NCBI GenBank assembly: GCA_024704765.1
Contig: JAKMXF010000310.1
Coordinates: 124,001-188,000 of the forward strand
From: Oopsacas minuta
Taxonomy: Eukaryota; Animalia; Porifera
Direction: 5' to 3'
DNA: 64,000 bases
The notes under the pieces are model-generated. The model searched no databases. It was not told where the DNA came from and saw nothing but the letters and a program-made list of their open reading frames with translations. The translations under genes and the position numbers were made by a program. How positions within the stretch are numbered: position 1 is the first letter of the stretch; each line of letters begins with the position of its first letter. Below, piece by piece: positions 1 to 64,000 of the stretch.

Positions 1-265
1 TAATCTAACTTGTCTGATAACGTAGTGCCTACATATACAGAGGAGTATCCTAATGAACCACAGTCTCCATATTTATCTAAGTTTCCCGCCTATTTCCGAT
101 GATTATGAATTCTCAATATCAGATATAGTTCCACCTGGCACAATTCTCGATGATATAGAATATTCTACTAATGTTGAAACCCCAACATCAGGTATCTCAG
201 TAATTCTGGAGAATCAAATTAGAGCAATTGAATCAGATAATTATATTCCTGAGACATAGTTTCCC

Positions 266-949
266 ATGAGACGACTATCTAGTAGTTCATCCATAGTGTC
301 AAATATAAGTCCAACCAATTCAACTAACTTACTCTGTGCTGTATGTCAAAATGAAACAAGTAGAGTACACTCTTGCCCTGGGTGTAGTCGTTTCGTCCAC
401 GTACCTTGCGGAATTCTACAAGGGGAAGAGGGATTTGGGAGTTCAGTGTGGTGTCAAGGTTGTTTTCTCAAAGAAAAGAGTACAATTACCATCATTTAAG
501 AAAAGGAATAAAAAGAAATTAAGAAACACTATATGATCGTATGCTAAAGTCAAGTGGGAAAAATTCCAAACCAGCTGAAATCGGTGATACTGTGCTTATA
601 CCCATTTCTCAACCTGATAAGATAGTTCGATTGGACCACGCAATCTTATGGGTCATATCATCGACGGACAGGATTCTGTTTATACTGTAGCTACATCACA
701 TGGCACTATTTCCTCTGGCTATGCAAGGAATCAGTTGATGTTTGTCCATTCAGAATCAGTGCAAATGAGTCTTGCCATACTTCTATAGTTAGTCAAACGG
801 AAGCAATGCAAAATGCTTCTCTGGGCCTCAGTGATTCAGCATGTAGATGTAAGCACTGTAAAACACTAAGGTACCCTTGCAAGAAATCAGGTAGAAGTTG
901 CAACACTAAATGCCATAAGGGTCACACTTGTTTTAACAAGTTCGCATAA
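266..949 (+). pseudogene. Degraded C-terminal part of a KRBA2/SCAND3-like (Ginger2-type) integrase/transposase with a PHD-like Cys cluster
   Basis: The 266-499 ORF has CAVC..HSCPGC..VHVPC..WCQGC. Downstream frames read IGDTVLIPISQPDK / GPRNLMGHII..VYTVATSHGTISSGYARNQ / CRCKHC..CKKSGRSCNTKCHKGHTCFNK across frameshifts and stops. This matches the recalled C-terminus of KRBA2-like integrases. The catalytic core is not in the window. Confidence 0.6.
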
Positions 950-2741
950 CATACTACTAGCAGAGAGAATAGTCATTACGTATAACACAAGTCATTACTT
1001 AATATTTTTTAGAACTTTCAAATTGCCAAATCATTAGTTTATAATTAGAATAAAATAAAGATTTATTGCTCAGTCTCAAAAATTATTTTAAATTGGATAA
1101 TACAGACACTTCGCTACACGAGTAGTCAAGCAGATTATAAATAATTTAGTGTATTGGACGATTTGGAATTATTATGTGGTAATGGTGTATCGCTAATTAT
1201 ATTATTTAATAAACAACCAGAAGAGAACATTTTATTATGGCATGACCATGCACCAGTGTGCACACGTGCACACCAAGCACGTCCATAAACTGCACATTCT
1301 TAAAACTGTCCACTATGGGTAGGGTATTTAATTCCAATCCCGGGATTAGTACCACGCATTACAAAAATAATACATTGTTTGTGGCTGTTGTTATACAAAA
1401 ATAACAACAACTACAAACAATTTTAAAAGTGATGAGCAGTATTTTGTAGTCTACTCTAGCTGTGACAGGTAACCAATGTAATTTTTTTAGTATTGAAGTT
1501 ATGTGGTCTCGCTCTTAGCTGCAGCATTTTGTATACTCTGTAGTCTATTCAGTTCTTGTGATGGTAATCCAAAAAGTATAATAATACACTAGTCTATTCG
1601 GCTGGAGATGTATGCATGAACTAATCTCTGAACAGAAGACTTGTGCAAATATTTGTGTAGAGTTCCAATCCGATTTAGGGCAAGTGATGCCACACTGCAT
1701 TTTCTACTTATATGAAATATCATCCGTACCGTGTTTATCCCAAATATCATCAAGATTTAGAGCCAAGTCTACTGGATATATAACAGAAGATCCAAACATA
1801 ATGGGGAAGGTAGGATAGAGTGATCGAGATTGGGGAGTTAAATAAATAAAGTTAGTCTTATTTGGATTTTAGTAAGTTTATTATCAATAAACCAATTCTC
1901 AGAGTAGACAAACAGGTTTCTAATCGGATCTTGGCTTCTTCTGTTGCTGATGGTTGCTGACTATATTTGAAAGATATTCGACTTCTTTTTGGTGGTAAGT
2001 TTGTTGAATATACGTATAATACTTACAGATTTAGCATTATTCCTTAATCCTTATCCTATCTTTTATCCAACATTTTTTGTATGCTTAGCCCAAAGTATTG
2101 CAACTTTGAGTCTACAACAAAACAACATTATAAAAACTTATCAAAGATTTACTCACACTTTTATGGAATATATAACATATTTACAGAACACTAAAGTTTC
2201 GAGCAAATTTATCCTTCTGTGTTGGATAAATTCTCTTGAAATTATCAAAGAATATATTCATCTACAACAGCTGTACTTGAAAGATATTCATCAATATAGT
2301 TAGCAATTTGCTTCTTAACCGTAGCCAGTAGGATAGGATGATGAGATTCTGTTGTCTAGGTTCTGTAACCAACTCGAACCCTTCGTTCTTTTATTTATCC
2401 GCAAAGTTCTTGATCGATTACTTTTAAAATATTGTAAAATATTCCATACTAGCCTGAAACAAGTCAGATTTTCAAATTATATTTTACAAATGTCCCCCAA
2501 GCCCTCCAGGACTATGCTTATGACTTGTGGCACCTTGACTACTAGAGGTAAGATCTTGTAAGTTGTAATGCAATCTATAAATTAAGCTAGCAAAACTAGA
2601 AATACATGAGCGATATTGGAGATATTATGAGTAAGTATAAATCCTCGGCTTAATTGTGCTTGAATAGTATAGAAGCAATAATTATACTATATTTATTTGC
2701 TGAGATTTATACAGAATTTTTGTTGTACCATTAATTATAGA

Positions 2742-3536
2742 ATGTTACCTAAAAAATTATGTAACATAATCGCGATGATTCACACCCTTCCACTCCCTGG
2801 TTCACCTCTCTACAGAAGATCCCTTGATAAGATAATATCACAAGCTAGTAAAGAAGCTGAGATATACTGCAAACATGGCGTGGATTGCTTAATGGTTGAG
2901 AACATGCATGATAGACCTTACTTACATACTAAAGTTTCACCTGAGACTGTATCAGCTATGACTAGAATATGCTTAGCAATAAAATCTAGAATTGGTTCTG
3001 CTATTCCTATGGGAATACAAGTTCTATCTGCAGCTAATAAGGAAGCATTAGCTATAGCTAAGTGTTGTGAATTGCAATTTATACGAGCGGAGGGATTCGT
3101 GTACTCTCATGTAGCAGATGAAGGATGGACTGATTCGTGTGCAGCTAGTCTACTGAGATATAGACAAGTTATAGGAGCAGAGAATATTCAAATATACACT
3201 GACATTAAGAAGAAACATGCGTCACATGCTGTCACACATGATTTAGATATCGTTGAGGTTGCAAAGGGTGCAGAGTTTTTCTTGAGTGACGGTTTGATTT
3301 TAACAGGTATCTCAACCGGACAACCAGCTTCAGTAGAAGAATTTGAGAAATTGAGAGCATATTCAAATTTACCTATCTTTATTGGCAGTGGGGTTAATCA
3401 AGTGAATATTTCGTTATTCGAGAAGGCAACAGGTCTCATTGTAGGCTCTCATTTCAAGAAAGATGGAGTTTGGTATAACGAAGTGGATGAGGGTAGAGTT
3501 CGAGAATTTATGAAGATAGCGAAAACTTTAGACTAA
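2742..3536 (+). CDS. BtpA/SgcQ-family TIM-barrel protein (F13E9.13-like)
   Basis: Motifs IIAMIH..PLPGSP, VENMHDRPY, GIQVL..N, FIRAEGFVYSHVADEG, DIKKKHASH, DGLILTG..TG, GSGV, GLIVGS.FK.DG. The first ATG of the 2697-3536 ORF is at 2742. Confidence 0.9.
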   Translation: MLPKKLCNIIAMIHTLPLPGSPLYRRSLDKIISQASKEAEIYCKHGVDCLMVENMHDRPYLHTKVSPETVSAMTRICLAIKSRIGSAIPMGIQVLSAANKEALAIAKCCELQFIRAEGFVYSHVADEGWTDSCAASLLRYRQVIGAENIQIYTDIKKKHASHAVTHDLDIVEVAKGAEFFLSDGLILTGISTGQPASVEEFEKLRAYSNLPIFIGSGVNQVNISLFEKATGLIVGSHFKKDGVWYNEVDEGRVREFMKIAKTLD

Positions 3537-3755
3537 TCACTTAGTAGTATATGACTTATATAATATTTTTTGAACAGAAAACTAATATCCCGTATATATA
3601 TGCGTCATGCTCGTACTTTTTGCCTACTCATTCTACCGTCCGAAGGATATGAGTTAGGGCCATGAACCTGGTCAATGAGGGCGTGGCCTAATAGTCTGAC
3701 ACCCAAGACATATATGATGAAAGTTGGATAATATCTAACAAAGTATCCCTTATAC

Positions 3756-4245
3756 CAGGGGCGTAGATCCGTAATTTTTCTGGGGGGATGGAGAATTTAA
3801 AACTAGCACTTTTCTACATATGACAAATATGAATATGCCATAATCGTAGTCATTAAACTTCCTACCTCGACAAAAAGATAGATACACAATAATAAAAACA
3901 GCTAAGAACAGATCATAGTATATATAAAATATAATTTATACTTGGTAGTGTGAAGAGAACCTATTGATTTAATATATCTAGATTAAAGTATAAATTATTC
4001 GAAATTGTCAAATATTTTCGACGTATTTCACTTCTCGTTGAAAACTCTTTTGCTAGTGTAGCGATATTTATTCTATCAAGAATTTCTTTGTGAACATTAC
4101 ATACACATACTGAATTCAAACGTTTCTGGGTCATTGAATTCCTGAGCCGTCTTTATTTGAGAGCAAAAATAATGTAGACGTATCTCAAAAGTTAAAATGT
4201 AGGAGGGGTGATTACATAGAGCATCCCCCGGGATCTACGCCCCTG
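3756..4245. mobile_element. Non-autonomous DNA transposon (hAT- or P-type MITE), 490 bp
   Basis: Perfect 15-bp TIR CAGGGGCGTAGATCC (3756-3770) / GGATCTACGCCCCTG (4231-4245). Identical 8-bp flanks CCTTATAC at 3748-3755 and 4246-4253. Confidence 0.9.
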
Positions 4246-4291
4246 CCTTATACGAAGTACAGGATAAGAGACAGTATATTTACGATTATTG

Positions 4292-4331
4292 ACCGAATTT
4301 TTGCATTCCTAGACAAATGCAAAAATTCGGT
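4292..4331. repeat. Perfect 16-bp inverted repeat with 8-nt spacer
   Basis: ACCGAATTTTTGCATT (4292-4307) and AATGCAAAAATTCGGT (4316-4331). Confidence 0.85.
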
Positions 4332-4376
4332 AATTGCTAAGTACTGTGATTATATTTTGTGTTCTTGGTTAATATT

Positions 4377-4506
4377 CAGGGTTGTCGTGGGAATGGGATG
4401 GAAATGGGAATCGTAGTTATCCAATGGGAATTCTGGAATTCCTTATGAAATCCTGTGGGAATTGGATGGGAATGGGAATTGAAATTCCTTTCCCACGGCA
4501 ACCCTG
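4377..4506. mobile_element. hAT-type MITE, 130 bp, with internal GGGAAT-like repeats
   Basis: 17-bp TIR with one mismatch, CAGGGTTGTCGTGGGAA / TTCCCACGGCAACCCTG. Identical 8-bp flanks TTAATATT at 4369-4376 and 4507-4514. Confidence 0.9.
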
Positions 4507-4880
4507 TTAATATTTATGGACTCATAGCATTAACAATACAAAACTTGAGTTTGTACGTTAGAACGGCTAAATAACTTATTGGTATACAACATGTATATAG
4601 GGCAAGTTTCCCCCAAGTGATTATTATTGATAAACCTAGTCTGGACCTACGACCCGTCGACAAGAAAGAATGAAAGTTGGATTTTTGTTGTTTGGTTGTT
4701 AATGTGATAATTATTAAAATAAATCAGGAAGTACTCTTACATATAAAGCAAATGAACACCTTGTCCAATTCTGTACACCGATTGTGGAAATATTTGTGAC
4801 AGTTAATGCATTGTGTGAGCATGGTCAGTAGAGCTAATGAGCTCATTGTATTGAGGATGTTCATTGGGTAGAGTGAACAA

Positions 4881-5340
4881 TCTATATTATTGAATCTCAA
4901 TTATTGTTCGTTTGTCCGTTGTCAAGGAAAGAATTTACGGTATGCAATTTTGAAATTGTCGCATAACTATGTATTTATCGTGTTTATCAAAGAGGTGAAT
5001 AGAATTCAATAAAACTTCACTAAACATATCGAACATGCTGAATCCGATTTCACACTTTTGGATTATTCATATGTAAATTATTGTTGTTTTTATGAAATTA
5101 AAGTAAGCAAATTAGCAAAATCTCAAAATGAACTTACAGGCGTGCTCTAAAGGGTTACTTACGGAGTTGAACTTACAAAATAATTCAATTTATATATGCC
5201 ATATACGTATATTTGTGCATTACATTGTTCTAAATGAATCTATAATATATTACTCAGAGGAGTCGTCAATTTGGAGAATAATGGATACCTCGAGGCGCAA
5301 TGCGCCGAGTTCATCGCGAAGCGACGATCCAAAGGCTCGT
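4881..5340 (+). mobile_element. Dispersed repeat copy, non-autonomous Helitron-like family
   Basis: Starts TCTATATTATT then GTTCGTTTGTCCGTTGTCAAGGAAAG, as in the copies at 39162-39692, 56755-57119 and 58108-58462. GC-rich hairpin-like end near 5290-5340. No TIR or TSD seen. Right boundary approximate. Confidence 0.6.
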
Positions 5341-5394
5341 TTATATATTAAGTTTTCACGTGCACGCAGTACGTGGAGCATTCCTTATACCAAT

Positions 5395-5640
5395 CCAATA
5401 GAAATTCTGAACCACACTTAGAAGAGTGTCATAAATTGCAAAAATCCTCCACTTACAACAAATATTCTCGCTAATTCCATATATATCTCATTCAACACAA
5501 CTAACAGGTAGCCAAAGATCTGCGCAACACTGGCAAGCATTACCAACACTACACTAACCCAATGTAAATTCTGAACTCCACTTAAAAAGTGCAATAAAAT
5601 GCAATATTACATACAGCACTTACAACCAATATTCTCGCTA
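5395..5640. repeat. Diverged tandem duplication, period about 164 bp
   Basis: AATTCTGAAC..CACTTA at 5403 and 5567. CTTACAAC.AATATTCTCGCTA near 5451 and 5619. Confidence 0.6.
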
Positions 5641-5839
5641 ATCTATAAATAATACCACCCAGCCAAGCATACATAATCGACCCAATGAGATGCTCATTAG
5701 TCATTAGCTGTAGCATGCTCATTACAGTCATTATTCTGGGTGACGGCTGGCCCTCTGACACCGTTTCGTGAAATTAGGAATGCTAATTGTAATGTGATAA
5801 ACTGCTACTACTACTTTATAATCATCTATTTAAATTAGA

Positions 5840-6535
5840 ATGAGTGAGGAGGAAATTATACTACTATCTTGTCCCAACACTACTATGTATGTAGGAGGAG
5901 GATTTGTGGGTACAGGACTACTCTCCGTAAGAGAAGACTACATAACCTGGGAGAGTGAATTGATGGATACAAGAGTACTCCAATACACAAGACTGTCTAT
6001 GCACGCCGTGTCTAGAGACCTGACACAGTTCCCTCACCCCTGTATTCTATGTCTACTGAACAGAAGTGATGACTCAGGTGATGGAGAGTTGGATGAAGAC
6101 CCGCTGGAAGAAGTACGATTTGTTCCTGAACAAAATTCTCAACTACAGACCATCTACTCAGCGATAGCAGAGGGACAAAATCTCCATCCAGACCCTGAAG
6201 ACGGCTCCTCAGGAGATGAGATGTTAGAAACAGCTGGAGACAGTTTAGGAACAGAAAATACACAAGAAATAACAGCTGATCATCACTACCAGCCTATTCA
6301 TATGAGCGATGGAATGCAGGGGGTGTTCACGAGCCTTGATGAAGTAGCACATTTGACACCTGAAGGACTTGAGCTTCTAAACAAACTAGACGGGATGTTG
6401 TTATCACCTAAAGATATGAATAATAACTATTTACAAGAACCTGTGTCTGGAAATGTTGGCTCTCTGGATACCAGTGAGATAGGTTGTGAAATAGAGGAAG
6501 GACAGTTTGATGACGTCACATTAATGGATGCATAA
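5840..6535 (+). CDS. CLNS1A: Methylosome subunit pICln
   Basis: PH-like fold with G.G.L.V....ITW, Y..LSMHAVSRD...FP.PC, EVRFVP....L..IY.A..EGQ.LHPDPED, and an acidic tail ending GQFDD. Confidence 0.9.
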   Translation: MSEEEIILLSCPNTTMYVGGGFVGTGLLSVREDYITWESELMDTRVLQYTRLSMHAVSRDLTQFPHPCILCLLNRSDDSGDGELDEDPLEEVRFVPEQNSQLQTIYSAIAEGQNLHPDPEDGSSGDEMLETAGDSLGTENTQEITADHHYQPIHMSDGMQGVFTSLDEVAHLTPEGLELLNKLDGMLLSPKDMNNNYLQEPVSGNVGSLDTSEIGCEIEEGQFDDVTLMDA

Positions 6536-7149
6536 CTATTTTATATAAATTATTTGTAGTAAATCAATTGCAGGAATTAAGTGCTATCCGTCAAGTTATA
6601 ATACCTTTGAGTAATCGGTTTTGCAAAAAAGGGAGTCTGACCTTACAACGAATGTATAGAATTGTTATAATTATAAATATTCCGCTCTTAGTACATGGCG
6701 CATGACAGTAGTAGCAAAAATCCCATATCCTTTTGGATTTTCTATTCGAAAAACTAATCAGCGATTAAATTTTGTTTCCCTGTAATACAAATTATGGTAT
6801 TCCACTAGACTGTGATTTCTGTGTGGTGATTTAACTGTCTTCACATTACTACATTTTTTGTCAAAATATTGATTTTATCTGTGTAGGTGGACTTTTTGGT
6901 TAATTGTCCCGTTTTTTCCCGACATTTGCTTTAGGCTATATCATAAACTAAGACTAGTGCTATTCGAAACGGCATTGTTGGCTTACTTTGTTATTCGATT
7001 ATTCGAAAGAAATTATTTCTTTTGAAATTTCCATTAACTTACATATAACATACAAAGAAAGATTTTGAATGATGGTATAAATAATGTATTTAACGTCTTG
7101 TTCCTTTTAATCATCTTTTTGTTTGTTACTAATCCTTGCTAGCATCTGG

Positions 7150-8253
7150 ATGGATCGCTTCCAATGGTGTGACAGTGCTAAGCTTCTTCCAGGAGAAGTT
7201 ATATCTTTATCAAAAGATCAGATAAAGTTATACGACGGTGATGATGAGAGCAATTTCCAGCCAGGACTCTTGCAACTTACGTCACATCGTCTGTTATTCC
7301 ATGATTCAGGTGGTTCCTTATTAGCCCTCAGTTTAGCCCTGCTACGTGACCATAAGGAGACAGGAGGAGGACTCACTCGCAGTCCTAAGATCGAACTCTA
7401 CCTGCTCCCCAGACCTCAGGGACAACCTCTTGGTCCTATAGCTCGTAGCAGATACGATATGGTTAAGCTATCCTTCAGGAAGGGGGGGTGTACTGAATTC
7501 TGTTCTGCTCTTAAGACAGAGCTGAGTAACAAGAATTGGGAGCGTGTTACAGCAGGACCTGCCCGTGGGATATCCGGTATAGAGAGGAAGTTGGAGCAGA
7601 AACGACAGGATGCTGGTAGAGACATAAATGTAGCGTTTAAGGATCTAAAAGCTCTTATGGACAAGGCTCAAGAGATGGTATCACTGATTAATACATTTGC
7701 TACTCGTATGGAACAATCAAAAGGCTCAGTAGTAGAGGATGAGACTATAAAGCTAAAATCTGTACTACTCAGTGTAGGTATAGATAATCCTGTTACTAAA
7801 TCTAGTCACGGGTCTACTACTGTGTATCATCAGGAATTAGCTCGTGAGCTGTCTAAGTTCTTGGTTAAATTGCTTCCTGGTGAGAACGGGATTATAACGC
7901 TAGCTGACCTCTATTGCAGGTTCAATAGGGCTAGGGGATTAGAGCTGGTCTCTCCTGATGATGTGTTTAACGCCTGTACCCTATTCGAACGGATGGGATT
8001 ACCTGTCAGATTGAAGAAGTTTGAATCAGGTGTCCTGTGTGTACTCGGAGCTTCACATAGTGAATCTGAAGTTGTGAAGCGAGTAGGAGATCTTGTCATG
8101 AAACACAAGTGTCTGTCAGTGCAAGAGTTATCTGCCTATCTTCATATATCTGTGTTACTAGCACAAGAACACATGCTATTAGCTGAGAGGGTGGGAGCTC
8201 TTTGTAGAGATGATAGTGTAGATGGACTCAAATTCTATACGAATAGGTTTTGA
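7150..8253 (+). CDS. VPS36: ESCRT-II subunit VPS36 (EAP45)
   Basis: MDRFQW start, GLUE domain (KLYDGD, G.L.LTSHRL), GISGIERKLE, AFKDL.ALM.KA.EMV, LS.GIDNPVTK, RARGLELVSPDD, LCRDDSVDGLKFY.NRF. Single exon. Confidence 0.95.
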   Translation: MDRFQWCDSAKLLPGEVISLSKDQIKLYDGDDESNFQPGLLQLTSHRLLFHDSGGSLLALSLALLRDHKETGGGLTRSPKIELYLLPRPQGQPLGPIARSRYDMVKLSFRKGGCTEFCSALKTELSNKNWERVTAGPARGISGIERKLEQKRQDAGRDINVAFKDLKALMDKAQEMVSLINTFATRMEQSKGSVVEDETIKLKSVLLSVGIDNPVTKSSHGSTTVYHQELARELSKFLVKLLPGENGIITLADLYCRFNRARGLELVSPDDVFNACTLFERMGLPVRLKKFESGVLCVLGASHSESEVVKRVGDLVMKHKCLSVQELSAYLHISVLLAQEHMLLAERVGALCRDDSVDGLKFYTNRF

Positions 8254-8503
8254 TATTTGATTGTTAGGTTGTATGTTATTCTAATTAATAATTACTTTTA
8301 ATTGGGACACATTAATGTCAGGAAATATATCGCTAGCTACCCGAATAATTGAACAAAAATATTTTTGATTATCTCAATCAATTAATAACCCGTTTGAGAG
8401 AAAATTACATACTGACCGAGTTCTAGAATATATCACTTAACTCCCTTAACATATTAGAATTAGATTAACACAACGCCCAGAGGTGGGATACTACTAGTAA
8501 CTT

Positions 8504-11211
8504 ATGTGTGAAGCATCAGATACTGCAAAATTCAGGGATAAACATGCAAATAGAATTCTCCCTAACCTCTGGTCAAATGTTAGTGATTGGATACACACTC
8601 TAGAGGACAAGTATGCTGACTTAATATCCGAGGACCTGGAATGGACATCTAGGATGGAGGGAATAGTGAGAGCTGGTTCTTATATAATGACACTAGGTCA
8701 ATCTGAATTCATATCAGAGCTAGTATACTCTATTTCTAACGCAATGGTATTATTCAATGATTCTATCATTTTATCTGTTCTCAGAAGAAAGAGTAAACAG
8801 AATTTTCTTAAGAAAATTCTCTTCAAAACTCTTGCCATTCTTGAAACATTCCAAGTGTCCATTGAAATGATAACAAAGCGTTACCTAGGAGAGAGATTGA
8901 GATGGACAGTAATAACAATAATTTCCCTACTCAAATCTCTGTCAAGAGCTCTGCTAGTGTTCTATCTACGAGCTGGTGTATCTCATTGTCAAGTAGTTCA
9001 GCCTCTAGATAGACAGCTGTTCGTTAATAAACATCAAGTAGAAAGAGAGGTAGGTGATGGACCAGCTGTTACTAGTGCTGGTAAGGCTTGGATGGGAAAT
9101 AGGACTAATAAGGTTATCAGATCTGTACAAGATGGTATGTTGAGTATAGATATACTGATTCGTATTGTTTATTTCGGCCTTTTGGGATCGGTAACTTCTC
9201 CAAACGGAGGTGATGCCAATTATTTGACCACTTACGTATTTATGTTGTTTCTGTAATTCTGGTATATTTCATATAACCATGCATAGGACACACATAATAA
9301 TATCCGTTTACACGGAAAAAGATCGTAAAGAAAAGCTTCCAACATATGATTAGGTTACAAGGACGATTAGTTTAAAGAACCCCGATCTGTTACTACCGGT
9401 CTGTCGATTGGCATGTTTCTATCAAAATATTATCAACAGATCCTATAGCTATATTCGGTTTCGGTTTCGGAAACAGCCATAATGACTTATTTACCTAAAT
9501 TTGATATCTGGTTTGGTACAACTACTTCATACGATTCTATTAACAAAAAGTTTTTAGATGTTAACAGACCTTATGAGGAGTTGAAAGAGAGTCACTTACA
9601 CATTCGTGACCCAATGGGACCAGATGAAGTACCTTGGTCTATTCTAACTCAAAATCAGCTGTTAGCAGAGGGTATCAGTATTGTGAAGCCAATTGCACAC
9701 TGTATCCTCTTTTCAATAGAGCTTGAATCTCTTATTCGGGAAATTGTTTATTAATTATGTCAATCGGGGTAATATGCTAACTCCCAGAGTTTCCGCATAA
9801 ACTGATTCTACTTGAATTCTATTCCTGTATTTTGCTTTATTAAGTGCAAATACATACTCATAATTCACATAAGTGGTTCCAATGCTCATTAATCACATTT
9901 TCACACCTTTTGGTGAACATTTCAAAATTGTCATAGAGATTAGCTTCCACTTGTTAAATAGGTGTAAACAGGGACGTAGAATTTGATTAGTAAAATTCGA
10001 TTTTATCTTTCTTTACTAAAATGGATATTTAGTAGAATAATACAGTTTAATAATCCACTAAAATTATTTGGGTAAATTTATTTCGGCGCAGATGCTGATT
10101 GAGATTTTTTCACTTATTTGTTAATACAATGACTACAATCATATCTCTTATCTTGTTGTCTTGATTCTATGTGAATATTTCCTTAACATATACAGTGCTG
10201 TCAATGGCAGCATTTGGAGAAACTTCTATCAAATCTTGGTTCATCCCACTTACAATGGATATTATTAGGTACTTAATTACAATCTTTACTAGCACTGAAT
10301 ACGGAATTATAATTGATTACAGTACTGTTTAAGTTTCAAAATATTTTGTTAGGGTTAGTGAAAAGTATTGATACAATACTATAGGATCCAGGAGTGTGTA
10401 TGATATTTCGATATATTTCAGCTGTGTTCTGAGGGTCTGGCGTAGTTATATTATTCCTATTATCTGTATAGTTTGTATTTGATGGAGAGTGGAGGGACTA
10501 ACTTTCGTAAACGTGAATTACAAGAGTTGACGAAAAGAAAATTCAATTTTATATTCTATATAATGAGGTCTCCAGTCTATGACAAATACTTCAAGTAAGA
10601 TTGTGATTAATACTTTATAGTGATTCTGTATAGAAGTACACAACTACCTAAAGCATTGTATATGTATTATGGATGATATTATGGTCTCATGAATATGAAA
10701 CTGATAATTTCTAACTTTGAAAGAGAGAACGAAGCAATTGATAGATTTGGTCCTACCTTGGAACTATTTAAGTTTTGGCATAGCATGGTTTTGAACATAT
10801 AAAATTACCTCCTAGACTAATACCCCCAAAATACTCCGGTTGAGAATCATTATCTCTATTGAGTGGCCGTTACGAAACTTATGAAAAGTCCCTACAAATA
10901 TTATTAATTATAACAATAGCAATCAATGTATGACTTATCCCAATTTTAGTTATAATTCTATTGAATCTATTGATTATCTATGCTAGATCGAAGTTAATGA
11001 GCATCCTCGGGTACTTGGCTAACAGAATACCGCTATTTGGTAGATTAATAGGTATGTTATTTTATATGATTATATTATTATCCCCCACGTTACTATACTA
11101 GTCTCAGAGGAATGCAAGTAATTCAATAATTAATATATTCTATCTCTAGAACAATTCATACATTATATCCCTACTTGGCAGACAACCTATTTCTATGTGT
11201 GGGCTAGCTGA
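8504..11211 (+). CDS. PEX16: Peroxisomal membrane biogenesis protein PEX16, 6 exons
   Basis: Exons 8504-9134, 9558-9701, 10196-10268, 10472-10594, 10987-11051 and 11150-11211 join in frame. Motifs SELVYSISN..VLFND, EM...R.LGE..RW.VI, YIMRSPVYDKY, YIPTWQTTYFYVW. Confidence 0.9.
9702..10195 (+). other. U12-type (minor spliceosome) GT-AG intron of PEX16
   Basis: Donor GTATCCTCT at 9702. Branch motif TTCCTTAAC at 10179-10187. Acceptor AG at 10194-10195 with no pyrimidine tract between the branch motif and the AG. Confidence 0.85.
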
Positions 11212-12330
11212 TGTAATTCGTACGGTTATTAAATCTATAGTAAAGTTTTTGTATACGAGAACACTACTATAATGCTTTATTATTGCTTTTAGAATAATGT
11301 TTTACATTTTCGATTCATTGTTATCTTTATAATATAAATACATTATTGGCTGAATTTCTCATTCCAAGATATAATATAATATACAGTGGAAAGCGCTAAC
11401 AACGAATAGAATGTGACCGTCCTAGTTAGTTGGTTATAAGTGTGTTTTACTGTAATAACAATTGGGACCTCTCATATAGGGTCTACCACATTAACATACT
11501 ATATATTGTTTCTTGACCCAACTATTATTCGGCATAACTAATGGTCTAATTAATTTGAGAGTGGAGTTACATAGTTAATGATGGGCCAGTCAACTAGCAC
11601 CAACTCGTCCCACAGTTGTTATACGTATTTCCTTTCTCAAAACTCTCCTCAACCACTCTATTGTCGTGCATATTGCTTAGCACCCTTAGTACAGCATTCC
11701 CAACCCGAGGTCACTGAAAGTATATTTCATTTATTCATTATCATGCAATGATCACAAAATATAGCAATACTAAGTACAAAATGTAGATTTCAATCTGCCT
11801 TTATTAATTGCTACTTCCTTTTGGTGCATCTGGAGATACGAGTTTTGAATTTCAAGTTCTCAGATAAGAAATGAAATTGAAACTCGATTTTGTGAATTGA
11901 CTGGTTATTTGAAAAGGAGAAAAGAGGCATTTTTTGAGAGAATCGGAGGAAATAAATATAATCAACAATTTAATCTATTTCTGAACTCAAAAACGCATCA
12001 AAATTCCCAAAATCTTTTATTCCATTCTTGAATGAATTCATTAATGAGTATAACAGTAATTAATGGGTTTGGTAGAATTGAACTTATGAATTCAAGTAAC
12101 TTGTCTACCACAGTTATATACTTATTTGCAGATAAAGTTATACCTGTAGTGGGTGTAGATACTCCAGGTAGTGGTGTGGGACAATTCAATTTCCAATTTG
12201 GTGTAGACCAGTAGTAGTGGATAAAACAACAGATAACATGTGTGTAGCAGATTATAATAACAACAGGGTAATTAAATGCATTAGAGGAATTTCAAGTTTT
12301 TCTCAAATTTAATTTACGAATTTATTTTTA

Positions 12331-12804
12331 CACTAATGTAGACTAATGCAGACTAATGTAGACTAATGTAGACTAATGCAGACTAATGCAGACTAATGTA
12401 GACTAATGTAGACTAATGTAATGTAGACTAATGTAATGTAGACTAATGTAATGTAGACTAATGTAGACTAATGTAGACTAATGCAGACTAATGCAGACTA
12501 ATGCAGACTAATGTAGACTAATGTAGACTAATGTAGACTAGACTAATGTAGACTAATGCAGACTAATGTAGACTAATGTAGACTAATGTAGACTAATGCA
12601 GACTAATGCAGACTAATGCAGACTAATGTAGACTAATGTAGACTAATGTAGACTAGACTAATGTAGACTAATGTAGACTAATGCAGACTAATGCAGACTA
12701 ATGTAGACTAATGTAGACTAATGTAATGTAGACTAATGTAGACTAATGCAGACTAATGTAGACTAATGCAGACTAGACTAATGTAGACTAATGCAGACTA
12801 ATGT
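12331..12804. repeat. Tandem array of (GACTAATGYA)n, built from the pentamers GACTA and ATGTA/ATGCA
   Basis: About 470 bp read directly. Occasional doubled GACTA or ATGTA units. An identical 65-bp block occurs at 12481-12545 and 12596-12660. Confidence 0.97.
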
Positions 12805-13716
12805 TAAAATTGAATTTGGAAATACAATGGAACCTCCTTGTAATAGATACATTGAGAGTAGTGCTGGGTTCACCTCAAGTTTATGAATTTCTTTTCAGTA
12901 TTATTGTATTTTTGCGTTGTCCAATACTGCACTGGATGCAAAATATGTACAGCTGACTGTTTTCATCCGGTATCTCGAATCCTCACGACTCATGGTAATT
13001 AAAATCTGTTCAAAATAACAGACTTTAGAGTAACTACTAAGCAGATTTTAGGAGGGAAATTGTTCGAATTATCATGCATTCGTGATAACATGTGTTAACG
13101 ATATAAATCTTGCCATTGGTTCTCAATAACTGTATGTTTGGGGTTCCGACCTGAAGTTAAGGTTGTCCGAGAATTGGAGATTACTTTTCTAATAGACATA
13201 TGAAACATTCCATCATTGCGAACGGTAGTCATAGTTTAGACTTTAGTAGTCCGTATTCGGAGGCTCTACGATAAGAAGATATATGTTCTCCTCATCTTTA
13301 AATACATGTACTACTAGAATTCTCTCAGACCAATATTAGTGTAATTCTTCCAAATTCCTACTAAGAACATCTTTATATATATATATATATCGAATTTCGT
13401 ATGCTGGTACGTATGCACCGGCACCCAGCTGAATTCTGTCCGGTCGATCCCATAGATGCCAGATTCCAACCTGGCGTCTCACCAATCCTTGATGAGGTGG
13501 GCATCTCGGTATCAAAATATACAGTAAGGAGCCAAAACCCGTAAGATTTACAGTTTTTTCGCGAGGATCACTGATAACCTGTCAGAGTATCTCTGCGATC
13601 CGTGTAAATAGCTATCATATCACCCATTTGTACTTGCATAACCCAACCTCACGAAATCCATAAACCATATCCGAGTCTCACTATAGTAGTGGTAATGTTA
13701 TTTATTATTTAGTCGT

Positions 13717-14466
13717 ATGGCTACTCGTATTAGCTCTGAATCTTTATCAATTTTCCAACAAGCAAGGAATGCTATTGACAAGGATATTAAAGATATAATT
13801 CAGTCTTTGAATAACAAGAAACTTGAATTGTTTGCAGAGATAAATACCTTAGAGAAAGAGTTTGCTGAACAAAAACAACAAAAACAAAAGAAGATAAACA
13901 AACTGCACGCACTGATAGCACAAACAGAGGAATTAGGAGAGAATAGCTTACTACATCTACAACAGAAAATAATCCATGACATACAACAAGAAATTGAAAA
14001 GCTAAATTTAGATTACAATAAAGGTCCAAGTTATAACCTCTGCGTAACTTGGGAAATCCCAAAAGAAAATATCATTCTTAATATTCGTAACAATTCAATG
14101 GAAATAACCGTACAGCAATATACTAATATAGTAGAACAAGAAATTAATGGAAGCATAGCCCATGACGGAAGTAAAAGAGCTAGATATATCCTTGTATTAG
14201 ATGTAAAGCCTTATGATAGTGAGACACATTTTACAGATCTCGACAGGATTGTGAGGGCTGTAGAGATGGAGGGATTAACATGGGGAAAATCTAAACAAAT
14301 CCCAATAGCTTACGGTATTAGTAAGTTACGAATATCAGCTGTTATTTACGAGGAGCTAGTATCAGCTGATCTTATTTGTGATATGATTGAGAGGGATGAA
14401 GATCACATACAGAGCACTGAAATACTATCATTACAAGAATGTAATGATAGTTTCCCTGACATGTAG
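13717..14466 (+). CDS. Chimeric protein: N-terminal coiled coil fused to an eEF1B (EF1-beta/delta) guanine-nucleotide-exchange domain
   Basis: The last 90 or so residues (LDVKPYDSET, GLTWG.SK.IPIAYGISKLRI, EDHIQSTEI) match the EF1_GNE pattern (LDVKPWDDET, GL.WG.SK..P..YGI.KL.I, EDHVQSTDI). The first 110 or so residues are heptad-rich. Intact single-exon 249-aa ORF. Confidence 0.85.
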   Translation: MATRISSESLSIFQQARNAIDKDIKDIIQSLNNKKLELFAEINTLEKEFAEQKQQKQKKINKLHALIAQTEELGENSLLHLQQKIIHDIQQEIEKLNLDYNKGPSYNLCVTWEIPKENIILNIRNNSMEITVQQYTNIVEQEINGSIAHDGSKRARYILVLDVKPYDSETHFTDLDRIVRAVEMEGLTWGKSKQIPIAYGISKLRISAVIYEELVSADLICDMIERDEDHIQSTEILSLQECNDSFPDM

Positions 14467-14537
14467 GGTGTATACTTTCCCACAGATTATTTATATGTAT
14501 GTATGTATGATGATTCAGTATTTCAATGCTATTAAGG

Positions 14538-14640
14538 CTGCGGTTCCCAACCCAGGGTCCACAGACAACAGCAGGGGATCCACAGAATGTGTTTATATTA
14601 GTTAAGGAGATCTACGGGTGAAAATGGTTGGGAACCGCTG
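14538..14640. mobile_element. Charlie/Buster-like hAT MITE
   Basis: TIR CTGCGGTTCCCAACC / GGTTGGGAACCGCTG. The interior resembles the reverse complement of the element at 22569-22641. The flanks do not give a clean TSD. Confidence 0.75.
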
Positions 14641-14960
14641 TACTAGGATATCAAACACAATCCTTTTAGGTCACATGTCTATTTCATCAGACATATCAAA
14701 GGATTCATTGGTATGGATGTGGATATATGGTTATACGTGGATAAACCTCTGATAGCTGCATAATCGAGACTTCAAGGCCATATACTTGTGCCGTGTTTCG
14801 GAGGTTATGAACCATTATTAGAGTAGGAAATTAATCGGTGGAGTAGGAGGGTGCCGTATAATGTTTGCATTTCAGGGTTGCCTATGCTCCAAATCTAACT
14901 GAATACTAACAAGGGTCTAATTTCCATTAGAGTGTTTAGTTGATGATTTGATATTTGCTT

Positions 14961-15599
14961 ATGGCATCATTTAAGAAACCTGGCCCGAAGGGCTCCAGAC
15001 CTCCCAGTGATTCATTTCGTAGGAAATGGGACTCTGACGAGTATCTACAGAAAGCTAGAGACAGATTGGCTCAGGAAGCGATGGAAGAGCAAGCACGGAA
15101 TGAAGTAAAGGTCAAGAGAGAATTACTAAAACACAGAGATTACAAAGTAGATCTGGAGTCTAGGTTGGGAAAGACGACAATAATCACAAAGAACACTCCC
15201 CAGTCACAAACAGGAGGATATTATTGTAATGTATGTGATTGTGTGGTTAAAGATTCCATAAACTTCTTAGACCATATTAATGGAAAGAAACACCAACGTA
15301 ATATGGGTATGTCTATGAAGATAGAGCAATCTAGTCTGGATCAAGTGAAGAAGAGATTCGAACAGAACAAACGCAAATTAGAGGAACGAGCACAAGAAGG
15401 ACAGTATAATCTAGAAGAACGTACTGCTGCTTTGAAGCGAGAAGAAGAGAGAGATAAGTTAAGGAAAAAGGAGTTTGAGAGAGACAAGAAGAGGAGAAGG
15501 TTAGAAGAGAGCGAGCAGTTGGTGGCTAATTCACAAGATGATGAGGTTGCAGCTATTATGGGATTTGGTGGGTTTGGTGGTAGCAAAAAGAACAGTTAA
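14961..15599 (+). CDS. ZMAT2: Zinc finger matrin-type 2 (Snu23 homolog)
   Basis: FRRKWD..EY, RELLKHRDYKVDLES.LGKT, GGYYCNVCDCVVKDSINFLDHINGKKHQRNMGMSM, MGFGGFGGSKK. Confidence 0.96.
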   Translation: MASFKKPGPKGSRPPSDSFRRKWDSDEYLQKARDRLAQEAMEEQARNEVKVKRELLKHRDYKVDLESRLGKTTIITKNTPQSQTGGYYCNVCDCVVKDSINFLDHINGKKHQRNMGMSMKIEQSSLDQVKKRFEQNKRKLEERAQEGQYNLEERTAALKREEERDKLRKKEFERDKKRRRLEESEQLVANSQDDEVAAIMGFGGFGGSKKNS

Positions 15600-15688
15600 T
15601 ACTATCTTTGTGTACAATTTAATTATTATTAAACATTATTAAATCTTCAATGATATGTATTCATGCAACATTGATATTAAGTTGTATA

Positions 15689-17020
15689 TTATACAGTGAA
15701 AATAGTTTGTTTATACGCAATACTTTTCCTGCAAATAGGACAGGTATTAACCAGCTTAGCACATGATATACAAGACACAGAGTGTCCACATGGACAGAAT
15801 ACTGTCTTGACTCTATTAGCATAACATATCTTGCAGTACTCTTGTTTAATTCTCTTCTCTCCTCCCTCTACACTGATTTTACTTATGTCTAGACCATTGA
15901 GTGTACTGTCTAGACTAGAGTCAGTTATTCCACTATTACTACGTTTAAGATCAGACATATCTAATTCCATGACGTCATCATTATCTTTACCATAACTTAA
16001 GGTAGAATCCTCCAGTTGTAATTGCGTCCCTTCATCCATCCTATGTAGTCTTGTCCAGTGATACGCATAGCTCTCCTCCTGTGTTCTAATCAGATTGAAT
16101 AAGAAATAGCTGCCTTTATTCAGGCCTATACGACTGGGTTTATAACGATGAAATAGAATTCCTTCTGGTACACTCCGTTGGCATACAAACACATGATGTT
16201 CTGTTAGGCACCTGAATATCTCACGAGTTAGTTTTCTGCTACAGAACCTAGTACACAGTGTCATATGATCTCCGTTTGTATCTTTCTTTTTCGATGTTAT
16301 TGTTAGTTTTTTCTCTGTGTATGATATTTCCATTATATCCTGTATTGACATCAAATTATGTATCACTGCAGTATTCCTATCAGATAACGTTATGCTACCA
16401 TTCCCTATTGTTAATATTATATCTCTATTATACTGTATATCAGCTGAGAATGTATACAGACCATAACCTCTAGCTTGAGAAACTATTTGTAAATACTGTC
16501 CCATTATTTCTTTATCACTCTTCCCTTCTAACTGTTTCAGCTGTTGATTGATATCCCAGCTGAGATTTTGGCTCCACACTTGCTCAGGGAAGAAACGAGT
16601 TATCACAGCACTTCTACCAGCTCTCACCTCGCCCGACAGCTTCTCTAGACGACACATCAATGCTCCTGCTTTAGCAATGTATTTCTCTTCTAATGTAATA
16701 TCTCCAATCCTAATCTTATCCTTCAATTCATGGTAATACATCCTCTTAGTTGTTGTCTGTTGTATTTTTGAAGGATCTACGAAACGCTTTACACATAGCA
16801 TTATTCGGGAATTTTTATTATGAATCTGGTCAAACAAAGGTCTTCTTAGAAACAACCAATAGCTGTTACCTTTCTTCAAACGTTTTAATCCAAAGAAGTC
16901 AGTTTCATAAACTCCTAATCTCTTACATACACTCTCAAGAAATTCTATTCCACTCACATCTCTTGTACATACTTCTTCTAACAAAACAGAATTAGGTAAG
17001 CGAACTTGAACAGTATTCAT
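15689..17020 (-). CDS. MYLIP: FERM + C-terminal RING E3 ligase, MYLIP/IDOL-like
   Basis: N-terminal FERM F1 (VC..LG..ETDFFGL, WL.LR.P) and C-terminal RING CKICY......VFCPCGH.VSC..CA..V..CPICR. Likely start is the ATG at 17020 (MNTVQV); the ORF is open to 17095. Confidence 0.8.
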   Translation of the reverse strand: MNTVQVRLPNSVLLEEVCTRDVSGIEFLESVCKRLGVYETDFFGLKRLKKGNSYWLFLRRPLFDQIHNKNSRIMLCVKRFVDPSKIQQTTTKRMYYHELKDKIRIGDITLEEKYIAKAGALMCRLEKLSGEVRAGRSAVITRFFPEQVWSQNLSWDINQQLKQLEGKSDKEIMGQYLQIVSQARGYGLYTFSADIQYNRDIILTIGNGSITLSDRNTAVIHNLMSIQDIMEISYTEKKLTITSKKKDTNGDHMTLCTRFCSRKLTREIFRCLTEHHVFVCQRSVPEGILFHRYKPSRIGLNKGSYFLFNLIRTQEESYAYHWTRLHRMDEGTQLQLEDSTLSYGKDNDDVMELDMSDLKRSNSGITDSSLDSTLNGLDISKISVEGGEKRIKQEYCKICYANRVKTVFCPCGHSVSCISCAKLVNTCPICRKSIAYKQTIFTV

Positions 17021-17122
17021 AATAATATGTGTTAGTTTGTTGTTATTTATATTTATACTTAATTTTATTAGTTCTGTCCAATCAAATTTATTCATTGAAT
17101 CTGTACAAAATTAGCTATAAAT

Positions 17123-18790
17123 ATGTCGAGATACTACTGGCCAAAATCCAAGAAGGCAGGTATTTCATCTGGAGCTTCTAAGAGTGCTAATAAGAGGTCT
17201 AAAGCAACAACAAGCGAATTTATTCTTACTTTCAATACATTATTATATGAGAAAATGATCGCTAAATTTCCACAAGCAGATATACGTTTACATATAGCTG
17301 TAATCTGTAAGGTCCCTGATATTGTATATTCTCACCTCTTCAATAAAGCAAATCCTAACCTGCCTCTTGAAGGCGGTATCACTCCCTTACATTGTCTCTT
17401 CTTAAATAGAATGCCTACTTATGAGTATTATTATCCATACATTAGTCGGTTTTCGTTAGATAAAAATACTAGGACAATTATAAACTCTCTATCTTCATAT
17501 GGTTCTCGTCTATTACCAGATGTGAATGGTATAACTCCTCTATCCTTAGCCTCGTGGAAACATTCTAAAGCGTTAGGTGGATATTTGCTGCATTCAGTTA
17601 ACTGCACTGTTATTGATATTCTACACAATGGATACTTCAGTCTACCCAAGAATGAACACGTAGGTAACTTTGATCTTGATTCCATCAAATCTGACATCTA
17701 TATGCATGATGCTAGACTTAAGACAGCATTGCTTCAACACGTGAAGCATGGTATAACTCCTCATAAGATTCCTATTGACATCACAAGAGAGTTCCTTACC
17801 TGTGTGAGTGATACTAATTTAACAGATTATTATGAGGTTTATTCTTCTCAGCTCAGTTCTTATCTTGCACTAGCTAGCACACCTGCACAACAGCTGTTCC
17901 CAGGTGTAAAGTACTTGTTTCAGAAGTTTGTATTAACTCCTATATCAGATTCAGCTAATTTTATTAACTACTTTCCTCTATTTAATACACTGATGAGTTG
18001 GTTGAATTCACATGTCAGTTTATCAACACTGGATGTGATTACCTGTTGGGAATATATAGTACTATCATTTGTAAATGAAGAAGTTAGAGAGGGTTTGTTA
18101 TTAGTAGCTCCAGGGATTGTATCCTACCTTCGCAAATTCCTTATACCCCTGATTGATAAGACATTACAGTATCCTAATTACACATTGTCTCTAGCTGTTG
18201 GTAAGATTATCTTGTTCTTAAAACTTCTATCAGATTGTGAACAAGTTGAAATATTATTACGTCATGAGATGCAGGAAATGTTTGATCTGTTCAATAGGAA
18301 ACATCTCATCCTATCTTCTCTACATAGTTACGCAACTACTGATCCTTCCACTAAATACAAGATCATCGATAGAATAGAGTTGTTAGATTTTGCAATGTCA
18401 TTTGCGTTTAATTTGAATGAATATGTATATGGAGCAAATGGTACTATACTACACCAAGCAGCTGATATTGGAGATAAAGAACTAATCCGGTATTATTTAA
18501 AAGCTGGAGTGTCACCAATGATAAAGAATATGTCAGGAAACACATGTCTATCAATCCTAACAGTAAAGAACTTTACAATGTACCAAGAAATATGTCAGGA
18601 GTTTAATCTTGGAAAACCTTATAATTTAATGTTACTGTGTGCTTATGTGTATATTCGTCATAGAATTCCATTAAAACACCTTCATAAGCATAATCTGTTG
18701 AGAGATTTCGTTATCAAGCTCTGTTCTCCTCAAATATGTAAGCAAATGTGTCTTCACTGCTATAAAGATTATTACAAGTATAACTACTAG
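17123..18790 (+). CDS. Divergent ankyrin-repeat protein with FEM1-like architecture
   Basis: N-terminal ankyrin-like motifs (GGITPLHCL, NGITPLSLA), a helical middle, a C-terminal ankyrin (NGTILHQAA..G..ELIRYYLKAG.SP.IKN..GNT.L), then a BC-box-like segment, NLMLLCAYV. Confidence 0.55.
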   Translation: MSRYYWPKSKKAGISSGASKSANKRSKATTSEFILTFNTLLYEKMIAKFPQADIRLHIAVICKVPDIVYSHLFNKANPNLPLEGGITPLHCLFLNRMPTYEYYYPYISRFSLDKNTRTIINSLSSYGSRLLPDVNGITPLSLASWKHSKALGGYLLHSVNCTVIDILHNGYFSLPKNEHVGNFDLDSIKSDIYMHDARLKTALLQHVKHGITPHKIPIDITREFLTCVSDTNLTDYYEVYSSQLSSYLALASTPAQQLFPGVKYLFQKFVLTPISDSANFINYFPLFNTLMSWLNSHVSLSTLDVITCWEYIVLSFVNEEVREGLLLVAPGIVSYLRKFLIPLIDKTLQYPNYTLSLAVGKIILFLKLLSDCEQVEILLRHEMQEMFDLFNRKHLILSSLHSYATTDPSTKYKIIDRIELLDFAMSFAFNLNEYVYGANGTILHQAADIGDKELIRYYLKAGVSPMIKNMSGNTCLSILTVKNFTMYQEICQEFNLGKPYNLMLLCAYVYIRHRIPLKHLHKHNLLRDFVIKLCSPQICKQMCLHCYKDYYKYNY

Positions 18791-19276
18791 TCCAACATAT
18801 ATATGTGTTCATATTTTATAATTTGGAATAAATATTATTATATTTTTATATTCTAAAATAAATACATTGAATAGTCTCGTAGACTGTGGTAGTCAGAAAA
18901 TCGGTCTTGTTCATGTATACTGTTAACTCCACTTTAGTTAGATGAAGTGGTCCGATAACTCAATGGTCCAATTAACATGATTCTCTCCTATCGTCATACG
19001 ACCATGTTCTAATATGAATGGTGGGATCTTGTCTAAGGATTTCGTCCACCGGACCCATCTAATAACTAAACACTTCCTTGATATAGGTCATAGTGCGAAT
19101 AACTCCACGTTATCCAAACCGTTACCAGGACGAAATTCCGTGTATGAGATTCATTATATAAAGATACAATCTCCAGACATAATCCGAACAGAGTTGCACA
19201 AATTAACAAATATACTTTTATTCGTGATTTAATTTATTACTTATATTCTGGAAATTTTTATACAGTTAATGTATTA

Positions 19277-22200
19277 ATGTCTGCGAAAGCTGTGAGAGAG
19301 GCAGACGCCAAGTCCCTATTGAACAGATTCGTACAACATCAGTTCTTGAAGAAATTAAACAAACATATATTTGATCCCAGATATACCAATGAGCTAACAG
19401 CCACATTCAATATTGAGAGTATTCTAATAAGAACTATCATCAATGGGAGTAAGTTGCTGTTATCATGTTGGTAGAACCGCATTAATATTTATAATGATGT
19501 GTTTCAGTACTGTTTATATCCAAATCAGTTTATTTCAACTAACCAATCCTCTCGGGGTCCCTAGATTATCTCAGGATTTACAAGAAATCCAGGTCTGGGA
19601 AATATTTGCAAATTCGTGTCTTTTTCTCATTTAATAGCCCGAAATTAGTAATTAAGCAATCATGGATGTAAAACTTTGAAGCTGGGGCGTAACTAGTGAT
19701 CTTGGAGAGAGGATGCAGGGATGTATAATTGCCTCAATTAGGTGGGGATTATGATAGAAAGATATGGGAAGCACTAAAACGCAATTGTCTCTCCTGCCTC
19801 AATGCTAGCTACGTCCCATATAAGGGATTGGCAAGTATGGTAGTTGATATATATTTGTTACTAAAATATTTGAATCTAATTCAATATTTCAAATTTCTTC
19901 ATAGAAGATTCTAAAGATTGGGAAAAGCTTCCAGAAACATATCCATGGTTACTGACAGACTGTTTAGTTATTAAACCTGATCAGCTGATTAAGAGGAGAG
20001 GCAAGCTAGGTCTAGTTAAGGTTAATACTAACTGGCAGGGAGTAAGAGAATGGGTGCTAGCTAATCAGGGAAGAGAAGTAAAGATTGGTAGATCTGTAGG
20101 GAAGTTACACACATTTGTAGTAGAGCGTTACATCCCCCATACACCAGATGAGGAGCTGTATCTGTGTATACATGCTACTAGGAATGGTAATGAAGTTCTA
20201 TTCAGCAATAAGGGAGGAGTAGATGTAGGAGATATTGATTCTCATGCACATAAAATACAGGTATTTATTGTATAGACGGGGCATTCGAGTTACTGGATGT
20301 TGACTGTATATATTTCTACCCAGGTAGACATAAGAGAAGATCCATCTGTAACTCAGATCTGTCAGCTGACCTCTACTACTCTCCCTGAGTACAGAGAGCT
20401 ACTGATTAACTTCATAAGAGTACTGTATGAAGCTTATAAAGAGTTACACTTCACTTATCTAGAGATAAATCCTCTTGTACTGTGTAGATCTAGTCTATTC
20501 ATTCTAGACATAGCAGCTAAGATAGACTCTACAGCTGAGTTCTTATGTAAACAGCACTGGGGAGAACTTGAATACCCGCCCCCATTTGGGAGGGACGCGT
20601 ACCCAGAGGAGGCATATATCGCGGAACTTGACGCTAAGAGCGGAGCATCTCTTAAATTAACAGTTTTGAATTCTAAAGGTCGTATTTGGACAATGGTAGC
20701 AGGCGGAGGAGCCTCTGTCGTGTACAGTGACACTATATGTGAGCTAGGCTATGCAGAGGAGCTAGCTAACTACGGGGAGTACTCAGGAGCTCCTTCTGAG
20801 TCTCAGACGTTTGAGTATGCTAAGACTATTCTCTCTCTAATGACACGGGAACATCATCATAAAGGAAAGGTAGGTAGACCTATTAGTTATGTAAATATAT
20901 TGCAAATAAACAACAGTCAACCTGGTCATATCGAAGCTGAAGGGATCGCAATAATTACTTCTATATAACCGATGATATTTATGTTACTTTGATTTTGATA
21001 CTTTGGTTTGGGCGCCAGTTCAGGACAACAATTTCGAACTTCGATATAATCGCGTATTTCGATATACCTGTTCATATATCCGTGTTTGATATAACGGAAG
21101 TTGAATGTATATTACGTATATTCTAATGTAGATACTGATTATCGGAGGTGGAATAGCAAACTTTACTAATGTAGCTGCTACATTTCGCGGAATAGTTAAG
21201 GCTATGAGTGAGTACAAACACAAATTGAAAGAAGTTAATGCTAGTGTGTTCGTAAGACGAGGAGGTCCTAACTACCAAGAAGGTTTGAGAGTTATGCAGG
21301 AGCTGGGAGGCACCCTGGAGGTTCCCATCCACGTGTTTGGCCCTGAGACTCACATGACAGCCATCGTGGGGTATGCTCTGGGTATTACTCCCATGCTCGA
21401 ACCGAGTTATGAGCTAACTCGTACTAACTCACTCCTGGGGATGAGTAGGAACTCATCAGGTGGTAGCATGAAGGAATTCTTGAATAATCATACTGATGGT
21501 GGTGGGGGTGAGGATGAATTCAGCGCCAAACGAGTTAGAATTGAATTCGGATCAGGTTAGAACATATACATACATACAGTAGAACTCGGATAAGACTTAC
21601 AGTCAGTTAATAAGTCAAACCAAACTTTAGTTCGCTTCTTTTTATTTCAATCCCAATTCGATAAGACACGCTTGTTTGCCGAAATTGTACTTACGGTATC
21701 CCTTATGCGAATTCCACTGTATTTGTAATTCAAATGTTTACGATTTTCTTGCACGTAGAATTCAGTACATTCATTCAGGATTTCGTATAATAGTTCATGA
21801 CGTAGGTAAAGTATTTACTACACTTATAAGCAGTAGCACGCATACTTGTTGCTCTGTATAAGGCTTATGGAGTTTTGAATGTTACTCTCTATTAATAGAT
21901 GAGTCTAATGGTACCGAATACACAAAGATGGATTCCCCTATCCGCCCACTATTCTCAAAGAGGACACAATCAATCGTGTGGGGTATGCAGCCCCGTGCTG
22001 TACAGGACATGTTAGATTATGATCACATGTGTTCTAGAAACACCCCCTCAGTAGCATCCATGGTATACCCTTTCACTAACAATCACAAACAGAAATTCTA
22101 CTGGGGTCACAAGGAGATATTAATTCCCTGCTACAAGGAGCTAGACACAGCTATGAAGAAACATCCAGAAGCAGATACACTGGTTAATTTCGCTTCTCTC

Positions 22201-24130
22201 CGCTCTGCATTTGATAGCACCATGGAGACACTGGAGTACCCACAAATACGGTGTATAGCTATTATAGCTGAGGGAATACCTGAGAACAAGACTAAGCTAC
22301 TCATCAAACAGGCTCAAGAGAAGGAAGTTGTTATAATAGGACCTGCTACAGTAGGAGGGATTAAGGCTGGTTGCTTTAAGATAGGAAACACAGGTGGTAT
22401 GCTGGATAACATACTCGCTTCTAAGCTATACAGACCAGGGAGTGTAGCTTATGTCAGCCGGTCAGGAGGAATGTCTAATGAACTCAACAATATACTAGCT
22501 AGGAATACTAATGGAGTGTATGAGGGTGTAGCAATAGGAGGAGACAGGTACAAAGTAGAACTGTAGAGCAGCGGTTCACAACCTTTTCACCCGTGGGCCC
22601 CTTGCTGTGGTCTGTGGATAGCCAAGGGTTGAGAACCACTGCAATAGAGTACATATATGTTTATTATTAGAGTAGAGTATTTATACTAACTACTACAGGT
22701 ACCCTGGGTCTAGCTTCCTAGAGCATCTACTGAGGTATCAAGACACCCCTGAAGTACAGATGCTGGTAATGTTAGGAGAGGTAGGAGGAATGGAGGAGTA
22801 TAGGGTGTGTGAAGCTGTACGTACCGGGAGGATCAATAAGCCCCTAATAGCTTGGTGTATTGGTACATGTGCTGATATGTTCACTTCTGATGTACAATTC
22901 GGTCACGCGGGATCTAGTGCTAACTCAGTGGAGGAATCAGCTGCTAGTAAGAACTCAGGCCTGAGAGAGGCAGGAGCGAGGGTACCCAAGAGTTTTGATT
23001 CTCTAATCTCTGTGATTAAGGAGGTGTATGATGAGTTGGTTACAACTGGTAAGATTGTACTTTAATAGATAGGCTAAATAAGTTATATAGAATACCTGAG
23101 GTCATGGACGGTAGCGCCGCCAGGATTTCCAAGCACGTGGTGCTGTCCCTGATCCAAAATTGCAATGGACTATCATTACCCTCCTTGTGTATAGAATGCT
23201 ATGCGCTATTATATATTTATATTGTACTCAGGTAGGATACTCCCTCAACCGGAAGTTGAACCCCCTCAGGTACCTATGGATTATTCCTGGGCTCAGGAGC
23301 TAGGTCTCATCCGTAAACCCTCCTCCTTCATGTCCAGCATATGTGACGAGAGAGGAGACGAGCTAATGTACGCAGGTACTCCTATAACAGACATATTCTC
23401 ACAGGATATAGGGATAGGGGGTGTGTTAGGTCTGCTTTGGTTCCAAAGGAGACTCCCTCAGTACGCGTGTAAGTTCATAGAGATGTGTTTGATAGTAACA
23501 GCTGATCACGGACCAGCTGTTTCAGGAGCTCACAATACGATCATCACCGCTCGAGCAGGTAAGGACCTAATCTCATCTCTGGTGTCTGGACTCCTCACGA
23601 TCGGAGACAGGTTCGGTGGAGCTCTTGACGGAGCTGCTAAACAGTTCTCTGCTGCTTATGACGGAGGTCTGTCTCCTATGGACTTTGTTAACACTACACG
23701 GAAAGAACATAAACTTATAATGGGCATAGGACATAAGGTTAAGTCACTGAATAACCCTGATATGAGAGTAGAGATTATGAAGACATTTGTGTTCAAGAAC
23801 TTCCCTAGCACTTCTCTACTGAGCTATGCACTAGAGGTTGAGAAGATAACTACCAGTAAGAAGCCTAATCTTATTCTTAACGTAGACGGCTGTATTGCTA
23901 CAGCGTTTGTAGATCTGTTAAGACATTGTGGTGCTTTTACACTTGAGGAAGCTGCTGAACTGATTGATGCTGGTGTACTAAATGGATTGTTTGTAATGGG
24001 GAGGAGTACTGGACTTATTGGACACTATTTAGATCAGAAGAGATTGAAACAAGGTTTGTATCGACACCCATGGGATGATATTTCATATCTAACTCCTGAA
24101 GATGCAAATTTCTACAAAGAAGACAGCTAA
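19277..24130 (+). CDS. ACLY: ATP-citrate lyase, single-chain animal type, about 7 exons
   Basis: Exons about 19277-19448, 19905-20260, 20324-20869, 21132-21555, 21899-22547, 22699-23048 and 23232-24130 join in frame. Motifs [41 protein letters not shown] (phospho-His), [30 protein letters not shown]. Confidence 0.97.
22569..22641. mobile_element. Charlie/Buster-like hAT MITE in an ACLY intron
   Basis: TIR CAGCGGTTCACAACC / GGTTGAGAACCACTG. Flanks CTGTAGAG / CAATAGAG match at 6 of 8 positions. Confidence 0.75.
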
Positions 24131-24417
24131 TTGTACAATCTTGTATTACAATGTATATTATTCTATTACAGGACTGAGAATTTAGGTGCATTATTCAATT
24201 CCATATTCATGAATTTAGCAGTTTAACTTTCATGCAGTTTGTGTTGAGTTTAATATTATTAGAGGAAATTAGTTATATTGAATTACGTAACAATTCTATT
24301 GGTTACCTGGGTAACCGGTTTTACAGGGATAAACATATTATCTGCTAATTGTATAAATTCCAGACTAAATTGTCTAATAAATTTATTAAACAAACTATAA
24401 TTAGCTAATTAGTTGAA

Positions 24418-25878
24418 ATGGCAGAATGGGATCCAGTCCCCATTACTATTGGCAAGAAAGTAGCTTCAAAAGACACTAAGTCCACTAAGGCACTAAACAC
24501 TGCCATGCGGACAGGAGCTTCTATTGACACAACTGAGAAGTACGGGGCTATGTCCAATAAGCAATCTGCTCCGCTTAAAAACACTGCTAAGCTAGACAGA
24601 GAGACTGAAGAGTTGAAGCATGAGAGAGTATCTTTAGAATTCAGCAAGTAAGTATTCATCTTAATTTATTAACTCATCAATTTATTAAGTTGCATTATAT
24701 GCAGGCTTGTTGTGGAGATGAAAATTTATATCCATATCCATATCCATATCCATATCTAGGCCATTTTACGTGGATATACCTGAGACCTGTTGGTGTTGGG
24801 TATCCGTAGATGCGCTGTTGCCTAGACTCATTCTTGCTACAGGTTTCCTGGTGGACTTCCACTGCGCTCATACCACTCTATTTTATCCATTTTCCGTAGA
24901 TCAAATTGTACCACAAAATGTTTTGGAACACACGAGAGGTATATGTAGAATTGTAGATGTAGACTTACCTCAGAATCTTCCAATAATATAACATCGCGAC
25001 TGATCTAATGTAATATCATATATAATTTTGTGAAGTTGATTCTTCAGTAATAACGAATTAGGAACCAGACACAAAAATAACACGACATTGTAATGATTAC
25101 TCAGTTAGTATAAGATTTTAGCGTCTAGGTGAAAAGAAATAGTATTACAGTCGACAAACCTTAATTCGAACATTAACGGGTATTCGTGTTAACAGTTATT
25201 GACTCTATAATGTATTTTGCTAATTATCTTAAATATTTTTCAAATCATGGATATGATCAAAACGTAGATATCCATCCATGGAGATCTCTACACGTGGATA
25301 TATCCTTATCTATGGCAAGCCTGATTATATGAGATATATCACGTGGATGTTTCCTGCCTATATAAATAGGTATTCAGACACACTTGTCGTTTAGACACTT
25401 CGTTCGGATATCTCATATTTTGTAATGTAATAATTGACTTCGTAATGCCACGACTTTTCGCATCATAAAATTAATGTCGGAAACATAGTAGCGAGGAAAA
25501 TATCCTCTGCAACATCTAGGAGATTCTTCAAACTAATCCGGAAAATATGAAGATTTATGGTGCGAAATGTCTTGGTTCTCCCCCCTCGAGGCCGCGACCA
25601 ATTACGGATATTCATAGAATTCCGCTTTGAGAAGTTTACCTGTATCTGTATTATAGTGATTGTAATTTAGAGTTCTACAACAAGCTAGAGTAGACAAAGG
25701 TATGACTCAGAAGGAATTAGCAACAAAGGCTAATGAGAAACCTCAAGTAGTTAATGAATACGAATCAGGTAAGGCTGTGCCTAATCAATCAGTTATAAAT
25801 AAGCTGGAGAGAGCTCTGGGTGTTAAGTTGAGAGGATCAGAAGCTGGTAAACCTCTTTTTACTGCTAAAAAGAAATAA
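24418..25878 (+). CDS. EDF1: Multiprotein bridging factor 1 / EDF1, 2 exons
   Basis: Exon 1 24418-24647 ([14 protein letters not shown]). Exon 2 25671-25878 ([50 protein letters not shown]). Phase-2 GT-AG junction is in frame. Confidence 0.95.
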
Positions 25879-26767
25879 ATTTTTATTTGTCATATTCAAT
25901 TCACCAGATAACAATCTACTAACGTAACAGATCATAATTATATTTATCTTGTAGTTGTATTATTACTGTGCTGCTGCTGTTATGTTTGTATCAGTAAATT
26001 TGTTTACGATACATTATTTTATGTCTAGTAGCTGAGTTATGATTAACTGGTGGCTATAGACAGCATGCAATTAACATCAGCGTCAAGCTTGGAAATACAG
26101 TAAATATAGTAGACCACGCTTAAAAGGGCATACTTGCCAGGGATTCGAGATTATCCCGGGATTTGTCCTATGATCTATGAAATTTGCTAATATAGGGAAA
26201 ATATTGGATATTTTGGACATTTTTGACCCGACATTCCTAGATAATTAATTCCCAGCCCTGTTCATTTCTGTTTACTATCAATTGGTAATTGGAAGCATGC
26301 ATTGTTATGTATTGGTGAATGGCTTGCTTTTCTATGTTTGTTAGTATAGCATTTCTGATATGTATTCATAAACTAATTCTTTATCCTTATCACCTTCATC
26401 GGTACTATCATAACTATCGTGATTTATAATAACAGGTTCATAGGCTACATACAGCGAAGAGAACTTTCATTAAAACGAATGGAATGTTAGTAATCTTCTG
26501 TGGAGACTACTAGTGTTCTTGTACCTTCTTACAATACTAATTACTAATTTTCAAGGAAACACTCAACTATTCGGTGTTTCACGTTTCTAGATGATACTTC
26601 ATTGGCCTTCAGCGCGCGCTCCCAGAGGGTTGTTGTAACTGATACCGAATTGTACTCTAACTGCGTATTTGAATTAATTCATGTAGCCGTGTATTAGTTA
26701 GTGCTGCAGGTATCTTCTCCAGTAGGAGAGACTATCTCAGCTAACATAACATCCTGGAACATAGCAT

Positions 26768-28926
26768 ATGGAGATAATAGTAGAGCCTGTATCAGGTGAG
26801 CCGTTCATTATCACTGTGAATCGTTTTCTCACCGTGTTCTCATTAAAATTAAAATTACAGCGACTCCTGGGTCTACCTATCTCTCAAATGATACTGGTAC
26901 ATAACCATCAGGAGCTAGGGGATGACAATACACTATGTGAATACGGTATTATTACTGGATCTAGAATACAGCTGCTGGTGAGTATGAAAGGGGGACCTGT
27001 ACACGCGAAACGTATCACATTATTAAACTCGCAGGAAGACAGTGCACAGAGTTCAGCTCAGGATTCAGAAGAGGACTACTATAACCGTCTCACCATTTTG
27101 CTGGTAGATGGTGATAATCTTAATGTTATTCAGATGGGAGATAGTAGTGACTGGGAAGCAAACGGATTCGCAGTAAGTAATATTATGTATAGTTAATCTC
27201 ATTTGTAAATGACCTTTGTATACGTCACCGAGGAAGTTGAGATTGTGCAATGAGGAAATGTTTATATAGAGCAGAGCTTTATAGCGCTAGTAGAGAATAT
27301 TTTTTTGTAATTACTACTAAAAAGCTTATACAAACATCTAGAAGTTTTCTACAAGGAACATTAAAACGGGACAGACTTAAATACATCACGGACCGGACCA
27401 AAGATTCGTCCAGGTTTTCAGGGGTTTCATAGAATATACATTTTGTATTACGAAATTGAGCTATTGAAATAACAGCCATTATCGGTTATTCTGAATAATC
27501 ATATGATAATTATGTTATACTCAAGTTCCAACTCTATAACCTCAGAATCATTATCTACAGACCCAATTACCCCATTCCCTAGCAATTTATTCACATTTTA
27601 CTGTTAGAATATAGTCAATATACATCCGCATAGTGTCTCTCTTACCATCCCACAAACATCCAGTTACTTCCTCCTTAGGTGCCCATGTTACTGACATAAT
27701 ACAGTCTAACCTCTGAGATTAGAACTTCCAAGAACCGGGCACGATTTTTTAAATCAATTCACATGTTTAAAACATATTCTGGTATTAAATATCTTTATAA
27801 TTGAGTACAATAGACACTCAATAATCGGGGCAACCACTCATATCTTAAGGTTGGTCACATACAATTCGGTCTCCATAATCTGGGAACCTATAACATTTAT
27901 TACTACAGTCAGGCCGTCAGGTTCACTTATTATAAAATTAAAGGAACCAAAAATGTGTTCATAATACGAAGACTTTTTTCTAATAAATTCAGTGAGTGTT
28001 TAGTATGAAAGGTGATTATAAATATTGGATGGAAGTGGTGCGGTGAAATCGTATATAGTTGTCTAATTCCAGCCACTCGATTATCAGGACACTCTCCCAA
28101 AGCTGGGAAACTTTTGTTTTGTCCGAAAGTTCCCCGATTATCTAGTGTCTACTGTATACTTATCTTAACCACCACAAACTGTGAAATAATATGTCTATTC
28201 TGTAATGAAATGGATCTCGAAATAGGGATTAGAAACACCTTGAGAGAAGTACCATGAATTAGTGTTACTTCTGAGATCCGGACACCCTCTGGACGATGCT
28301 GCCCATATCTTGGAGGTTCGACTGGCTATTATACGTAGTATTACTTCTTATAGGAACAATGGGAAGATCTGGTACAACAATATGAAGCTCTACAGAATCA
28401 GAGAAGAGAATCATACTCACCTGAAACAAACAGATTTCGTAGAAAAGTAGAACAGATGAAACAGAAACTGCAGAAGAGAAAGAAAAAGATAAATATAGAC
28501 ATACCCACTAGTACATTACTCCCTGAGAGAAGCACCAGTAGAACAGGGAATTCATACCTCAACTCGGTCGCTTACAAACAATCAAATAATTATAGTCATG
28601 ATACAGATCATGTTACAGAATTACCAAGTATTAATAGAGGAGTCACAGAGTTAAAGAAAGAGATGACGTCACAGGTTAGAGTCCCTCTCTCCCTCCCCTC
28701 TATTAAGCCCTCAGAAGAACCTCATAAGAAAAAACCTAGATGTACAGTATGTAACAAGAAGCTACGTATTCTAAGTGCTTTTGTCTGCAAATGTAAGAAA
28801 CAATTCTGTAGCAAACATCGATACGCAGAGACTCATACTTGTGATTACAACTATAAAGAGGAAGAGCGTAAACTGCTAGCTAAGAATAATCCTCTGGTTG
28901 TAGCTTCTAAGCTCCCAAAGATCTGA
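26768..28926 (+). CDS. ZFAND4: N-terminal ubiquitin-like + C-terminal AN1 zinc finger protein (ZFAND4/ANUBL1-like), 2 exons
   Basis: Exon 1 26768-27172 is a UBL domain ending LLVSMKGGP. Exon 2 28354-28926 ends with AN1 RC.VCNKKL......CKCKKQFCSKHRYAETH.C.YNYK..NNP.VVA.KLPKI. Phase-0 junction. Confidence 0.88.
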
Positions 28927-29337
28927 GATGTCATACACACCTGTTTCATATGAATCTTACTACATATTAATAGCCCTATTTTAATGTTAAGTATCAGTTC
29001 AGTTCAAAATATTTCATATTTCATTTGCAGTGATCAGCGAAAAATTTATACTTAGATTATCTCGAATATTACTTTATACGCCAGTCTAAGAGGGCGAAAC
29101 GAACAGCATAAATACGATAAATTTAGTTAACATATTACTTTAAGGTGTTCATATATTGTACAGTGTGTAGTGATACAGTAGAACTCGGATAAGGCTTACC
29201 CCCTCGGGAAACAAAAAAATACATACTGTATTTTGTGCGTGGCTTCGATTAGTGAAAAAGTTGTATGGTAAGTTTGTGTACAAATTACTTTAGATTACAT
29301 TAAATTACTTGAGTGATAGCGATAAAATATTATCAAA

Positions 29338-29934
29338 ATGAGTATGCGAGAAGTTAAAGTGTGTCTGCTGGGTGAGGCAGGAGTCGGTAAGAGTAGCATA
29401 GCTCACAGATTCGTTATGGACAGTTTCAATGAGAAGCAGGAGAGTACTATAGGTGCTGCTTTCATGAGCAAAACAGTTAAGTATAACACACAGACTGTGA
29501 AGTTCCAGATGTGGGATACGGCAGGACAGGAGAAATACAAAGGTCTTGCACCCATGTACTATAGAGGAGCATCCGCTGCTATCGTGGTGTACGATATTAC
29601 AAGCTTTAATACATACAATGTGGTGAAGGACTGGGTAAGAGATGTACGTGATACCTGTGATACAGAAGACTTTATTCTGATTATTGTCGGTAACAAAGTT
29701 GATGTGGAAGAGAAACGAAATGTACCACGAGAAACCGCAGAAAAATACTGTGTATCTATGGGAGCACATCTGTTTGAATGCAGTGCATTGAGTGGTAAAA
29801 ATGTGTTTGAAATATTCGAGAAAATTGCTGAGAACCTCCCAAGTGAGAATCCGATGTTACATCACAAAAGAGACACGATTAACATCAGACCTCCTATCAA
29901 GGAGAAGAAGAAGGAGTGTTGTAAAACCCAATAA
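29338..29934 (+). CDS. Rab5-family GTPase, Rab22/Rab31-like
   Basis: REVKVCLLGEAGVGKSSI, STIGAAFMSKTV, WDTAGQE, LAPMYYRGA.AAI.VYDIT, GNKVD, C-terminal CC. Rab22A and Rab31 cannot be told apart by eye. Confidence 0.92.
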   Translation: MSMREVKVCLLGEAGVGKSSIAHRFVMDSFNEKQESTIGAAFMSKTVKYNTQTVKFQMWDTAGQEKYKGLAPMYYRGASAAIVVYDITSFNTYNVVKDWVRDVRDTCDTEDFILIIVGNKVDVEEKRNVPRETAEKYCVSMGAHLFECSALSGKNVFEIFEKIAENLPSENPMLHHKRDTINIRPPIKEKKKECCKTQ

Positions 29935-30865
29935 TTAATATTTACACATTTTGAATATATAAGTTGACATTTCCATTTTCAATTTCATGTTATATCCCCA
30001 CATAGGATTAAAGTTGTAATTATACATGCTAGCTATAATTGTGTGTTGTTTATTTATATCTGTATTTTACCACATAATAGTGATGGTAGTGTATATTATA
30101 TACGATTTTATGAACTGTGTACGTACCTAATCCACAAAGGTAAATACTAGAACATTATTTTTTATCAGTTTCTCTAAAACATAAATGTTAATGAGTGCTA
30201 ATTAGTTGTTTATATTCGTCAGACAAGTGTTGAGGTTGTTGGAGTACCCATAATGATTACTGATGTATTCTGGTCACCTAGCCTGTATTTAGAATCCACA
30301 TGATACCACCTGGCGCCTTTGAGCAAATTCATTTTTATAGAGGACGGTTGGCCGAGTTTTGCATTGTACATTCGTTTTAGACAATCCAAAAAGCCGAGAT
30401 TAACAGCGCCAATCACAAACAGCATGTCTACTTACCCTACCCATTTAACCGAGAGACTGATCCAAAAAAGGAATTTATTATATAATTTCTCCCTAAATTT
30501 CACTCGAATAATCGGCCTCTAATAATCCTGTCTTTTTCTATCTACATTGCTATGTAATAAACATTTATTTGTTTATTATTGGGGACTTATAACTTGACAT
30601 ACAAGCAACTTGGCCGACAAAAATCCTCAATATTGATTGCTTGACTAATTACTCCACCAATAAATTCAAATTCAGTTGGTTGAAGTATCACGAGTTACCG
30701 ACCAAGAAGTCTAGATTTACAAACATAAATATTTTGAAATTCCCTCCCCCCTGGTTCCGCCAATGTATAGCTATAGGCTTTGAAAGAATTATTTATTATA
30801 TAAGATTATTTGAGATTTTAGTATTACTCGTAAAATATCAACAAGAACAAAATCAAATAAACTAA

Positions 30866-32085
30866 CTAGTAATATATTTGTAGACCGTAGTTCTTATTAC
30901 GGGACACACAAACTAATCTCAATTTTGGAGTAATAGCTAACCCTCTAGGTCCATAGAACATTCCTTGTTGGTGTCCCTCTTTCCCTATCGTGTAGGAGAA
31001 TACCTTCTGGAGAGATACCCTGATTACGCCTGCGTCATTATCACTGATAACTAAGTTGTTAAGTGGATCTAAACAGAAGAAGTACGGGTTGGATAGGTTC
31101 CTCCCTAGACCACATTTAATGATGGAGTGTAGCTTGTCTCCCTCTAGGGTTAGTACGTGCATACACGGGTTGTTAACTGAACTCAGTACATATTAGCGGT
31201 CTTGTGACACTTTAACATCATAGGGAGATGTTATTGACTGATGGGTAATGTTACGTAGATGGTTAACGTCTGTGTCATGTACGCTGATTCTGTTGTTCTT
31301 GGAATCTGCAATAAGCACTTGTCCATTTGGATGTGTAGTTAGTTGTCCAGGTTGGTTGAATTGTCCGCTCTTTGACCCTTCTCCTCCTACCTCCCTAACA
31401 AGGCTCATGTCGGTAAGTGTCAATTGGCTCACAACATGTTTTTTCCAACAGCTGACGTATATATTCTCTCCATGAATAGCTATGCCATATGGCTTATATA
31501 GATGTCCTTCACCCAGCTGATTGAGAAATTCTCCTGTATCTGAGAATATCTCTACTCTGTTATTACTACGATTAGCTACAAATATTCGGTTTGTAGCTTC
31601 ATGGATAGCTACAGCATGTGGACTATAGAAATTGCCAGGACCTGAACCTTTCTTTCCAGTAGCAACAGAAGGAATTTGAAATGCAGCATAATCTGGCACA
31701 GCAACTGATACTTGTACGATTCCCCCATACGGCAAATGATAGTTTCTATCTCTCTTGTGTCGCACTGCAGTCTCAATTGGGTCTCAATGTTCATTCGCAG
31801 GTCTCGCATTTTGTCCTCCATTTCTCGGACAATTCTCTCCTGCATGAATTTCAGGGGGTTTTCCTTCAAATGGCTCTGGAGAGATGTTTGGGCGTTGGTC
31901 AGTTGGATGATCATTTGTTGTCTAGCGATCTCCGCAGTTCGCTTCTCCTCAAGAATGTTGTTGACTTGCTCCATCAGATCAGCTCTGCGGACATTTAGTA
32001 ACTCTATGAGACCATCAATGGCGTTGTTGATCTGTGTCTCTATGGAGTTTACGAATTGAGGGGCATTTGGGTTACGTTCTGTCAT
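30866..32085 (-). pseudogene. Coiled-coil + NHL-repeat (TRIM-like, no RING) gene with a frameshift and a premature stop
   Basis: Three collinear ORFs. The coiled-coil frame shifts near 31720 (ATG GGG GAA TCG, where one extra A would restore GEIVQV). NHL repeats follow (GNFYSPHAVAI, GQFNQPGQL, GMFYGPRGLAI). An in-frame TAA at 31193-31195 reads DR*YVL. Confidence 0.8.
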
Positions 32086-32607
32086 TTACGAATATTTCAA
32101 ATAGTTGAGTATGAATTGGTAACTAGGATAATCTTAGTACGTATTTATAACTGTAATATGATTAGGTTTGTAAGTAGAAATGAAACAACAATGATTATAT
32201 GACGTGATGTATTTCTTGCAGAATAGACACGAAGTTGTTTTGCAGAAATCCATGCCCCCTACAATATCGATCCAGAGGATCGGTGTCTGCAAAACAAGGT
32301 TATGTAGGTTTGTTTTATAACCTCGTTGTTAGGAAACTCTAAGGAATGTGTTAAAAAGTTCATTCTCAGCAATCAATTGTAACTAAATTTGTAAAATGAA
32401 GGATGTAGAAACAAGTTAGCGGCATTTACGGTTACTTTAATAGTTTGTTGGAAGGCTGAAACAGAAAGTGTTGGACTGTTGGTGTTGTAATAGGCTAATA
32501 GCACATTAGTCATTCCTAGATATTTCAATCTTCAATAAACGAATTTTAAAATTTATTAGTATTCTGCAGGTTTATTCTATAACAATTTCACGTATGTAGA
32601 AATTACA

Positions 32608-33060
32608 ATGTCATTTATGTGGCACTTGCCCTCTAATTGGAGTGTTAAGGTTGACCCAAGGACTTCTTGGCCTTTCTATTTGGATCACAAACACCAGTTT
32701 ACTACCTGGCAAGATCCGCGATTTAAGCGGTTCATTCTCTTTTCACAATATGAACAACTGAAAGGAGAAACCCACGAAACTAATTCAAGTTATACACAAG
32801 ATCAAGATGATAGAAATATTACATCTATAATTACGGTTAGGAATGATATTGATTTATATTTCGGAAGATTAATAACAGACCCGGATATAATAATGGGTAA
32901 ATTCATTCAGAAAGAGATAGAAGAATATTGTACTAAGAAACTACTAGATCTGGATGCATTAGAACTTAACACAAACGTACAATCGCGTCTTTTACGCAAG
33001 AAAACAATTAACTACATACAGTCACTATCTTCAGTTGTGGATATTATTCTAGCTTCCTGA
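32608..33060 (+). CDS. Minimal BAG3-like co-chaperone: WW + BAG domain, 150 aa
   Basis: WW LPSNWSVKVDPRTSWPFYLDH....TTWQDPR (BAG3-type). BAG helices IEEYCTKKLLDLDAL and RLLRKKTINYIQSL. Confidence 0.85.
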   Translation: MSFMWHLPSNWSVKVDPRTSWPFYLDHKHQFTTWQDPRFKRFILFSQYEQLKGETHETNSSYTQDQDDRNITSIITVRNDIDLYFGRLITDPDIIMGKFIQKEIEEYCTKKLLDLDALELNTNVQSRLLRKKTINYIQSLSSVVDIILAS

Positions 33061-34241
33061 TCTGATAAGTAATACCAAGTCTCAGTCTATGCAAATTTGG
33101 GCTTCGGATTAATGACCATTATATTTTGAATGTATATCTTTTTGTAAATGACTTTACACTCGTAATCTAGTAGTATATGTCTGTATTACTCATTTTCCAA
33201 ACCTTATAACAATCTTATAGTTTATTTTCATATAATATCAACTTAGTATTCATTTCATTAGATATATTGGCTATGGATTTTAATACGTATACCTAGGGGT
33301 GGAACAGTTAAGCTGTTAATAACCAACGCAAATTTTTTGCTTTTAACACCTGTCACAATTTTTTGCATTCCAACTGTCTATTTCATTGTCATACCAAAGT
33401 TTTCAAAATTTATCTGTGCACACTTATTTCTTTTTAGTGTCGCCCCTATAAGTCAAATAGCATGTTCATGGAAGATGTGTGATGTTTTCCATCCATTAAA
33501 ATGATGCTAGAAAGTTCGTTTAAAATTTAAACTATAGTTAGGGATTGGCAGTGAGTACTTGCTAAGGGTAAGTAATCTTAATTAAATTAAGGAGCACAGA
33601 CAGTCAGAGCTGCCACGTTTGCATAATTCCTAATAGCTTTGTTTAATTAATGCCCTGACAAGTATAACTATTCAGAACATGGTCCTAAACAACAACCAAA
33701 ACTCAGAAAGAGCATTAAGAATCATGTCTTCATAACCCAGTGCAAATCTTCATAGTTTTGATTTAATAATATTTATTAATGTCTCTCTTAAAATTGTAGA
33801 TTTTACTGTGATTGTGGTATCTTTATAATGGAATAATCAATTTCGTTAAGAGAGATTCTGATTGGGGGTCACCTCCTTTCACCCAAGTACCCAAACTTGC
33901 CGTCTATGTACCTTAGTGTAGTGAATCCCAATCTTTTCGGTTTATGGACCCTCACTAAATTTCTATATTTAACTTCCTGAGGACTCCCAATCCCAAGTTG
34001 TGTATCAAGGTCGGGGAAAACTACAATATGCCTTGGTTTCTAAAAGAGATTTCTCTTCCTTGGGGAAATCAGATTGGGATTGAACAACAAAGCCGAACGG
34101 GTAGAATTCCTTAGGGGGCTGGAGTAGTGAAATTTTTATCTTAAAATTGTTCTTCTAGTTGATATTGTAGTATACAGTTATGGGGATATTTCAATTCACC
34201 ACCATCTCCCGATTGACAACATACAACATATATAACATATA

Positions 34242-34423
34242 CAGTAGAACCTCGTTAATACGTACACCAAGGGACCGTAGAGATTTGTACTCCTTATCAG
34301 GAGTACTTATTAACGGAGTAAAAACAATTGAATAAGCATTGTACGGACTTAAATCGTGTAAAATTATGTTCGTCTTAACCGGAAATTCGTATTAAATGTG
34401 TTCGTATTAACGAGGTTTCACTG
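34242..34423. mobile_element. pogo/Tigger-like MITE
   Basis: TIR CAGTAGAACCTCGTTAATACG / CGTATTAACGAGGTTTCACTG, with TA on both sides. Confidence 0.85.
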
Positions 34424-35232
34424 TATTACGTATATTACTTCAAAAATAATCTGAGGAAAATGAATGACTTAGTTTAATATTAAGCAACCATACACGACAA
34501 CAAGTTAACATACAAGGTGCAACAAGGTTGCATGAAAAAATACAATTTAATTGCAACATTGTTTTATGAAATGGAAGATGTTCATTCTTCCATGCAACTT
34601 TTACAATACACGTTCCAACAATGTTACATGCAGCAAATTTGGCCTCAAAATTACAAAACAAATTCGCGTTCAACAATTTTGCATGGAAATTCAACATACC
34701 AAATGCAAACTACACATGCCAAGTTTGGTGTAATCTATAAAGGTGTGACTGTCAACAGGAGAGCGAACGCACATATATTTATATACACCAATGTACTAGT
34801 CAGTTTTCACCCATTATATTACTAAGCGGGGTACTAAAGTATAGCGGTACAGTAAAAAAAGAATGTAACAGTCATCACTTTTTGAGCATTTTCGAAGTAT
34901 TTATTTCTAAAAATATACTAGTCTGACTCGATCTACGTCAAACAAACTAAATTGTTTGAACTGGGACAATTATTCATTCATTCTGTGCCATGTACTACAT
35001 ATAAGAAATCCTCAATTACTCTACTAATAATTCATCCTAAAAATAGATATAATAGAATCTAATTAGTAGACTCTGATTCTTCCATTAGTGTTGAATCCTC
35101 AATAGACAACTATAGTACAACGCATATATAATACTAAAATTAGAACTTACAGAGAATGGGATATATGGTATAAATAGGAATAGGATAGCCCTAGCACACA
35201 GCTCACAGTAAATCAATATATATATATTTTCA

Positions 35233-36528
35233 TTGATGGCTACTCGCCCGGAACCTCAGCCGAATTCGATTCTAGAAGAAGACCATGATCTAAAATCTGA
35301 ACAAACAGAATATTCGAAAATGCCTGATGTAGTTGTTGAGGGAGATAAAGGAGGACCCAAATTAGAGAAAGGTGATGACAGCATTCAAGTAAGCAACAAG
35401 ATGAATGATAAAGTCAAGTTTGAAGTAGTTGGGTTGTTCAAACAAGGAATAGTGTCTCAAGCCTTGGGAGTGAATAATTTCCGCGAGAAACTGGAGTCAA
35501 CACTAAAAGATGCTTGTGAGATGCAGGCTGAGTCAAATTCTTCGAATAAAAAGAAGCCTAAAACAAAACCACGAGTTCGATCACGCGCCAGAGACGAAGA
35601 GGACTCTATAACTGAGAACAGTCGAGAGAACCGCGTGACACGAAGGAGCTCACCCAGACAGAACAGGAGAATATCTTCAAACAGAGCTAGCCCCACCCCC
35701 AGGAGACCAGCATTTGCTTCCACCCCTCATAGACACCGTCCTAGGACTGGTTACCGTAGAAACACAGTAACTTCTTCTCTACCTGAAGAAATCGGAAATA
35801 GACTGTCTCGCTATAACCTCAGTGAGCACCAGAGAGAAACCATTGTAGCAGACCTGCAAAACATGGTATCCAATCAGGTGGTTAGTACTACTCTAGCTGG
35901 AGAATTCAGGGGAACTTTAGAATTACATCTTCGTCAGAGAGCCGGTAGGATTGAAGATGGAATGGCACCTGATGAAATAATAGAAGAAGTACAGAGACAA
36001 GCTGGTACCGAAACAGAGAGACCTCGTCAGAGCTCTGAGGTAGGAAGCTTCACAGCTACAGGCACTCTACCAGTTGGTGGTGGTAATTCTCAAGCAATAA
36101 GAGACCTGACTAGACAGATAGAAGATATGAAACAACAAATGACAGAGATGCAACGTATGATGAGAGTTACATTTGAAGTATCTCAGTACACACAGCGCTC
36201 CATCCGTCAAGAAGTCAGTGCAGCAATGAATGCCTGGACTACACCTGGTTGTAACGGTCCTCAGGTAGCACCAGTAATAGTAACAGTGCCACATACAGCC
36301 CCTAACGTAACCTCCTCAGGAGAACCTAACCCTGATACAGTGATACCAGCTGCATATGGAGTATGTGTCGTGTGTACACAGAATAAGATAGATTCGGTGG
36401 TGTATCGCTGTGGCCATATGTGTGTGTGTCAGCCCTGCGGTTATGAACTGATTGCAGGGAACCACAAGTGTCCCATGTGTCGAAGTCCCATTACGGACAT
36501 TGTTCGTGTGTATAAGTCCAGTGCTTAA
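35233..36528 (+). CDS. Coiled-coil + C-terminal C3HC4 RING E3 ligase (neuralized/Mdm2-like RING, no NHR domains)
   Basis: RING CVVC.......VVYRCGHMCVCQPC..EL......CPMCRSPI.DIVRVY, preceded by the coiled coil MQRMMRVTFEVSQYTQRSIRQEVSAAMN and a basic, disordered N-terminal half. Confidence 0.88.
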   Translation: MMATRPEPQPNSILEEDHDLKSEQTEYSKMPDVVVEGDKGGPKLEKGDDSIQVSNKMNDKVKFEVVGLFKQGIVSQALGVNNFREKLESTLKDACEMQAESNSSNKKKPKTKPRVRSRARDEEDSITENSRENRVTRRSSPRQNRRISSNRASPTPRRPAFASTPHRHRPRTGYRRNTVTSSLPEEIGNRLSRYNLSEHQRETIVADLQNMVSNQVVSTTLAGEFRGTLELHLRQRAGRIEDGMAPDEIIEEVQRQAGTETERPRQSSEVGSFTATGTLPVGGGNSQAIRDLTRQIEDMKQQMTEMQRMMRVTFEVSQYTQRSIRQEVSAAMNAWTTPGCNGPQVAPVIVTVPHTAPNVTSSGEPNPDTVIPAAYGVCVVCTQNKIDSVVYRCGHMCVCQPCGYELIAGNHKCPMCRSPITDIVRVYKSSA

Positions 36529-37857
36529 TTGACTGTATTATTACGTACAAGTTACAACCCTTCTGATGTATTGTATCCTATTATTTCTAATAGCCACTTA
36601 CATTAAATATTTTGGGTACTAGTAACATTGGTTCTCTGAAGCTATTGATGTATGAATATATATCCTACAACCAATTAATGATTAATAGGTGTCATAAGAG
36701 AATATCATATTGTGTTTCGCATGAATCCCTAGATTAGGCTTTAAGCAATAGCAAGATAACACTGGAATGTTATGTATTATTCGATATTTAAAGTAGCGCG
36801 CGAGAATAAATATTAGATGTACAAATCCCGATCAGATTTATATTTGCGTGCAAGTTTGATAAAATACAGCTGATAGATACAAAATGTTATTAAAGAGAAC
36901 CTCCTCTCTACTTGGATACGTTTAAAATGTCCATCTATTCATAATGTGCTTCCCTATTTTACGGAACGGAACAGACAAGTTGTACTTGAGGAAATTAAGA
37001 TTTGCCGTTTGCACACATAGGATATAAAAATGACACGTTCCGGTCTGTCCTGTGAAATAAAGCATTTCCTTAGTCTTAGAGATAGATCTGGGTACGTGTT
37101 ACAAAGCCAAATCATGATAATTGACAAGAGGTACACAAGTGAAACATAAATATGACAAAAAACAACTAGAGCGTTATAAATAATTATGCGTATTCTTTAT
37201 AAATCAGTGGATTCGTGATTTCCGTACAATTTAGCCAAAGGTTCATAAAGCAATTCGAATTTATTTTAGATAAATTTATGTGTTAAATACTTGTTCCATT
37301 GTGCTTAGGAGTTTAAAGTAAAACAATTTGGAAAAAGTAGTATAGAGTTATCGCATAATCTGACATTCAGGAAATTGCCTTGCAAATGCTAGCAGATGTT
37401 TTTTATCTGTGAATAATTAGCTAGTTAGAACAATTAACGAATATCTCAGATAAATTACATTCAAGATATTGTAATTTCATGATTTAATAAGATAAAAATG
37501 GATTGTTATGGCATCCCGTTACTTCTCTCCTTCTAATTCCCAACTAAAAGTTAAGTAATTTTCTATAAAATATCTAATTTCATGAAAATAGAATAGTGAC
37601 TACAGATAAAGTATAATAATATATACTCTGATAATAAAAAATTGTTAAAAATGAATCATGTGTCCATTTGTTGTAGCCATCTTTAAAATATGGAAAGCTC
37701 GAAGTGAAGTTTATTGAGTGAAGTTCAAAAGCTGTGACGTTGTCGATTGAGAGCTAGTTGGTAGAACTGATATGTTTGGTTGATAATGGATCTGTTACAT
37801 AGGCTAAATAAGATAGTAAATTTACACAAAAATACTTGAAATGAATTCACTCATCAA

Positions 37858-40800
37858 CTACTTAGTAGTAGTTTGCAAGTACTTTGATTGGAATCGTGAA
37901 ATTCCTGACTAGACAAACAAAATACTTTAGTACAGTATAAATAAGATAGCATACACTTTTGCACTATCACTAGCGATAGCCCCGAACAATCAATCCGCAG
38001 AGAATAATTAGCATCAAACGATGCATCAAGTGTAATTAACGAGGCAAACCTATAATTTTAACATAAAGTTTTCCGAAGCCAGAGGGGCAAGATCTCTCAG
38101 GTTAATAAATGAACTACAATACATACATACCTGACTCGTTAGACACTCTTGATAATGTTATAGTCTCTACGTCTAAATTGGTAAGGTTGTCCTCGAACTT
38201 CCTCCTGGAGGTCATGAAGGGGCTGAACTGTGTAGAACGAGGTGTATTCTAATTAATAAATATTATTACATTACTGACAGTATTCTCTATTAGTTCATTA
38301 GAGGTTTAAACTTACACTTATGCAATTTGACTGTAGCCCACTAGATATACTGCTCAGAGTCTCGTAAGCTTGTTGAAAGGTAGGTCTTTCCTATTAGATT
38401 TAGATATTAGAATATTATATTATATTATACGTGTTGAAGTAAACTGGTAACTAACCTCTGGACTAAGCGCCCACCCTGTGTATATGAGTTGTACTAGGGG
38501 GCGAGGGAAGATGAGAGGAATCGTTGGACGCACGTTCATATAAGACATGTCGTATGCAGCTTGAGCTACATAAAAGAATAAATAATAATTATACAGAAAA
38601 TATGAATAACAACGTGGTTAAATGGTATCATAGCTTTAATGTTATAATGGAATATGTTATGAACTGACGACGACAGTTCATAATATATTTATGTGCAGGG
38701 ATTCTTCAGTGTATTTCCGTGTACAGTGATTCTACTACCAATACATTTAGCTGTAGAAAATTCTCTCTACACAAATTTCCCTCTAAAGGACAGTAGTAAT
38801 TCCATTAATAATGCTTGCCTGGTTTTCTTTCCTGGAGAGGTAACTCGCCAGTGAAGATTTCCCATAAACAGAGAGAGAATGAAAACATGTCTGCTTCTAT
38901 ACTGTATCTTGTAGATTGGGTAAATATCTCTGGAGCCATCCAGCGAAGATTCTAAATTTAAGAATTATGTTAAGTTGCGATCTAACATTTATTTCTATAT
39001 CACTTACTCCTGGTTGTTTAGTTAAGTTATCCTCATCTGGCGATTTTAGGAAAGTAGATTCTACAAATATAAGAATTATACCATGCACAGGTAATGTAAG
39101 TATTTGTTCCATCTATTTTAGAGATAAGGTGCAGTGCAGGGATGATATTGTAAATTATTAACTACGAACCGCTTAGCTTGCAAGCGTTGCGCGGCTTACG
39201 AACACTTTGTGTTCGCATGGGATCGACACTTCGTGCCTCGAATTTAGCAAAGAATATAATTGCAAAATGAATTAATAAATATATATTTCAACTATTTGTT
39301 ACTTTATATTCATAAAAACAACAATAAATTTACATATGAAAAACTTGAATATGCGAAATTTGGATTCAGCGTACTTTGTTACCCTATTGTAGCCGTTATA
39401 GCAAGTCTCTAAGTGTATTTCGAGAATTCAACTATTTGTTTACTTTATATAAATAAAACAACAAATATATTTACATGTGATTAATTCAAAAGTGTGAAAA
39501 TCGGATTCTGCATATTTGATATATTTAGTCAAGCTTATTGAATTCTGTTTACTTTCTCGATAAACACGATAAATCATAAGTACATAGTTTTGCGACATCT
39601 CAGAATTGAGAAATTAGAATTCGATACAACATTCCATAAATCCTTTCCTTGACAACGAACAACAGACACCAATTACAATTTAATAATATAGATTAAGTAT
39701 AGGTTAATATAGGACACCAAGTATTCCGTATTTCGTTTCAACGATAATTTTAGTAATACATTAATATTTCTTCAGTGAATCTGTTGAATTTAATATACAC
39801 CCAACCAAATGCTATCTGTGTATCTATAGCATTTCGTAGGAACTTAAATAAATCAAACTACGTATTATCGTAAAAGACAATACCTATACACATTTATCGT
39901 ATTATACCTCCAAAGTCTGCAATAAGTCCTTTCCCATCCTGATCCAGCAAGATGTTATGACTAGATAATATTACATTATAACTTATTAAGTAGAAGCTAC
40001 GTATTTAATAATTAGAGATACACACCTGTTGAGATCTCTATGCATTATAGGGGTAGGTAGCTGATGAAGGTAAGCCATGCCTCTAGCTACATCTATAGCT
40101 ATCCCATACTTTATTGGAATATCCAGAACTCTGAAAGAAAAGAGAATATTAAACTAGGATATATACCAGTAAATTAATATTTATTACCTTTTCTGCTCGT
40201 GTAGAAGTGCATAGAGTGATCCTCCCTCAGCGAAGTGAGTTAGTATAGCAAATTGCTATATGAGAAGGATAATTAAGCAACTTACAAATTAGAACAAATT
40301 CAATCATTATTATAATTTCAACTTACACTAGGTTCATCTAAACAAGCTCCAACGAATTTAATCTATAAATCAAATACAATATAATTACAATAAATTTTCG
40401 ATAACGGAATTATTTTGTGATACACTAACGGTTTGGCATGAATTAGAGGTCGCATCAGGCCGAGTTTTCGACCCGATCCCTGCCCTGCCCTGCCAGACGC
40501 ATACCTACAACAAACTTTAGAATACTTTCTAAAATTGAATGAAACATTGATGAATCAGATCGTACAGTCAGAAACTGTGGTTGAATACAAATTTCAAAGA
40601 CGATTCTAATATAAAAAATGAAACGAAATTATTTCACAATTTAATCGTCGGTTTATTCAGAACCCTAAAGTACAGGTTCAAAGCCAGGCCCGGCCCGGGC
40701 TTGCAACCTCTAATCTGAATATTCTCTTGAAAAGTGTTCCGATTAAGTGGAGTTGATTGTTATGTAAATGTAACTTACCACGTTAGGATGGTTGACCTCA

Positions 40801-43800
40801 CACAAGATAGAAACTTCTCGACAGAACAAGTCAATATCAGACTTACAAGAAAGAGAGGACACTCTGTATCTATAATACAATACTCATTAAAATGACATAC
40901 ATACGTATTTAATTCTTTAACTCACTTTTTAATCGCAATTTGTTTCCCAAACCATCTACCTTTATAAACCTTACCAAATGAGCCTATTAAAATAAATAAT
41001 TAATAAATAATAATTATCGGTTGATAATTTTATCAATAAAACTCACCACTTCCAACTGGTTCATGTATTTCTATCTCACTCAATTTAATTTGATATTTTA
41101 ATTCTAATGTTTCTCTCAGTTGCATTATGTCAGCTTTCTCTATCAGGAAATACATTGAAATTTAATCTTTGTTTATATACCATTCAGTAGACCCTCGGTT
41201 ATCCGAACAACAGGAAGAACATTTTGTGTGTGAAAATTGTTCAATTTCGAATTCAAAAGGATGCTTTATATAACTTTAGTGACAGGTTTCTGGTGATGTG
41301 ATCATTTTAGGACATACTGTAATAAATATGCAGTCAAATATTCCAAATTCCAAATACCCAATTTACTATATCCCTGACCCCTGAGTTTCATATAGCTAAA
41401 TACACTATTTCAGTTATCCAAACATCAAAATATAAAGGGTATGAAGAAGGTGTTCGGATAATCGAGGGTGTACTGCTACCATCAAAATTTGGATTGTTAT
41501 TTATTCAGGTTATAAAATCGTACAATTAATGAATCATAATTCGAAATATCAATTATCAAGGTGTGGTTATAGGTGCGTGGACATATTCCTGACTGAAACT
41601 ATATATTGCGATCAGGTAAGATCAAGTATGTACTCATTACTAAGTTCATATCAGACATTTCACATCATTTCGCATTTAGCTTCATCACATATGACAATTT
41701 ATTTGGTGTTTACATAATTTTAGTAGACGTTGTTGTGGTTGTGTATTTTGAACTCACAAATAATATTCGATTGCAACGATTTTTGTATCTTAGTGTCTAA
41801 AGTCTAAAGATGAACAACATCAAATTTGTAGGTTAGAGTATAGATTCTGCTAATCAGCTGTACCATGTACCGTGAACTACGTAGTTCACGCATGTACGTA
41901 TTAAAATAGATTATTACCTTTAGTCATGCTCCTGATCTTTCCGATGGGTGAGGGGACGGCTATCTGGTAGAAGTCAGCTAGAGCAATATAGATTATCAAA
42001 ACAGGATACAATAACTGGATAAACATATAGCCGAAAAATCATGTATATCTGAAAATTCAATACATAAGCAAACATCAAGTTACAACACACAAACTCACAT
42101 GAATCCGAACTAGATGGAGAGTAATCTGTTACACTACCATTATCTTCCATAGGAGGCCTAGCTTTACGTTTCAATACTGTTATTACTTCATCAAAACCTG
42201 AAATTGCATACTGAATTGGTTACGAAATTATATTTGTATCTCATAGATTAGGGACGACTGGAACAGTGAGATCAGTGAAGTATTTCACGTATAAATGTCC
42301 TGCATTCCTGCGTTGTTAAGTAGTGAGTCGAGTCTTCCTGTAGTCTAACTTATAAATTTTTCGGCAAACGAAAGTTCGAAATTTCCTAATTGTGTTGTTC
42401 TAAAGATTAATACTAAATCAAAATGACTAACCTTTCTCATATGCCCACATCAAACAAGACTCATCATATAACTGATCACTCTCTTGTCCTCGTGCCATTA
42501 AATGTGCATTAGCTCCATTCTCCAATAGGAATTGTACAGCCTCGACATGTCCATGGTAGCATGCACTGTGTAAACCTTAAGAAATACGAAATTATTTTTC
42601 GTAGAATAAATGCAATGAATATGTTTAAGATGTATTAGATACACTCTTCACATGATTCAAAATAAAAGGAAGTTGGTCCGATTAACGTAAATTTGTATAT
42701 TATAATATAATAATTATATAAAACTCTATCAAATATGTAGCTGGGGGATTTGGTAGGATCTTATATTAGTTCCTGGGAAATGGCCAAATTAAGTTGAAAT
42801 CTGGTTGAAAAATTATTGAATGACTTCTTTGTGTGATTATCACAGAAAATAACAATTCCATCCAATATTTCTAAATAAATAACAATACTCACCTGTGTGA
42901 CCATCTCTCCCTTGCATATTGATATCTACCTTAGGAGAGTCTAATAAATACTTTATCAAGTCCACATTAGTTCCATTGGTACAAGCACTATAAAAATTAT
43001 ATAAACAACATTTAAGGACGAGATAAGATTACAGAAAAGGTAATTCATCATCAAATTAATATAGTATATCCCTTTCGTTTGAAATCAGATATTATGTCTG
43101 AATTCTTCTCCTTTATTAGAATTCATTTAATAATACTTTTGATAAGTACTCTAGATGATGGCGTGTAGTTAGTCAGAGGGTATTAGGTATAGGCTAGGGC
43201 AATAAGTCAAGCTACACGCTTTGTGCTTGGATGAGTACTTGACTAGTTTAGTTTATGATACTGATGAGTGATTCATAATGAAAATTACCAGATAATGACT
43301 ACTAAAATGAAATGCAGCAATTTGTTAGTTTCAGACAAGTAATAGAATTTCTAAAGCGATCAAATATTAATCAAGAGAAAAATACGCAAATCAAATTTCG
43401 TATACTGGGCAAAGATAAGAACGGTAGATGCACGACGACCTCTTAAAACTAGAGATCCAATTAGATCAGTGGTTCTCAAACTGGGGTACGCCAGCACTTT
43501 TCCTAGGGGTACGCCGGTGTTTCACCTAATCATATCAATTCTGTAATAATCATATACAAATATTTCGAGTTACACACTATCATGTCAACAGACTCAGCAC
43601 ATAGATAGTTATTTCATGCCAAATAATTAATATGTATCAGTTACAATGGTTTCATCACTAATTATTATCACCCTTGAATATTTATTGTTTGAGGTTATGC
43701 TAATTAAGGATTCCATTGTCCGTACATATGTGTCAACTCATATTGATTTGAATATCACACCCACCCGTGTATCGTATTGTTCTTATAAAATGGAAATTAG

Positions 43801-46800
43801 AAGAGTATTTCTTTGAGACCTTGACTTTATCACCAAATTCATATGGAATCTGCTAAGAAACGGAAGTATAATGAAGACTATATCAAATATGGATTTACAT
43901 CCATACTTAAAGAGGGACGGGAACTACCACAATGTGTAATATGTTATAAGGTGCTATCTGAGGGCTCGATGGAACCAAGTTTTCTAAAACGCCATTTAAG
44001 CGGGTGCCACCCAAATCTTGCAGATAAGGATATAGATTTCTTCAAGCACCAAGAGGTAGGAGTAAAGCGAATCCGTATAGATCACAGAGGACAAGTAAGT
44101 CAACAGACTCAAGCAGGTCTTCGTATCTCGTACATGGAAGCACATCCTTCCCACTAATTAATTATCTACTTTATTTATATTGCTAGAATAAAAAACACTT
44201 TTATTTTTCACAACTGGGTAAAAGAGATTGTAAACCTAATATTTACAATACAGGCCATTTTAAGGGGTGCATCACACGCAAGATCCAGCTTGAGGGGTAC
44301 GCAATGAGAAAAAGTTTGAGAACCACTGAATTAGATCGTATACTTTTCATCTAAAATGAAAATGGGCAACAGACGCATCAATTCAGTATCTGTAACATAT
44401 AATTATATATACTGACAAGTGACAAGTGGTTTATGTGTATATATCGAGGATATCGGGATTAAATATCCAAACCATTAATTATTCCTCCTTCATACTCCCC
44501 AGTCCCCACATGCATAAGAGCTATCTCTCCCCCAGGCAAGGAGGCCAACAACGATTGCCCGGTCAGGAATGCAGCTTAAAAACGATCCCATAGGGTGGGA
44601 AAACTTTCATAGCTCTTTGACCATCTAAAGCAGTGTATTCGTACTAAAGCAGACCATTTCGAAACATATAATCCACTTATTGCATATTGTGAATTTAGTG
44701 GGGGAGGCTTAGTACTTTGAAATGACTCAAGTATGAATCTAAACCATTGAATGTTACCTGTGAAATGGAGTCTCACTGAAGATATTTTCTACCAATAAAC
44801 TTTCATCGCTAATCTCTAGTAACTTCTTTGTAGCTTCTAGCTGACCACTGTAACATGCTCTAATCAGAAGATAATTAATTTGCTATACTATCTAACAACT
44901 AATAGAAAGTATTGGAAGTTACATGTGAAGAGGAGTGTCTTTGTAAATGTTGAGAGAGTGAGGGTTTATATTCTGATCTGATCTTAACAACGCTTCTATT
45001 ACAGATACCATTCCTAATCTAGCTGCTATGTGGAGACTCAGGTGTCTCTCATTGTCTGTTGCAAGGACTACAAGATATAAATAATTAAATATATGTAATT
45101 AAAGAGAAATGACAAAAATATCCACGAATACCCACTGTCTCAGTTAATCTAAAGTTAATAGTTGTGAAGAACTGAGTATATACACGAATCTATAGTATTA
45201 AATTGCAATTTTTGTTTGTCCGTCTCCTTTATTTTGCAATGATTCGGCAAAATGTGAAGCCATATTATTGTGGCCATGATAGCAGTATTCGGAGTTTGTC
45301 ACATATATTTCATAGGTAGCACGTTTGTATCTCTGAGGTTTTCTAATTTTCTTTATTTTCAAGAAAGTACATTTAACAGTGTTGTAGTTGTAAAAACGTT
45401 TAAATGTCTGTAGGTGTATGTACTTACTGTTTGGATGAAATCTGTTGATGAGGAGCAGAGACAAGTCTGTGTGTCCTCTAGAACAGGACAAGTGTAGAGG
45501 AGTGTCATTTATCTGTCCTTCTGCATTCACGTCAGCGCCATGCGTTAATAGTAACTCTGCAATCTGATAGAAATACAGTTAACATTCGTTATCTCGGACA
45601 AATATTCACTTCTCTTCGCTCGAACATTCGATTTTTCGAACAGATTTTCAGGGTTCGATTTACCGGATGTTGACTATAGTAATATTATTCTCTTATTGAC
45701 ACTTTCAACAAACAACAACAAATTTTGAGTACAGCTCCTAAAGGGAGATGCCCTAATGGCATGGATGATGACGTCCGCGTCCGTCCGTCCGCGCGAAATC
45801 TACCGATCATAAAAATTGGTACACATATACAATTCTGGTCGGAGATTTACACTTTGGATATTAATTTTTCTAAAGTGAACATTTCAAGCCTTTTTTGTGA
45901 TTAATTCATATTTTCACATCTTTCTATGTCAGAGATGAAACCGATCAATCCCAGCTAACAATATATACAAGTACAATGGGAAATTAATATTTCATGAAAG
46001 TATGGATCAACTCGACCGGCCGGTTCCATCTCTGATCTATTTAAATACAAAAGCATGCTAGAGATTAGGTGAAACGCTATTATTATCCCAGGTTCAATCT
46101 CAAGTATAACATCTCTACCATACCTCTGGGTGTCCAAAGTAGCAAGCAATGTGAAGCGGAGTGAAGTCTATCAGGTCTCGTAGTTCTGTCTCTGATCCAT
46201 GGTCCAGGAGGTATTTCACTGCCTAAATATAATGTAAATTAAGTTTATGTTAGTGAGTATCATTTGGAACTACAGAGTTAAATGCGTATAATATTTTAAA
46301 TACAAATGTCAGTCTACATATCAGTAGTGCAGCTTGGTGGAATTTCTTTACACGATAAACTGGTAAATGAATAACATTATCTCATAGCAGCTAAATGGTT
46401 AATCATTTGGTCAATTTCTAGATAACTTTGAAAGTATCAAATATGAATTTACATAGCAGATTACCTCTGACTGCTGTTAAAACAAAATTTCTACCATCAA
46501 TTTGAATATGGTTCAAAGAGTCAAAATATTATATCACCTTAAAAAATTCAAATCTTTAAATCTGCCCATCAAAAATGTAGCCATGCATATATGGAACAAT
46601 TTTGTGTTATACGGACTGGTCGATTTCGCAAGAAAATGATCCAAGCTAGATTAGGCCTTCATGTAGTGTTTCCCAATATTTTTGTGTCTTGGACCCCTTC
46701 CCATAGACTACAAAACCTTTTAGTTTTAGGTGATAACATTTTTCACACCTTATATACTTGATAGATATACCTGAATCCGCTCTCAATCAGAATACAAAAT

Positions 46801-49800
46801 AGGTTTTTGTGAACAAATATCATTATTATTACAAATAGATTTAGACTAGAGAAAACGTGCTGAATCAATGCGGATTAATTGAAGGAATTTTAAACAAAAG
46901 CTAAAAACATAAAAATTCTAGTTTTGACAAACAATTATATGTAATTAGCGATGATTACATTGTGCCTAAACCATATGAAGGATGGCCGTGAGAGCTCATT
47001 AAGTCAACAATTCCTTATGTATGGAAACCCCTGGAAAAGTCAATAATTTGATTGTTAGTTTGTCGTGATATTGATATACGGCTGTTTAGGTCATGACGGG
47101 AGTATACGTATAAAATAAGTTGGGATTACAAATTTGTTTCCCAAGGGAGTACGTCGCGCCTTATCCGAGTTCTGCTGTACAATTAGTACATTATCTCCAC
47201 ATTCGATTGTAATGTAGTCAATATAACATGGTACATACATTTGAATGACCTTTGAAAGAGGCAATGTGTAGAGGAGAAAGACCTCCATACTGACATCGGA
47301 TATTCACATGTTTGATATCTTTGTTTAGGAGCTCGCTCAGAAGAATACAGTCACCCTACAATACTTGTATAGTTACATATCGCTATTGATAATCCTTACA
47401 AATAGAACAGTTGTACTTAATAAGTCGGTGAAATATTATATTCCTACAGGCGTTAATAAAGGTAAAACATTTTTGATATTAATAAATTGAGTAATCTAAC
47501 TAAAGTTATTTAACAAATTAAACATTACAGTACACTAAGACACTCGGAAATCCGAACAACAGAACAGAGAACCGAAATAATTTTTGGAAAATGATTCCAA
47601 TTGTTCAAAAATATTTGTTAAACATTTAACGCGGGAATGTAATAAACTACAAATTATATTTGTATATATTCGTAGATAATTTATCGTATAAACAGAATTT
47701 TAAACGTATGCTCCTATTTGAAAAGATTATATGTATTAGTATTGTTTTAAGGCAATTAATCCGAACGGTTGTATTTATCAGTGGTATAGTGCTGTTCAGA
47801 TTGGCGAGGGTGTCTGTATTATCAGATGTACTGTACCTTGAATGCAGCTATGTGTATGGGAGATAATCCGTGATGAGATAACGTTGTGACGTCTGCACAA
47901 TTCTCCAACAGAACTCGGACTATTTCATAGCGAGCTATAAACACAGTATATCAACAGCTGTTATGAATAATATCAGCTGATCAGACAGTAAATATATTAC
48001 ACTTACAATGTATACAAGCTAGATGTAACGGTGTTAAATGTTCAGACCGAGTAGCTTCATGGATAGAGTTAGTATGTAACAGCTCTAGAACAGAATCCAG
48101 TGCATCTTCACTAATAACACAAAATTATGTGAATTTATGGAATTTATGACAAACCGCTTTGAAACCAAACGAATAAAGTAGACAGAGACTAGATATCTCT
48201 TCGTTAACATTATCTCATCTATAATTAAGCATTAATTAACTGATATTATGTCCATTTTTATTTTTATGTTATTTCAGTTGTAAAGACCACTGAAAAACCA
48301 TACAAAATTCAATAATTATAATTTAAATGTAGCATTTATTTGGTAACAAATTGCTATTTGCAGATAGCAATGTAAGTTAAATATTTGTCACACAAATTGG
48401 CATAGTGATAAGATTACAAATAATTCATCTTTATCTGAAAAAGAGGTCATCAATTAAAATAATTAATTAGACGATCAATAGGAACAAAAATTTCCCATCA
48501 ATTTATAGAGACCTTATGTTATTTAGCTAGCTAATACGCGCACGGTTATTGTAATTGTGTGTCTCAATTAATGTTTATGTTTGCATTTGTCTGATTGAAC
48601 TTTAAAAATACATATCAAAAGTATCATACGTACTATATTTGTGTTGTTTATTGATAAAAACATAGAAAAACCTTCCAAACGGACGCCTGTAAAACGGATA
48701 GGCCAGATTTTATATAAGAACCTCAGAGAAGCGGACATATCTACAAAGGACAATACCCCTCCACCCGAAGTGTCCCTTATTCAGAGGTTCCACTATATTA
48801 GTTATCAACTCACCAACATGCGAGATGGAAAGCTGACCAGCCTGTATCTGGGAGCAGATTCATCTCTTCTGTGAAACTAGAGTGCAGATGTTCGTAGTTT
48901 TCACTTAATTTTTTATTCCATTGATCTGTAATACAGGGATCAATAAATATACACAAACAGTCTCGTAACATTAATTAATAGAATCCATGCATGCATGTAA
49001 TTCAATTATTACACCTCCAAAATCAATATAGATATCCATTGTATAAGTGGTAAGTAGCTAACAAAGAGCATATGTTCGTATAGAAAATTAAATTTGTGCT
49101 CGCATCGTCACATCTGCTGCATTCTGGAGATAGGTAATGTCAGGTTTCAACTAATCTTATAAAGTGTGTTGAATTTAATACAGTTTGTTAATCCTGTTAG
49201 ACAGGTGTTCTACTTTGTAATGTAATAATACGTAGATAATAATTGTATTAACAAAAATATTGTCCTAATATCAGTCCTGTATCCGGAACACTCAGGGAAA
49301 ATCAAAATCTATTCGAGATACAGAGTCGACTGTAAAAAGCAAGGTTGAAATCAATAAATAAGTCTACATACATGTACAGCGGAACCATCATAATCCTACA
49401 CTCGTCGAGAAATGGAAATATTAGCAAATTCTTGCTATATACAGGTGAATTTTCGCTATGGGAAGCTCATTCAGATTATAAACACTGTTGGATTATTGAG
49501 GTCTTCCGGATTATACAGGTGTCGGATTACGCAGGTTCCAATGTAATTGTTATATTTAGAGATTGGTTATAGCTTAGCGACAGAATTAATTACTAAATTA
49601 GCTGTCACATGGCCTACTATGGCTGTCAACATGTTACAAACGGAATAGTGACAACAATAACTACAAGCATATGTCCATCGGTCATTATCGAGACTTATAA
49701 CCAATCTGACTTATGATCCACTTGCAGGCAATCTAGTTTGGTGTAATTATGTTACAACTTAAAGTACATCACCTGTAATTTAAAAACTAAGAGATTCAAT

Positions 49801-50691
49801 TTAAATCAACCGTGGTCACAAATCAACAAACATTTGATTACCCATCAATTTCATCTTTATATGTTAGAAATTTATCATAGTAATTTAACAACAAACAAAC
49901 AAACAGACACTAAGGTAAACAACATTTCATGTCAAAAGTTTATCATCACAAACACCCCCAAAGATATTTTAACAGAACACTGCACTTACAACAAGATGCC
50001 GATTAAGAATATTAGTAGAGTAGACCCTCGCTAATCCGAGCAGGGACTAAAGGTTATACAACTTTTGGAAAATGTTCTAAAAATATTAAAAAGCCCTATT
50101 ACAATAGTTTCCAATTCTACTGCTAACAAATATCTAATACTATATTTCACATGTTGGCAGCCTTTTCATCGTTTATACAACTTTAGAAATACTGATCCCT
50201 AGAACCTATAGTATTGTTTCAATGCATTTCACTAATCCGAACAAATCATTTTGCAATGTAAACAGTGGTGTTAGGGTTAGCGAGGGTGTACTGTATGTAT
50301 ATTTGTAATGTGTAGCTTGTTGCTTAAGGAATATGAGGTTACAAGTGTGACACACGTGTCATGCATCAGCTAACAAGTAAAGTATAATTAATTGTTAAAA
50401 CTAAGCAATCACTTGAATATTTGTTGTATTGAATAGCTAATAGTATCCTTACATACATAATATAATAGTGAAATGAACTCTATTTGTTGAGATGCGTTTC
50501 CAATAATTAACCCGATTCAATTCGTATAAATAATCCAACTTCCTAGAAATTAAATACAGCTTAGAAAGCTGTATAAAATCAGCTATAAATATCTCTCAGT
50601 AAATCTAATACAATATACAAATAGTTAAAATTAAAATTTATTTCTCACCTGACACGATTTGATTCATGGGCCTTGACTTATAGGATCCCAT
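37858..50691 (-). CDS. TNNI3K: TNNI3K ankyrin-repeat MAP3K-like kinase, about 20 exons
   Basis: Start MGSYKSRP at 50691. Ankyrin exons near 48.8k, 48.0k, 47.3k, 46.2k, 45.5k, 45.0k, 44.8k, 42.9k and 42.5k ([17 protein letters not shown]). Then [12 protein letters not shown]; kinase [43 protein letters not shown]....[32 protein letters not shown]. The last exon (stop at 37858) is tentative. Confidence 0.92.
38566..38818 (-). other. GC-AG intron in TNNI3K
   Basis: On the minus strand the exon ends CCA G, the intron starts GCAAGC, and the acceptor is TGTAG|CT CAA GCT. The join restores KP-AQAAYDM; reading through hits a stop after GKHY. Confidence 0.8.
39162..39692 (-). mobile_element. Most complete copy of the Helitron-like repeat family (TNNI3K intron)
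   Basis: On the minus strand it starts A|TCTATATTATTAAA and ends in a GC-rich hairpin-like segment, then CGTAG|T. It shares about 300 bp with 58108-58462 and 56755-57119. Confidence 0.7.
40444..40712. mobile_element. Putative hAT-type MITE
   Basis: TIR TAGAGGTCGCA / TGCAACCTCTA with GC-rich subterminal repeats. Flanks GCATGAAT / ATCTGAAT match only partly. Confidence 0.6.
41185..41475. mobile_element. pogo/Tigger-like MITE
   Basis: TIR CAGTAGACCCTCGGTTATCCGAAC / GTTCGGATAATCGAGGGTGTACTG. Same family as 50018-50293. Confidence 0.75.
43467..44328 (+). mobile_element. hAT Buster/Charlie internal-deletion derivative that keeps the transposase N-terminus
   Basis: Perfect 16-bp TIR CAGTGGTTCTCAAACT / AGTTTGAGAACCACTG and identical 8-bp TSD AATTAGAT. 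ORF 43843-44157 ([14 protein letters not shown]....[20 protein letters not shown]...H) is the ZBED5/Buster BED finger. Confidence 0.93.
50018..50293. mobile_element. pogo/Tigger-like MITE
   Basis: GAGTAGACCCTCGCTAA / TTAGCGAGGGTGTACTG, flanked by TA on both sides. Confidence 0.75.
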
Positions 50692-52019
50692 TGAATAATA
50701 ATAATTAGTTTTCAGAAGCAATAAAGAGGGCATATAGCTAGTCGTATTTGAGATTTGTAATCTTCAGTCCGATTATCATACTCTACTCTCAGAAATACAA
50801 GTTGTAATGAGTTTGATATCAGTCTACAATACCATAAATTATCTCGACTTGTGTTCAAATTAACGATAAATTCTATCCGAATTCTACTTGGAAATACTCT
50901 ATATATTCCCCTTTGCATATAATGAGGCTATGAAAGCCCTTGGAAAAGTGTGCTAACATTAGTCTCAGTTACTCGCATGGTTTCAACCAAGTTAGAACTG
51001 AGTAATACCATGGATTGAATCGTCAGCTGTTCTCTGAGGAGACATAAGATTCTCTTCTATTATTCACTTTATCGAATCAATCTGAGTGGGCTTCATACAA
51101 ACTCTCAACTGAATCAAATGGGAATACAGGTGTAGGATGAAATAGAAATAAGTACTGGGTTTCTCAAAACAAAACAAATGTATTTAATGTGCTTAATCGA
51201 TACAACAGATATGTAGTGTGAAGTCATGCATTAAGTACTGCTATCAATTCCTTTTCAACAGGTTCCTATCTTTAAAATATGCTATTTTAATCAGAGATCA
51301 GGTAAGTCAATCTTAATAGATTACCAAAATTATGAGTAGAGCAATTTGTCTATAGAACAGAGTGATTTTCAGAATTTTCAAACTATACATAGTAAAAGAA
51401 TAAAGACATTGTATTTAGCCGAATACGGCCTGGAAAATGTGTAATATTATGACGTCAAAAAGGTGCTCAAATCTCATTTTTGGTACGGGAATTGGTTAAA
51501 ACGAAGTGGTAAAATTTTAGTGTTCCATTATATTACGAACGTAAAACTTCAGCCGTGATCGGTTAATCCTAAACACATACAATTACTATGATCTATTCTA
51601 CTGTTTCTACATTAAACAGGTAATCGTATTGCAGTGGTGGATAACCAATATTATATATACAGGGGGATCTGGGAAGGTACAAGCGATCAAAACTTAAACC
51701 TTGATCTGATTAATTGGGCCAGATGGTAAAACCATAGCTTGATTCTTAAAGCCTCAGTATATCATAATTGTTTTTTCTCCTCCCCCCTCCTAATCAGATA
51801 AATAAACTAACAACGTAATAGGCAGGCCCAAAAGTATATTTGGTATAACAAGAAAATAAATGTTATTGGATTCGGGAATTCTCATCATATTATTTGACAA
51901 AAGGAAATTTGAAATCCATAAAAACTCTGTTAAAGATAAGAAATATTATACACAAAATACAGAAATAACATACAGTTTAACATATGATAGCTCAAAAACA
52001 AACATTTGTTTATGTATAT

Positions 52020-52829
52020 TCACTGTAAAGAAGGACTTGAAGAATTTGACGAATTCCGCGTAACATATTTTCTATTACGAATAGTAAATACCATCTCTAT
52101 CATATAGAACTCTGGTATCAACGTTAGAGCTAATGCATAGAAACTAGCCACCATAAACCATTGAGAACCTGTAGCATAATTGAATAGAGGGTATGCAACT
52201 GTAGTGGGAGCAGCCGAGGTAGTAGAAATATTCATTTGTGTAGGAATCATTATGTTTGTTGAATTATTTACAAATATACGGTATGTAAACAGAAAGAATA
52301 AGTATAGGAATAATAGTATCCCTCCCATGAAGAGCAGGACAATCCTCACCATAAGAACTACCCATCTCCACCTGTTTAGCGATTTAAACACAGGTCCAAT
52401 AATTGTCTGTATTACGTAGTATATAAACCCTGGTACATATACAAAGAAAGCACCAATGAAATGGACCGTTATCGTTTCTCTATCTGACACATCAAATGAA
52501 CCTACAAGCAGCATACCAATGACTACAGTAATTGCTACCAGATATCCGATAAAGTTAAGTATTCTTATCGATAAATAATGATCTTCCCTCTCATCAAATA
52601 TTTGCTTGAATCTAATCGTGCAAATTATCAGAAATAAGAAAGCCGAGATAGTTACAACAATAGTGAATATTCCATTTTCAGGTGGGAACTCTCCAGTGTG
52701 ACTAATGGCTGGAATAAGAGCAGGGTAATGATTGAGTGCAGCTCCTATAGTGTATGTAGTTGCAACTCCAAGTACTGTCCATACTACAAATAGTATAGGA
52801 TATATCTCAAGTCTATGTTGTAGCTTCAT
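52020..52829 (-). CDS. DRAM/TMEM150 (Frag1/DRAM/Sfk1) multipass membrane protein
   Basis: P.ISHTGEFPPENGIFT, RFKQI, G...VGSF, VHFIGAF..YVPG..Y...QT, and about 6 hydrophobic segments. Single exon. Confidence 0.88.
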   Translation of the reverse strand: MKLQHRLEIYPILFVVWTVLGVATTYTIGAALNHYPALIPAISHTGEFPPENGIFTIVVTISAFLFLIICTIRFKQIFDEREDHYLSIRILNFIGYLVAITVVIGMLLVGSFDVSDRETITVHFIGAFFVYVPGFIYYVIQTIIGPVFKSLNRWRWVVLMVRIVLLFMGGILLFLYLFFLFTYRIFVNNSTNIMIPTQMNISTTSAAPTTVAYPLFNYATGSQWFMVASFYALALTLIPEFYMIEMVFTIRNRKYVTRNSSNSSSPSLQ

Positions 52830-53942
52830 TAAACTATTATCAATAGAGATGTAAAGGAAAGTTAGTTCTCAAATAAATTAGAATAATTAGGAAGAATTAA
52901 CAAACAGGAGTCTACTGTATCTATTTCTCTAGTAAACTAACAATAACAATACAGCGGCGTCCGCATAATAGCAAGTTTTTCCAATTTTCAGTGCCATTTT
53001 AATTTGCATTCGAAATTGTCCCTCTAATAGCAAAGTTAGCAAGGAAATGCTTAAAAAATACCATTGCTAATAGGTGAACTATCTGTAAATAATTAGTAAT
53101 CTAGACTCTCCTTAAATTAGTAGAAGCTCTAGCTCTAAAATGTGTTGGGCCGACGGAGTTACGTACCAGTAATTTTAATTGAAAACCAATGGGCAGTCAA
53201 ATTCGTGTTCCAAACCCCGAATTCGTTGATCGCAGTTAGTCTTTTATCTTGGAAGGGATTGTAGAGGACTGAAAATTGGATATTTCTTGGCTGTGTGTTA
53301 CTCACGTATGGAGTATAATCTGGTGCAATTCAACAGGTACGTATTGCGTTAAGAAAGATTTTGATTTACCTGATAACAATATAAGTATAAATTAAATATC
53401 TAGTGCTGTTGTTTCAATATTCTATTAGCAGTACAATATACAGGCTGTGAGCCAAATTCAAATTTTCATGGCTTAATTTCCTACAAAAAAAGGGTTTTGG
53501 AATATGTAGTGTAGCCAGAGGGAGGGTCAGATACTAAAACAAGATGAATAGGTAATTTTGCACCAATCGATGGTTTGCTTCTAATATTTGTTCATTTTGG
53601 GCTGTTCATGCACATACCTGTCATAAAATCCTGCTACACCACTGAGATATATACTCTTGATACAATACAGCTACATATCTACGCATGTAGTGCTTATGAT
53701 TTCATGATAGAGCGCTGAATAAACGGTTAAACAAAGAGAGAGTTCGAATAGCACATTCCATGTAAGGTTCAAGAATTCATCCAATTGTATTAATTATTAC
53801 TCTAAGATAGCAAATATATCCCTAAATATCCTCTCAGTTAGTCGCAACATAACTGCATACTAGTTTAAACCGCTATGTTAATCAAACAAACAGCGACATA
53901 ATGTCTCTCAATTGTAATAGCATAACCTATGAACCCAGATGA

Positions 53943-54293
53943 CTATATATAATTATACAATGAGTACATTACTACGTAGGGAAGAGAGAACATTCTAATT
54001 AGGAGATAAGCTAGCTGTTCACTTGTTATGAATAAACTCGTCATGACAAGATACTGAAATAGATGAGTGGCAAGCTGATAAGAATTGGAATTATGGTTAG
54101 AATGTGAGGGAGACTCTAAAAATAACCTCAGTATCAACAGTTCATGTGTACTGTGATAGGGTTTTATACGCAGTATACTACAAATGGCTTCAATACACTC
54201 TGAATATACATCAGCTGTGTTGTCCTTACTACTATATATTATATGAATGTAATAGCCCTCATCGGTAGAGATGGACAGGTTGGTAAGGCTCAA
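53943..54293 (-). CDS. Probable exon of an unidentified gene, with weak RasGEF-N (REM)-like similarity
   Basis: The open frame is bounded by splice-like sites. YLVMTSLFITSEQLAYLLIRMF resembles the REM helix pattern (FLLTYRxFxTxxELLxLLxxRF). Flanking exons were not resolved. Confidence 0.3.
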   Translation of the reverse strand: MSLTNLSISTDEGYYIHIIYSSKDNTADVYSECIEAICSILRIKPYHSTHELLILRLFLESPSHSNHNSNSYQLATHLFQYLVMTSLFITSEQLAYLLIRMFSLPYVVMYSLYNYI

Positions 54294-55218
54294 CCTGGAT
54301 AATTAAAATCTAATCCAAACAATATCACCAAACTCTGTCGTGCAGATTTGTTAAGAAGGGCAGCCATACAGTCTAATAATTACTGATTCCATCTTACACG
54401 CCGCAAGTATGACATACCTGACCGTTCGTTGATCCATATCGGATTTCCTTTATTATATTATTAGTGATTGCTACTGTTAATTAGCTAACTCATCCATTTA
54501 GTATTTTGAGTTTTAATATATTGTGTAATGCTGTAATCAGTGGCTCCGAATATGGTTTAGGTAGTATAAAGTTTATTATCGATTAAATTTTCAATATGCT
54601 GCATGCTGAAATTTAGGTTCGGACTGCGGACCACTGTCTGTGCATGAGATTAATACAAATATGGGCCTGTGACATCTATAGATTAGAGTCACTAGACTAT
54701 ATATTGATATTCTAGCTGAGAACTCTATAGTACTATAATTTCAATTGTTAAATAACTACTGCATGCTGAGGTATGTTATCATGGACATTGAAATATAACA
54801 AGTCAAGATACGTATGTATAATGATTATTAAACTAATAGCTATTAGAGTAACAGTCAACTTTCCCTAATTAATTCAATCCATGGATAGGTCAGCTCACAA
54901 CTAAGCTATCGTACTTCACCAAGGCGTACCATTCTAATGCTTATAAGGTATTACTAAGTATGTTGTGACCAGAGTTTCATCCGGGTTTTCACTGTAATGT
55001 GGAATATACATTTCGTATAACGATATGGAAGTCTTGGTAGAATTTTCGTACTCCTAGGGATGTACTAGCTGAAAATCTTGTGCCTGTAGTCACGCTCATA
55101 TGCCTGGATAATACCCTGGTTGTAACCAAGGATAGAAAGGATTTTAAATATCGAATTATTACTCAGCTACAGACAGAAGTTTATTAGCATAGTATTTGAT
55201 TAATAATCATTAAATTAA

Positions 55219-55575
55219 CTAAATATCTTCAGTCCAATCCTTCTTCTCAACTTTTTTCCTGGACGAGAAAGGTAATGTAATTCTCACAGTTTCAGACAAA
55301 CGCTCTTCTCTGATCTCACCTTTACTATATCTTATTATACTCTTGTAAGTCGTCTTTATTAACTCTATAGATATGTACGTGAACCAACAAGTGAATATTC
55401 CTAAAGCAATAGCTACTCTGATTTTCTCATTCCTGGTATCACCCTCTTTAACATTTTGAGATTTTGGTCTCAGTTTTGGCTTCACACGAGAAAGTTTAGA
55501 ATTGTGTCTCTTGAATATGTGTAATCTCGTTATAGATAAGAATATATTTAGATTTGATTGCGTTAAACCATTCAT
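55219..55575 (-). CDS. Hypothetical 118-aa single-pass membrane protein
   Basis: ATG-initiated ORF with a basic, acid-poor N-terminus and one hydrophobic stretch (IRVAIALGIFTCWFTYISI). No family recognised. Confidence 0.45.
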   Translation of the reverse strand: MNGLTQSNLNIFLSITRLHIFKRHNSKLSRVKPKLRPKSQNVKEGDTRNEKIRVAIALGIFTCWFTYISIELIKTTYKSIIRYSKGEIREERLSETVRITLPFSSRKKVEKKDWTEDI

Positions 55576-56406
55576 GATAACTATACATTCAAGTAGTCGG
55601 TATATAAAATGTCAGTAGATAAGGGAATGTGTGAGTTAGATGCATAGCTACCAAGATTGAGTAGACCCAATGCTGGTCACTCTAGTGACATGCTTCTCCA
55701 CCTAAGGCCTTAGTTTTAAATTCTAGTCTATATTTTAGAAATCTTAACCAAATCAACTAGTTGGAATGATTGAAATAATAGTAATTCCGACATTGTGTAC
55801 TTGTGTACGCTTAGATTGGCATCATCATGTGTATGTGTCGCTACAGGGTATATAATGTATATTATACTCATTGGCGCCAGATTTTGGAAAGAAAAACAAA
55901 CCTGGACAGTCCACCATGCGAAATTGCTGCTACCTTTATGTATGTAAATTTCACACAAATATAGTCCGCCTCTAAACCTATTGGGGGTCCGGACCCCAGG
56001 TACCCAAACTTGTCGCCTATGATTATATTCTCATATTCATTGGCTTAAGATGTGTTTATTTGAAATTCTAAGTCTATATACGTAATTATTTCTCAATTAT
56101 TGTTTGTTTGTCCCATTTACAATTGAAAAAAGTTTACATTCGAAATGTGGAAGATATCAGTAGATACTTGCTATAAACGGATATATAAATAGAAAATTGT
56201 GAAAGCCTTGAAGGGCTGGTAACCTCGGAAGTATAACATAGTACTTAAATAGTAAATACAAACATCCGGTTCAACTTATCTTTAACTACAAATTTTCAAA
56301 AACTATTGCTCTAGTATCAAACATTAATGCTAGCAATTATAAATAAACATGTTACAGACGATCTATGTAAAACATAGATACAAGTTCTATAAATAGCAAA
56401 CTCCTG

Positions 56407-59400
56407 TCAGAGGTTAGAGCCTACCTTCAGGAGGGATTCTAGCTTCTGAGTAAGAAGGATGTTCCCTTTCACTTTTAGTTTCCCTTTGAAGAATGCATCT
56501 GAAGCAGTTATCTTACCCTGTACAATAGAAATAAAGTCTTCATCTGATAGAGTAATGCTCACATCTACAGTTGATTTAGGAGCTTCTCGCTTCAGAGAGG
56601 GAGGCTTGTTCTTCAGGTCTATGACGTAGTCAGCTGCAGGCTTACCTTCCTTGGTTATTATCCAATGGAAGATACCGTTGATATTTGATACTTGTGGATT
56701 CTTTTGGATTCTAAGAATAAAATCACAAATCACCGTCTGGCCGACGTAATTTACCTTTACATATGAGAAACTTGAAACCGCGGAATTTGCATTTAGCGTA
56801 CTTTGTTACCCAATTGTAGCTCTTAAGAGCAAGTCTCTACGTATATTTTGAGATTTCAACTATTTGTTTACTAATATTCAAAAACACAACAATCAATTTA
56901 CATATGATTAATTCAAAAGTGTGAAAATCAGATTCAGCATATTAGATATAATTATTCAAGTTATAGAATTCAGTTTACATTCTTGATAAACACCATAAAT
57001 ACATAGTTACGTGGCATCTCATAATTGAGAAATTCGAATCCAAAAACATTCCATAAATCCTTTCCTTGACAAAAGACAAACAAACAAACAAACACACAAT
57101 CGAGTTTTAATAATATAGAAGATAGAATGGAAATAGTCTATAGAATTACAGTCTACATCAATTACAAATACATTACAGTAGTAATTAAATACATACACTT
57201 CACCAGAACTAATTGTATGCAGTATAATCCTGGGATTCTGACTGATTTTCTCTGATAAATGTTAACCGCTCGTCACTAATCACAATCCTATGAACTATTT
57301 TCGCAATTTGATTAATAACCGAAGTAACCCGACCACTCAATAATCGCCAACCAGGTCTATAAATAATCCGTCTGTTCTTTTATCACGCGAGCTGTGATTT
57401 ATAATAATAAATCACTTAATCGATCAAAATTCTGGAAATGTGTTTACAGATATCTTTGCAATATTACAAATGACTATCGGCCTGAAATGGGTATTGATAT
57501 TCTCACATTTTATCAGCTCTTCCCTATTGATGCTAATTTATTCCAGGGGCGGTCCAGGATTTGAATATAAAGTAAACAAATAGTTGAAATCTCGAATTAT
57601 ACTTAGAGACCTGCTCTCAACAGACATATAGGGGTAATCCAGTACGCTGAATACGAATTTCGCATTTTCAAGTTTCTCATATGTACATTTATTGTTGTTT
57701 TTATGAATATAAAGTAAACAAATAGTTGAAATCTCGAAATATATATAGAGATTTGCACTCAAAATATTTATGCGTCTCAGGTGCAAATGAATAATACAAA
57801 ACATTTTGAATTCAATGTTATAAACAGTTTCCACATGCTCTTAAATACAATCTAGCATAAACAGAGATGTATTACAGCTGTCACAATAATATCGATATTC
57901 TGTATTATGTCTATTTCACTGACACAAATAGTAAATGCAGAATGACATCTCCAAGATTCATGACGGAATATTTCAATCTTAACATTAGAGTGAGCTACAC
58001 ATAGCCTACTGCTGAGCTAAGTCTACATGTTACAGCAAAGCTACATGCAATACATGGAGTCAGATATCCCAGGGTGTGTATTACAAATTTGCATATCATT
58101 GTAAGAATCTATATTATTAAATTGTAATTGTTGTTTGTATGTCTGTTTGTTCGTTGTCAAGGAAAGGATTTATGGAATGTTGTATCCAATTCGAATTTCT
58201 CAATTCTGAGATGTCGCAAAACTACATATTTATGATTTATCGGTGTTATCAAGAAAGTAGACATAATCCAATAAAACTTGGCTAAATATATCGAATATGT
58301 TGCATCTGATTTCACATATTTGAATTAATCATGTGTAAATTTATTTGTTGGTTTATGAATATAAAGCAAACAAATAGTTGAAATATTAATTTATTAATTC
58401 AATTTGCAATTTATACCTTGCTAAATTCGAGTCACGAAGTGCCAAGTCCCATGCGAACACTGGAATTACAAATTGCCACAATTGTAATTATAGTGCCAAA
58501 TCAACAGTTTACTTATTTTGTGAGTCATTTTCAGGTAACGGAAGTTTCGCCCCAAGAAATCACGTTCCCGGAAATTTTGACGTAATACAAACAATTCTGG
58601 CATTCAAATTCAACGATATTACTACAATTTGAATTTATCTAGTGATATGACATGAACATTTGTAACTTACATAGGTATGGTATGGTGATTGGTGATACGA
58701 GTTACGGATGCACGAATAAAACTATTCGTTTTCAGGTTTTCGACAGTTGTCTATACTTAAATACAATATATAAACTACTTATATAGTTAACATCCGCTAT
58801 ATCGAACAAATATTGATTTCGTTGAGGCTTCGAGATATCGTATGTCAACTATAATGAAATAAAGTCAGGAGCAGGGTGTCATCTTATTCGTAAATATACA
58901 AATACAACTTAATATACTATACATTATATACTAACCTCTTTTCAATCTCGTAGAAGACAGCAGAAGACTTCAGTGCATTTCCATCTCCATCATCATCTAC
59001 AGGTGTACCTACCTGTGGATTACTACCAAACTTAACATCAGCATAAGCCCCGTCTATAACAACATGACCTGTTTCTTTTATCTTACACCTGACTATCACT
59101 TTACCATCATTACGACTCTCCCACATCTCAGTAATGAGGGTGTGTCCCGGAAGAACAGGTTTAGTGAATCTTCCTTTAAACCCAGTTAGACGAGAGGGAT
59201 CATTACCACAATACGTATGTATTACGTGCCTAACAGCATGGCCATAAGAGCATAACCCATGTAGAATAGGCTGACTGAACCCTCCCATAGCTGCAAAGTT
59301 AGAATCAATGTGTAGAGGATTCTTATCACCAGATAGTCTGTATAGAGCAGCCTGTGTCTCAGGGATAACTTCTCGTATAACGGAGTCTGGTGCTCGGTTA

Positions 59401-61875
59401 GGGATAGACACAGAAGGAGATGGGAAGTTGGATTTGTATTTACCTCCGTACCCCCCTGCACCCCTGACATAAATACTAGACTGAGCGGTAAAGAAATGTG
59501 TCTTCATTGTCTCGTCATAACACTTAACCTCTACCACGATGACTGCTCCTTTTCCTTTATCTAACACCTCTAATACCTTAGCAACCCCCTTAACTACTCC
59601 ACCAGCAGGAAGAGGGGTGTGTATCTGGAAGGCTTGCTCTCCATGCAGTACTTGGGAATAATCAATCAAACTCATGGTACTTAACATACCAGTAGATAGG
59701 TTCATTCCAATAATAGCTGAGTAGGAAGGAACAGCTGAGAAGTTCTCATGACCTTCATACAGATAGTGGAGATCTTTATTGTCTGTATGTTTCACTTTAG
59801 CACCTACACCTAAAGCGTATAAAATCAGCTGATCAGCAGTATAGGACACGGATACAGGCCCGATCTTCTTCCCTGAGTACTGAGACATGTTACTCTCTCC
59901 CCCTGACGTTGGTGTATGCTTCATGGTTACTTCAGAAGCCTTTACTCGTTCCATAGCAGCCACAGTGGTACCACCCCCACTAGATGGAATTTCATTCTTT
60001 GAGAAGTCAGTGATTTTATCCCAATTATTGGCTACATCTTCTACTGTAAGATCTCTTTTGGCATAACCTATTGTTCTCTGATTACGTAACTGAGCAGACC
60101 AGCCACCTGCCGTCTCAAATAAACCTCCAGTTTCATTACAGGACTCGTGACACAGGTAGACGACTAGTGGGGCTACTAACAAAGGATCCAGAAACTAATG
60201 AAAAATAATAACAAATAAATACAGTAGACTCTTCATAGAGTCACGGTTAATCGGGTCAAAATGGCCTGGTCCCGATGTAACCCTATAAAGCAGAGTCTAC
60301 TGTATACGAATTACTATAATTCTAATTATCCGTTCTCCTTGGTCCATTCGTTGGATAATGTACGTGGGCATTACTTACATTTCAGAAAATCATAGGTAGC
60401 GTGAAATGAGTACGTGATGTATTCAGATTGTACTTAAGGCACGCCTGTCACGCAGAGGCGTAGTTAGCATTTTCTCTTTGTGGTTGCTGACAGTAGCCCT
60501 GGGATACCCAGCAACCCCTAGCAACACCCTAGTTACGCTTAGGCTGTCAGGGAAGATTCAACTCTAGTAAAACAGTGGTGTTAAGATTACCCAAAATATA
60601 TGTAAATTTTGGGCCTGGGTCTAGTTCTTCGTGACTCACACTTAGATATCCAGGGAAATCAGGAGCAAATCACCTGATACAATATACATATTATGGTGGG
60701 TATCGCTTATAAGAACACCGGAAATAAGGGCAATCCTCTTGAAAACGGTTCTCAACTTCTCATATATACTTGTACATATAATATATACAGTCGACAACTG
60801 TTAATTCGATTACGGGAAAAAACGGATTGTAAAGTATAATACCTTTCTAGGGATTGGAAAATTTGAGTATTTTCAAATTACAGTATACTCCGCTTAATGT
60901 GACACAAATAAAGAATCAAGATGGCCTGATCCCAGGCCATCTTGATTCTCTATTTGTGTGGTACTTTTTTTGGTCAAGTGACCCGATTAACGGTGGCTTT
61001 AGTAAACGGAGTCCACTGTAGTGGAGTGTCTTTAGAAATTGAAAATCAAAACTTTCGGAATTTTCTGTTTTAACTAATGAAAAATTGGTGGAACGCATAA
61101 AACGTCACAAAAGTATGCCGCTAACACCTAGCGGCATACTTTTGTGAGATGTACTAACTTAATGAATTAGCTAAATATATAGCACTCACTTTCATCACAT
61201 CTTCCGGCATTACAGTAGCTGTCATCCTACTGCCTGCTACAGGTGCTACTACATTACAGTGTATATTATACTTGCCTCCCTCCTTAGCTAGAGTATGAGA
61301 CAATCCAACCAGCCCGTTCTTAGCAGCCGAGTAGTTTGCCTGACCAAAGTTTCCATAAATCCCAGAGGCAGATGATGTCATGATGATGCGTCCAAATTGT
61401 TGTTTTCGCATGTGGCTCCATGCTGCCCTTGTCACCATGAAGGAGCCTCGTAGATGCACTCTAGAAACATAAATTTAGAAATACAAATAAGGTGATTTTA
61501 GAAATTAATAAGATACCTTTGTATCATATCCCAGTCATCATTAGTCATTTTCAGAAATGACTTGTCTCTTAGAATCCCAGCATTGTTCACTACGATATCA
61601 ACTCTACCGAAATTCTTAACAGCAGTATTCACAATCTTGTCTCCATCTTCTACAGAGTCGTAGTTAGCTACAGCAATCCCTCCAGCTGTGTGTATTTCAT
61701 CCACAACCTTGTCAGCCATCCTACTCTTACCTCCACCAGTATAGTCCCCTCCCAGATCATTTACAACTACTGAAGCACCTTTCTGTGCAAATAGGAGAGC
61801 ATACCCTCTCCCTAGTCCACCTCCTGCGCCAGTAACTATTGCTACTCGACCTTTAAAACTCAGCGGAATACTCAT
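56407..61875 (-). CDS. HSD17B4: Peroxisomal multifunctional enzyme type 2 (SDR + hydratase 2 + SCP2), 4 exons
   Basis: Exons 61875-61517, 61460-61190, 60194-58936 and 56710-56407 join in frame. Motifs [54 protein letters not shown], and an SCP2 domain (LSDEDF...[13 protein letters not shown]). Confidence 0.97.
56755..57119 (-). mobile_element. Helitron-like repeat copy (HSD17B4 intron 3)
   Basis: On the minus strand it starts TCTATATTATTAAA..(GTTT)n..GTCAAGGAAAAGG and is collinear with 39162-39692. Left boundary approximate. Confidence 0.65.
57560..57760 (+). mobile_element. Internal fragment of the Helitron-like family
   Basis: Two copies of GAATATAAAGTAAACAAATAGTTGAAATCTCGAA, matching the internal duplicated unit of the 39162-39692 copy. 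Confidence 0.55.
58108..58462 (+). mobile_element. Helitron-like repeat copy (HSD17B4 intron 3), inverted relative to 56755-57119
   Basis: Starts A|TCTATATTATTAAATTGTAATT..GTTCGTTGTCAAGGAAAGGATTTATGGAATGTTGTATC and ends near CCCATGCGAACAC. Confidence 0.7.
60222..60302. mobile_element. Short TA-flanked pogo/Tigger-like MITE
   Basis: TIR CAGTAGACTCT / AGAGTCTACTG, TA on both sides. Internal CACGGTTAATCGGGT is shared, inverted, with 60881-61018. Confidence 0.75.
60881..61018. mobile_element. TA-flanked pogo/Tigger-like MITE
   Basis: TIR CAGTATACTCCG / CGGAGTCCACTG, TA on both sides. Confidence 0.7.
61105..61147. repeat. Perfect 19-bp stem, 5-nt loop hairpin in HSD17B4 intron 2
   Basis: TCACAAAAGTATGCCGCTA-ACACC-TAGCGGCATACTTTTGTGA. 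Confidence 0.9.
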
Positions 61876-62672
61876 CTAATGAAATAATAAAACTGGTACT
61901 GTGGTGAAAGCTGATTTGCTTGATAACAAATTTAAGAAATCAAATAATTTAGTTAAGAACATTGATAGGGTAATTGTATAGTGTATAGCTGCCTGCAGCT
62001 TTAAAGAGGGATACCATGTACAGGGCCGTAGGAAGTGAGGTACCTAAGACAGGACGGCCTGAGCCATCCCATTTTTATGGCTTCCGATGCAAATGCATAG
62101 TTGTCAACTTTGTAAAATCCATACTTTTGCAAACCTGAGTGAAGGAAAAAACGGGACGGAAGGCATTAATTTAGCGTGGACATCGCGGGTCCCTTTGTAT
62201 TTGTATTAGACTGGACTACAAAAAGCGGGACAATGAGGGCTTCTGGCAAGTTTTGGCGAGACATTAGCTTTATTGGTTTTGTGTATTTCTTGCAATTCTC
62301 TCAAAAGTTCCATTTTCCTATCACTCAAATAAGTTAGTATTTCATTGAAATGAGTTTCAATCTCAAGATGTCGAAACCTAATTTCTAGCTATGTATAGTA
62401 TACATATACCAATGAATATCAATACTTCTAAGAAACTAGGCTGTAGATATAAACTAGACATCTTCGTGCATCTTAACAATATTGTGTAAATTTGCATCAG
62501 AGAAATACCCTACTAAACCAAACAGGCCTGGTGGAACAGGTTTTGAAGTGGTCCGGTGAAACTGTAGCAGCCATACTAAAGTGGTTGAAACCTGACTTAC
62601 AATAGCAACAGTACTAACTGCACCAAGAAGTGGTTAGGTTGAAACCGGACCAGTGGCTACCACCCTGCGTAA

Positions 62673-62767
62673 TGCCTACCATACACGATGCAACTTTGTT
62701 GCATGCAACAATGCAAGATACACGGCCTAACAAGGTCGCATTACAGTTGCATCGTGTATGGGGGGGC
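62673..62767. mobile_element. PIF/Harbinger-like MITE
   Basis: TIR core CCATACACGATGCAAC / GTTGCATCGTGTATGG with TAA/TTA flanks. A related one-ended copy starts near 34483. Confidence 0.6.
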
Positions 62768-62951
62768 TTAAACTTATGGTTTATGATAATGGAAAACTTT
62801 TCAAGATTTATCTTTAGTAAAATGTATTTCACATCCTAGAAGAAAATAAGTCAACATAAATATTGAGTTTAACCGTGTTCCAAACCAGGGATATATTCTT
62901 ATCATCAGTGATTCAGTAGCGCAGCAGCCTTATAGAATAGGTATGACTGAC

Positions 62952-63267
62952 CAGGGCCGGATTTAAGAGTGGGTAGAGTGGGTAGCTGCCCACAAGCCCC
63001 CACAAAAACCAAGAAAAAGCTACATGCCATTTGGTTACCACTTATGGAGTGGATTCAGATGGATCCTTGTCAGACGAATTATTGCTATTCAAAGAGTTTG
63101 TTAAAGAATTGGATCTGATAACACCAGATTTAAATATATTTCACTTCATGTACAAACTATCATTGAAAAGTTTGTACACTGTACCTTTCCAAACATTAAA
63201 ATTGCATTACGCACTTACCTTATACTTAATAATAGCATTTCATCAAAAAGACAGCACAACTAAATGA
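62952..63267 (+). pseudogene. hAT transposon remnant: TIR-like end plus C-terminal dimerisation-domain fragment
   Basis: CAGGGCCGGATTTA at 62952. The frames read L.DELLLFKEF and, after a shift, FPNIKIALRTYL, the hAT C-terminal motif. Confidence 0.65.
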
Positions 63268-64000
63268 TTTATCCTACAGTAGATACAGTAAAACTCGTTT
63301 ATTACGTACTCAGCCGATATTTTCTCACATACAATAGAAATAATTCTGTAAATATGAACTAGGATAACATACCAAAATTCCTATCGAAAGTATAAAATAT
63401 ATTTGCCTTAGTTTGTTAAGTATGGTTCAGCTTGGTTAATAAGTATACTCTTAAGCAGTAGCGAAGACTAGGGGGTGCTTGACACTCCCAATATTTTCAG
63501 TGAAAGTGTGATTTCATTAGTGAGTGGACAAAATACATATTAGTCAAGTTTGACAATGGTGCACAAAGTAAAATCAAATTGAAAATTTTACTCATAAAAA
63601 ATATTCATACAGATAAGACGTACATGTCAAGTAAGTACATTTTTTGATTACCAAGCTGCTACGTATTGAGTGAGTTGACTCTGTATTGTATTACCCGATA
63701 TGCACTTTCCCTTGTATATAATATGCAAATAATTATTCTAGTATTCTTAACGCCAAATGGCCATGAACGATGATATAGAAGTGTTGCGACCGATTGATGA
63801 TCTACAAGAATCCTTAAATTACGAAAGCTTTGAATCAGAATCTACATACAATATAGTTGAGTCTCTCACAACTTTTGTACAAGACGAGGAGGATGGAAAA
63901 TTTCCAATCTTGATCTTTGTAGGTCCCAAGGTTAAATTGTTTCGAATGGTACGTCTGTTCTGCTTCTTTTTGATTGTCTTACTGTATACTGTGTATTACG

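Follow-up and report, generated by a model that had tools for sequence, protein, structure and literature searches.

The glass sponge Oopsacas minuta carries a gene that joins the exchange (GNE) domain of the translation factor eEF1B to a coiled-coil module, with glutamate where the exchange domain should have its catalytic lysine. We analysed a window of 64,000 nucleotides of its genome (contig JAKMXF010000310.1, positions 124,001 to 188,000), and positions below are those of this window unless another locus is named. The combination of coiled coil and GNE domain is unique in the collections that we searched. To judge from the pattern of substitutions, it belongs to a real and selectively maintained gene. 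The reading that we prefer, and to which we give about even chances, is that this lineage-restricted chimeric gene encodes an exchange-impaired, oligomeric "pseudo-GEF" that would tether eEF1A. The sequences show how the gene is built, where its two halves come from and that it is kept by selection in more than one organism, whereas oligomerisation, binding of eEF1A and impaired exchange are inferred.

An intact frame in an ordinary neighbourhood

A preliminary description of this stretch, made from its letters alone, had reported an intact frame of 249 amino acids. The frame is indeed uninterrupted from its ATG on the forward strand (13717-14466), and the anatomy proposed for it falls at the correct coordinates (Table 1). 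The identical protein sequence is already present in public collections, as an unnamed prediction. A single-exon gene is not unusual in O. minuta, because genes of this genome contain a mean of only 1.59 introns (PMC10280926). The flanking genes are ordinary animal genes, encoding Vps36, Pex16, a ZMAT2-like zinc finger protein, a FERM-RING protein and an ankyrin protein.

About 90 bp 3' of the stop codon lies a short, high-copy repeat (14556-14647), over which summed contig depth rises roughly 10-fold. Many diverged copies of this repeat, continuing into unrelated sequence, were present in all four runs, including that of a second organism described below (organism B), and the repeat probably represents a MITE or SINE-like element.

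Table 1. Features of the chimeric gene, in window coordinates
Feature	Position	Strand	Remarks
Complete single-exon CDS	13717..14466	+	ATG start, uninterrupted, 249 aa; stop TAG at 14464-14466
N-terminal family module, aa 1-130	13717..14106	+	Long coiled-coil helix (aa 7-101), then PxY-x-I-x-W segment and short helix
Junction/linker, aa 131-153	14107..14175	+	Bounded by tblastx/tblastn end points; low pLDDT
EF1_GNE domain, aa 154-241	14176..14439	+	beta-alpha-beta-beta-alpha-beta fold; Pfam, PDB phmmer, AF2, Foldseek
Tyr157 (TAT), replacing Ser	14185..14187	+	Ser in 100% of 84 canonical domains
Tyr199 (TAC), equivalent to yeast Phe163	14311..14313	+	Ungapped register; aromatic anchor kept
Glu241 (GAA), in place of catalytic Lys205	14437..14439	+	AAG in canonical glass-sponge genes
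C-terminal extension, aa 242-249	14440..14463	+	Predicted disordered; pLDDT <50

A genuine exchange domain without its catalytic lysine

The EF1_GNE domain that had been recognized in the translation proved genuine. PF00736 matched aa 159-240 (nucleotides 14191-14436; E=3.1e-20) with 72.5 bits against a cut-off of 20.8, and was the sole Pfam domain above its cut-off. In a phmmer search of the PDB, aa 154-241 aligned without gaps to positions 6-93 of yeast eEF1Balpha (1f60_B; E=5e-23), and fragments of human eEF1Bbeta/delta likewise gave ungapped alignments. An AF2 model of aa 144-249 (pLDDT 78) has the topology listed in Table 1, and its best Foldseek matches were 2b7b_B and 1f60_B, both from yeast eEF1A-eEF1Balpha complexes, and 9a9s, the human eEF1 complex. 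A word-index search with aa 150-249 returned the query alone, and no relatives were found in a scan of JGI metagenomes.

The ungapped register sets Glu241 opposite position 93 of 1f60_B, which is Lys205, in agreement with the alignment first proposed. This lysine is present in 100% of 84 canonical GNE domains, among them the canonical genes of likely glass-sponge origin. In yeast, the Mg2+ pocket is disrupted by Lys205, which also contacts the P-loop (PMC4227793); in the K205A mutant exchange is 13-fold lower, and growth functions are still supported (PMC9292714).

We extended the comparison to the 48 columns that are at least 80% conserved in the 84 canonical domains. The window protein matches the consensus in 32 of these, as against 35-37 for the related canonical sponge genes. 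Losses found in the window protein only are Ser to Tyr157 (column 100% conserved), Asp to Glu212 (100%), Asp to Glu235 (98%), Asp to His171 (90%) and, at the catalytic position, Lys to Glu241 (100%); besides Lys205, equivalents of yeast Ser121, Asp176 and Asp199 are altered. The fold-defining residues Gly186, Leu187, Trp189, Gln232 and Ser233 are all kept, as are Tyr199 and Val215. Tyrosine is itself the consensus at the Tyr199 column, in 85% of canonical domains. Its yeast equivalent Phe163 is an aromatic anchor on eEF1A domain II that is important for stable eEF1A binding (PMC9292714), and Val179, the equivalent of Val215, contacts His95 of eEF1A (PMC4227793).

The N-terminal module belongs to a family of coiled-coil proteins

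About 110 amino acids of coiled coil had been described ahead of the exchange domain. A long helix is modelled there, but the region is not a generic coiled coil: it is a module shared by a family of proteins. With the family alignment, AF2 gave a single 95-residue helix with pLDDT >90 over most of its length, followed by a short helix (mean pLDDT of the N-terminal model, 82.8). The two domains were modelled separately, and a joint MAFFT alignment, which had superimposed both modules, was discarded. From the 3-4 spacing of hydrophobic residues along the 95-residue helix we infer, rather than read from the model, an oligomeric coiled coil, because a model of a monomer cannot show oligomers.

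HMMER searches of 1.84 billion representative proteins returned 1,492 matches that fell into two disjoint sets: about 40 representative proteins matched aa 8-130 only, and hundreds of eEF1B proteins matched aa 152-241 only. No second protein with both modules was found among these 1,492 matches from the 1.84 billion representatives. The N-terminal module is 33-48% identical to 40 other module copies across the module alignment, and the window protein has all 17 columns that are invariant or nearly invariant in the family. The conserved signatures IFQxAR, CLNxKK, LExEF, QTEELGxN and PDYxIxIxW are likewise all present. A word-index search with aa 1-140 gave P0002 as its sole match. In the ESM Atlas, look-alikes of the N-terminus reached scores of 0.75-0.76, short of the useful range, and structure matches were generic helices.

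In a tree of the modules, the closest relatives of the window protein are the O. minuta hypothetical proteins LOD99_15808, LOD99_15809 and LOD99_15810 (KAI6658095-97), tandem paralogues with which it clusters. Their cluster lies at 10001-13601 (+) of locus L008 (O. minuta contig JAKMXF010000110.1); LOD99_15809 has two module copies, and a more diverged family member with an RG/Y-rich tail is found 7 kb away on the opposite strand (2640-3272, -). The two matched stretches of P0012 are also the N-terminal module twice. Synteny was compared between the window and L001, the locus at which an N-terminal relative was first found, and the two have repeats and the module only in common. These results point to a previously unnamed coiled-coil family in sponges.

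When 40 family members were scanned, the window protein alone had a Pfam domain in its C-terminal half (1/40). The others end either in disordered, low-complexity tails rich in RG/RGG or in the module repeated once more; the window protein does not have the RG-rich tail that is a feature of the family and carries the GNE domain in its place. Disordered RG/RGG-rich tails are found in P0002, P0012, P0015, P0019, P0022, P0026, P0029-P0032, P0040, P0041, P0080 and P0089. Many RG/RGG-tailed members terminate in an acidic-tryptophan motif (...DWD, ...SWD or ...DDW), which is a candidate short linear motif.

The variety of these C-termini bears on one alternative reading, in which the GNE fold now serves to bind some partner other than eEF1A, or acts as a structural cap, and the primary function is that of the coiled-coil family. 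In all the other members the same module is followed by tails of various kinds, so that the C-terminal part seems to be exchangeable; moreover, several residues that are invariant in canonical domains, and that probably serve in the interaction with eEF1A, are gone, and the domain evolves fast. Set against this, the equivalent of Phe163 is retained as tyrosine together with most surface-conserved positions, and the count of consensus columns (32/48) is to be compared with 35-37 in canonical sponge genes. On balance we regard re-use of the fold as unlikely.

The exchange domain corresponds to the last exon of eEF1Balpha

A tree built from 129 GNE domains places the window domain as the sister of a cluster containing P0013 (support 0.92), with P0028 joining next (0.96); its branch, of length 0.53 against a median of 0.15, is 3.5 times the median. 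These nearest relatives are short ORFs called on large contigs of ENA assemblies. The assemblies are likely those of a related glass sponge, because one of them also has L001, which shares repeat families with the window. With full-length eEF1Balpha queries, tblastn located a GST-like first exon 1.7-1.9 kb upstream of the relatives. Directly upstream of their GNE exon stands DFDLFGDDD..., followed by an intron of about 50 nt and a last exon starting IREAEE. The relatives are the last exons of canonical, multi-exon, Lys-bearing eEF1Balpha genes that end QKFS or QKI. By comparison with these canonical genes of related assemblies, the window domain is clearly derived from eEF1Balpha, and of that gene only the last exon has an equivalent in the window protein. 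The GST-like and DLFG parts, whose absence the preliminary description had pointed out, are missing: PF21972 and PF10587 were unmatched and the window protein has no DLFG motif, whereas canonical matches carry both.

The canonical eEF1Balpha genes that we located (L003, 4118-6327; L004, ~6071-8345; L002, 4307-6267) encode KPYD where almost all eukaryotes have KPWD, and in all three the intron of about 50 nt lies immediately before the GNE exon. Between the first and later eEF1Balpha exons of L003 and L004, the opposite strand has an ORF of 420 aa with NHL repeats. At a further locus, L005, the eEF1Balpha last exon and a downstream RhoGAP gene occur twice in inverted orientation (2587-2985, -; 3652-3996, +), and the cause may be a palindromic duplication or an error in assembly.

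Similarity to the N-terminal family stops near aa 130, and clear similarity to eEF1B sets in at aa 154-155. The canonical last exon starts about 17 aa upstream of an AKS/ARS motif. At aa 138, where this exon would begin, there is a faint match of I-V-E-Q-E in the window protein to I-R-E-A-E, which is only suggestive as a trace of the canonical exon start.

In our reconstruction, a member of the sponge-specific coiled-coil family swapped its RG-rich tail for a copy of the last exon of the sponge's own eEF1Balpha, and the captured exon brought the GNE domain only, without the GST-like and DLFG exons. The copy then diverged faster than its parent, under continued purifying selection, with the fold and the aromatic eEF1A anchor kept. 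Its losses are the Mg2+-displacing lysine (AAG to GAA), the stop codon, which left a floppy overhang of 6 residues, and three more near-invariant residues.

A quite different origin would make the protein a highly diverged sponge orthologue of eEF1Bdelta, with an N-terminus that descends from the leucine zipper of delta. Its parts come in the identical order (helix or zipper, then GNE), a pattern A-R-x-x-I ... L-E-x-E is faintly common to both, and phmmer aligned the delta protein P0134 over aa 14-239. However, when the N-terminal family was compared by hhalign with a profile of the A-R-x-x-I and leucine-zipper region of ten eEF1Bdelta proteins, the probability was 2.3%, and on this result we rejected the idea. 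The N-terminus instead belongs with about 40 representatives of a separate family that lacks GNE domains, the GNE domain of the window protein groups with likely glass-sponge eEF1Balpha last exons and not with delta sequences, and the central acidic region is missing. Orthology to eEF1Bdelta is highly improbable.

Substitutions explain the loss of the lysine and of the stop codon

An extended C-terminus had also been described, and 8 amino acids do follow residue 241; in 90 of the 92 Lys-bearing domains examined, the tail after the lysine is 2 aa or fewer. We compared the extension codon by codon with L002, L003 and L004. The canonical end CAA AAG TTT AGC TAA stands against CAA GAA TGT AAT GAT in the window: the first two residues of the extension align with the last two canonical ones, and the ancestral stop is now GAT, which adds 6 residues. 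Because this alignment with the canonical genes needs no frameshift, both the change of Lys to Glu and the loss of the stop can be explained by substitutions alone, and a frameshift origin of the tail was rejected. A hidden C-terminal intron was rejected as well: no GT follows CAA, and splicing at the sole candidate site (GTAATG at 14441, acceptor at 14485) would still leave the lysine missing.

In fungi, read-through of an intron that lies just before the Lys codon gives false "MQS..." endings. The models P0050, P0057, P0070, P0075, P0097, P0105 and P0159 end in "...AAMQS/V" followed by unrelated residues, not in "...AAMQKL". Their endings fit such a read-through, and would be an annotation artefact and not a loss of the lysine.

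The gene is present in a second organism and shows purifying selection

The preliminary description had allowed that the fusion might be an assembly chimera, and an error in sequencing could likewise have produced the Glu codon; we found nothing in favour of either and put the chance as negligible. Run X2 gave a contig of 12.3 kb that covers 12800-16000 without a difference, and unitigs of two more runs tile this region exactly. In addition, a copy about 95% identical is present in organism B, which comes from a different study (run X5). The organism-B contig spans 13706-14236 with 24 substitutions and 0 gaps; since it crosses the junction, a chimera at that point is excluded and the fusion stands.

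Comparison with organism B revealed no indels in 531 bp of coding sequence; indels occur in the upstream spacer, in the 3' flank and in the spacer before the next gene. Among the 19 of 24 differences that were displayed, the changed codons comprise 8 synonymous and 9 non-synonymous ones (dN 0.024, dS 0.097, omega 0.25; binomial p=0.008 for the synonymous excess); if the other five were all non-synonymous, the excess would be much weaker, with p about 0.05 by a rough estimate. Four of the nine displayed amino-acid differences fall in aa 135-148.

Over longer distances, the window GNE domain compared with canonical GNE exons gave dN 0.21-0.25, dS 0.8-1.9 and omega 0.11-0.29, with dS relative to the parent gene near saturation. 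The corresponding values between canonical GNE exons were dN 0.035, dS 0.92 and omega 0.04, and those between the N-terminal modules of the window protein and P0002 were dN 0.347, dS 1.453 and omega 0.24. Purifying selection, for which a dN/dS comparison had been suggested at the outset, is detectable at omega of about 0.1-0.3. By these ratios, both halves have been under purifying selection, relaxed relative to that on the parent gene. The constraint is weak, because the density of substitutions against organism B (~4.6%) equals that of nearby intergenic DNA and exceeds that of the neighbouring genes (2.4-3.3%).

Divergence similar to that of intergenic DNA is what might be expected of a young chimeric ORF without function, drifting to decay, and the restriction to one lineage and the loss of the catalytic residue would agree with such a fate, as would the outcome of searches in sequencing runs, which brought up no RNA run with the gene. 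Yet the halves are 40-55% diverged in protein from their nearest relatives and the frame is still open, with all fold-defining residues kept. An omega of 0.1-0.3, and 0 indels in the coding sequence compared with organism B as against many in the flanks, also speak for maintenance. From these signs of constraint, decay appears unlikely.

Proposed docking on eEF1A without normal exchange

In the pseudo-GEF reading, the long helix would make dimers or trimers and thereby present two or three exchange-impaired GNE domains. These domains would dock on eEF1A through their conserved face, including Tyr199. Glu241 and the extended tail would be unable to fill the role of the lysine at the Mg2+ site and the P-loop, so that release of GDP would be slow or absent. 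Instead of recharging eEF1A, the protein would tether or sequester it on a coiled-coil scaffold. Binding of eEF1A without normal exchange had been suggested in the preliminary description and is plausible on the strength of the residues involved; it is helped by the retention of Tyr199 and by the 13-fold exchange defect of K205A. For a role as a decoy against pathogen factors, which had been suggested as well, the analysis gave evidence neither way.

Three points weigh against the pseudo-GEF reading. K205A is partly functional in yeast (PMC9292714), so activity could survive the loss of the lysine; GDP might in principle be destabilised by an acidic side chain as well; and the change S157Y, with the longer tail, might block eEF1A binding altogether.

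A fuller version of the same idea, which we hold to be possible but doubtful, adds a cellular role. Here an oligomeric pseudo-exchange factor, formed by exon capture onto a lineage-specific scaffold family, would trap eEF1A in a dead-end or slow-release state and serve as an elongation brake or as an anchor in syncytial tissue. In the literature searched, we met no endogenous regulator of eEF1A of the pseudo-GEF kind.

Alternatively, the protein may still be an active exchange factor, a home-made counterpart of metazoan eEF1Bdelta, with its coiled coil and GEF domain, that multimerises exchange domains, with Glu241 either tolerated or working as an acidic finger against the beta-phosphate of GDP. 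In Sec7-type ARF-GEFs, a glutamic finger repels the GDP beta-phosphate. The architecture does parallel that of eEF1Bdelta, whose leucine zipper trimerises and shows three GEF domains (PMC9458455), and the fold, Tyr199 and Val215 are retained. The yeast K205A protein has some activity and rescues growth (PMC9292714), and the purifying selection detected here is in keeping with a working enzyme. By contrast, the lysine is 100% conserved in the 84 canonical domains, those of the sponge's own lineage included, three further positions that are 98-100% conserved are altered, and a C-terminus that normally ends 1-2 residues past the lysine is lengthened. A branch 3.5 times the median length also fits a changed rather than a conserved function. 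Taking both sides together, we consider continued exchange activity unlikely.

If the pseudo-GEF reading is true, evolution would here have produced a natural pseudo-GEF for eEF1A. The gene would in addition be a clean and datable case of a new gene made by capture of one exon of an essential housekeeping gene, and a natural experiment on the role of Lys205, in which a charge reversal is coupled with a C-terminal extension. Its reach is limited to one sponge lineage, in an organism that is hard to work with experimentally.

Comparison with known systems

Canonical eEF1Balpha (yeast Tef5, human EEF1B2 and the genes at L002-L004) shares with the window GNE domain 45-62% identity without gaps, a common fold and the aromatic anchor. 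The eEF1Balpha proteins of the P0013 cluster also have the KPYD and AVIY-D/E-ELVS signatures in common with the window protein, and KPYD is shared with P0028 too. Unlike eEF1Balpha, the window protein has neither a GST-like domain nor an acidic DLFG region, is encoded by a single exon rather than several, and sits on a much longer branch. It further differs in the replacement of Lys205 by Glu and in a C-terminus lengthened through loss of the stop codon.

The likeness to eEF1Bdelta (EEF1D, called eEF1Bbeta in PMC9458455) is one of layout: an oligomerising N-terminal helix comes first, and a flexible linker joins it to the GNE domain at the C-terminus. The eEF1Bdelta zipper forms trimers and is able to hold as many as three eEF1A molecules (PMC9458455). 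Homology between the N-termini is undetectable, whereas the layout is alike, and because the hhalign probability is just 2.3% we take the resemblance to be convergent; the window protein also lacks the acidic region and the catalytic lysine, and its GNE domain is of alpha type. Tested for eEF1B features, the window protein has the EF1_GNE fold (PF00736) and the aromatic anchor. It belongs to neither the eEF1Balpha nor the eEF1Bdelta class of subunits: a catalytic lysine 1-2 residues from the C-terminus, the acidic DLFG region of PF10587 and a gamma-binding N-terminus were looked for and are absent.

On the N-terminal side, LOD99_15808-15810 and about 35 related proteins from sponge assemblies resemble the window protein in their 130-aa module, the nearly invariant residues of which are all common. 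They differ in having disordered RG-rich tails, often with an acidic-tryptophan end, and no GNE or other Pfam domain.

The yeast K205A mutant (PDB 2b7b/2b7c), the top structural match, is likewise without the Mg2+-site lysine, and its fold and eEF1A binding are kept. It carries an engineered alanine in an otherwise canonical protein, whereas the window protein has a natural charge reversal to glutamate, more changes and a longer tail.

GNE copies without the lysine also exist in Trichuris (P0165, P0119), in Raphanus (LOC108808798) and Eruca, as P0066 and P0078, and in a Stenamoeba transcript (P0037). These are divergent extra copies, all uncharacterised, and E, N, R or A stands in place of their catalytic lysine. 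Two or three tandem GNE domains are found in P0165, P0021 and P0119 (Trichuris), P0066 and P0078, P0037, and P0036 (JGI metagenome), and the Lys-less tandem-GNE proteins look like independent origins of eEF1B-like paralogues. The Lys-less copies of Trichuris, Raphanus/Eruca and Stenamoeba have tandem GNE domains or eEF1B-like N-termini and no coiled-coil module, and by the GNE tree they arose independently of the window protein.
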